Source of the DNA: Nemertoderma westbladi
Lineage: Eukaryota; Animalia; Xenacoelomorpha
Length of the DNA stretch: 64,000 nt
Direction: 5' to 3'
Assembly: GCA_032718475.1 (NCBI GenBank)
Contig: JAUCBJ010000938.1
Location: 44,368 to 108,367, forward strand
How positions within the stretch are numbered: the stretch's first letter is position 1; each line of letters opens with the position of its first letter. Shown here one piece after another: positions 1-64,000 of this stretch. The notes beneath the pieces were generated by a model, which was not told the DNA's origin, searched no databases, and saw nothing but the letters and a program-made list of their open reading frames with translations. Made by a program: the position numbers and the translations under genes.

Positions 1-3000
1 CTATAAAGACTAGCTGAGGGTTTCCTGGCCAATGTATCCTATAGAGACTAGCTGAGGGGTTCCTGGCCAATGTATCCTATAGAGACTAGCTGAGAGGTTC
101 CTGGCCAATGGATCCTATAAAGACTAGCTGAGGGTTTCCTGGCCAATGTATCCTATAGAGACTAGCTGAGGGGTTCCTGGCCAATGGATCCTATAAAGAC
201 TAGCTGAGGGTTTCCTGGCCAATGTATCCTATAGAGACTAGCTGAGGGGTTCCTGGCCAATGGATCCTATAAAGACTAGCTGAGGGTTTCCTGGCCAATG
301 TATCCTATAGAGACTAGCTGAGGGGTTCCTGGCCAATGTATCCTATAGAGACTAGCTGAGGGTTTCCTGGCCAATGTATCCTATAGAGACTAGCTGAGAG
401 GTTCCTGGCCAATGTATCCTATAGAGACTAGCTGAGGGTTTCCTGGCCAATGTATCCTATAGAGACTAGCTGAGGGGTTCCTGGCCAATGGATCCTATAA
501 AGACTAGCTGAGGGGTTCCTGGCCAATGTATCCTATAGAGACTAGCTGAGAGGTTCCTGGCCAATGGATCCTATAGAGACTAGCTGAGGGGTTCCTGGCC
601 AATGTATCCTATAGAGACTAGCTGAGAGGTTCCTGGCCAATGGATCCTATAAAGACTAGCTCAGGGTTTCCTGGCCAATGTATCCTATAGAGACTAGCTG
701 AGGGGTTCCTGGCCAATGGATCCTATAAAGACTAGCTGAGGGTTTCCTGGCCAATGTATCCTATAGAGACTAGCTGAGGGGTTCCTGGCCAATGGATCCT
801 ATAAAGACTAGCTGAGGGTTTCCTGGCCAATGTATCCTATAGAGACTAGCTGAGGGGTTCCTGGCCAATGTATCCTATAGAGACTAGCTGAGGGGTTCCT
901 GGCCAATGGATCCTATAGAGACTAGCTGAGGGGTTCCTGGCCAATGTATCCTATAGAGACTAGCTGAGAGGTTCCTGGCCAATGGATCCTATAGAGACTA
1001 GCTTAGAGGTTCCTGGCCAATGTATCCTATAGAGACTAGCTGAGAGGTTCCTGGCCAATGGATCCTATAAAGACTAGCTGAGGGTTTCCTGGCCAATGTA
1101 TCCTATAAAGACTAGCTGAGGGTTTCCTGGCCAATGTATCCTATAGAGACTAGCTGAGGGGTTCCTGACCAATGTATCCTATAGAGACTAGCTGAGAGGT
1201 TCCTGGCCAATGGATCCTATAAAGACTAGCTGAGGGTTTCCTGGCCAATGTATCCTATAGAGACTAGCTGAGGGGTTCCTGACCAATGTATCCTATAGAG
1301 ACTAGCTGAGAGGTTCCTGACCAATTGATTTTATAGATACTAGCTTAGAGGTTCCTGGCCAATGTATCCTATAGAGACTAGCTGAGGGGTTCCTGGCCAA
1401 TGGATCCTATAGAGACTAGCTGAGGGGTTCCTGGCCAATGTATCCTATAGAGACTAGCTGAGGGTTTCCTGGCCAATGTATCCTATAGAGACTAGCTGAG
1501 GGTTTCCTGGCCAATGTATCCTATAGAGACTAGCTGATGGTTTCCTGGCCAATGGATCCTATAGAGACTAGCTGAGAGGTTCCTGGCCAATGGATCCTAT
1601 AAAGACTAGCTGAGGGTTTCCTGGCCAATGTATCCTATAGAGACTAGCTGAGGGGTTCCTGACCAATTGATTTTATAGATACTAGCTTAGAGGTTCCTGG
1701 CCAATGGATCCTATAAAGACTAGCTTAGGGGTTCGTGGCCAATGTATCCTATAGAGACTAGCTGAGGGGTTCCTGGCCAATGTATCCTATAGAGACTAGC
1801 TGAGAGGTTCCTGGCCAATGGATCCTATAAAGACTAGCTGAGGGGTTCCTGGCCAATGTATCCTATAGAGACTAGTTGAGAGGTTCCTGGCCAATGTATC
1901 CTATAGAGACTAGCTGAGGGGTTCCTGACCAATTGATTTTATAGATACTAGCTTAGAGGTTCCTGGCCAATGTATCCTATAGAGACTAGCTGAGGGGTTC
2001 CTGGCCAATGTATCCTATAGAGACTAGCTGAGGGGTTCCTGGCCAATGTATCCTATAGAGACTAGCTGAGGGTTTCCTGGCCAATGTATCCTATAGAGAC
2101 TAGCTGAGGGTTTCCTGGCCAATGTATCCTATAGAGACTAGCTGATGGTTTCCTGGCCAATGGATCCTATAGAGACTAGCTGAGAGGTTCCTGGCCAATG
2201 GATCCTATAAAGACTAGCTGAGGGTTTCCTGGCCAATGTATCCTATAGAGACTAGCTGAGGGGTTCCTGACCAATTGATTTTATAGATACTAGCTTAGAG
2301 GTTCCTGGCCAATGGATCCTATAAAGACTAGCTTAGGGGTTCGTGGCCAATGTATCCTATAGAGACTAGCTGAGGGGTTCCTGGCCAATGTATCCTATAG
2401 AGACTAGCTGAGAGGTTCCTGGCCAATGGATCCTATAAAGACTAGCTGAGGGGTTCCTGGCCAATGTATCCTATAGAGACTAGCTGAGGGGTTCCTGGCC
2501 AATGTATCCTATAGAGACTAGCTGAGGGGTTCCTGGCCAATGTATCCTATAGAGACTAGCTGAGGGGTTCCTGGCCAATGTATCCTATAGTGACTAGCTG
2601 AGAGGTTCCTGACCAATTGATTTTATAGATACTAGCTTAGAGGTTCCTGGCCAATGGATCCTATAAAGACTAGCTGAGGGGTTCCTGGCCAATGTATCCT
2701 ATAAAGACTAGCTTAGGGGTTCGTGGCCAATGTATCCTATAGAGACTAGCTGAGGGGTTCCTGGCCAATGTATCCTATAGAGACTAGCTGAGAGGTTCCT
2801 GGCCAATGGATCCTATAAAGACTAGCTGAGGGGTTCCTGGCCAATGTATCCTATAGAGACTAGCTGAGGGGTTCCTGGCCAATGTATCCTATAGAGACTA
2901 GCTGAGGGGTTCCTGGCCAATGTATCCTATAGAGACTAGCTGAGGGGTTCCTGGCCAATGTATCCTATAGAGACTAGCTGAGGGGTTCCTGACCAATTGA

Positions 3001-6000
3001 TTTTATAGATACTAGCTTAGAGGTTCCTGGCCAATGGATCCTATAAAGACTAGCTGAGGGTTTCCTGGCCAATGTATCCTATAGAGACTAGCTGAGGGGT
3101 TCCTGGCCAATGTATCCTATAGAGACTAGCTGAGGGGTTCCTGACCAATTGATTTTATAGATACTAGCTTAGAGGTTCCTGGCCAATGTATCCTATAGAG
3201 ACTAGCTGAGGGGTTCCTGGCCAATGTATCCTATAGAGACTAGCTGAGAGGTTCCTGGTCAATGGATCCTATAGAGACTAGCTGAGGGTTTCCTGGCCAA
3301 TGTATCCTATAGAGACTAGCTGAGGGGTTCCTGGCCAATGTATCCTATAGAGACTAGCTGAGGGGTTCCTGACCAATTGATTTTATAGATACTAGCTTAG
3401 AGGTTCCTGGCCAATGGATCCTATAGAGACTAGCTGAGGGGTTCCTGGCCAATGTATCCTATAGAGACTAGCTGAGGGTTTCCTGGCCAATGTATCCTAT
3501 AGAGACTAGCTGAGGGGTTCCTGGCCAATGTATCCTATAGAGACTAGCTGAGGGGTTCCTGACCAATTGATTTTATAGATACTAGCTTAGAGGTTCCTGG
3601 CCAATGGATCCTATAAAGACTAGCTGAGGGTTTCCTGGCCAATTTATCCTATAGAGACTAGCTGAGGGGTTCCTGGCCAATGTATCCTATAGAGACTAGC
3701 TGAGGGGTTCCTGGCCAATGTATCCTATAGAGACTAGCTGAGGGGTTCCTGGCCAATGTATCCTATAGAGACTAGCTGAGGGTTTCCTGGCCAATGTATC
3801 CTATAGAGACTAGCTGAGGGTTTCCTGGCCAATGTATCCTATAGAGACTAGCTGAGGGGTTCCTGGCCAATGTATCCTATAGAGACTAGCTGAGGGGTTC
3901 CTGGCCAATGTATCCTATAGAGACTAGCTGAGGGTTTCCTGGCCAATGTATCCTATAGAGACTAGCTGAGGGGTTCCTGGCCAATGTATCCTATAGAGAC
4001 TAGCTGAGGGGTTCCTGACCAATTAATTTTATAGATACTAGCTTAGAGGTTCCTGGCCAATGGATCCTATAAAGACTAGCTGAGGGTTTCCTGGCCAATT
4101 TATCCTATAGAGACTAGCTGAGGGGTTCCTGGCCAATGTATCCTATAGAGACTAGCTGAGGGGTTCCTGGCCAATGTATCCTATAGAGACTAGCTGAGGG
4201 GTTCCTGACCAATTGATTTTATAGATACTAGCTTAGAGGTTCCTGGCCAATGTATCCTATAGAGACTAGCTTAGAGGTTCCTGGCCAATGGATCCTATAG
4301 AGACTAGTTGAGGGGTTCCTGGCCAATGTATCCTATAGAGACTAGCTGAGGGGTTCCTGACCAATTGATTTTATAGATACTAGCTTAGAGGTTCCTGGCC
4401 AATGTATCCTATAGAGACTAGCTGAGGGGTTCCTGACCAATTGATTTTATAGATACTAGCTTAGAGGTTCATGGCCAATGTATCCTATAGAGACTAGCTG
4501 AGGGGTTCCTGGCCAATGTATCCTATAGAGACTAGCTGAGGGGTTCCTGGCCAATGTATCCTATAGAGACTAGCTTAGGGGTTCCTGACCAATTGATTTT
4601 ATAGATACTAGCTTAGAGGTTCCTGGCCAATGGATCCTATAAAGACTAGCTGAGGGTTTCCTGGCCAATGTATCCTATAGAGACTAGCTGAGGGGTTCCT
4701 GGCCAATGTATCCTATAGAGACTAGCTGAGGGGTTCCTGACCAATTGATTTTATAGATACTAGCTTAGAGGTTCCTGGCCAATGTATCCTATAGAGACTA
4801 GCTGAGGGGTTCCTGGCCAATGGATCCTTTAGAGACTAGCTGATGGTTTCCTGACCAATGTATCCTATAGAGACTAGATGATGGTTTCCTGACCAATGTA
4901 TCCTATAGAGACTAGCTGAGGGGTTCCTGGCCAATGGATCCTATAAAGACTAGCTGAGGGTTTCCTGGCCAATGTATCCTATAGAGACTAGCTGAGGGGT
5001 TCCTGGCCAATGGATCCTATAAAGACTAGCTGAGGGTTTCCTGGCCAATGTATCCTATAGAGACTAGCTGAGGGGTTCCTGGCCAATGGATCCTATAAAG
5101 ACTAGCTGAGGGTTTCCTGGCCAATGTATCCTATAGAGACTAGCTGAGGGGTTCCTGGCCAATGTATCCTATAGAGACTAGCTGAGAGGTTCCTGGCCAA
5201 TGGATCCTATAAAGACTAGCTGAGGGTTTCCTGGCCAATGTATCCTATAGAGACTAGCTGAGGGGTTCCTGGCCAATGGATCCTATAAAGACTAGCTGAG
5301 GGTTTCCTGGCCAATGTATCCTATAGAGAGTAGCTTAGAGGTTCCTGGCCAATGTATCCTATAGAGACTAGCTGAGAGGTTCCTGGCCAATGGATCCTAT
5401 AAAGACTAGCTGAGGGTTTCCTGGCCAATGTATCCTATAGAGAGTAGCTTAGAGGTTCCTGGCCAATGTATCCTATAGAGACTAGCTGAGGGTTTCCTGG
5501 CCAATGTATCCTATAGAGACTAGCTGAGGGTTTCCTGGCCAATGTATCCTATAGAGACTAGCTGATGGTTTCCTGGCCAATGGATCCTATAGAGACTAGC
5601 TGAGAGGTTCCTGGCCAATGGATCCTATAAAGACTAGCTGAGGGTTTCCTGGCCAATGTATCCTATAGAGACTAGCTGAGGGGTTCCTGACCAATTGATT
5701 TTATAGATACTAGCTTAGAGGTTCCTGGCCAATGGATCCTATAAAGACTAGCTTAGGGGTTCGTGGCCAATGTATCCTATAGAGACTAGCTGAGGGGTTC
5801 CTGGCCAATGTATCCTATAGAGACTAGCTGAGAGGTTCCTGGCCAATGGATCCTATAAAGACTAGCTGAGGGGTTCCTGGCCAATGTATCCTATAGAGAC
5901 TAGCTGAGGGGTTCCTGGCCAATGTATCCTATAGAGACTAGCTGAGGGGTTCCTGGCCAATGTATCCTATAGAGACTAGCTGAGGGGTTCCTGGCCAATG

Positions 6001-9000
6001 TATCCTATAGTGACTAGCTGAGAGGTTCCTGACCAATTGATTTTATAGATACTAGCTTAGAGGTTCCTGGCCAATGTATCCTATAGAGACTAGCTGAGGG
6101 GTTCCTGGCCAATGTATCCTATAGAGACTAGCTGAGGGGTTCCTGACCAATTGATTTTATAGATACTAGCTTAGAGGTTCCTGGCCAATGGATCCTATAA
6201 AGACTAGCTGAGGGTTTCCTGGCCAATGTATCCTATAGAGACTAGCTGAGGGGTTCCTGGCCAATGTATCCTATAGAGACTAGCTGAGGGGTTCCTGACC
6301 AATTGATTTTATAGATACTAGCTTAGAGGTTCCTGGCCAATGTATCCTATAGAGACTAGCTGAGGGGTTCCTGGCCAATGTATCCTATAGAGACTAGCTG
6401 AGGGGTTCCTGACCAATTGATTTTATAGATACTAGCTTAGAGGTTCCTGGCCAATGGATCCTATAAAGACTAGCTGAGGGTTTCCTGGCCAATGTATCCT
6501 ATAGAGACTAGCTGAGGGGTTCCTGGCCAATGTATCCTATAGAGACTAGCTGAGGGGTTCCTGGCCAATGTATCCTATAGAGACTAGCTGAGGGGTTCCT
6601 GACCAATTGATTTTATAGATACTAGCTTAGAGGTTCCTGGCCAATGTATCCTATAGAGACTAGCTGAGGGTTCCTGGCCAATGGATCCTATAGAGACTAG
6701 CTGAGGGGTTCCTGGCCAATGTATCCTATAGAGACTAGCTGAGGGGTTCCTGACCAATTGATTTTATAGATACTAGCTTAGAGGTTCCTGGCCAATGTAT
6801 CCTATAGAGACTAGCTGAGGGGTTCCTGACCAATTGATTTTATAGATACTAGCTTAGAGGTTCATGGCCAATGTATCCTATAGAGACTAGCTGAGGGGTT
6901 CCTGGCCAATGTATCCTATAGAGACTAGCTGAGGGGTTCCTGGCCAATGTATCCTATAGAGACTAGCTGAGGGGTTCCTGGCCAATGTATCCTATAGAGA
7001 CTAGCTGAGGGGTTCCTGGCCAATGTATCCTATAGAGACTAGCTGAGGGGTTCCTGGCCAATGTATCCTATAGAGACTAGCTGAGGGGTTCCTGACCAAT
7101 TGATTTTATAGATACTAGCTTAGAGGTTCCTGGCCAATGGATCCTATAAAGACTAGCTGAGGGTTTCCTGGCCAATGTATCCTATAGAGACTAGCTGAGG
7201 GGTTCCTGGCCAATGTATCCTATAGAGACTAGCTGAGGGGTTCCTGGCCAAGTATCCTATAGAGACTAGCTTAGGGGTTCCTGACCAATTGATTTTATAG
7301 ATACTAGCTTAGAGGTTCCTGGCCAATGGATCCTATAAAGACTAGCTGAGGGTTTCCTGGCCAATGTATCCTATAGAGACTAGCTGAGGGGTTCCTGGCC
7401 AATGTATCCTATAGAGACTAGCTGAGGGGTTCCTGACCAATTGATTTTATAGATACTAGCTTAGAGGTTCCTGGCCAATGTATCCTATAGAGACTAGCTG
7501 AGGGGTTCCTGGCCAATGGATCCTTTAGAGACTAGCTGATGGTTTCCTGACCAATGTATCCTATAGAGACTAGCTGATGGTTTCCTGACCAATGTATCCT
7601 ATAGAGACTAGCTGAGGGGTTCCTGGCCAATGGATCCTATAGAGACTAGCTGAGGGTTTCCTGGCCAATGTATCCTATAGAGACTAGCTGAGGGGTTCCT
7701 GGCCAATGGATCCTATAGAGACTAGCTGAGGGTTTCCTGGCCAATGTATCCTATAGAGACTAGCTGAGGGGTTCCTGGCCAATGGATCCTATAGAGACTA
7801 GCTGAGGGTTTCCTGGCCAATGTATCCTATAGAGACTAGCTGAGGGGTTCCTGGCCAATGTATCCTATAGAGACTAGCTGAGAGGTTCCTGGCCAATGTA
7901 TCCTATAGAGACTAGCTGAGGGTTTCCTGGCCAATGTATCCTATAGAGACTAGCTGAGGGGTTCCTGGCCAATGGATCCTATAGAGACTAGCTGAGGGTT
8001 TCCTGGCCAATGTATCCTATAGAGAGTAGCTTAGAGGTTCCTGGCCAATGTATCCTATAGAGACTAGCTGAGAGGTTCCTGGCCAATGTATCCTATAAAG
8101 ACTAGCTGAGGGTTTCCTGGCCAATGTATCCTATAGAGACTAGCTGAGAGGTTCCTGGCCAATGTATCCTATAGAGACTAGCTGAGGGTTCCTGGCCAAT
8201 GGATCCTATAAAGACTAGCTGAGGGTTTCCTGGCCAATGTATCCTATAGAGACTAGCTGAGAGGTTCCTGGCCAATGTATCCTATAGAGACTAGCTGAGG
8301 GGTTCCTGGCCAATGGATCCTATAAAGACTAGCTGAGGGTTTCCTGGCCAATGTATCCTATAGAGACTAGCTGAGAGGTTCCTGGCCAATGTATCCTATA
8401 GAGACTAGCTGAGAGGTTCCTGGCCAATGGATCCTATAGAGACTAGCTGAGGGGTTCCTGGCCAATGATCCTATAGAGACTAGCTGAGAGGTTCCTGGCC
8501 AATGTATCCTATAGAGACTAGCTGAGGGGTTCCTGGCCAATGTATCCTATAGAGACTAGCTGAGAGGTTCCTGGCCAATGTATCCTATAGAGACTAGCTG
8601 AGGGGTTCCTGGCCAATGTATCCTATAGAGACTAGCTGAGGGGTTCCTGGCCAATGTATCCTATAGAGACTAGCTGAGGGTTTCCTGGCCAATGTATCCT
8701 ATAGAGACTAGCTGAGGGTTTCCTGGCCAATGGATCCTATAGAGACTAGCTGAGAGGTTCCTGGCCAATGGATCCTATAGAGACTAGCTGAGGGTTTCCT
8801 GGCCAATGTATCCTATAGAGACTAGCTGAGGGGTTCCTGACCAATTGATTTTATAGATACTAGCTTAGAGGTTCCTGGCCAATGGATCCTATAAAGACTA
8901 GCTTAGGGGTTCCTGGCCAATGTATCCTATAGAGACTAGCTGAGGGGTTCCTGGCCAATGTATCCTATAGAGACTAGCTGAGAGGTTCCTGGCCAATGGA

Positions 9001-12000
9001 TCCTATAAAGACTAGCTGAGGGGTTCCTGGCCAATGTATCCTATAGAGACTAGCTGAGGGGTTCCTGGCCAATGTATCCTATAGAGACTAGCTGAGAGGT
9101 TCCTGGCCAATGGATCCTATAGAGACTAGCTGAGAGGTTCCTGGCCAATGGATCCTATAAAGACTAGCTGAGGGTTTCCTGGCCAATGTATCCTATAGAG
9201 ACTAGCTGAGAGGTTCCTGGCCAATGTATCCTATAGAGACTAGCTGAGGGGTTCCTGGCCAATGTATCCTATAGAGACTAGCTGAGAGGTTCCTGGCCAA
9301 TGTATCCTATAGAGACTAGCTGAGAGGTTCCTGGCCAATGGATCCTATAGAGACTAGCTGAGGGTTTCCTGGCCAATGTATCCTATAGAGACTAGCTGAG
9401 GGGTTCCTGGCCAATGTATCCTATAGAGACTAGCTGAGGGGTTCCTGGCCAATGGATCCTATAGAGACTAGCTGAGGGGTTCCTGGCCAATGTATCCTAT
9501 AGAGACTAGCTGAGAGGTTCCTGACCAATTGATTTTATAGATACTAGCTTAGAGGTTCCTGGCCAATGTATCCTATAGAGACTAGCTGAGGGGTTCCTGG
9601 CCAATGTATCCTATAGAGACTAGCTGAGGGGTTCCTGACCAATTGATTTTATAGATACTAGCTTAGAGGTTCCTGGCCAATGTATCCTATAGAGACTAGC
9701 TGAGGGGTTCCTGGCCAATGTATCCTATAGAGACTAGCTGAGGGGTTCCTGACCAATTGATTTTATAGATACTAGCTTAGAGGTTCCTGGCCAATGGATC
9801 CTATAAAGACTAGCTGAGGGGTTCCTGGCCAATGTATCCTATAGAGACTAGCTGAGGGGTTCCTGGCCAATGTATCCTATAGAGACTAGCTGAGGGGTTC
9901 CTGACCAATTGATTTTATAGATACTAGCTTAGAGGTTCCTGGCCAATGGATCCTATAAAGACTAGCTGAGGGTTTCCTGGCCAATGTATCCTATAGAGAC
10001 TAGCTGAGGGGTTCCTGGCCAATGTATCCTATAGAGACTAGCTGAGGGGTTCCTGACCAATTGATTTTATAGATACTAGCTTAGAGGTTCCTGGCCAATG
10101 TATCCTATAGAGACTAGCTGAGGGGTTCCTGGCCAATGGATCCTTTAGAGACTAGCTGATGGTTTCCTGACCAATGTATCCTATAGAGACTAGCTGATGG
10201 TTTCCTGACCAATGTATCCTATAGAGACTAGCTGAGGGGTTCCTGGCCAATGTATCCTATAGAGACTAGCTGAGGGGTTCCTGGCCAATGTATCCTATAG
10301 AGACTAGCTGAGGGGTTCCTGACCAATTGATTTTATAGATACTAGCTTAGAGGTTCCTGGCCAATGTATCCTATAGAGACTAGCTGAGGGGTTCCTGGCC
10401 AATGGATCCTTTAGAGACTAGCTGAGGGTTTCCTGGCCAATGTATCCTATAGAGACTAGCTGAGGGTTTCCTGACCAATGTATCCTATAGAGACTAGCTG
10501 ATGGTTTCCTGACCAATGTATCCTATAGAGACTAGCTGAGGGGTTCCTGGCCAATGTATCCTATAGAGACTAGCTGAGGGGTTCCTGACCAATTGATTTT
10601 ATAGATACTAGCTTAGAGGTTCCTGGCCAATGTATCCTATAGAGACTAGCTGAGGGGTTCCTGGCCAATGTATCCTATAGAGACTAGCTGATGGTTTCCT
10701 GACCAATGTATCCTATAGAGACTAGCTGATGGTTTCCTGACCAATGTATCCTATAGAGACTAGCTGAGGGGTTCCTGGCCAATGTATCCTATAGAGACTA
10801 GCTGAGGGGTTCCTGGCCAATGTATCCTATAGAGACTAGCTGATGGTTTCCTGACCAATGTATCCTATAGAGACTAGCTGATGGTTTCCTGACCAATGTA
10901 TCCTATAGAGACTAGCTGAGGGGTTCCTGGCCAATGTATCCTATAGAGACTAGCTGAGGGGTTCCTGGCCAATGTATCCTATAGAGACTAGCTGATGGGT
11001 TCCTGGCCAATGTATCCTATAGAGACTAGCTGAGGGTTTCCTGGCCAATGTATCCTATAGAGACTAGCTGAGAGGTTCCTGGCCAATGTATCCTATAGAG
11101 ACTAGCTGAGGGGTTCCTGGCCAATGTATCCTATAGAGACTAGCTGAGAGGTTCCTGGCCAATGTATCCTATAGAGACTAGCTGAGAGGTTCCTGGCCAA
11201 TGTATCCTATAGAGACTAGCTGAGGGGTTCCTGGCCAATGTATCCTATAGAGACTAGCTGAGGGTTTCCTGGCCAATGTATCCTATAGAGACTAGCTGAG
11301 GGGTTCCTGGCCAATGTATCCTATAGAGACTAGCTGAGGGTTTCCTGGCCAATGGATCCTATAGAGACTAGCTGAGAAGTTCCTGGCCAATGTATCCTAT
11401 AGAGACTAGCTGAGGGTTTCCTGGCCAATGGATCCTATAGAGACTAGCTGAGGGGTTCCTGGCCAATGTATCCTATAAAGACTAGCTGAGAGGTTCCTGG
11501 CCAATGTATCCTATAGAGACTAGCTGAGAGGTTCCTGGCCAATGGATCCTATAGAGACTAGCTGAGGGTTTCCTGGCCAATGTATCCTATAGAGACTAGC
11601 TGAGGGGTTCCTGGCCAATGGATCCTATAGAGACTAGCTGAGAGGTTCCTGGCCAATGTATCCTATAGAGACTAGCTGAGAGGTTCCTGGCCAATGTATC
11701 CTATAGAGACTAGCTGAGAGGTTCCTGGCCAATGTATCCTATAGAGACTAGCTGAGAGGTTCCTGGCCAATGTATCCTATAGAGACTAGCTGAGGGGTTC
11801 CTGGCCAATGGATCCTATAAAGACTAGCTGAGGGGTTCCTGGCCAATGTATCCTATAGAGACTAGCTGAGAGGTTCCTGGCCAATGTATCCTATAGAGAC
11901 TAGCTGAGAGGTTCCTGGCCAATGTATCCTATAGAGACTAGCTGAGAGGTTCCTGGCCAATGTATCCTATAGAGACTAGCTGAGAGGTTCCTGGCCAATG

Positions 12001-15000
12001 TATCCTATAGAGACTAGCTGAGAGGTTCCTGGCCAATGTATCCTATAGAGACTAGATGAGGGGTTCCTGGCCAATGTATCCTATAGAGACTAGCTGAGGG
12101 TTTCCTGGCCAATGTATCCTATAGAGACTAGCTGATGGTTTCCTGACCAATGTATCCTATAGAGACTAGCTGAGGGTTTCCTGGCCAATGTATCCTATAG
12201 AGAGTAGCTTAGAGGTTCCTGGCCAATGTATCCTATAGAGACTAGCTGAGGGGTTCCTGGCCAATGTATCCTATAGAGACTAGCTGAGGGGTTCCTGGCC
12301 AATGTATCCTATAGAGACTAGCTGAGAGGTTCCTGACCAATGTATCCTATAGAGACTAGCTGAGGGTTTCCTGGCCAATGTATCCTATAGAGAGTAGCTT
12401 AGAGGTTCCTGACCAATGTATCCTATAGAGACTAGCTGAGGGTTTCCTGGCCAATGTATCCTATAGAGAGTAGCTTAGAGGTTCCTGACCAATGTATCCT
12501 ATAGAGACTAGCTGAGGGGTTCCTGGCCAATGTATCCTATAGAGACTAGCTGAGGGTTTCCTGGCCAATGTATCCTATAGAGACTAGCTGAGGGGTTCCT
12601 GGCCAATGGATCCTATAGAGACTAGCTGAGAGGTTCCTGGCCAATGTATCCTATAGAGACTAGCTGAGGGGTTCCTGACCAATTGATTTTATAGATACTA
12701 GCTTAGAGGTTCCTGGCCAATGGATCCTATAAAGACTAGCTGAGGGTTTCCTGGCCAATTTATCCTATAGAGACTAGCTGAGGGGTTCCTGGCCAATGTA
12801 TCCTATAGAGACTAGCTGAGGGGTTCCTGGCCAATGTATCCTATAGAGACTAGCTGAGGGGTTCCTGACCAATTGATTTTATAGATACTAGCTTAGAGGT
12901 TCCTGGCCAATGTATCCTATAGAGACTAGCTTAGAGGTTCCTGGCCAATGGATCCTATAGAGACTAGTTGAGGGGTTCCTGGCCAATGTATCCTATAGAG
13001 ACTAGCTGAGGGGTTCCTGACCAATTGATTTTATAGATACTAGCTTAGAGGTTCCTGGCCAATGTATCCTATAGAGACTAGCTGAGGGGTTCCTGACCAA
13101 TTGATTTTATAGATACTAGCTTAGAGGTTCCTGGCCAATGTATCCTATAGAGACTAGCTGAGAGGTTCCTGGCCAATGGATCCTATAAAGACTAGCTGAG
13201 GGGTTCCTGGCCAATGTATCCTATAGAGACTAGCTGAGAGGTTCCTGGCCAATGGATCCTATAGAGACTAGCTGAGAGGTTCCTGGCCAATGTATCCTAT
13301 AGAGACTAGCTGAGAGGTTCCTGGCCAATGTATCCTATAGAGACTAGCTGAGAGGTTCCTGGCCAATGTATCCTATAGAGACTAGCTGAGAGGTTCCTGG
13401 CCAATGTATCCTATAGAGACTAGATGAGGGGTTCCTGGCCAATGTATCCTATAGAGACTAGCTGAGGGGTTCCTGGCCAATGTATCCTATAGAGACTAGC
13501 TGAGAGGTTCCTGACCAATGTATCCTATAGAGACTAGCTGAGGGTTTCCTGGCCAATGTATCCTATAGAGACTAGCTGAGGGTTTCCTGGCCAATGTATC
13601 CTATAGAGACTAGCTGAGGGTTCCTGGCCAATTGTATCCTATAGAGACTAGCTGAGGGGTTCCTGGCCAATGTATCCTATAGAGACTAGCTGAGGGGTTC
13701 CTGGCCAATGTATCCTATAGAGACTAGCTGAGAGGTTCCTGACCAATGTATCCTATAGAGACTAGCTGAGGGTTTCCTGGCCAATGTATCCTATAGAGAG
13801 TAGCTTAGAGGTTCCTGACCAATGTATCCTATAGAGACTAGCTGAGGGGTTCCTGGCCAATGTATCCTATAGAGACTAGCTGAGGGTTTCCTGGCCAATG
13901 TATCCTATAGAGACTAGCTGAGGGGTTCCTGGCCAATGTATCCTATAGAGACTAGCTGAGGGTTTCCTGGCCAATGGATCCTATAGAGACTAGCTGAGGG
14001 GTTCCTGACCAATTGATTTTATAGATACTAGCTTAGAGGTTCCTGGCCAATGGATCCTATAAAGACTAGCTGAGGGTTTCCTGGCCAATTTATCCTATAG
14101 AGACTAGCTGAGGGGTTCCTGGCCAATGTATCCTATAGAGACTAGCTGAGAAGTTCCTGGCCAATGTATCCTATAGAGACTAGCTGAGGGGTTCCTGACC
14201 AATTGATTTTATAGATACTAGCTTAGAGGTTCCTGGCCAATGGATCCTATAAAGACTAGCTGAGGGTTTCCTGGCCAATTTATCCTATAGAGACTAGCTG
14301 AGGGGTTCCTGGCCAATGTATCCTATAGAGACTAGCTGAGGGGTTCCTGGCCAATGTATCCTATAGAGACTAGCTGAGGGGTTCCTGACCAATTGATTTT
14401 ATAGATACTAGCTTAGAGGTTCCTGGCCAATGTATCCTATAGAGACTAGCTTAGAGGTTCCTGGCCAATGGATCCTATAGAGACTAGTTGAGGGGTTCCT
14501 GGCCAATGTATCCTATAGAGACTAGCTGAGGGGTTCCTGACCAATTGATTTTATAGATACTAGCTTAGAGGTTCCTGGCCAATGTATCCTATAGAGACTA
14601 GCTGAGGGGTTCCTGACCAATTGATTTTATAGATACTAGCTTAGAGGTTCATGGCCAATGTATCCTATAGAGACTAGCTGAGGGTTTCCTGGCCAATGTA
14701 TCCTATAGAGACTAGCTGAGGGGTTCCTGGCCAATGTATCCTATAGAGACTAGCTTAGGGGTTCCTGACCAATGGATCCTATAGAGACTAGCTGAGGGGT
14801 TCCTGGCCAATGTATCCTATAGAGACTAGCTGAGGGGTTCCTGACCAATTGATTTTATAGATACTAGCTTAGAGGTTCCTGGCCAATGTATCCTATAGAG
14901 ACTAGCTGAGGGGTTCCTGGCCAATGGATCCTTTAGAGACTAGCTGATGGTTTCCTGACCAATGTATCCTATAGAGACTAGATGATGGTTTCCTGACCAA

Positions 15001-18000
15001 TGTATCCTATAGAGACTAGCTGAGGGGTTCCTGGCCAATGGATCCTATAAAGACTAGCTGAGGGTTTCCTGGCCAATGTATCCTATAGAGACTAGCTGAG
15101 GGGTTCCTGGCCAATGGATCCTATAAAGACTAGCTGAGGGTTTCCTGGCCAATGTATCCTATAGAGACTAGCTGAGGGGTTCCTGGCCAATGGATCCTAT
15201 AAAGACTAGCTGAGGGTTTCCTGGCCAATGTATCCTATAGAGACTAGCTGAGGGGTTCCTGGCCAATGTATCCTATAGAGACTAGCTGAGAGGTTCCTGG
15301 CCAATGGATCCTATAAAGACTAGCTGAGGGTTTCCTGGCCAATGTATCCTATAGAGACTAGCTGAGGGGTTCCTGGCCAATGGATCCTATAAAGACTAGC
15401 TGAGGGTTTCCTGGCCAATGTATCCTATAGAGAGTAGCTTAGAGGTTCCTGGCCAATGTATCCTATAGAGACTAGCTGAGAGGTTCCTGGCCAATGGATC
15501 CTATAAAGACTAGCTGAGGGTTTCCTGGCCAATGTATCCTATAGAGAGTAGCTTAGAGGTTCCTGGCCAATGTATCCTATAGAGACTAGCTGAGAGGTTC
15601 CTGGCCAATGGATCCTATAAAGACTAGCTGAGGGTTTCCTGGCCAATGTATCCTATAGAGACTAGCTTAGAGGTTCCTGGCCAATGTATCCTATAGAGAC
15701 TAGCTGAGGGGTTCCTGGCCAATGGATCCTATAAAGACTAGCTGAGGGTTTCCTGGCCAATGTATCCTATAGAGACTAGCTGAGGGGTTCCTGGCCAATG
15801 TATCCTATAGAGACTAGCTGAGGGGTTCCTGGCCAATGTATCCTATAGAGACTAGCTGAGGGTTTCCTGGCCAATGTATCCTATAGAGACTAGCTGATGG
15901 TTTCCTGGCCAATGGATCCTATAGAGACTAGCTGAGAGGTTCCTGGCCAATGTATCCTATAGAGACTAGCTGAGGGGTTCCTGGCCAATGTATCCTATAG
16001 AGACTAGCTGAGGGGTTCCTGGCCAATGTATCCTATAGAGACTAGCTGAGGGGTTCCTGGCCAATGTATCCTATAGAGACTAGCTGAGGGGTTCCTGGCC
16101 AATGTATCCTATAGAGACTAGCTGAGGGTTTCCTGGCCAATGTATCCTATAGAGACTAGCTGAGGGTTTCCTGGCCAATGTATCCTATAGAGACTAGCTG
16201 ATGGTTTCCTGGCCAATGGATCCTATAGAGACTAGCTGAGAGGTTCCTGGCCAATGGATCCTATAAAGACTAGCTGAGGGTTTCCTGGCCAATGTATCCT
16301 ATAGAGACTAGCTGAGGGGTTCCTGACCAATTGATTTTATAGATACTAGCTTAGAGGTTCCTGGCCAATGGATCCTATAAAGACTAGCTTAGGGGTTCCT
16401 GGCCAATGTATCCTATAGAGACTAGCTGAGGGGTTCCTGGCCAATGTATCCTATAGAGACTAGCTGAGAGGTTCCTGGCCAATGGATCCTATAAAGACTA
16501 GCTTAGGGGTTCCTGGCCAATGTATCCTATAGAGACTAGCTGAGGGGTTCCTGGCCAATGTATCCTATAGAGACTAGCTGAGATGTTCCTGGCCAATGGA
16601 TCCTATAAAGACTAGCTGAGGGTTTCCTGGCCAATGTATCCTATAGAGACTAGCTGAGGGGTTCCTGGCCAATGTATCCTATAGAGACTAGCTGAGATGT
16701 TCCTGGCCAATGGATCCTATAAAGACTAGCTGAGGGTTTCCTGGCCAATGTATCCTATAGAGACTAGCTGAGGGGTTCCTGGCCAATGTATCCTATAGAG
16801 ACTAGCTGAGGGGTTCCTGGCCAATGTATCCTATAGAGACTAGCTGAGGGGTTCCTGGCCAATGTATCCTATAGTGAATAGCTGAGAGGTTCCTGACCAA
16901 TTGATTTTATAGATACTAGCTTAGAGGTTCCTGGCCAATGTATCCTATAGAGACTAGCTGAGGGGTTCCTGGCCAATGTATCCTATAGAGACTAGCTGAG
17001 GGGTTCCTGACCAATTGATTTTATAGATACTAGCTTAGAGGTTCCTGGCCAATGGATCCTATAAAGACTAGCTGAGGGTTTCCTGGCCAATGTATCCTAT
17101 AGAGACTAGCTGAGGGGTTCCTGGCCAATGTATCCTATAGAGACTAGCTGAGGGGTTCCTGACCAATTGATTTTATAGATACTAGCTTAGAGGTTCCTGG
17201 CCAATGTATCCTATAGAGACTAGCTGAGGGGTTCCTGGCCAATGTATCCTATAGAGACTAGCTGAGGGGTTCCTGACCAATTGATTTTATAGATACTAGC
17301 TTAGAGGTTCCTGGCCAATGGATCCTATAAAGACTAGCTGAGGGTTTCCTGGCCAATGTATCCTATAGAGACTAGCTGAGGGGTTCCTGGCCAATGTATC
17401 CTATAGAGACTAGCTGAGGGGTTCCTGGCCAATGTATCCTATAGAGACTAGCTGAGGGGTTCCTGACCAATTGATTTTATAGATACTAGCTTAGAGGTTC
17501 CTGGCCAATGTATCCTATAGAGACTAGCTGAGGGGTTCCTGGCCAATGGATCCTTTAGAGACTAGCTGATGGTTTCCTGACCAATGTATCCTATAGAGAC
17601 TAGCTGATGGTTTCCTGACCAATGTATCCTATAGAGACTAGCTGAGGGGTTCCTGGCCAATGTATCCTATAGAGACTAGCTGAGGGGTTCCTGGCCAATG
17701 TATCCTATAGAGACTAGCTGAGAGGTTCCTGGCCAATGTATCCTATAGAGACTAGCTGAGGGGTTCCTGACCAATGTATCCTATAGAGACTAGCTGAGAG
17801 GTTCCTGGCCAATGGATCCTATAGAGACTAGCTGAGGGGTTCCTGGCCAATGTATCCTATAGAGACTAGCTGAGGGGTTCCTGACCAATTGATTTTATAG
17901 ATACTAGCTTAGAGGTTCCTGGCCAATGTATCCTATAGAGACTAGCTGATGGTTTCCTGACCAATGTATCCTATAGAGACTAGCTGAGGGGTTCCTGGCC

Positions 18001-21000
18001 AATGTATCCTATAGAGACTAGCTGAGGGGTTCCTGGCCAATGTATCCTATAGAGACTAGCTGAGAGGTTCCTGGCCAATGGATCCTATAGAGACTAGCTG
18101 AGGGGTTCCTGGCCAATGTATCCTATAGAGACTAGCTGAGGGGTTCCTGACCAATTGATTTTATAGATACTAGCTTAGAGGTTCCTGGCCAATGTATCCT
18201 ATAGAGACTAGCTGAGGGGTTCCTGGCCAATGGATCCTTTAGAGACTAGCTGATGGTTTCCTGACCAATGTATCCTATAGAGACTAGCTGATGGTTTCCT
18301 GACCAATGTATCCTATAGAGACTAGCTGATGGTTTCCTGACCAATGTATCCTATAGAGACTAGCTGAGGGGTTCCTGGCCAATGTATCCTATAGAGACTA
18401 GCTGAGGGGTTCCTGACCAATTGATTTTATAGATACTAGCTTAGAGGTTCCTGGCCAATGTATCCTATAGAGACTAGCTGAGGGGTTCCTGGCCAATGTA
18501 TCCTATAGAGACTAGCTGATGGTTTCCTGACCAATGTATCCTATAGAGACTAGCTGATGGTTTCCTGACCAATGTATCCTATAGAGACTAGCTGAGGGGT
18601 TCCTGGCCAATGTATCCTATAGAGACTAGCTGAGGGGTTCCTGGCCAATGTATCCTATAGAGACTAGCTGATGGTTTCCTGACCAATGTATCCTATAGAG
18701 ACTAGCTGAGGGTTTCCTGGCCAATGTATCCTATAGAGAGTAGCTTAGAGGTTCCTGGCCAATGTATCCTATAGAGACTAGCTGAGGGGTTCCTGGCCAA
18801 TGTATCCTATAGAGACTAGCTGAGAGGTTCCTGGCCAATGTATCCTATAGAGACTAGCTGAGGGGTTCCTGGCCAATGTATCCTATAGAGACTAGCTGAG
18901 GGTTTCCTGGCCAATGTATCCTATAGAGACTAGCTGAGGGGTTCCTGGCCAATGTATCCTATAGAGACTAGCTGAGGGTTTCCTGGCCAATGGATCCTAT
19001 AGAGACTAGCTGAGAAGTTCCTGGCCAATGTATCCTATAGAGACTAGCTGAGGGTTTCCTGGCCAATGTATCCTATAAAGACTAGCTGAGAGGTTCCTGG
19101 CCAATGTATCCTATAGAGACTAGCTGAGAGGTTCCTGGTCAATGGATCCTATAGAGACTAGCTGAGGGTTTCCTGGCCAATGTATCCTATAAAGACTAGC
19201 TGAGAGGTTCCTGGCCAATGTATCCTATAGAGACTAGCTGAGAGGTTCCTGGTCAATGGATCCTATAGAGACTAGCTGAGGGTATCCTGGCCAATGTATC
19301 CTATAGAGACTAGCTGAGGGGTTCCTGGCCAATGTATCCTATAGAGACTAGCTGAGGGGTTCCTGGCCAATGGATCCTATAGAGACTAGCTGAGAGGTTC
19401 CTGGCCAATGTATCCTATAGAGACTAGCTGAGAGGTTCCTGGCCAATGTATCCTATAGAGACTAGCTGAGAGGCTCCTGGCCAATGTATCCTATAGAGAC
19501 TAGCTGAGAGGTTCCTGGCCAATGTATCCTATAGAGACTAGCTGAGAGGTTCCTGGCCAATGTATCCTATAAAGACTAGCTGAGAGGTTCCTGGCCAATG
19601 TATCCTATAGAGACTAGATGAGGGGTTCCTGGCCAATGTATCCTATAGAGACTAGCTGAGGGTTTCCTGGCCAATGTATCCTATAGAGACTAGCTGAGGG
19701 TTTCCTGGCCAATGTATCCTATAAAGACTAGCTGAGAGGTTCCTGGCCAATGTATCCTATAGAGACTAGCTGAGGGGTTCCTGGCCAATGGATCCTATAG
19801 AGACTAGCTGAGGGTTTCCTGGCCAATGTATCCTATAGAGACTAGCTGAGAGGTTCCTGGCCAATGGATCCTATAAAGACTAGCTGAGGGGTTCCTGGCC
19901 AATGGATCCTATAAAGACTAGCTGAGGGTTTCCTGGCCAATGTATCCTATAGAGACTAGCTGAGAGGTTCCTGGCCAATGGATCCTATAAAGACTAGCTG
20001 AGGGGTTCCTGGCCAATGGATCCTATAAAGACTAGCTGAGGGTTTCCTGGCCAATGTATCCTATAGAGACTAGCTGAGAGGTTCCTGGTCAATGGATCCA
20101 ATAGAGACTAGCTTAGGGGTTCCTGGTCAATGGATCCTATAGAGATTAGCTGAGGGGTTCCTGGCCAATGTATCCTATAGAGACTAGCTGAGGGGTTCCT
20201 GGCCAATGGATCCTATAGAGACTAGCTGAGGGTTTCCTGGCCAATGTATCCTATAGAGACTAGCTGAGAGGTTCCTGGCCAATGGATCCTATAAAGACTA
20301 GCTGAGGGGTTCCTGGCCAATGTATCCTATAGAGACTAGCTGAGGGTTTCCTGGCCAATGTATCCTATAGAGACTAGCTGATGGTTTCCTGACCAATGTA
20401 TCCTATAGAGACTAGCTGAGGGGTTCCTGGCCAATGTATCCTATAGAGACTAGCTGAGGGGTTCCTGGCCAATGTATCCTATAGAGACTAGCTGAGGGGT
20501 TCCTGACCAATTGATTTTATAGATACTAGCTTAGAGGTTCCTGGCCAATGTATCCTATAGAGACTAGCTGAGGGGTTCCTGGCCAATGTATCCTATAGAG
20601 ACTAGCTGAGAGGTTCCTGGCCAATGGATCCTATAAAGACTAGCTGAGGGGTTCCTGGCCAATGGATCCTATAGAGACTAGCTGAGGGTTTCCTGGCCAA
20701 TGTATCCTATAGAGACTAGCTGAGAGGTTCCTGGCCAATGGATCCTATAAAGACTAGCTGAGGGGTTCCTGGCCAATGGATCCTATAAAGACTAGCTGAG
20801 GGGTTCCTGGCCAATGGATCCTATAGAGACTAGCTGAGGGTTTCCTGGCCAATGTATCCTATAGAGACTAGCTGAGGGGTTCCTGACCAATTGATTTTAT
20901 AGATACTAGCTTAGAGGTTCCTGGCCAATGTATCCTATAGAGACTAGCTGAGAGGTTCCTGGCCAATGTATCCTATAGAGACTAGCTGAGAGGTTCCTGG

Positions 21001-24000
21001 CCAATGTATCCTATAGAGACTAGCTGAGGGGTTCCTGGCCAATGTATCCTATAGAGACTAGCTGAGAGGTTCCTGGCCAATGGATCCTATAAAGACTAGC
21101 TGAGGGGTTCCTGGCCAATGGATCCTATAGAGACTAGCTGAGGGTTTCCTGGCCAATGTATCCTATAGAGACTAGCTGAGGGCTTCCTGACCAATTGATT
21201 TTATAGAGACTAGCTTAGAGGTTCCTGGCCAATGGATCCTATAGAGACTAGCTGAGGGTTTCCTGGCCAATGTATCCTATAGAGACTAGCTGAGGGCTTC
21301 CTGACCAATTGATTTTATAGAGACTAGCTTAGAGGTTCCTGGCCAATGGATCCTATAGAGACTAGCTGAGGGCTTCCTGACCAATTGATTTTATAGAGAC
21401 TAGCTTAGAGGTTCCTGGCCAATGTATCCTATAGAGACTAGCTTAGAGGTTCCTGGCCAATGTATCCTATAGAGACTAGCTGAGAGGTTCCTGGCCAATG
21501 TATCCTATAGAGACTAGCTGAGGGGTTCCTGGCCAATGTATCCTATAGAGACTAGCTTAGAGGTTCCTGGCCAATGTATCCTATAGAGACTAGCTGAGAG
21601 GTTCCTGGCCAATGGATCCTATAAAGACTAGCTGAGGGGTTCCTGGCCAATGGATCCTATAGAGACTAGCTGAGGGGTTCCTGGCCAATGGATCCTATAG
21701 AGACTAGCTGATGGGTTCCTGGCCAATGGATCCTATAGAGACTAGCTGATGGGTTCCTGGTCAATGGATCCTATAGTGACTAGCTGAGGGGTTCCTGGCC
21801 AATGTATCCTATAGAGACTAGCTGAGAGGTTCCTGGCCAATGTATCCTATAGAGACTAGCTGAGGGGTTCCTGGCCAATGGATCCTATAGAGACTAGCTG
21901 AGGGTTTCCTGGCCAATGTATCCTATAGAGACTAGCTGAGAGGTTCCTGGCCAATGTATCCTATAGAGACTAGCTGAGGGGTTCCTGGCCAATGTATCCT
22001 ATAGAGACTAGCTGAGAGGTTCCTGGCCAATGTATCCTATAGAGACTAGCTGAGAGGTTCCTGGCCAATGGATCCTATAAAGACTAGCTGAGGGGTTCCT
22101 GGCCAATGGATCCTATAGAGACTAGCTGAGAAGTTCCTGGCCAATGGATCCTTTAGAGACTAGCTGAGGGTTTCCTGGCCAATGGATCCAATAGATACTA
22201 GCTGAGAGGTTCCTGGCCAATGGATCCTATAAAGACTAGCTGAGGGGTTCCTGGCCAATGGATCCTATAGAGACTAGCTGAGGGTTTCCTGGCCAATGGA
22301 TCCTATAGAGACTAGCTGAGAGGTTCCTGGCCAATGGATCCTATAAAGACTAGCTGATGGTTTCCTGGCCAATGGATCCTATAGAGACTAGCTGAGAGGT
22401 TCCTGGCCAATGGATCCTATAGAGACTAGCTGAGAAGTTCCTGGCCAATGGATCCTTTAGAGACTAGCTGAGGGTTTCCTGGCCAATGGATCCAATAGAT
22501 ACTAGCTGAGAGGTTCCTGGCCAATGGATCCTATAAAGACTAGCTGAGGGGTTCCTGGCCAATGGATCCTATAGAGACTAGCTGAGGGTTTCCTGGCCAA
22601 TGGATCCTATAGAGACTAGCTGAGAGGTTCCTGGCCAATGGATCCTATAGAGACTAGCTGAGGGGTTCCTGGCCAATGGATCCTATAGAGACTAGCTGAT
22701 GGGTTCCTGGCCAATGGATCCTATAGAGACTAGCTGATGGGTTCCTGGTCAATGGATCCTATAGTGACTAGCTGAGGGGTTCCTGGCCAATGTATCCTAT
22801 AGAGACTAGCTGAGAGGTTCCTGGCCAATGTATCCTATAGAGACTAGCTGAGGGGTTCCTGGCCAATGGATCCTATAGAGACTAGCTGAGGGTTTCCTGG
22901 CCAATGTATCCTATAAAGACTAGCTGAGGGGTTCCTGGCCAATGGATCCTATAGAGACTAGCTGAGGGTTTCCTGGCCAATGGATCCTATAGTGACTAGC
23001 TGAGAGGTTCCTGGCCAATGGATCCTATAGAGACTAGCTGAGGGGTTCCTGGCCAATGGATCCTATAGAGACTAGCTGAGAGGTTCCTGGCCAATGTATC
23101 CTATAGAGACTAGCTGAGGGGTTCCTGGCCAATGTATCCTATAGAGACTAGCTGAGAGGTTCCTGGCCAATGTATCCTATAGAGACTAGCTGAGAGGTTC
23201 CTGGCCAATGTATCCTATAGAGACTAGCTGAGGGGTTCCTGGCCAATGTATCCTATAGAGACTAGCTGAGAGGTTCCTGGCCAATGTATCCTATAGAGAC
23301 TAGCTGAGGGGTTCCTGGCCAATGGATCCTATAGAGACTAGCTGAGGGTTTCCTGGCCAATGGATCCTATAGTGACTAGCTGAGGGGTTCCTGGCCAATG
23401 GATCCTATAGAGACTAGCTGAGGGTTTCCTGGCCAATGGATCCTATAGAGACTAGCTGAGGGGTTCCTGGCCAATGGATCCTATAGAGACTAGCTGAGGG
23501 TTTCCTGGCCAATGGATCCTATAGTGACTAGCTGAGGGGTTCCTGGCCAATGGATCCTATAGAGACTAGCTGAGGGGTTCCTGGCCAATGTATCCTATAG
23601 AGACTAGCTGAGAGGTTCCTGGCCAATGTATCCTATAGAGACTAGCTGAGAGGTTCCTGGCCAATGTATCCTATAGAGACTAGCTGAGGGGTTCCTGGCC
23701 AATGTATCCTATAGAGACTAGCTGAGAGGTTCCTGGCCAATGTATCCTATAGAGACTAGCTGAGAGGTTCCTGGCCAATGGATCCTATAAAGACTAGCTG
23801 AGGGGTTCCTGGCCAATGGATCCTATAGAGACTAGCTGAGGGTTTCCTGGCCAATGGATCCTATAGTGACTAGCTGAGGGGTTCCTGGCCAATGGATCCT
23901 ATAGAGACTAGCTGAGGGGTTCCTGGCCAATGTATCCTATAGAGACAAGCTGAGAGGTTCCTGACCAATTGATTTTATAGATACTAGCTTAGAGGTTCCT

Positions 24001-27000
24001 GGCCAATGTATCCTATAGAGACTAGCTGAGGGGTTCCTGGCCAATGGATCCTATAGAGACTAGCTGAGGGGTTCCTGACCAATTGATTTTATAGATACTA
24101 GCTTAGAGGTTCCTGGCCAATGTATCCTATAGAGACTAGCTGAGGGGTTCCTGGCCAATGTATCCTATAGAGACTAGCTGAGGGGTTCCTGACCAATTGA
24201 TTTTATAGAGACTAGCTTAGAGGTTCCTGGCCAATGTATCCTATAGAGACTAGCTGAGAGGTTCCTGGCCAATGGATCCTATAAAGACTAGCTGAGGGGT
24301 TCCTGGCCAATGGATCCTATAGAGACTAGCTGAGGGGTTCCTGGCCAATGGATCCTATAGAGACTAGCTGATGGGTTCCTGGTCAATGTATCCTATAGAG
24401 ACTAGCTGAGAGGTTCCTGGCCAATGGATCCTATAAAGACTAGCTGAGGGGTTCCTGGCCAATGGATCCTATAGAGACTAGCTGAGGGTTTCCTGGCCAA
24501 TGGATCCTATAGAGACTAGCTGAGGGGTTCCTGGCCAATGTATCCTATAGAGACTAGCTTAGAGGTTCCTGGCCAATGTATCCTATAGAGACTAGCTGAG
24601 AGGTTCCTGGCCAATGGATCCTATAAAGACTAGCTGAGGGGTTCCTGGCCAATGGATCCTATAGAGACTAGCTGAGGGGTTCCTGGCCAATGGATCCTAT
24701 AGAGACTAGCTGATGGGTTCCTGGCCAATGGATCCTATAGAGACTAGCTGATGGGTTCCTGGTCAATGGATCCTATAGTGACTAGCTGAGGGGTTCCTGG
24801 CCAATGTATCCTATAGAGACTAGCTGAGAGGTTCCTGGCCAATGTATCCTATAGAGACTAGCTGAGGGGTTCCTGGCCAATGGATCCTATAGAGACTAGC
24901 TGAGGGTTTCCTGGCCAATGTATCCTATAAAGACTAGCTGAGGGGTTCCTGGCCAATGGATCCTATAGAGACTAGCTGAGGGTTTCCTGGCCAATGGATC
25001 CTATAGTGACTAGCTGAGGGGTTCCTGGCCAATGGATCCTATAGAGACTAGCTGAGGGGTTCCTGGCCAATGTATCCTATAGAGACTAGCTGAGAAGTTC
25101 CTGGCCAATGGATCCTTTAGAGACTAGCTGAGGGTTTCCTGGCCAATGGATCCAATAGATACTAGCTGAGAGGTTCCTGGCCAATGGATCCTATAAAGAC
25201 TAGCTGAGGGGTTCCTGGCCAATGGATCCTATAGAGACTAGCTGAGAGGTTCCTGGCCAATGTATCCTATAGAGACTAGCTGAGAGGTTCCTGGCCAATG
25301 GATCCAATAGATACTAGCTGAGGGGTTCCTGGCCAATGTATCCTATAGAGACTAGCTGAGGGGTTCCTGGCCAATGTATCCTATAGAGACTAGCTGAGAG
25401 GTTCCTGGCCAATGGATCCTATAAAGACTAGCTGAGGGTTTCCTGGCCAATGGATCCAATAGATACTAGCTGAGAGGTTCCTGGCCAATGGATCCTATAA
25501 AGACTAGCTGAGGGTTTCCTGGCCAATGGATCCAATAGAGACTAGCTGAGGGTTTCCTGGCCAATGTATCCTATAGAGACTAGCTGAGGGGTTCCTGGCC
25601 AATGGATCCTATAAAGACTAGCTGAGGGTTTCCTGGCCAATGGATCCAATAGATACTAGCTGAGAGGTTCCTGGCCAATGGATCCTATAAAGACTAGCTG
25701 AGGGGTTCCTGGCCAATGTATCCTATAGAGACTAGCTGAGAGGTTCCTGGCCAATGTATCCTATAGAGACTAGCTGAGAGGTTCCTGGCCAATGTATCCT
25801 ATAAAGACTAGCTGAGGGGTTCCTGGCCAATGGATCCTATAGAGACTAGCTGAGAAGTTCCTGGCCAATGGATCCTTTAGAGACTAGCTGAGGGTTTCCT
25901 GGCCAATGGATCCAATAGATACTAGCTGAGAGGTTCCTGGCCAATGGATCCTATAAAGACTAGCTGAGGGGTTCCTGGCCAATGGATCCTATAGAGACTA
26001 GCTGAGGGTTTCCTGGCCAATGGATCCTATAGAGACTAGCTGAGAGGTTCCTGGCCAATGGATCCTATAAAGACTAGCTGATGGTTTCCTGGCCAATGGA
26101 TCCTATAGAGACTAGCTGAGAGGTTCCTGGCCAATGGATCCTATAGAGACTAGCTGAGAAGTTCCTGGCCAATGGATCCTTTAGAGACTAGCTGAGGGTT
26201 TCCTGGCCAATGGATCCAATAGATACTAGCTGAGAGGTTCCTGGCCAATGGATCCTATAAAGACTAGCTGAGGGGTTCCTGGCCAATGGATCCTATAGAG
26301 ACTAGCTGAGGGTTTCCTGGCCAATGGATCCTATAGAGACTAGCTGAGAGGTTCCTGGCCAATGGATCCTATAGAGACTAGCTGAGGGGTTCCTGGCCAA
26401 TGGATCCTATAGAGACTAGCTGATGGGTTCCTGGCCAATGGATCCTATAGAGACTAGCTGATGGGTTCCTGGTCAATGGATCCTATAGTGACTAGCTGAG
26501 GGGTTCCTGGCCAATGTATCCTATAGAGACTAGCTGAGAGGTTCCTGGCCAATGTATCCTATAGAGACTAGCTGAGGGGTTCCTGGCCAATGGATCCTAT
26601 AGAGACTAGCTGAGGGTTTCCTGGCCAATGTATCCTATAAAGACTAGCTGAGGGGTTCCTGGCCCATGGATCCTATAGAGACTAGCTGAGGGTTTCCTGG
26701 CCAATGGATCCTATAGTGACTAGCTGAGGGGTTCCTGGCCAATGGATCCTATAGAGACTAGCTGAGGGGTTCCTGGCCAATGTATCCTATAGAGACTAGC
26801 TGAGAGGTTCCTGGCCAATGTATCCTATAGAGACTAGCTGAGAGGTTCCTGGCCAATGTATCCTATAGAGACTAGCTGAGGGGTTCCTGGCCAATGTATC
26901 CTATAGAGACTAGCTGAGAGGTTCCTGGCCAATGTATCCTATAGAGACTAGCTGAGAGGTTCCTGGCCAATGGATCCTATAAAGACTAGCTGAGGGGTTC

Positions 27001-30000
27001 CTGGCCAATGGATCCTATAGAGACTAGCTGAGGGTTTCCTGGCCAATGGATCCTATAGTGACTAGCTGAGGGGTTCCTGGCCAATGGATCCTATAGAGAC
27101 TAGCTGAGGGGTTCCTGGCCAATGTATCCTATAGAGACTAGCTGAGAGGTTCCTGACTAATTGATTTTATAGATACTAGCTTAGAGGTTCCTGGCCAATG
27201 TATCCTATAGAGACTAGCTGAGGGGTTCCTGGCCAGTGGATCCTATAGAGACTAGCTGAGAGGTTCCTGGCCAATGGATCCTATAGAGACTAGCTGAGGG
27301 GTTCCTGGCCAATGGATCCTAGAGAGACTAGCTGAGGGGTTCCTGACCAATTGATTTTATAGATACTAGCTTAGAGGTTCCTGGCCAATGTATCCTATAG
27401 AGACTAGCTGAGGGGTTCCTGGCCAATGTATCCTATAGAGACTAGCTGAGGGGTTCCTGACCAATTGATTTTATAGAGACTAGCTTAGAGGTTCCTGGCC
27501 AATGTATCCTATAGAGACTAGCTGAGAGGTTCCTGGCCAATGGATCCTATAAAGACTAGCTGAGGGGTTCCTGGCCAATGGATCCTATAGAGACTAGCTG
27601 AGGGGTTCCTGGCCAATGGATCCTATAGAGACTAGCTGATGGGTTCCTGGTCAATGTATCCTATAGAGACTAGCTGAGAGGTTCCTGGCCAATGGATCCT
27701 ATAGAGACTAGCTGAGGGGTTCCTGGCCAATGGATCCTATAGAGACTAGCTGAGGGGTTCCTGACCAATTGATTTTATAGATACTAGCTTAGAGGTTCCT
27801 GGCCAATGTATCCTATAGAGACTAGCTGAGGGGTTCCTGGCCAATGTATCCTATAGAGACTAGCTGAGGGGTTCCTGACCAATTGATTTTATAGAGACTA
27901 GCTTAGAGGTTCCTGGCCAATGTATCCCATAGAGACTAGCTGAGAGGTTCCTGGCCAATGGATCCTATAAAGACTAGCTGAGGGGTTCCTGGCCAATGGA
28001 TCCTATAGAGACTAGCTGAGGGGTTCCTGGCCAATGGATCCTATAAAGACTAGCTGAGAGGTTCCTGGCCAATGGATCCTATAGAGACTAGCTGAGGGGT
28101 TCCTGGCCAATGGATCCTATAGAGACTAGCTGATGGGTTCCTGGTCAATGTATCCTATAGAGACTAGCTGAGAGGTTCCTGGCCAATGGATCCTATAAAG
28201 ACTAGCTGAGGGGTTCCTGGCCAATGGATCCTATAGAGACTAGCTGAGGGTTTCCTGGCCAATGGATCCTATAGTGACTAGCTGAGGGGTTCCTGGCCAA
28301 TGGATCCAATAGAGAGACTAGCTGAGGGTTTCCTGGCCAATGTATCCTATAGAGACTAGCTGATGGTTTCCTGGCCAATGTATCCTATAGAGACTAGCTG
28401 AGAGGTTCCTGGCCAATGTATCCTATAGAGACTAGCTGAGAGGTTCCTGGCCAATGGATCCTATAAAGACTAGCTGAGGGTTTCCTGGCCAATGTATCCT
28501 ATAGAGACTAGCTGAGAGGTTCCTGGCCAATGGATCCTATAGAGACTAGCTGAGGGGTTCCTGGCCAATGGATCCTATAGAGACTAGCTGATGGGTTCCT
28601 GGTCAATGTATCCTATAGAGACTAGCTGAGAGGTTCCTGGCCAATGGATCCTATAAAGACTAGCTGAGGGGTTCCTGGCCAATGGATCCTATAGAGACTA
28701 GCTGAGGGTTTCCTGGCCAATGGATCCTATAGTGACTAGCTGAGGGGTTCCTGGCCAATGGATCCAATAGAGAGACTAGCTGAGGGTTTCCTGGCCAATG
28801 TATCCTATAGAGACTAGCTGATGGTTTCCTGGCCAATGTATCCTATAGAGACTAGCTGAGAGGTTCCTGGCCAATGTATCCTATAGAGACTAGCTGAGAG
28901 GTTCCTGGCCAATGTATCCTATAGAGACTAGCTGAGAGGTTCCTGGCCAATGGATCCTATAGAGACTAGCTGAGGGGTTCCTGGCCAATGGATCCTATAG
29001 AGACTAGCTGATGGGTTCCTGGTCAATGGATCCTATAGTGACTAGCTGAGGGGTTCCTGGCCAATGGATCCTATAGAGACTAGCTGAGGGGTTCCTGGCC
29101 AATGTATCCTATAGAGACTAGCTGAGAGGTTCCTGGCCAATGGATCCTATAGAGACTAGCTGATGGGTTCCTGGTCAATGGATCCTATAGTGACTAGCTG
29201 AGGGGTTCCTGGCCAATGGATCCTATAGAGACTAGCTGAGGGGTTCCTGGCCAATGTATCCTATAGAGACTAGCTGAGAGGTTCCTGGCCAATGGATCCT
29301 ATAGAGACTAGCTGAGAGGTTCCTGGCCAATGTATCCTATAGAGACTAGCTGAGGGGTTCCTGGTCAATGGATCCTATAGTGACTAGCTGAGGGGTTCCT
29401 GGCCAATGGATCCTATAGAGACTAGCTGATGGGTTCCTGGTCAATGGATCCTATAGTGACTAGCTGAGGGGTTCCTGGCCAATGGATCCTATAGAGACTA
29501 GCTGAGGGGTTCCTGGCCAATGTATCCTATAGAGACTAGCTGAGGGGTTCCTGGTCAATGGATCCTATAGTGACTAGCTGAGGGGTTCCTGGCCAATGGA
29601 TCCTATAGAGACTAGCTGAGGGGTTCCTGGCCAATGGATCCTATAGAGACTAGCTGATGGGTTCCTGGCCAATGGATCCTATAGAGACTAGCTGAGGGGT
29701 TCCTGGTCAATGGATCCTATAGAGACTAGCTGAGGGGTTCCTGGTCAATGGATCCTATAGAGACTAGCTGAGGGGTTCCTGGTCAATGGATCCTATAGTG
29801 ACTAGCTGAGGGGTTCCTGGCCAATGGATCCTATAGAGACTAGCTGAGAGGTTCCTGGCCAATGGATCCTATAGAGACTAGCTGAGAGCTTCCTGGCCAA
29901 TGGATCCTATAGAGACTAGCTGATGGGTTCCTGGTCAATGGATCCTATAGTGACTAGCTGAGGGGTTCCTGGCCAATGGATCCTATAGAGACTAGCTGAG

Positions 30001-33000
30001 AGGTTCCTGGCCAATGGATCCTATAGAGACTAGCTGATGGGTTCCTGGTCAATGGATCCTATAGAGACTAGCTGATGGGTTCCTGGTCAATGGATCCTAT
30101 AGTGACTAGCTGAGGGGTTCCTGGCCAATGGATCCTATAGAGACTAGCTGCGGGGGCACTGGCCAATGGATCCTATAGTGACTAGCTGAGGGGTTCCTGG
30201 CCAATGGATCCTATAGAGACTAGCTGAGGGGTTCCTGGCCAATGTATCCTATAGAGACTAGCTGAGGGGTTCCTGGCCAATGTATCCTATAGAGACTAGC
30301 TGAGGGGTTCCTGGCCAATGTATCCTATAGAGACTAGCTGAGAGGTTCCTGGTCAATGGATCCTATAGAGACTAGCTGATGGGTTCCTGGCCAATGTATC
30401 CTATAGAGACTAGCTGAGAGGTTCCTGGCCAATGTATCCTATAGAGACTAGCTGAGAGGTTCCTGGTCAATGGATCCTATAGAGACTAGCTGAGGGGTTC
30501 CTGGCCAGTGGATCCTATAAAGACTAGCTTAGGGGTTCCTGGCCAATGGATCCTATAGAGACTAGCTGAGAGGTTCCTGGCCAATGTATCCTATAGAGAC
30601 TAGCTGAGGGGTTCCTGGCCAATGTATCCTATAGAGACTAGCTGAGAGGTTCCTGGCCAATGTATCCTATAGAGACTAGCTGAGAGGTTCCTGGCCAATG
30701 GATCCTATAAAGACTAGCTGAGGGGTTCCTGGCCAATGGATCCTATAGAGACTAGCTGAGGGTTTCCTGGCCAATGGATCCTATAGTGACTAGCTGAGGG
30801 GTTCCTGGCCAATGGATCCTATAGAGACTAGCTGAGGGGTTCTTGGCCAATGTATCCTATAGAGACTAGCTGAGAGGTTCCTGACTAATTGATTTTATAG
30901 ATACTAGCTTAGAGGTTCCTGGCCAATGTATCCTATAGAGACTAGCTGAGGGGTTCCTGTCCAATGGATCCTATAGAGACTAGCTGAGAGGTTCCTGGCC
31001 AATGGATCCTATAGAGACTAGCTGAGGGGTTCCTGGCCAATGGATCCTAGAGAGACTAGCTGAGGGGTTCCTGACCAATTGATTTTATAGATACTAGCTT
31101 AGAGGTTCCTGGCCAATGTATCCTATAGAGACTAGCTGAGGGGTTCCTGGCCAATGTATCCTATAGAGACTAGCTGAGGGGTTCCTGACCAATTGATTTT
31201 ATAGAGACTAGCTTAGAGGTTCCTGGCCAATGTATCCTATAGAGACTAGCTGAGAGGTTCCTGGCCAATGGATCCTATAAAGACTAGCTGAGGGGTTCCT
31301 GGCCAATGGATCCTATAGAGACTAGCTGAGGGGTTCCTGGCCAATGGATCCTATAGAGACTAGCTGAGAGGTTCCTGGCCAATGGATCCTATAGAGACTA
31401 GCTGATGGGTTCCTGGTCAATGGATCCTATAGAGACTAGCTGATGGGTTCCTGGTCAATGGATCCTATAGTGACTAGCTGAGGGGTTCCTGGCCAATGGA
31501 TCCTATAGAGACTAGCTGCGGGGGCACTGGCCAATGGATCCTATAGTGACTAGCTGAGGGGTTCCTGGCCAATGGATCCTATAGAGACTAGCTGAGGGGT
31601 TCCTGGCCAATGTATCCTATAGAGACTAGCTGAGGGGTTCCTGGCCAATGTATCCTATAGAGACTAGCTGAGGGGTTCCTGGCCAATGTATCCTATAGAG
31701 ACTAGCTGAGAGGTTCCTGGTCAATGGATCCTATAGAGACTAGCTGATGGGTTCCTGGCCAATGTATCCTATAGAGACTAGCTGAGAGGTTCCTGGCCAA
31801 TGTATCCTATAGAGACTAGCTGAGAGGTTCCTGGTCAATGGATCCTATAGAGACTAGCTGAGGGGTTCCTGGCCAGTGGATCCTATAAAGACTAGCTTAG
31901 GGGTTCCTGGCCAATGGATCCTATAGAGACTAGCTGAGAGGTTCCTGGCCAATGTATCCTATAGAGACTAGCTGAGGGGTTCCTGGCCAATGTATCCTAT
32001 AGAGACTAGCTGAGGAGGTTCCTGGCCAATGTATCCTATAGAGACTAGCTGAGAGGTTCCTGGCCAATGGATCCTATAAAGACTAGCTGAGGGGTTCCTG
32101 GCCAATGGATCCTATAGAGACTAGCTGAGGGTTTCCTGGCCAATGGATCCTATAGTGACTAGCTGAGGGGTTCCTGGCCAATGGATCCTATAGAGACTAG
32201 CTGAGGGGTTCTTGGCCAATGTATCCTATAGAGACTAGCTGAGAGGTTCCTGACTAATTGATTTTATAGATACTAGCTTAGAGGTTCCTGGCCAATGTAT
32301 CCTATAGAGACTAGCTGAGGGGTTCCTGTCCAATGGATCCTATAGAGACTAGCTGAGAGGTTCCTGGCCAATGGATCCTATAGAGACTAGCTGAGGGGTT
32401 CCTGGCCAATGGATCCTAGAGAGACTAGCTGAGGGGTTCCTGACCAATTGATTTTATAGATACTAGCTTAGAGGTTCCTGGCCAATGTATCCTATAGAGA
32501 CTAGCTGAGGGGTTCCTGGCCAATGTATCCTATAGAGACTAGCTGAGGGGTTCCTGACCAATTGATTTTATAGAGACTAGCTTAGAGGTTCCTGGCCAAT
32601 GTATCCTATAGAGACTAGCTGAGAGGTTCCTGGCCAATGGATCCTATAAAGACTAGCTGAGGGGTTCCTGGCCAATGGATCCTATAGAGACTAGCTGAGG
32701 GGTTCCTGGCCAATGGATCCTATAGAGACTAGCTGATGGGTTCCTGGTCAATGTATCCTATAGAGACTAGCTGAGAGGTTCCTGGCCAATGGATCCTATA
32801 GAGACTAGCTGAGGGGTTCCTGGCCAATGGATCCTATAGAGACTAGCTGAGGGGTTCCTGACCAATTGATTTTATAGATACTAGCTTAGAGGTTCCTGGC
32901 CAATGTATCCTATAGAGACTAGCTGAGGGGTTCCTGGCCAATGTATCCTATAGAGACTAGCTGAGGGGTTCCTGACCAATTGATTTTATAGAGACTAGCT

Positions 33001-36000
33001 TAGAGGTTCCTGGCCAATGTATCCTATAGAGACTAGCTGAGAGGTTCCTGACCAATGTATCCTATAGAGACTAGCTGAGAGGTTCCTGACCAATTGATTT
33101 TATAGAGACTAGCTTAGAGGTTCCTGGCCAATGTATCCTATAGAGACTAGCTGAGGGGTTCCTGGCCAATGTATCCTATAAAGACTAGCTGAGAGGTTCC
33201 TGGCCAATGTATCCTATAGAGACTAGCTGAGAAGTTCTTGGCCAATGGATCCTATAAAGACTAGCTGAGGGGTTCCTGGCCAATGGATCCTATAGAGACT
33301 AGCTGAGGGGTTCCTGGCCAATGGATCCTATAGAGACTAGCTGATGGGTTCCTGGTCAATGTATCCTATAGAGACTAGCTGAGAGGTTCCTGGCCAATGG
33401 ATCCTATAAAGACTAGCTGAGGGGTTCCTGGCCAATGGATCCTATAGAGACTAGCTGAGGGTTTCCTGGCCAATGGATCCTATAGTGACTAGCTGAGGGG
33501 TTCCTGGCCAATGGATCCAATAGAGAGACTAGCTGAGGGTTTCCTGGCCAATGTATCCTATAGAGACTAGCTGATGGTTTCCTGGCCAATGTATCCTATA
33601 GAGACTAGCTGAGAGGTTCCTGGCCAATGTATCCTATAGAGACTAGCTGAGAGGTTCCTGGCCAATGGATCCTATAAAGACTAGCTGAGGGGTTCCTGGC
33701 CAATGGATCCTATAGAGACTAGCTGAGGGGTTCCTGGCCAATGGATCCTATAGAGACTAGCTGATGGGTTCCTGGTCAATGGATCCTATAGTGACTAGCT
33801 GAGGGGTTCCTGGCCAATGGATCCTATAGAGACTAGCTGAGGGGTTCCTGGCCAATGTATCCTATAGAGACTAGCTGAGAGGTTCCTGGCCAATGGATCC
33901 TATAGAGACTAGCTGATGGGTTCCTGGTCAATGGATCCTATAGTGACTAGCTGAGGGGTTCCTGGCCAATGGATCCTATAGAGACTAGCTGAGGGGTTCC
34001 TGGCCAATGTATCCTATAGAGACTAGCTGAGAGGTTCCTGGCCAATGGATCCTATAGAGACTAGCTGAGAGGTTCCTGGCCAATGGATCCTATAGAGACT
34101 AGCTGATGGGTTCCTGGTCAATGGATCCTATAGTGACTAGCTGAGGGGTTCCTGGCCAATGTATCCTATAGAGACTAGCTGAGGGGTTCCTGGTCAATGG
34201 ATCCTATAGTGACTAGCTGAGGGGTTCCTGGCCAATGGATCCTATAGAGACTAGCTGAGGGGTTCCTGGCCAATGGATCCTATAGAGACTAGCTGATGGG
34301 TTCCTGGCCAATGGATCCTATAGAGACTAGCTGAGGGGTTCCTGGTCAATGGATCCTATAGAGACTAGCTGAGGGGTTCCTGGTCAATGGATCCTATAGA
34401 GACTAGCTGAGGGGTTCCTGGTCAATGGATCCTATAGTGACTAGCTGAGGGGTTCCTGGCCAATGGATCCTATAGAGACTAGCTGAGAGGTTCCTGGCCA
34501 ATGGATCCTATAGAGACTAGCTGAGAGCTTCCTGGCCAATGGATCCTATAGAGACTAGCTGATGGGTTCCTGGTCAATGGATCCTATAGTGACTAGCTGA
34601 GGGGTTCCTGGCCAATGGATCCTATAGAGACTAGCTGAGAGGTTCCTGGCCAATGGATCCTATAGAGACTAGCTGATGGGTTCCTGGTCAATGGATCCTA
34701 TAGAGACTAGCTGATGGGTTCCTGGTCAATGGATCCTATAGTGACTAGCTGAGGGGTTCCTGGCCAATGGATCCTATAGAGACTAGCTGCGGGGGCACTG
34801 GCCAATGGATCCTATAGTGACTAGCTGAGGGGTTCCTGGCCAATGGATCCTATAGAGACTAGCTGAGGGGTTCCTGGCCAATGTATCCTATAGAGACTAG
34901 CTGAGGGGTTCCTGGCCAATGTATCCTATAGAGACTAGCTGAGGGGTTCCTGGCCAATGTATCCTATAGAGACTAGCTGAGAGGTTCCTGGTCAATGGAT
35001 CCTATAGAGACTAGCTGATGGGTTCCTGGCCAATGTATCCTATAGAGACTAGCTGAGAGGTTCCTGGCCAATGTATCCTATAGAGACTAGCTGAGAGGTT
35101 CCTGGTCAATGGATCCTATAGAGACTAGCTGAGGGGTTCCTGGCCAGTGGATCCTATAAAGACTAGCTTAGGGGTTCCTGGCCAATGGATCCTATAGAGA
35201 CTAGCTGAGAGGTTCCTGGCCAATGTATCCTATAGAGACTAGCTGAGGGGTTCCTGGCCAATGGATCCTATAGACATTAGCTGATGGTTTCCTGGCCAAT
35301 GTATCCTATAGAGACTAGCTGAGAGGTTCCTGGTCAATGGATCCTATAGAGACTAGCTGAGGGGTTCCTGGCCAGTGGATCCTATAAAGACTAGCTTAGG
35401 GGTTCCTGGCCAATGGATCCTATAGAGACTAGCTGAGAGGTTCCTGGCCAATGTATCCTATAGAGACTAGCTGAGAGGTTCCTGGCCAATGTATCCTATA
35501 GAGACTAGCTGATGGTTTCCTGGCCAATGTATCCTATAGAGACTAGCTGATGGTTTCCTGACCAATGTATCCTATAGAGACTAGCTGAGGGGTTCCTGGC
35601 CAATGTATCCTATAGAGACTAGCTGAGGGGTTCCTGGCCAATGTATCCTATAGAGACTAGCTGAGGGGTTCCTGGCCAGTGGATCCTATAGAGACTAGCT
35701 GATGGGTTCCTGGCCAATGTATCCTATAGAGACTAGCTGAGGGGTTCCTGGTCAATGGATCCTATAGAGACTAGCTGAGAGGTTCCTGGCCAATGTATCC
35801 TATAGAGACTAGCTGAGAGGTTCCTGGCCAATGGATCCTATAGAGACTAGCTGAGGGGTTCCTGGTCAATGGATCCTATAGAGACTAGCTGAGAGGTTCC
35901 TGGCCAATGTATCCTATAGAGACTAGCTGATGGTTTCCTGGCCAATGGATCCTATAGAGACTAGCTGATGGGTTCCTGGCCAATGTATCCTATAGAGACT

Positions 36001-37614
36001 AGCTGAGGGGTTCCTGGCCAATGGATCCTTTAGAGACTAGCTGATGGTTTCCTGGCCAATGTATCCTATAGAGACTAGCTGAGGGGTTCCTGACCAATGT
36101 ATCCTATAGAGACTAGCTGAGGGGTTCCTGGCCAATGGATCCTATAGAGACTAGCTGATGGGTTCCTGACCAATGGATCCTATTGAGACTAGCTTAGGGG
36201 TTCCTGGTCAATGGATCCAATAGAGTATAGAGACTAGCTGAGGGTTTCCTGGCTAATGTATCCTAGAGACTAGCTTAGGGGTTCCTGGTCAATGGATCCT
36301 ATAGAGACTAGCTGAGGGTTTCCTGGCCAATGTATCATATATAGGCTAGCTGAGGGTATCCTGGCCAATGGATCCTATAGACATTAGCTGATGGTTTCCT
36401 GGCCAATGTATCCTATAGAGATTAGCTTAGGGGTTCCTGGTCAATGGATCCTATAGAGACTAGCTGAGAAGTTCCTGGCCAATGGATACTTTAGAGACTA
36501 GCTGAGGGTTTCCTGGCCAATGGATCCTATAGATACTAGCTGAGGGTTTCCTGGCCAATGGATCCAATAGAGAGACTAGTTGAGGGGTTCCTGACCAATG
36601 GATCCTAAAGAGAGTAGCTGAGGGGTTCCTGACCAATGGATCATATAGAGACTAGCTGAGAGTATCCTGGCCAATGGATCCTATAGACATTAGCTGATGG
36701 TTTCCTGGCGAATGGATCCTATAGAGACTAGCTTAGGGGTTCCTGGTCAATGGATCTTATAGAGACTAGCTGAGAGGTTACTGGCCAATGGATCCTTTAG
36801 AGACTAGCTGAGGGTATCCTGGCCAATGGATCATATAGAGATTAGCTGATGGTTTCCTGGCCAATGTATCCTATAGGGACTAGCTGAGGGGTTCATGGCC
36901 AATCGATCCTATAGAGACTAGCTGAGGGGTTCCTGGTCAATGGATCCTATAGTGCTATAGAGACTAGCTGAGGGTTTCCTGGCCAATGGATCCTATAGAC
37001 ATTAGCTGATGGTTTCCTGGCCAATGGATCCTATAGAGATTAGCTTAGGGGTTCCTGGTCAATGGATCTTATAGAGACTAGCTGAGAGGTTCCTGACCAA
37101 TGGATCCTATTGAGACTAGCTTAGGGGTTCCTGGTCAATGTATCCAATAGATAGAGGCTAGCTGAGGGTTTCCTGGCCAATGGATCCTATAGAGACTAGC
37201 TGATCGTTTCCTGGCCAGAATGTCCTATAGAGACTAGCTTAGGTGTTCCTGGTCATTGGCTCCTATAGAGACTAGCTGATAGGTTCCTGACCAATGGATC
37301 CTATTGAGACTAGCTTAGGGGTTCCTGGTCAATGGATCCAATAGAGTATAGAGACTAGCTGAGGGTTTCCTGGCTAATGTTTCCTAGAGACTAGCTTAGG
37401 GGTTCCTGGTCAATGGATCCTATATAGATTAGCTTAGGGGTTCCTGGTCAATGGATCCTATAAAGACTAGCTGAGGGGGCACTGGCCAATGGATCCTTAG
37501 AGACTAGCTGAGGGGACACTGGCCAATGGATCCTTAGTGACTAGCTGCGGGGGCACTGGCCATTGGATTCTATAGAGAGTAGCTTAGAGGGCACTGGCCA
37601 TTGGATCCTATAAA
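1..37614. repeat. 38-bp tandem satellite array, ~990 monomers (consensus CTATAGAGACTAGCTGAGGGGTTCCTGGCCAATGTATC); runs off the left window edge
   Basis: The unit recurs at 1, 39, ... with period 38. Variants occur at fixed sites (GGGG/GAGG/GGTT/ATGG; TGTATC/TGGATC; TAGAG/TAAAG/TAGTG). There are no spacers and no ORF in the supplied track. Monomers degrade from ~36.2 kb and end near 37614. Confidence 0.98.
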
Positions 37615-37851
37615 TGATCCCGTATAATGAATAGAAACTACGAACTTATTTTTATATTTGCGCAGCTGTTTGTCTGAGTACTCTATTGATTGTCTGAGTA
37701 CTAATTTCAGTAATAATATTGTTGATATTATTACGAAATTCAGGAATTTTACTGGAGGTCATTATTGAATAATCCCATAGACATTCTGGAACTCAAAACG
37801 AAACTTCCGCCGTTTGTTGTTTTTTTGTTAAATATAAAACTCCTTTATACT

Positions 37852-37856
37852 AATAT

Positions 37857-37922
<66 letters not shown>

Positions 37923-37923
37923 T
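37852..37923. repeat. (AAT)n microsatellite, the tail of the adjacent minus-strand SINE
   Basis: About 20 AAT units directly abutting the SINE 3' end. Confidence 0.9.
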
Positions 37924-38163
37924 TGGTTATTTATATAGCGCTTTTCTACGCTCAGCATACTCAAAGCGCTTTTATTATCATTACCCCAGCAAAGCCAGGT
38001 TCCCATTATACCGCTGGGTTGACGTAGGCACTAATGTCTAAAGTGTCTTGCCTAGGGACACAACATTGCTAAATTTCTAAAGCCTTTAGTCAGATTCGAA
38101 CCTGCGCCACCAAACACTATTGTGTAAGCAGTTCAGGCGCCGTATCCACTCGGACACTGCGAC
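37852..38163 (-). mobile_element. tRNA-derived SINE (Leu/Ser-like head, CORE-like central domain, L2-type 3' tail)
   Basis: The minus strand reads GTCGCAGTGTCCGAGTGG (A box) ... GGTTCGAATC (B box), then GTGTCCCTAGGCAAGACACTT (resembles the CORE/MIR motif GTGACCTTGGGCAAGTTACTT), then AAGCGCTTTGAG...GAAAAGCGCTATATAAAT (L2-like tail) and (TTA)n. No clear TSD. Confidence 0.8.
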
Positions 38164-38355
38164 AACGAATTATAGTAAAACTATAAATATTATAATATTA
38201 AACTATCATTCTAAAATAATAACAATATAATAAAGAATATGTACATTTTATAAAATATTAAATGCGACGTCATAAGAAATACCTAATAAATAGAATCCAG
38301 TCGCGACCAATAATATGTTGTCTAAAAACAATAAAAATAAATAGATAAGTTGAGT

Positions 38356-40311
38356 TTATTGGACCGACTTGTATTTACAAGCGAACATGACCCAAACGGC
38401 GATAGCCGATTCGGCGTAACTGAAGATCCTGACACGAACCGCGAGTCTGACACTGTCTCCACGGCAACTAACGATCTCCTTGGCAACGGGCGACTTCATC
38501 GCGGTCGCGAAGGCCCTCCTGGCGTTCCGGTGTAGCAGCTGCAACGGGAACCCCTTGAAGGTGTGGCCGTCTGGAACAACGTTCCTCACCGCGTCCTGGA
38601 AGTCCTGGTTACCGGTAGTGACCCCGGTGGATCGCTCGCTCTCGTACGCGGCCAACGCCTGCGTCATAACGAAGGAGAGGTCCTCGTCCCAGCGCGTCGT
38701 GAGCCGCTCGTCGCCGCGGTAATCGCTGACCAACCGACGCAACTCGGTCTCCATGGTGACGGCGGAGGCGACTCCGTCCAGCAACGGGGGACACAGACTG
38801 GGTCTGTTGCGCCAGTGGAGCACGGCACCGCAGACACTCGCTATAGCCGACTCGCTCATCGCTTTCCATTTGGCCGCGTCTGTGAGATCGAATGAAGTCA
38901 ACTCGACCGAGTCGCTAGGCTGGCAGTTCGCGTAGAACTCCGAGTGGTTGAAGAGACACCCGATCGTCCGATAGGGGTAGACAGCGCCATCTAGAGGGCC
39001 GTCTACGTCGGTAGATCGGTAGTTGTGGAGGTAGCGGGACCCTGTGAGACTCTCCCAGAAACAGACTCTCCCTTCCGCCGTGGGGCCCAGAGTTACCACC
39101 CAACTGTGGGCCTGCCCCTTAGCCTTGGTTCCTACGGCAACGTAAGCCTTCAGCCCGAAGCCAATGAGCAGCGAGCAGAGGAGGGTCACGTGATTCTCCA
39201 CGTCTCCCTTATTGGCTGCGAGGAAGGCGTGGCACGAGGCCCAAACCTCGGAGGCGCCGCCGCCAAGCCCGGCTGCCGCCGCTTCGTAGCCAATCAGAGA
39301 GATGAAACGCGCTGATTGGCTGGGAGAATCGAGAACCCCCCGGGTTGCCCCGGCTACGTACGCGCATACCATCCTATTGGTCGCCGTCTCGTCGCACGCG
39401 AATAGTTTAACCAATCGCGAGGCGTGGGATGGCCGCACCTCCAGGTATTCCTTCCACCACTGTTTCGCGTACATTAGGAAGGATCGTTCCCTCTCTGATC
39501 GTCGGGAACGTTCCATCTCCAACTGCGCCGTGACCACGTCCGCGGCGAGGACCTTACCAAGTCGCGGTACCATCTCTATAGTAACGTCGATCAACCCGAC
39601 TGGCACCTTGGCCTCCACACCGATTCCCATGAGCTCCAATGTGCGGCTAACCCTGCCGCTAGGGGCGCACAGTAAGTCGCGCCACTCCAGATAGTGGCTG
39701 GCCACCAGAGCGGCGTCTCCGCTCGCCTCCGTTCTCACTACGACCAGATGGAGTGGGTCGAATAGACTCAGTAGGCCAGTGGCGTCGAGCATGATGTCAC
39801 CGGTGTGCCGGTCTCGAGAGGCGTCCAATAGGAAGGATTCGCTGAACTCGGGTTCGCAGGCGCAGGGGACCCCACGCGACCGGAAACGCTGACCACGGAA
39901 GTCGATGTGAACGGTGAATGTCGAGGAACGATCGCGGTTGGACTCGGATAAGTGTTCCACGAACGCCCTCCCAGATAAAACCTGAAGGAATAAATAACGT
40001 CTATTGGAATCAATTGCGCCTTTCTTACCGGAGACAACTTCATCCCGGTTGATAAAACCTGGAGATTGTTTGGGATCGAGGGAGGATTGGTTGACCGGTT
40101 GGCCCGCTGACAGACTTAACTGACTCACTAAGTTGTCTACCACGCCTTTACGGTGTAACTCGGCGAGTAAGTCAGCCTCGGTCACATCGCCATCCGTCGC
40201 CCGGAGACGGTCTTCTAGAATTTCACGAATTTCGCTCTGAATGTCTGATCTGTTCATCTGGTTTCGAATGAGCTGTTTCAGTTCGGAAACTTTCCCAGAT
40301 GGAAGAACCAT
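38356..40311 (-). CDS. CEP76: Centrosomal protein of 76 kDa (C2 domain plus transglutaminase-like domain), single exon, 651 aa from the ATG at 40311
   Basis: The N-terminus ELKQLIRNQM..IREIL, FLMYAKQWWKEYLEVRPSH..RLVKLFA, LLCSLLIGFGL..VGTKAKG..HSWV, YPYRTIGCLFNH and the C-terminus VWVMFACKYKSV match CEP76 as I recall it. The ORF-track start at 40317 is a TTG; the first ATG is 40311-40309. Stop TAA at 38358-38356. Confidence 0.95.
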   Translation of the reverse strand: MVLPSGKVSELKQLIRNQMNRSDIQSEIREILEDRLRATDGDVTEADLLAELHRKGVVDNLVSQLSLSAGQPVNQSSLDPKQSPGFINRDEVVSGKKGAIDSNRRYLFLQVLSGRAFVEHLSESNRDRSSTFTVHIDFRGQRFRSRGVPCACEPEFSESFLLDASRDRHTGDIMLDATGLLSLFDPLHLVVVRTEASGDAALVASHYLEWRDLLCAPSGRVSRTLELMGIGVEAKVPVGLIDVTIEMVPRLGKVLAADVVTAQLEMERSRRSERERSFLMYAKQWWKEYLEVRPSHASRLVKLFACDETATNRMVCAYVAGATRGVLDSPSQSARFISLIGYEAAAAGLGGGASEVWASCHAFLAANKGDVENHVTLLCSLLIGFGLKAYVAVGTKAKGQAHSWVVTLGPTAEGRVCFWESLTGSRYLHNYRSTDVDGPLDGAVYPYRTIGCLFNHSEFYANCQPSDSVELTSFDLTDAAKWKAMSESAIASVCGAVLHWRNRPSLCPPLLDGVASAVTMETELRRLVSDYRGDERLTTRWDEDLSFVMTQALAAYESERSTGVTTGNQDFQDAVRNVVPDGHTFKGFPLQLLHRNARRAFATAMKSPVAKEIVSCRGDSVRLAVRVRIFSYAESAIAVWVMFACKYKSVQ

Positions 40312-40624
40312 TTTCAATACCGACTGTGACTACCTGACGTACAGGCTACAGCCACACTCTCACTCTACAAGTTGTATGTAGGTCTAATACCTGAATACTG
40401 TAATATGTATGTACAGTAAACCGTATGTAAGTATAGGCCTCTGTGGTATGTTCGTTCACGAGCAGTGTGAAATGTCAAGGCCTACTTGGTTGTACTCGTG
40501 TTCTAAAAATAAGTACATCTTGGTTGAACTACAGTTGTATGTTTTAAGAGTCACCATGGAAACTGTTATTAGTTGCTATGCTACTTATTTGAAGGGTTTG
40601 TATTGGACAATGAAAGTGTCTTTG

Positions 40625-40900
40625 TAAAAGTAAAATAATGTAAAGTAAATTCTCTTCGGCCGTTAGGCCATGGTTATAGGCCAGGGATTACGCACAAAGT
40701 CTGACGACTTATTTCCACTGCGGTCCCCCCACAACTACATATACACACCAGAGGAAACCATTTAACTACCATTTAAGTATGCAAGGCACAGATGGGCTCT
40801 GGCTAGTCCCCATAAAAAGCATTTGCGTGGAAACGAAAACTGCCCTGGCCTCGATGAGGGGGATATGCGATTTCAATGCAACCACTACACCAAGGTGGGA
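40625..40900 (-). mobile_element. Probable degenerate SINE
   Basis: Minus-strand TGGTGTAGTGGTT (Pol III A-box-like) near 40880-40893 and a (TTTAC)-like tail at ~40625-40650. No convincing B box. Confidence 0.4.
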
Positions 40901-41025
40901 GGGACCTTGTACACTAGGGTGGCCCATCAGTATCATTTTTTTTTTTATCAAAAAATAGAAAAAAATAAAACAAATAAGAAAAAAATAGAAAAAATAAAAC
41001 AAATAAGAAAAAAATAAATAAAAGA

Positions 41026-42200
41026 TAAAATTCATTTGTAAAAAAAATACTGTTTGTTGGTTGCCCGTTAGTATCAAAATGTAGATATGTATATATTATC
41101 AAGTCATCAGTACCACTTCCAATTTACCCGTGGCCCATCGATAACAAATTACTTTGACGATAAAATCTCAGACATTCAAGACGGATTTGGTTGAAACTTT
41201 GCATAATGATGTAGGGCGCTGGTGTGCAAGTTTCAACTCGAAACAATCACAAGCCAAATATAAACAGTAAACAATAAACCTATACACCCCCTAGCGGCGG
41301 ACTGGGATCCTTCCTAACAAAAACCCAGTCTGTGATTTAGAACATATAACCCATGTATCCATCCGAAAGAAGGGATGATAAACAATTAAGGTTTTTCATT
41401 TCAGAAATGTTTTCATTTCAGCCCACTAGCGGTAGACTTGAGAAGAGGCCCCTGCGGCGGGTTCACTGGGTCACGTAAAATGAACACATCTCCAATCAGA
41501 CTCTATGCAACGTTGGAGGTGTTTCAGTTGTCTCCCCTAGCTTGACACTTGAACGGAACCGCCTCCGCTTTGCAGGACAGTGCTTTCGCTGTGAGGATCA
41601 GCCAGTGTATAATCTTGTGCTTTGGCGGCCTGATGGAGAGAATAAGCATGATGGATAGACCATAACTTTCTTGAGACGCATCTTAACGGACACTACTGGC
41701 CTTGAAGATGCGGATGATCTAGCAAATGTCATGGGTGATAGGAAGTTCTGGCGGCGCGATTTTGCCGACAAGCCGGCACAGCATTCTTAAAAATGCAGCT
41801 GCAATGCAGCATGCCGATAGAAGTTAGTAGTAGGCCTATAGTAGGCCTACAGTTCATAAATAACGAAACACTTTTATTTTCAGAAATTTCGCCCACCAGC
41901 GGCAGACTGGAGAACTGTACACGGTAGTCTCCTTTGAAGGACACAGGAAGTGGTCTACAGTAGCACACACAGTACAGTATCTTACAAGTTTTAGCTTGAA
42001 CGGCGGCGTAGAAAGTTTCAGACAAACCCGTTTTTAATGACTGAGATACTGTAGACCTACAGTATAAGCATCAAAGTAATTTGCTATCGATCGGTCACGA
42101 GGAAGTTGGAAATGGAACTGATAAGATAATGTACATTTTCTAGTTTTTGATACTAACGGACCACCATGAAACAGTATATTTTTGCAAGTGAATTATTTTT
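41026..42200. mobile_element. Old fold-back/MITE-like DNA element with long imperfect inverted arms
   Basis: 41026-41158 is the imperfect reverse complement of ~42070-42200 (CCGTTAGTATCAAAA / TTTTGATACTAACGG; CAAATTACTTTGA / TCAAAGTAATTTG). 41164-41200 pairs with ~42012-42048. Confidence 0.7.
41452..41762 (+). mobile_element. RTE-clade LINE ORF2 C-terminal fragment nested in the fold-back element
   Basis: Hand translation LRRVHWVT*NEHISNQTL..ERNRLRFAGQCFRCEDQPVYNLVLWRP..DTTGLEDADDLANVMGDRKFWRR matches the RTE-type C-terminus (RRLRFAGHC..LWEP..DR..WR). In-frame stops are present. Confidence 0.75.
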
Positions 42201-43439
42201 CACCTGAAAAAAAAGTACAGTAATTGATATAAATCAATAAGACTAAAGTTACCAATCAGTAGTAAATTTGAATCTAAACGGTATAAATGTAAGAAAGTGA
42301 TACCCAGTAAACAAAGAACGAACACATAGTAAAATTAGTTGCTACAGTCTCGGGGTAACGCTGAAATTTAATTAAAATTATTACAATTGCAATAAAACTA
42401 AATCATTATCATTATCAGTCATGCCGCAATATACCGCAACTCTAGTCCTCTCTACGGGTTGCCCTCTTCTTAATGACGCTCAACAGAGTAAGAGATGTAA
42501 CGAAATAACAATTTTAGATTTTACATATTATTTATTTATTTATTTCTAATTTTTATATTTCATCAGTCAGTTGCTCCGTATATTTTATCAGTCAGTTTCA
42601 TTTGTTCCGCATATTTTATCAGTCAGAGTTATTCCACATATTGCAACATCGACATCGACGAATATTCCTTATATGTTGTGCTATATTTGAAAATATTCAT
42701 ATGTATGAATAAATACGTATACGTCGTTCAATTTCATAAAACTAAATCACTTATAGAGTTGAAAAACACTATATAGTAGACAACTCAATATTTTTCGATT
42801 ATGACGAAGTTGAGGATTTTGGATTTACAATAAATATCATTGTAACAATTATTAATAAAGTCGCAATGAGCTATCTCGTAGACGGTCAGTGATCCAACTT
42901 TCAGTCCAGAGATGAGATCCACTTCGCTGTATTGGTACGTGAGTTGGAAGATAACATTTTTATTCTTCTTTAATTGTTTCACAATTTTGAATACAGTACT
43001 GTAGTTTGAGTTTTGCCCACTCGGAATGTTTGGTTGGTTGGTCAGAATTTATATTTTCGCTTACAAATTTATTTGACATGCGTTTGAAAAGTGCCTTCAT
43101 CACATCCACACGGCACACGGTCCTTCCACACATATAATGATGACAAATCACCATAAATAATGCGGTGCGCCATGATAGTTCTTTATTATATATAATAAAT
43201 ATACTGTATAGTCAGTATTATAGGCATAACTTTGTGCATGTCTATTTTTCTTCATAAAGCCAATCACCCAGTAGTAGATCATTTTTTTTTTATTTTTATT
43301 TATTTATTTCTGAACAATTTACTACATTTCTACATACAATGTAGAATGTAGACGGTGGTTGGACGGGTAGGCCCATTACACCAGCCACCGTTAGCACTCA
43401 ACAATTGTAGCTGCACTAAGAAACGCATTACAAAAACAA

Positions 43440-44639
43440 TGTAAAAGCTTTTGCGGGATATAACTGGCCCTTTTGCTTCGCAATCCAGTTTCCCTTAATG
43501 CGCTCAAATACTCTAAAGAAAAACTCCCTAACTCAAAGGATGAAAGCTACCGGCTGATTGGCTGATTTGCCTAGCGACGGCCTCTTTGTTGGGTTCGATC
43601 AACCAACCAGAGCAAGGTCAACCAAGCAGAGCGATTCAGCCTTATGTTGGCTAAATCAATGTAATTGGCTGCAAAGGCTAGGGTGGTTTGGCATTTTAGA
43701 CGATTTGGAACCTGTGGAATATGGAACTCTGCCAATGAGAGCTTTTCCTTTCTGTGTTGAAATCTACCTGCAGCAGCTCACAGGGTTCAGTGTGTTGGTT
43801 TTCCTGATGCCATGAACATCGGCCATGGAATTATTCTGAATTATTCCAACATTAGAACGTCTTTAATTATAAGATCACATAACTGTTACCGGTACATGAC
43901 CAGCACTGGACAGCGTGAGGACCGGTACGGTACCTGCTGCTGTATTGCACATTATTTACTGCTATTTGCTGTTTGTTATTAAATGTATCATTCGTTTGCA
44001 TATTGTTATTTGGAGAATAACTATAAACGATCAGAAACCCCGATCTTCTTGATACACTAAGGTTAGAGAGACCGGCTACATATAGCAATTGCGGCTTATA
44101 TTATCGTGGTTTGTAGTGTGTAGTGAATTGAATGCTATTTTATAGGCCCTACAAATGCCGGTTGCTATTCTCTTTATATATGATTAAAATCAGTGACTAT
44201 CGGCAATTCAGTGTGCAGCGGTGTGCAATAGTCTGTATGTGCTTGTCCGCGTAACAAAGCATCTCCTAAAGAATGCGCCTTATGTGTAACTTATAATCCA
44301 TTCGTTGTGTTTAGTGTAAGCCATAGCTCTGTTTATATAGATAGAGCGCCACGTCCTAAAGGAACTGCTAATATTTCCCGAAAGTGAATAATATTTGTCA
44401 GAGATTATATATTAACGATCAATCGAATAGTACGGTAGGCCTGCACCGCAATCAAATTAAAGCATCCGAATCCAGTCTCCCGGGTATATCCAGCGGGTGA
44501 ATGGTCGCGCATAGACTGGCTTCGGCTAATGTTGGATTTATTTGTGTCAAATACTTGTCATAGGCTAAAGTCGATTTATAACCTAGAAGACATATAGATT
44601 TGGCGGGTTAAACTGCCAAAGGTCTTAAAAGCGCGAACA
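43440..44639 (+). repeat. 5' LTR (1200 bp)
   Basis: TGTAAAAGC...GCGCGAACA. No difference from the 3' copy seen by eye; the incidental 85-aa and 73-aa ORFs are identical in both copies at offset 10443. Confidence 0.96.
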
Positions 44640-44650
44640 GTAACAGTTAT
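44640..44650 (+). promoter_or_regulatory. Non-tRNA primer-binding site candidate GTAACAGTTAT, complementary to LTR 43879-43889 (ATAACTGTTAC)
   Basis: No TGG (tRNA CCA complement) follows the LTR. The 11-mer is an exact reverse complement of a site within the LTR. The function is inferred. Confidence 0.6.
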
Positions 44651-44922
44651 AGCTTCTTGATTGCGGCGTAAGCAATCAAGTTGATAGTACCGGTCGACCG
44701 GTAACCAGTAGGCCTGACTGCCTGATCATCCGGACCGGTACTTACTTACAGTACAGGTACAGCAGTATTATTTCGATTGTGATATATTGTATATTGTAGG
44801 CTGCCAGGGGAATAGGGATTGATCACCCCTCATTCTTTTGTATAGTTTACTTATTTCTGTCAGTTTTATTTACTAGTAGGCTAATATTGAGCAGAAGGCG
44901 TGTAACCCTGCTCAGATTGTAC

Positions 44923-45495
44923 AGATAATTTGTAGGCTGGACTGTTGTTCTGACTGTTGTTGGGTCTGAACGGATTGCAGTGCATGTAGAGTGTATGTCC
45001 GATAAAGTACGGTTAGGAAGTAGGGGCAGCCAGAGCTGTAAGGTCAATCCCCACCTAAAGAATAAGTCGTACTACCGTGTTAGAACGCATACTAACTAAC
45101 CATTTCGGAGTCTGCATGTCCTGTAGTTTATTTAGGCTTAATAGTAGTCTGCCAGCGTTTGGTCTGTACTTTGTTTGTGTAGTCTGTACGGGTAGCGTAT
45201 AATTTTATTTAGATAATTTGTAGGCTGGATAGTTGTCTGACTGTTGTTGGGTTTGAGGAAATTTCGGTGTGTGTAGAGCATCTGTCCGATAAAGTGTTGG
45301 GAACGTAGGGGCTTCAAGTGCTGTGAGGTAAACCCCCTGTGAAGGAATAAGTCGTACTACTAGGTTAGAACGCATACTAACTAATCATTTCGGAGTCTGC
45401 ATATACCGTAGTTTGTTTAGGCTTGATAGTAGTCTGTCAGTATTTGGTCTGCATTTTGTTTGAGTAGTTTGTACGCGTAGCGTAATATTTATTAT
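44923..45495 (+). other. Tandem 288-bp duplication; each copy can fold into a ~235-nt G-U-rich long hairpin
   Basis: Copies start at 44923 and 45211. Nested stems were checked by hand (44952-44970/45131-45149; 45239-45257/45416-45434; 45265-45277/45396-45408). Confidence 0.8.
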
Positions 45496-46441
45496 TCAGA
45501 GTTTATGCGATTATTCGCAACATTCATATCCCCAAGTTTATTCCTACAGTAATTGTGTTTGTTATACATACCGTTATAGTTAAACTAACCCCGGTACTAC
45601 ATCAGGGCTGCTCGGCGTAGGTAAAGACTGGAGATTTTGTGCTTTGGTCACTCCGGCAGATACCGTGGTTCTTTTAGCTGTTCAAGTATTTTTAACTACT
45701 GATTATTTGTTGTACAAGTACTTGTACCTAATTTAGGGTTTAGTGTACAGTGCTTTCCGAAAGCAATTAGTGTGTAGGCAGTATATTTGTGTTGTAAAGT
45801 GGTTAATAGGCACGTTGGTTCTGGTAGACCGCGGTAATTAATCTCTAGGTAGGAACACTCCGTGATACATAACGTAGTACCTATAGCGATACGGTTATAG
45901 GTCGTCAGGCGGTGGTATTTTCCTATCTGGACAACGCAGTATATTTACTACTACTTATTATTTTCAAATACCGTAGTAACCTGTCCGTCGTAATAACCAG
46001 ATATTCTAACCCTTTGTTAGGCTGGTTTGTAGATTCCCTGTAAAATTACCCTAAAAATTCGTATTTGTGTATTTGTAATTTTTGTGTTTATTTAGAGATT
46101 GTAATCTCACCCAGATTGTACGTAATTTGTAGTAATAAGTAACTTAGGTAAATTAGAATTATTTGTTTTAGTGTCCAATAATTAGCACTTCACTGAGAGC
46201 GCACAGCTTTTGTGTAGTGATTAATTCCCAGAAATAATAACATCTATTTCAATATTGTAACAAAACCCCTCATACGGGTACATATAAATCCACTAAATCT
46301 ATTAATAAAATAGTAGGCCTGTTATACAACACTTAGGTCTTAATATCAGTTGGACTGCTGCTCAAATAACGGTAATAAAGTAAGTAAAGTAACCAAGTAA
46401 CCCCTAACATTCAGAAATTCAATTATTTTTAAAATAATTGA

Positions 46442-46716
46442 CATACCGGTATTTACAATAGGCTTATTATATTTATTTCTATAAATTTGAGCTGAAATCA
46501 TACCGGTACTCTGTAATTAATTCTAGTCCATAATTATACTTATATATACTATCAGTGTAAGCTGTATACCGGTATTCACGATAGGCCTATTATATATTTA
46601 TATATATTTGTGCTAAAATTATATACCGGTACTCTGTGACAAACCTAGTTTACAATACTTATATATACTATAAGTGTATACCGGTATTCTAATATATTGT
46701 AATTAATTACCGGTAC
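46442..46716. repeat. Diverged ~123-bp tandem duplication carrying six TACCGGTA palindromes just upstream of ORF1
   Basis: TACCGGTA at 46444, 46501, 46567, 46624, 46679 and 46708. Confidence 0.8.
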
Positions 46717-46794
46717 TAGGCTAACAGTGATACTGAATTACTAGACTTGCTTTGACTGTAATATAGCAGTAGGCATTCAACTGTACAATCAAAC

Positions 46795-47931
46795 ATGTCT
46801 GACACAAAACGGGCACTGTCGGATAGTTCGGATCCCCTTCTCATCCTTCCTGTAGCCGTACTCAAAAGGGTATTGATTGCGGTGGAGGAGCACCAGATGG
46901 ATTGGGCGAAAAGTGAGCGATCGACCAAGGATAGTTATGCGGGATACACGAAGGAGGAACTGAAGTCTATTGTCGAGACGCAATGGAATTTCCCCGGACC
47001 CGGACTCCCGTTTAACTTATCGAAAGCTGGCTGGGAGGACTTATACAGGATGGGAGTGGTATGGAACACTAGGGATTCGGCTAGGTTGAAGGAGTCGGCA
47101 GCAGGATATGTACGGAGATTCTTCAGCTCTCTGTTGCGATTGGAGGAGCAGATGTTTCAGCGGCCTCACGGACCTCGGGAGCAGGAAGAGCTGTTTTATC
47201 AAGTTCGCGAACAAGTTCTGTGGATCAGACTAATTCTTTTAGCCTATAAGAAAGTCTCAAGGATAAGCCAAGATACGTCGTTGCGGGTCGCCGTAAAGAC
47301 TTGGTTCTGGCGAGTGAGTCTTAAAGTCCAAGAAACGACTCAATGGAAAGCTCTGCTAACCGAGCACATGACCCAAGGAGAATCAACAGACGCTGTCTTT
47401 TCTCAAGTGGAAGGCGAAGCGACGGCAGAGAAACCTCAGAAGAAGGACGCAAGAGTTACGTCATCTGATGAAGGCGATACCACTGATCCTGAAGGCGGAG
47501 GAAATAAATCTCGTTCAAGCAGGCGTAGGAGAATGCCACACTGTCCGAAGTTACCTATTTTGCCTCCTGCGGTGAGACTAGCTAGCACAGACTTAGGTAG
47601 TACAGAACCCACAGACCAAATTATTACAGTAGAAAGACTCCCTACTGTAGTAGATGAGCCTGAAATAATTAGGCCTGTTCTTGAAATCACCCCTTCGGTG
47701 ATAGAGACACCTGTGCTCCCAGAACCTGCCTATAAATTCCCTTTGTACAGTACTAAACTACCTGTGCCCAGTAGGACTGTTCCCGAGTCCGAACCCGTCC
47801 TGGACGCCGAGCGAGATATCAAGAATTTATCGCCCGTCGTCTCTCGCTCGCCCGCTACTACGTTGGCGACTCCCGCTTCGGCGGTTGAGTGGGTAGCTGA
47901 CGGGAGATGGGTCTCCTGCTCGAGCAGCTGA
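46795..47931 (+). CDS. Retroelement ORF1, 378 aa, unknown function (helical-looking N-terminal ~195 aa, basic RSSRRRR patch, Pro/Ser/Thr/Glu-rich tail); possibly the N-terminal part of Gag
   Basis: Uninterrupted ORF inside the LTR element, overlapping ORF2 by 25 nt. No family recognised. Confidence 0.65.
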   Translation: MSDTKRALSDSSDPLLILPVAVLKRVLIAVEEHQMDWAKSERSTKDSYAGYTKEELKSIVETQWNFPGPGLPFNLSKAGWEDLYRMGVVWNTRDSARLKESAAGYVRRFFSSLLRLEEQMFQRPHGPREQEELFYQVREQVLWIRLILLAYKKVSRISQDTSLRVAVKTWFWRVSLKVQETTQWKALLTEHMTQGESTDAVFSQVEGEATAEKPQKKDARVTSSDEGDTTDPEGGGNKSRSSRRRRMPHCPKLPILPPAVRLASTDLGSTEPTDQIITVERLPTVVDEPEIIRPVLEITPSVIETPVLPEPAYKFPLYSTKLPVPSRTVPESEPVLDAERDIKNLSPVVSRSPATTLATPASAVEWVADGRWVSCSSS

Positions 47932-50642
47932 GGGAACACTGTTTGTGCTCCTCTCAGCAGGTCCGGGAAATGGAAGAGACTGTTCAGCAGCTCAAGGGAA
48001 CAGTAAGGGAAAGTAGGTTAGAGTTGCAAAAGGTGCAGCAAAGTATCGCGTTAGAACGCGATAAATTAGTCAATTTACAAAAGGGTATACCACCACCCCC
48101 TGTAACAATGTGTCAACCCGTTAGGTCTGAAGTATCTCATGCGCAAGGTGTGGAGCCTACACGCATCTATACTGCTAGTGAAGTAGAAACTCCTATAGTA
48201 AACCCTATTCAGGGTGATTATAAACCTGTTGATAATAATATTCCATATAGACCTGATCATAATCCGAGAAACTTATATACCGATAATTCTATATTCAATA
48301 ATACGATGGCTCAAGAAAGTTTTACGCGTCAAATGGCTAGAACCGAAGCCCGTCAAGCGGTAAAGGTTGGAGAGATCGTCAAGTTCAATGGAGATGAGAT
48401 GAAATGGTTACCTTTTAATGAATATTACAAAGATAACATACAGAATTCTGTGCTATCTAACGGAGAGAAACTCAGATACCTCATCGAATGCTTGGAAGGA
48501 CCTCCCAAGTTAATGGCGTTAAAGTTTATTGGACATCCAGATGGATTAAGACAAGTTTGGGATACAATAAACATCAGGTATGGTAATAGGACTAACATAG
48601 CTAGGTATTTGTATGCGAAATTAATGGCGCCCCGAAAGTTTCTTAGCAGCGGGATTATAGAGTTTTCCGATGAGATTCAGGAGATCTGTAGACAGCTAGA
48701 TTGGTTAGGTAAGTCTCATGAATACCAGAACTCTATGGTTGTAGGAGCCTTAGCATCTACTTTACCAAAGGGTGGAGTAGGTACACGCTGGGACAAGAAA
48801 GTGTTATATGTGATGGAACAACAACAACGAGACCCTACCATGGCTGATCTCATGTCATTCTTGGATGGCGAAGTGAAATTACAGCTCATAAAGCAGTCCA
48901 GAGAGAAAACACCGGAAAACAAGGTAAGTGAGAAACCCGTCTCTAGGAGAAAGGTAACACCAGTGTGTTATACAGACGACGGCGAAAGCCAGACTGCTCA
49001 AGGAGAGGATAGCGGGAAAGATACTGAAAGATCTTACTATGACAACAAAGCGACTAAGGACGTAAGTAAATTCAAGTCTCGAACCAATGACAGGAGAGAA
49101 CAGGTAAGAAAAACTCCTCCTACGTCTCCTAAGAGAATTCATGTAAGAAATCCCGAGGAAAGAACGAACGTGCACCACACAGCACATGTTAAAGTAAGTA
49201 ACATCAAGCCCAAATGTGTGCTGTGCGACGGGCCCCACCGTTTAAATGCGTGTGATGAATTCCTGAGGAAATCACTAAAGGATAGACGTGAAGTCATGTG
49301 GGATAAGCGGTTGTGTTATAATTGCCTCAGACGAGGACACCAACGGCGAACCTGTTACTCCGACGCAAGGTGTGCAAAGTGCGGTGCGAAACATAATATC
49401 TTGTTGCACACTGAATTCGAGCGAAATAGTCCGAGTCAGGTGAGTGATTTCGAACTACATGTCCAATTCAGTGATGTGAACGACACTGATCAATCTGAGA
49501 TGGAAGGATTCTATACGGACGAGTTCTCCGACGAAAACGAATCCTGTTACATGATAAATACCGCAGTGTATCGAGCACTCACTTATGAAAAAGATACAGA
49601 AAGTGACCTCACTCTAACTACTTCTGATCGACAACCATCTTGGAAAGCGCCAACTTCCAATGTAGGGATTAGAGAATTTCCTGTGGTACAGATAAGGGTC
49701 CACGGACCAAAAAGGAGTTATGTAGTGAACGCCCTCCTTGACTCCGGTAGTACAGGAACATTCATCGACAACGAGCTAGCCGAAGACATATTTGCTGGAC
49801 AACCCAAGTTCCGAACTAAGCTAAACATGTCAGGAATTATGCCGGTTTGGAAATCTACAGTAACAGCGGATTATTATGTAGGCGCGTTGTCCACCCCCCA
49901 GGATGAACTAGGAGAACACAGCATAAGGTCAGTAAAAATGGTAGCGATAAAGAACTTCGCGACCAGCCAAGTGGAACCTTATAACTGGGATGAGGACGAT
50001 TTCACCCAGCAGCTTGAAATACCTAGATTCAACACCGATTACCCTGGAGTCCAAATACTCATCGGTCAAAATGCGCATGAAGCGCTCGAGACATTGGAGA
50101 AACGGCCTGCTCAACCGCAACCACTACAAGTCTATGCGGGAAGAACTAGAGTAGGTTGGTACTTTACTGGCCCTTCTCGTAGAACTCTTATAGAAAGATT
50201 ACCAAAAGAACAGGTATATCAATTAAGTGAACGGGAAGTGGAGAGCAGTGAAGTTGACGACCCAACTGAGGGAACACCATACTCCTCAGATAATGACGAC
50301 ATCAACTCCAATGTAGATCAATGGAGACATTGCCCCGAGACGATCAATCTAGCCGACATCGCCTCCAGAGGAGCAACTCCTCAAGAACTGACAGATACTC
50401 CAGACTGGTTAGGTGAACCCGACTTCCTAAGTAAAGAAGATGAATGGCCTCCCCATCTTAACCCGGCGAAGATTAGACAGGCCAAGGGAGCGGAGAAAGT
50501 AACACAACCACTCAATCGCCCAGCTGGTCGTTTATGTTTACTGGAAAGAGACCGAAAACTGTCCGGAAACTATGGAAGGCAAGATACTCTTCCCACGACC
50601 ACCTCCCTAATCCAACAAATATCTAGGGACTCCATAACGTAA
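47907..50642 (+). CDS. BEL/Pao Gag-protease polyprotein, 911 aa, with RT, most of RNase H and integrase missing
   Basis: Coiled coil. DUF1759-like Gag core (KFNGDEMKWLPF..LSNGEKLRYLIECLEG..RYGN). Pao triple Cys/His cluster CVLCDGPHRLNAC..CYNCLRRGHQRRTC..CAKCGAKHNILLH from 49215. Aspartic protease ALLDSGS (~49731) with ILIGQN and RTRVGW. RNase H tail WRHCPETINLADIASRG (~50322). Pol terminus-like RPAGRLCLL (~50517). No YxDD or DDE motif. Confidence 0.9.
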   Translation: MGLLLEQLREHCLCSSQQVREMEETVQQLKGTVRESRLELQKVQQSIALERDKLVNLQKGIPPPPVTMCQPVRSEVSHAQGVEPTRIYTASEVETPIVNPIQGDYKPVDNNIPYRPDHNPRNLYTDNSIFNNTMAQESFTRQMARTEARQAVKVGEIVKFNGDEMKWLPFNEYYKDNIQNSVLSNGEKLRYLIECLEGPPKLMALKFIGHPDGLRQVWDTINIRYGNRTNIARYLYAKLMAPRKFLSSGIIEFSDEIQEICRQLDWLGKSHEYQNSMVVGALASTLPKGGVGTRWDKKVLYVMEQQQRDPTMADLMSFLDGEVKLQLIKQSREKTPENKVSEKPVSRRKVTPVCYTDDGESQTAQGEDSGKDTERSYYDNKATKDVSKFKSRTNDRREQVRKTPPTSPKRIHVRNPEERTNVHHTAHVKVSNIKPKCVLCDGPHRLNACDEFLRKSLKDRREVMWDKRLCYNCLRRGHQRRTCYSDARCAKCGAKHNILLHTEFERNSPSQVSDFELHVQFSDVNDTDQSEMEGFYTDEFSDENESCYMINTAVYRALTYEKDTESDLTLTTSDRQPSWKAPTSNVGIREFPVVQIRVHGPKRSYVVNALLDSGSTGTFIDNELAEDIFAGQPKFRTKLNMSGIMPVWKSTVTADYYVGALSTPQDELGEHSIRSVKMVAIKNFATSQVEPYNWDEDDFTQQLEIPRFNTDYPGVQILIGQNAHEALETLEKRPAQPQPLQVYAGRTRVGWYFTGPSRRTLIERLPKEQVYQLSEREVESSEVDDPTEGTPYSSDNDDINSNVDQWRHCPETINLADIASRGATPQELTDTPDWLGEPDFLSKEDEWPPHLNPAKIRQAKGAEKVTQPLNRPAGRLCLLERDRKLSGNYGRQDTLPTTTSLIQQISRDSIT

Positions 50643-51159
50643 CAACATACGGAGTGGGTGTGTGACTACATTATTTTATATTTATTTTATTATTTTATAT
50701 TATGTATGTATTATTATGTAATTTTATTATAATCGTTTTCTTTAATTTTATTTAGTAGAATGTTATTTAGTGATTATTTAGTAGATTAGTGCAATATATT
50801 AGTGTTTATTACTTAATTACTTATATATTATATTTAGTGCGACGGCGAGAAATAATTCTTTTTCTCTTTCCTTACTGTCCGTATCATATTATAAATACGT
50901 GACTACAGTAAGATGAAATATCCGTACTTATTAAAGTACAATAAAGCCACTACTATATTTAAGTATTATTGGTAGGCAGAGTATTAGGAATGCAAAGTTC
51001 AGATCCTCGTGTCTCGGCTATACCAAGCTCTGGGTAGACCTTGGAAACGACTTGCCTCTTCACACTGACATTGCTTCGTGCGATATTGCTCTCATACCGT
51101 ATATTAAATAATACATATAGTAGCGTGATGTCCCTTTAACAGTAGCGTAAAACGCAAAA

Positions 51160-51490
51160 TAAATCTGTTAAACCCTTTGACCATCTGCAATTCTAGTCGA
51201 TTAAGATATCGCGGCACCCACCGATATACTTGAAAGACAAAATTCTAGAATTAGTGGTTAACGTCCCCAGACAAGTTCTGGAATAAACTGGTGCCCATCC
51301 TAAATATTAATTATTAATATTTACAAAATCTGTCAAATTTTAGATCCTTTAACATTCTAGTCGATTAAGATATCGTAGCACTTACCGATACTCTTAAAAA
51401 GACAAAATTCCTAGAATCAAGGATCCCAGTCCCCAGACACGTTCTGGAATAAAATTACGTCTATTTAACATTAAATAATAAAATTTACGG
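51160..51490. other. Tandem ~164-bp duplication with conserved nested stem-loops in the element's 3' non-coding region
   Basis: Both copies contain ATTCTAG/CTAGAAT, TTAAG/CTT(G/A)A, TATCG/CGATA and a CCAGA-loop-TCTGG hairpin. The outer stems differ but both pair. Confidence 0.75.
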
Positions 51491-52097
51491 GAATAAATTT
51501 AAATTCATATATTTCAATGAATTTAATAAATTGTCATTTTGTACAATTTATAACATTCCCAAAATTCCATTAATTAATAGATCATGGGAGCGGAGATTTA
51601 CTCTATTAAGTGTATTTGTGTGCGAGAATCTCCAATATATAGTCAATAGCCGATAAAATTCATAAAATCATATATAGAGAGGATATTGACAATTAAAGAA
51701 TTACTATTAAATAGCATCCCAGATCTGTATGCATGGGAATTACCCTAATTCTACCGCTAGCTTTCCATAATGTCACCATAGCAACAACCACGCTAGAATT
51801 AGAAGCGAGTTAACAGAACAATAAAAAGCTTGCTCATTGAATAGCATACGGAATAAATAGCACACCGCTAGTATCCAAGGATACATAATAACAACGTGAC
51901 ATTCTGGAAGGCACTTGACTAACGGACAAATGACCCGAATGTGTGATAGAATGTGTACCATTTGTGACAGTTACGTGGAATTTGTGCGTTTGTAGGTGAA
52001 TGTTACTACTAAGGTGTGTTTACAGTAGCGAGTCGCAATTGTGAAAGTAACCCTAACTCTCCAGTAAGAACCTGAAGTATATCTAAGCCTTTGGGAC

Positions 52098-52243
52098 GGA
52101 CGGTGGAGTGGCTCGTGCTGGTTGTTGTAGTCGTTGTGCAGCTACGACGTTGGCGATAGGCACATCGGCGAAAGTACACCAGCGCTGAGGATCTCGCACT
52201 GTCCGGGGGCAGAGAGGGGTAGGCAGCGACGCCCGCTCGCCTA
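52098..52243 (+). promoter_or_regulatory. GC-rich multibranch RNA structure candidate (IRES-like leader) before ORF3
   Basis: GGACGGTG/CACTGTCC, GTGCTGGT/ACCAGCGC, GTTGTAGT/GCTACGAC, CGAT/ATCG, then TAGGC-AGCG/CGCT-GCCTA. The function is inferred. Confidence 0.5.
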
Positions 52244-52285
52244 AATATAAACTCATTATAATATGGATAAACTTATATAGCAGAT

Positions 52286-53856
52286 ATGATTGAGTTGATA
52301 GATGATGATCTTGGTATCAGGGAGCAATATACTCTACCTTTACAAGCGTTTGTTGATAGCTTGATACGCGGCGACGCTGGTCCAACTACTACGGAGGACG
52401 ATGGTCGTTATATCTAACCGCCAATCTCCCGGGAGCAACTTGCGCGTGGGTTGGACTGTAGAAAATTTACCGCTCGCTATACGCATCGTAATGGTATGTA
52501 TATGGACTTCTTAACTACTGGTCATCCTATCGACCTACACGATACGAACGATATAGACACCAAAAGGGAAATGGTTTTATTTAAATATCATACCCAGCGG
52601 AAGCGGAACGATAAAATGAGACTCGAACACGAAAATTCTATTCGAAACCGACTCGAAAGTGAAGATGTTGAAGAGCCGGATAAACGCAGCGACTTCACCA
52701 AAATATCTGGAATTCTTGAGAGAAGCCTATCTTGATATTACCAGTCAACAGAACCTAGAGACTCGATATCCTCAAGGTATACATCATGACCGCATGGTAG
52801 AACTCAAACAGCTCTATTCCACTATGATGTATCTTACCGTCGATCGACCGCTACCTGTTGTACCGGATAGCTTCGAATGGATGGAGGAATATTGTAAGCT
52901 GGAGAAAGATCACTCGCGTTTCCCCTATAAGACGTGCGTCTTTGGTATTATTGAGATGAATGCCCTAGACCCAACCAACAAACGGAAAGATATAAACATC
53001 CGCGGAGACGTTGCGCTAAACACGGTTTTACTCGCTATACTTACGGGAGTTTCGAGCGAAACTTGTTCGATGTATCACCTACGCTCGCTCGGCTCAAACG
53101 ATCCTTAAATAAACCTATGATCAGAGTTCCGGAATACTCGATCAGACCTCCTCATTCCCTAGTGAGACCTCAAGCTCTTGATCTTAATAGTATGACGGAT
53201 CCTCCTGAACTGTATTCATTGTTTAAAGATCTAGTGTTACCCGAGCAATTAGTCGGTGGCACTCCGGTTTTGGGCTCCCTAAATATCCGCCCATCTTACC
53301 TGGCCGGATTGGGGCACGGACACCTGATATCGCCATTCAACCGTATAATCGTAATCGTCCCCGTTTAACACGATACAACCGTCATCAAGGTGGAGGAGAG
53401 CGTTGTACGAAACGAGTTAAACGCTATTCTACAAAGATCAGAAAAGAAACCTACGTTTGTTCAGATAAACTTAAATTATAACGGCAAGTCCAAGCGGTAA
53501 ACGGATTGGCTTTATCCCAGTTCGATTGGGAAATCCCGAATCTCTAAGACGATATTGAGCTTGGATGACCCTATTCTCGGCGAGAGTTTGGACGAACGTA
53601 TCCAACGATGAGCGGAGGAAAATCAGCTCGAGGAGAAGCATATCGAAACGGCGGATACCCCGACCATAATCCTACACCTTATGATGCAATCACATTGCAC
53701 CCAGGAGTTATGGCCCTCCTAGTAAAGTGGCTCCCCCCAAAGAGAAAAGGACTCTTGCTAGCTTTAAAAAACTGCGTAAACGCCGTCCACGCAAGACAGA
53801 CTAACTGTTTAGAGTATTTTTATATTTTAGAAACTGTGATTTTTTATATTTTATAG
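52286..53856 (+). pseudogene. Decayed extra ORF (ORF3) of unknown origin in the env position of the element
   Basis: ATG 52286 is in frame with track ORF 52451 across one TAA (52415). Overlapping ORFs 52659-53108 and 53063-53368 chain on by frameshifts, and coding-like sequence continues past stops to ~53720-53856. The end coordinate is uncertain. Confidence 0.6.
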
Positions 53857-53873
53857 AATTAAATCCCATTTTC

Positions 53874-53882
53874 TGGGAGCGG
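53874..53882 (+). promoter_or_regulatory. Polypurine tract candidate TGGGAGCGG
   Basis: Abuts the TGT of the 3' LTR. Confidence 0.65.
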
Positions 53883-55082
53883 TGTAAAAGCTTTTGCGGG
53901 ATATAACTGGCCCTTTTGCTTCGCAATCCAGTTTCCCTTAATGCGCTCAAATACTCTAAAGAAAAACTCCCTAACTCAAAGGATGAAAGCTACCGGCTGA
54001 TTGGCTGATTTGCCTAGCGACGGCCTCTTTGTTGGGTTCGATCAACCAACCAGAGCAAGGTCAACCAAGCAGAGCGATTCAGCCTTATGTTGGCTAAATC
54101 AATGTAATTGGCTGCAAAGGCTAGGGTGGTTTGGCATTTTAGACGATTTGGAACCTGTGGAATATGGAACTCTGCCAATGAGAGCTTTTCCTTTCTGTGT
54201 TGAAATCTACCTGCAGCAGCTCACAGGGTTCAGTGTGTTGGTTTTCCTGATGCCATGAACATCGGCCATGGAATTATTCTGAATTATTCCAACATTAGAA
54301 CGTCTTTAATTATAAGATCACATAACTGTTACCGGTACATGACCAGCACTGGACAGCGTGAGGACCGGTACGGTACCTGCTGCTGTATTGCACATTATTT
54401 ACTGCTATTTGCTGTTTGTTATTAAATGTATCATTCGTTTGCATATTGTTATTTGGAGAATAACTATAAACGATCAGAAACCCCGATCTTCTTGATACAC
54501 TAAGGTTAGAGAGACCGGCTACATATAGCAATTGCGGCTTATATTATCGTGGTTTGTAGTGTGTAGTGAATTGAATGCTATTTTATAGGCCCTACAAATG
54601 CCGGTTGCTATTCTCTTTATATATGATTAAAATCAGTGACTATCGGCAATTCAGTGTGCAGCGGTGTGCAATAGTCTGTATGTGCTTGTCCGCGTAACAA
54701 AGCATCTCCTAAAGAATGCGCCTTATGTGTAACTTATAATCCATTCGTTGTGTTTAGTGTAAGCCATAGCTCTGTTTATATAGATAGAGCGCCACGTCCT
54801 AAAGGAACTGCTAATATTTCCCGAAAGTGAATAATATTTGTCAGAGATTATATATTAACGATCAATCGAATAGTACGGTAGGCCTGCACCGCAATCAAAT
54901 TAAAGCATCCGAATCCAGTCTCCCGGGTATATCCAGCGGGTGAATGGTCGCGCATAGACTGGCTTCGGCTAATGTTGGATTTATTTGTGTCAAATACTTG
55001 TCATAGGCTAAAGTCGATTTATAACCTAGAAGACATATAGATTTGGCGGGTTAAACTGCCAAAGGTCTTAAAAGCGCGAACA
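53883..55082 (+). repeat. 3' LTR (1200 bp)
   Basis: Copy of 43440-44639, followed by the TSD AACAA. Confidence 0.96.
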
Positions 55083-55219
55083 AACAAATAACCGACAAAT
55101 CTACTGTACGATCGAGTATCATAGTAATCAAGCGTAAGAGATCATTTACAGTATTGCAGTATTGATTGCTGCATGCCTGACTTCCGAACTGAGTCACACT
55201 CAGCTCAGCTCACTTTAGT

Positions 55220-56743
55220 ATGCCTCACATGCGTAATTGGAATTTTTTACCCCACAGTTTACTATTGAAAATATTCTCATATCTACCGCCCCTGGAAGTT
55301 GCACGGATTCGCAGAGTTAGTATAACATGGGACGAGGTAAGTCGCGATAACTTACTTTGGAGGTTTCTTTTCAAAGGATTCTGGAAGGCGAATATTAACG
55401 TCCCGCCACACAGACACACCTACCAAACCAACTGGGAGGAAGAGTTCAAAACTCTATACTTAGATTCACCAACACAATTGAGCGAGACTCTAACCTCACA
55501 CACCGACGAAGTTTTACACGTTAGTTTTTCTAACAACGGTTTGTATTTCGCGACGTGTTCGAAAGATGCGACAGTCCGTTTATGGGACTCAACAAACTGC
55601 GAACAACGGCATTGCGCTAATCTAAACTCCCTTTTCTATTGGCAGTACACACAGTTTTCCCAGTTCAACACATCGGACTCATTGCTTCTTGTCTCCGGGG
55701 CTCATTTTGGGCCACACAGCATTTCGGGCGAGATAGCCGTGTTCGATGTTGAGGCTTTCGTTCTCCAGTCTCGAGTATTAAATAAACCCTACGACGTTTT
55801 CGGCTGTTGGCTATACGATGACACCGTACTCTCGGGGATTCTGTATCCCCGTTCGGGACTTACAAGTTGCTCAGGTCTGTGGCTCAACAAAGCCTATCAA
55901 TACACTGATAATGAAAGTCAACCAGTAGTTAAGTTATTGTATCGCTTCCTTAACTATGGCGCATCTACTGTTAGAATGATTAAAATTTGCGATTTACCTT
56001 CGAGAAATGAGTCGGAGAGAGAAATTCAAACTAACGATAATATTGAAAATATTGCAAAACGTACGAAACTTGATGGATCTACACAATCTAATGATAACAA
56101 CCCCAACCGGACTAAACTTTTAATATTTACCGCGGGTAATCGAACTTATATCCCTCATTTAATCGCGTTTAAACGCGTCGACGAGTCGCGGACAGCGATC
56201 GATCCGATTACCGACACGGCGGTCGAACCTTCCGACGACGACAGCGTGCCGCCCGAGTTCGACGAGGCGGATCGATTGATAGACCTGGAGGGCCACATCC
56301 TGGGGTTGGCCGTGAGTCCGGACTGTCGGTTCCTCTACTGCAACGTGCGGTCGTGGCCGCGCGGCACGCAGATATCCGACCCGCTGGTCCCGCCCCCCAT
56401 CGCCCGGGAGATCGAACTCCGATGCTTCGATCTCCTCGACTTCTCGCAACTCGACTCCGAGCTCCCGATCCACGGACACGTCGGGCACCGCGCCAACGAC
56501 GAGTGTTTCTTCATTCATCCGGACGTGTCGCACGATCTGGTTGCCAGCGGTTCCGAGGACCGGGTTGGCTACGTCTGGCACCGTCGGTATAAATGCGTCG
56601 TCTCTCAGTTGTCGCACCGCAGTGTGGTTAACTGCGTGGCTTTTAATCCCCGCGAACCAGGTATGTTGGTCTCTGTGAGCGACGATAACACCATAAAGGT
56701 TTGGCGATCCAGATCAAGTTTAGAAACTTGCGCGTCAAACTAA
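55220..56743 (+). CDS. FBXW5: F-box/WD repeat-containing protein 5, single exon, 507 aa
   Basis: F-box LPHSLLLKIFSYL..VSRDNLLW; HTDEVLHVSFS..FATCSKD; YTQFSQFN.SDSLLLVSG; NKPYDVFGCWL; LYCNVRSWP; ECFFI..VASGSED; VVNCVAFNP..SDDNTIKVWRS. These match FBXW5 as I recall it. Confidence 0.95.
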   Translation: MPHMRNWNFLPHSLLLKIFSYLPPLEVARIRRVSITWDEVSRDNLLWRFLFKGFWKANINVPPHRHTYQTNWEEEFKTLYLDSPTQLSETLTSHTDEVLHVSFSNNGLYFATCSKDATVRLWDSTNCEQRHCANLNSLFYWQYTQFSQFNTSDSLLLVSGAHFGPHSISGEIAVFDVEAFVLQSRVLNKPYDVFGCWLYDDTVLSGILYPRSGLTSCSGLWLNKAYQYTDNESQPVVKLLYRFLNYGASTVRMIKICDLPSRNESEREIQTNDNIENIAKRTKLDGSTQSNDNNPNRTKLLIFTAGNRTYIPHLIAFKRVDESRTAIDPITDTAVEPSDDDSVPPEFDEADRLIDLEGHILGLAVSPDCRFLYCNVRSWPRGTQISDPLVPPPIAREIELRCFDLLDFSQLDSELPIHGHVGHRANDECFFIHPDVSHDLVASGSEDRVGYVWHRRYKCVVSQLSHRSVVNCVAFNPREPGMLVSVSDDNTIKVWRSRSSLETCASN

Positions 56744-57271
56744 CTCTGTATCTTATATCTAACTCTTCTACTCTAACTCTTTATTTGTCTAACTAACAGT
56801 GATCTCGTGTTTGTATGATCAATTATTTGGTGCATTTTTGATATTTTGGGAAATTAAAAATTTGGCCATATTTAATGTTCGGACAGTTTTCTCACCACAT
56901 TCGCACACCACCAGTTTACTGTTCATGGATTTCGGTACAGCCTTGTCTCGGGAGAAAGGCGAGTCAATCTAGCATAAAATCGTAATTCGCAATCAATCCG
57001 AACCACATATTTGGGTTTCTATTACCTTGTTACGTTACGGTACCTTGTTAATGACCGTAAAAGAATCTCAAAAAAGAAAATCTCAGCGGTTCAAATTGGA
57101 CGCAAATATCAGCTGATTATTCTCAAAAATATAATTGTAACCTGTTCTATTGTGTTTACTTTGTTGTTTTGGTTAAAATAACGTGCCACTGTAGCCTGGT
57201 CCTTTCCCTAAATTGAAAATTTAACATTGAAGCGGGATATTAATTCGCCAAGATGGGATTTGCATCCAGTT

Positions 57272-57290
57272 CCCCCCCCCCCCCCCCCCC
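57272..57290. repeat. C19 homopolymer
   Basis: Direct reading. Confidence 0.9.
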
Positions 57291-57626
57291 TGTCTCACTT
57301 TGTTAGTAATCGAAAAAGTCTATAAAAATTTGTTTTGCGGAATATATTTATTCAATGAAATTCTACATAAATTTGCATAAACAAGTCAAACAAAAGGAAC
57401 AGTAGGGAAGAGTAAGTAGCAAATTGGTGATGTTCCAGAATAATTTAATTAATTTCATAATAAGCTGCAATTCAATAGAGAATGAATAACGGTTGGCCTG
57501 TAACACGTAAATTATTATATCTCGGTAACTAGAAGTCGCATCCTATTTTTAGATATATCAAAAATTTCAGGATATTTTAAGTAACTGATGTAAAATTAAG
57601 GTAACTGATGTAATAACTATAATATA

Positions 57627-57754
57627 CGTCATTGTTCATAAAATAGCACTTTATAGCGTTACGGCACGAGTGATTCTGTTTCCCGAGCGACGGCGAGGGG
57701 AATAATAGAACGGGGGCCGTAAAAGCTTTAAAGTGCTAATTATGAACAATGGCG
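57627..57754. mobile_element. Short palindromic element (MITE or Crypton-like non-autonomous)
   Basis: CGTCATTGTTCATAAAATAGCACTTTA..TTACGGC pairs with GCCGTAA..TAAAGTGCTAATTATGAACAATGGCG around a CCCGAGCGACGGCGAGGG centre. The family call is tentative. Confidence 0.6.
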
Positions 57755-58084
57755 AATCTAATGTTATTTATTTGTGGGAATTATTTGTAGTTATGCACTT
57801 AAACTTTCTAGAACAACCTAATAATGACGCGGTGACATACTGGATTTACTGGAGATACATAGTAAAATTTATGGCGTAGGGACATACTGAAAAATAATGT
57901 CAATATCAGGCCAATAGCACAATCTTATGGAGATTATATCTTTAATAATCTGCGTGTCGCATTAAAAAATCCTTACGATTGTAGTTTCCATTGCAAGCTG
58001 CACTCAGAGGCCAGTGAGGCGTGCCTCAGGGACACGAGATGCGGGAGGCACTAATGTTAGCCTGTAGGCGCATTTGTAATATGT

Positions 58085-58440
58085 TCTTTATCGCTTCAAT
58101 CAGTGCTACTACTTCCAGACTTCCCGATTCTCCATAGTTGTCGTAATTTCTATCCCTTTCAAGCTGGTCTATCTATATTTTATAGCTGGTCGTCCACGGC
58201 TACGCTTTCCATGAGTTGGTTGCCAGAAAATGCTGGTATGACCTCGTCTTTACTTCGCCATCAGTGCCCACTGAATCTCAATCTGCGTTCACGGAGGGTG
58301 GTTGATACAGGTGGTATTGTACCATAAAGCTCGGCGTTTGTCATGTGTTGTCTCCAGCTGATGTTTAGGGCTGCCCTTAGTAGTCTTGTGTATCAACCAT
58401 CAATTCGTTGTTCAAGTGATTTAGTCAGTGTCCAGGTTGT
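58085..58440 (-). mobile_element. RTE-clade LINE 3' ORF2 fragment
   Basis: Minus-strand translation WTLTKSLEQRIDG*YTRLLRAALNISWRQHMTNAELYGTIPPVSTTLRERRLRFSGH*..WQPTHGKRSRGRP. Confidence 0.85.
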
Positions 58441-58634
58441 TACCGCAGGCGTACTTGTTAGCTATAGATTTAATTATTATATATATAAATAGTAAACATT
58501 TTTCCTTCCTGTTGAAATTATGAAGACGAGCTAAGACGAGCACCCTCAAGTGATTCGTTTATTCAAATTGGCCAATTAGTGGCAACTTCGTTATTTCAGT
58601 GTATATACGTGGTCAACTGTCAGATGACCAATAG

Positions 58635-59098
58635 GAACACGTCCCTAATGAGACTTTTGCCCAATAATTGTCACTTTTCCAATATCTAGATCTGGCATGG
58701 TCATTTCCCCAATAGGCCAGTTTTCGAAAAGGACACTTTTCCAATGTTTTGAGTTTTAGCTTTATTTAATTAAGAACATTAATGGAAAGGAGCAGGTTAC
58801 ACTGGCGGTGTTTTCTAACCAAAACAATAAACTATTTCACTTGCGGTAAATTTGCGCTGAGGATCACTATTTTCATTTGCGCTCAATATGCGCCACTATC
58901 TGATTTTATGATGTAGTAGGCCTGTAACAGGCAGAATACATAGTGAATGGAAATTTTGGTGTCAAAAAAACGTATTGGGCAAGAGACTTATTCTGTAAGT
59001 CGAGTATTGGGCAAGTGACCTACTTTCGGCTAAATATGAAATATATAGTGACCTAAAATTTTTTTTTAATGGGCAAGTGACCTATTAGGGAAGTGTCT
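58635..59098. mobile_element. Non-autonomous DNA transposon relic with inverted ends and subterminal GTCACTTGCCCAAT-type repeats
   Basis: ACACGTCCCTAAT..TTGCCCAATA on the left versus TATTGGGCAAG(T/A)GAC repeats and ATTAGGGAAGTGT on the right. Confidence 0.6.
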
Positions 59099-59532
59099 GC
59101 ATTACATAGACGTATCATTAAAACTTCGTTGTCTGAAGAATCAGTCTTAATTTTTAATACATTTACATTTTGGGCTAATTTAAATTTATACTGATCCGTA
59201 AGGTTCGTAAGATTATATGGTTTCGATAAATTATGGTAGTTTACCTGGAACGCAGGTTGCATCATATTTGTACAGTAATTAACTGCAAGGCGGCTTACAG
59301 CATTAATCATATTTAATCGCATTGTATTATATCATTTATTTACTTATCTTGTGTTGTTGTGTTTATTGTTATGAATAATTGTTAGGTTATCCAAGTGTAA
59401 ATAACGAATGTCCTCACGAAAATCAAGTTTGATTCCTAATTCAAAAACTAAATAAGTTTTAGTCTTTGGTTTTGTCAAAGGTTTAGCCTTTGTTATAATC
59501 TCCCAGGCCCTATGCAACATTCATTTTCATTT

Positions 59533-59987
59533 TCTATAAATATTTTGTAGTAGCTAGTTCTTATTACTATTTGTATAGAAAATGTTCCAGAAGATGCTAG
59601 CTATTCATTTTTAAAAAAAAAATATGTTCTAGAACAAATATTTTTTGTTCTAGAACATTTTTTATAAAAAATCTGGATTCTATTTAAAACGTATGGAATT
59701 GTTCTAAAACGTGTTTAAAATCAATAAAAAAAATTGTGAAAAAAAAATATTGTGAAAAAAATTTTCTGAAATAAAAAAATGTTGAATTTTTTTTATTGAT
59801 TTTAAACACGTTTTAGAACAATTCCATTCGTTTTAAATACAATCCAGATTTGTTTCTAAAAAATGTTCTTGAACAAAAAATATTTGTTCTAGAACATAAT
59901 TTATTTAAAAAATGAATAGCTAACATCTTATGGTACATTTTCTATACAAAAAGTAACAAGAACTAGCTACTATAAAATATTTATAGA
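59533..59987. mobile_element. ~455-bp AT-rich palindrome (fold-back/MITE), ~200-bp arms
   Basis: 59533-~59736 is the near-exact reverse complement of ~59785-59987 (e.g. GGAATTGTTCTAAAACGTGTTTAAAATCAATAAAAAAAATT and its complement). Confidence 0.85.
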
Positions 59988-60234
59988 GGGAAGTAGGATG
60001 TCGGAACCAGTGTCGAAATTACTAGCTAAACCTACCTAAAACACTAGCTAACATAAAATTTTGTATCTTACTTAACGAGGATGCTTCAATTACGTCCATT
60101 GACCAAATTACAGCAAATGACAATTTATAGAACTCTCCCCATATCAAAATATCAAACTGTTGGAACAAAAATCTTGCCCCCAGTCACCGCCCCCCAGTTA
60201 ACTCGATGGCATGGCCTTGTATATAGTACGCATT

Positions 60235-61412
60235 GCTTGCAGTACGCCAGCCAGGATTGAGAAGAACTCAGTATCACCATCTGGGAGAGTACCTGAGCTT
60301 TTGTGTCACAATATAACAATCCAATGCCAGCGACAATTACTTATGTTATTCCATAAGCTCGTAGGATTTCCAGGATTTTACCTCTATGGATGGAGTCAAA
60401 TGCTTTCTCGAAGTCCAGAAATGTCAAGTCAGGACTGCGGGGAGAATGAATCTTTGACTTAATTCTCTCAACCAGTCTCCACAGCGCAAGTATCTGAGCT
60501 ATTGTTGATCTATTTAGTCGAAATCCGTTTCGGCTCTTACTTACGTAGCAGTTTCTCTATGTGAGGCCAATATCTATATAGAATCATTTTGTTGTATATT
60601 TTGGCAGCTACCACAAGCAGACTGTTCCCATGATAGTTTGCACGATAGTATGATACCGAGGTCTCCTTTCTTAGGGAGTGGGTTTAGTTGAACCTTTAGT
60701 CTAAATTGGTGGTGGCTTTTTCCATTTCAGCATCCAGTTGCAAACATCCAATAATGGTCTGTTTAGCACTCCTGCTTCCCATACCTCCGCTGGGATTTCA
60801 TCTAATCAATTCGCTTTATTATTCGACATGCTTTTAATGCTTTTTGGGAGTTCGGCAGGTGTGAAGTCCCCTGTTTCTATAGGTAGTGTCTTGTCATATA
60901 TTTTCCTTGTAGGCTGACCTCAATGGTTGGTGGCTGCCCAAGCAAGTTGCTGAAGTGATTTTTCCATTTCCCAACACGTTCTTCAGGACTATCAGCTTTG
61001 AGGCTCCTTAGAACAACTTTTCCGACCAGATACCTCATTTACAGTTTGCCAGGTAAGTCTTGATTGTGCTGTATGTGAGCAGTTGTAATTTCTTCAATTG
61101 TGTCCTCAATGTACTTATCTTGCTGATGTTGTATGCCAGTTTAAGATCTTCCTTAGTTTTCGCAACCTTGTTGATGTTTTCGGTTGTTGGTTGTTCAATT
61201 TTTACTTTGTAGGCTATCTTGAGATCTTCTCTTTTACAAGTAACGTCAGTGTATTGCCATGGCACATAATGTTTTCGTTTGGGTTTCTGGGGAATATGCC
61301 TCTTGGCTGATTCCTTGTGGGTTTTTATTATATTCTGGTGTATTGAATTGGTAGACTTGTCTTCATCCATTGACTGAAGTACTTCAAAGCGGTTTTGAAC
61401 TTCTATTGTATA
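60235..61412 (-). mobile_element. Degenerate RTE-clade LINE ORF2 fragment (linker plus N-terminal RT)
   Basis: Minus-strand pieces IEVQNRFEVL, PLPKKGDLG, AAKIYNKMIL, NGFRLNRSTIAQILAL, FLDFEKAFDSIHRGKILEILRAYGI and VLSPDGDTEFFSILAGVLQ, with multiple frameshifts. Confidence 0.88.
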
Positions 61413-61733
61413 AGCTAAAACTACTACTGAAGAGTTATTGTAATTAAAATCTAATCACATCTGGACAAACATCGCCCAGTCTCTCAACCCTCACATAGAT
61501 ACTTACTGTAGACTACCCCTTGCATAATCCCTGACATTGTAAGAGTTTTCAATAACCAGTCTAACATATCATAATATACCAGTTATACTATATATACAGA
61601 ATACGTTATGGAATAAAAGGTCGGTTCATCAATTGGGCCACTTTTTATATTAATTTACAATTGTTATAGCCAATTTCCAATAGTTTAAATTAATTTAGAC
61701 CTACTGTAGTTATAAATCACAACAAGCCGACAG

Positions 61734-62382
61734 TTATGTAAGTTCTACCTTTTTTGAGAATGTCTTCCAAGCTTCTTCCATATCGCCCTCATGTAATTCT
61801 ATACTATCAATGATTGGACGAAGCAAATCACGTTCTAAGAAGACTTCTAAGAAGAAACAAGTTGTCCTATCGCGTTCCGATATGTTAGTCGCCGTTGGTA
61901 AACATTTAGAATGTATTGCCTCATTGGCTTCCCTTAATTCACTAACATCTTTCGCCATTCTTTCGAGTCCGTAATGGTGTATTTTATTCCACAGAGAGTT
62001 ATTGAAGTGTTGGTAGAGCATCCAATCTCCTAAATTAAGTTGTCGTATTTTCTCTTGGTTTTGGTTGTTTTCTTTTTTATCCTCTTTCTGGTGGACATTT
62101 TTGATTTTAAAAACGATATCGTCAATATCCCAACACAGTAACTCTTTCATAAGAATTAGTGACTCTTCGTAATGTTCCAAGAGTATTATATGATCAAATT
62201 CATTGTCTATTTCTCTAATTATATTCTGAATTTCCGAAACATTGTTTTCATTTTCTAATATATATCCGAAATCATAAAGCATTGGATTCACAAATCTTCT
62301 ATTGTTGAATAATATTTCTTCAGGATGTTTCAGATAGGCATCCAGACGGGATCCGTTTGTTTCATTTGTGTTTATTTTCAAA
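61734..62382 (-). CDS. Galactose-3-O-sulfotransferase (GAL3ST) family protein, probable last coding exon
   Basis: NPMLYDFG..IDNEFDHIILLEHYEESLILMKELLCWDIDD..N..DWMLYQHFNNSLWNKI..YGLERMAKDVSELR is the GAL3ST C-terminal half. Candidate acceptor ..TTTACTCCTCCTAG ends at 62383. Upstream PAPS-binding exons were not found in the window. Confidence 0.8.
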
Positions 62383-62984
62383 CTAGGAGGAGTAAATGTC
62401 ATAAAAATTAACATTCTTCAATCTATTAGATTTTCGAAAATATCTGTTCGATTATTAAATTCAATTATCTTTTTCATAAATTAAGAGTATTCATATTTAA
62501 TAAGACATCGAAATTAATTGTTGCCCCTCAAAACCTATTTTTGCTAAAACTAGTGAAAATTAAAAATAAATTATAATTAAAGTCCGTTTTTTTAAAATTA
62601 GGCATCCAGCTTATATATTTCCATAACTTCGCGAGTTTTGATCGTAGAGAAAGGGAGCTGAGTTTGGCCTCATTCTGTTCGGAATGTAACGATCTTATTG
62701 AAATCCACTTCACATTTATAATTTTATTTTTATGTTTTTCTCTTGCTCAGACTTCTCATTTTCTTGCATCTTCTTAAAAATTAATTTTAACATTCGTGAT
62801 TTTGCACTCTACCTGTATAGCAATAATTTCTAGTTTAAAGAAATATATAGGTTTCGATGTATTTATTTCTTAGTATTGCAATAATTACGTCTCAAATGCA
62901 TCCAAATCGTTGTTTTTCAGGAATAATTATTGGAATCGTTTAGATGTAAAATGTGAAAAAAATACATCAGATACTCATGTTGGG

Positions 62985-63180
62985 GCGAGCCACGAAAGTA
63001 AGCGAGATTAGCATACGGGTGACTAATCGCAATCGGTGTGTCTGTAGATCTGTCGTTATGTAGATCTGTTGATCTTGCCGTTTAAACGTTAATAAGCTCA
63101 GCTTATCAGGTTATCAGCTCAGCAACGCAGCTAATCCTCAATGAAATCTAACCAAACTTGGTACACATGTTGTTTGTTAA
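62985..63180 (+). mobile_element. Possible Helentron-associated (HINE/DINE-like) relic
   Basis: TGTCTGT-like microrepeat followed by AACCAAACTTGGTACAC. Resemblance only. Confidence 0.3.
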
Positions 63181-63896
63181 AAGTTTATAAATTTTTCATA
63201 TAGAATTTGCGTGGGACCTTCAGGACGAGCGCAACGAGGATAATGAAGGTGGCGAGTGCTGCGTTGAATATACTCGTAAACAACCTGGTTTAGCATATTG
63301 GACGATTTGTCATTTTGATCAGTACCGGTGGTGGAATGTTTTATCCTAGTTACTTGGTGACCAGATGTACAGGACGAGTGCAACGATGGTTGTAATGAAG
63401 ACGAGTCTGTGTTGACTAAACTCCTAATAACGAGTAGTGTTTTGACAATAGTCGCAAACCACCACCAAACCACTTAGCATATCGAATGATAATGTCATTT
63501 TATCCAATACTGATACTGGAATGTTGTAAGGTATATTATTTGGTGACCAGATTGTACAGGACAAACGCAACGAGTTTTGCTGTGGATACGAGTATCCATC
63601 TGTCATAAATCAGCAATTACTCGCACAGTTTCGATAATTTTTTTTTATACAAAACAGGATGAGCGCAACGAAGCTAATGAAGGAGATAAGTATTGTAACC
63701 CTAAAAATGTCATGCTTAACTTAAATAACCCTAGGTAGTAGGTTTACAAATGACAGTTAAAGTGTGTAAGGGCAAACTGAAATGGACCGCTGTTTTTTAC
63801 AAACAGTTTAACGCAAACTGAAAGCATCACTCAATGATATTTTGGGAATGACGGCTTTCGTATATCTTGTTACGGTATATGGCGCTGTATCCACAG

Positions 63897-63998
63897 TATT
63901 AGTCCATTATGCAGTATGCAATATTAGTCCATTATGCAGTATGCAATATTAGTCCGTTATACTGTATGTAATATTAGTCCGTTGTGCAGCATGATATT
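63897..63998. repeat. 25-bp minisatellite, 4 copies (TATTAGTCCATTATGCAGTATGCAA)
   Basis: Units start at 63897, 63922, 63947 and 63972. May continue beyond the window. Confidence 0.85.
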
Positions 63999-64000
63999 TT

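Follow-up and report, generated by a model that had tools for sequence, protein, structure and literature searches.

The window analysed here, a stretch of 64,000 nucleotides, contains a BEL/Pao retroelement set among host genes. A satellite array (38 bp, about 988 copies, 91% match) occupies window positions 1-37614. The three flanking host genes are single long ORFs (intron-poor), and the host, as judged from this sequence, is an intron-poor animal far from well-sampled groups. The genes and the parts of the element are as follows.

38356-40329, minus strand: CEP76 gene, full-length and without introns, matching urchin, annelid, fish and sea anemone alike at 49-53%
43435-43439 (left) and 55083-55087 (right), no strand: target-site duplication of 5 bp, AACAA, read on both flanks
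43440-44639, plus strand: 5' LTR of 1200 bp with TG..CA ends, identical to the 3' LTR
43978-43983, plus strand: candidate poly(A) signal ATTAAA with a GT-rich tract behind it; the working copy would be the one in the 3' LTR
44656-44680, plus strand: 9-bp leader hairpin (arms 44656-44664 and 44672-44680; z -3.0, with 1 of 200 shuffles as good)
44688-44703, no strand: perfect 16-nt palindrome, a candidate dimerisation site
44923-45500, plus strand: two tandem repeats of ~290 bp, 82% alike, within the 2.1-kb leader
46795-47931, plus strand: ORF1, 378 aa from the first ATG, upstream of gag and overlapping ORF2 in another frame
47901-50642, plus strand: ORF2, 913 aa, with DUF1759 gag, zinc knuckles and aspartic protease, then directly a post-RNase H motif
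50643-53874, plus strand: 3' region of AT-rich non-coding DNA, then short broken reading frames
53875-53882, plus strand: short G-rich tract at the PPT position, like the G-rich tracts of relatives
53883-55082, plus strand: 3' LTR, from self-comparison of the window
55193-56743, plus strand: F-box/WD40 protein gene, beginning about 110 bp past the element
61734-62417, minus strand: galactose-3-O-sulfotransferase gene, a single long ORF

The element spans 43440-55082, and its two 1200-bp LTRs are 100% identical. Together with the TG and CA ends and the flanking AACAA duplication, this identity fixes the LTR edge at 44639 independently of any pairing, in agreement with the first-pass annotation, which had ended the 5' LTR there with no TGG after it. 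Because the LTRs are identical and AACAA lies on both flanks, the insertion is young. The BEL/Pao identity proposed at that stage was also borne out: the DUF1759 gag domain in ORF2 is recognized by Pfam with an E value of 3e-13, and BEL/Pao polyproteins can be aligned with the element over the zinc knuckles, protease and post-RNase H motif. The ATTAAA reported at 43978 is present, and two more occur in the 5' LTR, at 44183 and 44456.

The ORF2 region has no RT, RNase H core or integrase, and a tblastn search with 67 long BEL/Pao proteins found no remnants of RT or integrase in 37001-64000, an absence that the first-pass annotation did not mention. The element is a recently inserted, non-autonomous BEL/Pao copy, and because it is internally deleted it needs the enzymes of a partner. 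Searches of protein libraries found neither a close autonomous partner nor a close protein relative; the best matches are at 21-40%, and identity is 25-39% over the matched stretches in the best 150 of 10458 library matches to the element's protein. ORF1 has no significant Pfam match, and a search for a classic slippery site found none. The broken frames of the 3' region likewise have no significant Pfam match; those at 52400-53850, before the 3' LTR, are possibly a decayed extra gene.

The PBS and its complement in the LTR

The features that bear on priming are these.

43845-43890, plus strand: block conserved among diverged host copies, putatively core promoter plus primer
43867-43872, plus strand: TATA-like word within the conserved block (TATAA at 43868), the basis of a rival start site
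43875-43877, plus strand: YCA motif, a putative initiator, whose A at 43877 is the predicted start, 13 nt before the primer 3' end
43879-43889, plus strand: predicted self-primer, 11 nt complementary to the PBS; a second copy lies at 54322-54332 in the 3' LTR
44640-44650, plus strand: PBS position of 11 nt, directly behind the 5' LTR, without TGG

According to the ICTV, BEL/Pao elements (Belpaoviridae) have an 18-nt PBS for tRNA-Arg or tRNA-Gly, and their replication is poorly understood (PMC8742986). The first bases past the LTR of the window element lack the TGG of such a tRNA-type site. As the first-pass annotation had noticed, 44640-44650 is the exact reverse complement of 43879-43889, at offset 0 and with the match stopping at exactly 11 nt on both sides. 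The chance of this had been put at 3e-4, a figure that holds for uniform composition but becomes 5e-4 to 1e-3 under Markov models of order 0-3. Within the element, 9 of 9213 internal offsets, the PBS included, give an LTR complement of at least 11 nt, and, with offsets 0-6 and spliced joints permitted, 11 is attained by 4 of 1000 shuffles of the 40 nt behind the LTR. The window holds no tRNA gene, and an Rfam scan of it returned a single sub-threshold match, at a distant place. Eight viral contigs that match an 18-nt PBS pattern were set aside as chance, their agreement being limited to those 18-19 bases; protein scans of viral contigs gave nothing usable, and a 28-nt pattern of PBS and hairpin had no match in metagenomes.

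In Tf1, according to the accessible part of PMC7175516, the transcript's initial 11 bases pair with the PBS and RNase H cuts between bases 11 and 12. We consider it likely, with a probability of roughly 0.8, that the window element primes minus-strand DNA synthesis with its own RNA in a Tf1-like manner. Each step of the route is a prediction, including the start site, the annealing, the cleavage, the enzyme and the choice between pairing within or between RNAs. The transcript would start at 43877 and pair with the PBS through bases 3-13, either inside a single RNA molecule or across an RNA dimer. The RNase H of the autonomous partner's RT would cut after 43889, and the released fragment would serve as primer at the LTR edge, from which the minus strand would be made across U5 and R.

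The predicted start follows from the YCA motif. YCA resembles an initiator with A as +1, and an A placed 13 nt before the primer end predicts a start at 43877 and a 13-nt primer of which 11 bases are paired. The motif, which is shared with other families (see below), suggests that transcription begins two bases before the paired segment rather than at 43879 +/-1, as had been proposed; the LTR site on which that proposal centred is itself supported. The TATA-like motif noted near 43868 exists, and the word beginning at 43867 is too close to 43877 for the textbook spacing of a TATA box. It could put the start near 43895, behind the 11-mer, which counts against self-priming.

The 11-bp helix alone has an energy of -12.5 kcal/mol, yet the minimum-energy fold does not contain it. 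Imposing it carries a penalty of 1.4-3.6 kcal/mol in RNAs ending at 44700-44760 and 16.8 in an RNA ending at 44900, and its pair probability is 0-0.12, depending on the RNA end chosen, for long-range folds that are unreliable as a class. The distance from primer to PBS is 750 nt in the window element, as against 23-201 nt in its relatives.

The 9-bp hairpin that the first-pass annotation had noted behind the PBS is present, but it is not common to distant relatives and therefore probably lies outside the core mechanism. ACCGGT, the core of the 16-nt palindrome, recurs at the primer 3' end (43887-43894) and several times in the leader.

Copies in the host and other BEL/Pao families

Six public runs from four studies contain part of the element, in all cases as contigs, and none of the six is recorded as RNA. 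In a comparison over 43300-44920 at 80% similarity, the diverged contigs formed an island of matches at 43844-43888 and ceased to match at 43888-43890. The left edge of the conserved block is gradual (about 43825-43860) and its right edge is sharp, at 43888-43890, so that the LTR site singled out in the first-pass annotation coincides with the 3' edge of the block. We followed the depth across this edge in four public DNA runs, X1-X4, which represent three samples and three studies (X1 and X2 are from the same sample). Summed contig depth in bins 43885-43889, 43890-43894, 43895-43899 and 43900-43904, respectively, was as follows.

X1: 17379, 6232, 1367, 1033
X2: 26050, 7623, 1652, 1036
X3: 9696, 1849, 683, 521
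X4: 380, 108, 25, 0

Between the first and last of these bins, just behind the block, summed contig depth drops 17- to 25-fold (380/0 in X4); this quantity is not copy number, and one of the runs may be the window's own source. Eleven of the 32 listed pieces (145 in all) in the region 43815-43950 terminate at 43888-43890. The six letter differences listed all lie within 43894-43917, in a list that leaves out differences near contig ends. Pieces carry up to 6 other letters inside the island; the block is conserved, not invariant.

In all four runs T is the first letter of the loose ends behind 43888, and some copies therefore have T at 43889. Pairing in such copies would persist through a G-U wobble or through a change at 44640, where one X4 contig fails to match, a hint of a paired change in the PBS. 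Block conservation is thus seen in the window's own family, whereas a paired change of PBS and LTR site is not seen there. At the hairpin, 44677 is A in most of the depth of the four runs, and an X3 loose end has T at the partner position 44659; this pair probably changes on both sides in other copies in a compensatory manner, each of the two changes being seen separately. Summed depth over 44015-44920, the 3' half of the LTR and the leader, is far above that of the 5' half of the LTR in four of four runs, an excess that reflects a large family sharing U5 and leader, with diverged U3 parts. One X1 contig (43330-43439) stops precisely where the LTR begins, which is what would be expected if filled and empty versions of the site both exist.

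Relatives were found by aligning ten marine-type polyproteins that score well against ORF2, and the best 80 of 503 confirmed stretches yielded 63 metagenome loci. Twenty-one of these were testable; the other 42 were left unscored as near-duplicates (L012, L028, L042 and L065) or for want of an LTR start and leader that could be recovered. The search accepted contiguous matches as well as GTRAG..AG joints, at offsets 0-6, a limit chosen after L019 and L041 had been seen. An own-LTR complement of 10-16 nt was found in 19 of the 21 testable loci, mostly across a GT-AG junction, which answers the call of the first-pass annotation for a comparison with related BEL/Pao families. Because the loci are related, the 19 positive loci are not independent events.

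Six loci have an LTR end fixed by two copies. None of the six has TGG behind the LTR, and all six have an own-LTR complement of 10-13 nt, contiguous in two and spliced in four; four of the six pass at offsets 0-3. Shuffles match the values of these loci 0-4 times in 1000, and pairings across elements give 8 or less in 40 of 42 cases, with one 9 and one 10. A blind scan of 15 more regions of unknown LTR end, each CA being taken in turn as a candidate end, yielded 11-16 nt in 11 of them (null, 0-2 of 60 shuffles). The remaining 4 gave no complement at the original settings; with looser settings, for which no null was run, 2 of them give an 11-nt joint of 4+7, and L031 and L043, both of them short and reconstructed from contig ends, still give none. 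Several CA..TGG candidates are present in the blind-scanned regions.

All 18 primers compared (17 loci and the window) differ in sequence, and their LTRs barely align; the complement has been kept through sequence change across other BEL/Pao families, in pairs that are Watson-Crick by design of the search. What the primers share is a signature read off the same data. YCA, with its A exactly 13 nt upstream of the primer 3' end, occurs in 12 of 18 elements (background 0.025), WAY at the primer end in 18 of 18 (background 0.082) and SG directly after it in 13 of 18 (background 0.072). With the window left out, the counts are 11/17, 17/17 and 12/17, respectively. The window's site has all three, and the element's LTR contains the full signature at 2 of 1183 places, one of them being the PBS-complementary site. 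No TATA box upstream of the primers is shared among the compared relatives. In 10 of the 18 elements the LTR end is separated from the perfect pairing by 3 additional bases, often TCA; the SG behind the primer may pair with these across one mismatch, which would place the true primer end 3 nt further on.

GT-AG-spanning complements are found in L011, L023, L025, L027, L033, L036, L037 and L040, and further in L041, L048, L049, L051, L054, L062, L064 and L068. They are most often split 4+7 nt, with donors that are mostly GTAAGT or GTGAGT, and the first exon would be about 6-9 nt if YCA marks the start. The unspliced L053 is sister to the spliced L023 in the protein tree (support 0.999), showing that the primer intron was gained or lost among near relatives. 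The best spliced joint for the window element itself, 43885-44061, has a weak donor and gives 10 nt at offset 1; it was rejected as worse than the unspliced 11 nt at offset 0. In a tree of 525 gag-protease columns, without RT, the clade formed by the tested loci excludes the window element (support 0.96), which has a long branch and is at most 28% identical to those loci. The members of that clade (L010-L072) are therefore analogues, and their evidence applies by analogy.

Alternative primers and known systems

The self-priming proposed in the first-pass annotation is supported from two sides, by the block edge at the LTR site and by own-LTR complements with different letters in other families. 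The pairing could be real and selected and still serve a primer that does not come from the capped 5' end, if the 3' LTR copy (54322-54332) pairs and is cut free, or if the helix is a packaging or dimerisation switch and priming occurs otherwise. Such an arrangement would suit the presence of the 11-mer in both LTRs, a predicted fold that does not favour the 5' helix and the hairpin and 16-nt palindrome behind the PBS; the TATA-like word could also put the start behind the 11-mer, so that only the 3' copy is transcribed. We nevertheless judge it improbable, given that the pairing stops precisely at the LTR edge, from which DNA synthesis has to proceed, that the 13-nt YCA distance is fixed in 12 of 18 elements, as a start site would give, and that in most relatives the complement arises only after splicing.

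Slightly less credible still is a primer supplied by a host RNA, such as a tRNA half or other small RNA, with the LTR match due to chance and the block a core promoter whose edge is coincidental. The ICTV calls the family tRNA-primed (PMC8742986), half-tRNA primers without TGG are known in copia lineages (according to the accessible part of PMC6317226), and a 1e-3 match is bound to appear among the many elements of a large scan. A host primer requires three coincidences, however: the match (about 1e-3), a conservation edge within 1 nt of its end and the signature at that place (2/1183). It would also have to accommodate 18 PBS sequences that all differ and that each have a match in the LTR of the same element. 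It is very unlikely that the complement is a relic of an ancestor that was self-priming or had placed a copy of its primer site in the LTR, unused by present copies: the copy is defective and on a long branch, but identical LTRs and an intact target-site duplication indicate recent mobility, and the copies have diverged in what immediately follows the 11-mer but not in the 11-mer itself.

Priming by the element's own RNA, our preferred reading, could extend well beyond this copy. It seems to us an even bet that a large share of BEL/Pao, deep lineages included, normally self-primes; the capped primer would be ~13 nt long, with a YCA start, ~11 nt paired and a WAY/SG cut, and would be made directly, as in the window element, or through a spliced first exon of 6-9 nt, as in most relatives. 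If so, the tRNA-primed description covers only part of BEL/Pao. The unspliced form in the window element, beside the spliced forms in relatives, would mean that the primer can be built in two ways.

The way in which reverse transcription is begun counts among the traits that define LTR elements. In the accessible parts of PMC6317226 and PMC4600332, the Tf1/sushi group is described as self-priming, and for Tcn1 and the TAR copia lineage the same is predicted. A BEL/Pao self-primer, if true, extends the Tf1 mechanism to a third superfamily, accounts for BEL/Pao elements without a findable PBS and offers annotation pipelines a new end marker. It also lends itself to a sharp test, since it predicts a single start base (43877) and a single cut (after 43889). 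Self-priming in BEL/Pao was not found in the full-text literature, as far as its accessible parts go; an earlier description may exist in supplements, Repbase, GyDB or subscription papers. The accessible parts of two BEL/Pao papers (PMC3118150 and PMC554778) do not mention the PBS, and that of PMC8220671 touches on it in general terms only.

The closest parallels are Tf1 and Tf2 of Schizosaccharomyces pombe, Tj1, and the Tf1/sushi and Tcn1 groups of Ty3/gypsy, which, like the window element, have no tRNA PBS and an 11-base complement between LTR and PBS (accessible text of PMC7175516 and PMC4600332). The window element differs in belonging to another superfamily (its proteins are of BEL/Pao type, not of the Ty3/gypsy chromovirus type), in the two unpaired bases predicted before the paired 11, in a loop of 750 nt and in having relatives that build the complement by splicing; its self-priming is, moreover, a prediction from sequence alone. 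For the TAR lineage of plant Ty1/copia (Houba and Osr-1), self-priming has likewise been predicted from LTR-PBS complementarity (PMC6317226, in its accessible part), there in copia elements of plants and here in a BEL/Pao element of an animal. Because the TAR lineage lies outside the Tf1/sushi group, independent origins of self-priming would have a precedent, as far as that source goes. With Belpaoviridae as described by the ICTV the element shares LTRs of up to 1.2 kb, DUF1759 gag, zinc knuckles, protease, post-RNase H motif and G-rich tract; it departs from them in the missing TGG, the internal deletion and an identity of at most about 39% to library proteins.

Fungal GalEa copia elements, with their Conserved Hairpin Site, and bivalve TRIMs resemble the window element in that they lack a tRNA PBS and carry a 9-bp inverted repeat close behind the LTR (PMC5445492 and PMC6934838, in their accessible parts). 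Their authors, in those same parts, report finding no LTR complement, whereas the window element has one, and its hairpin lies behind the PBS.
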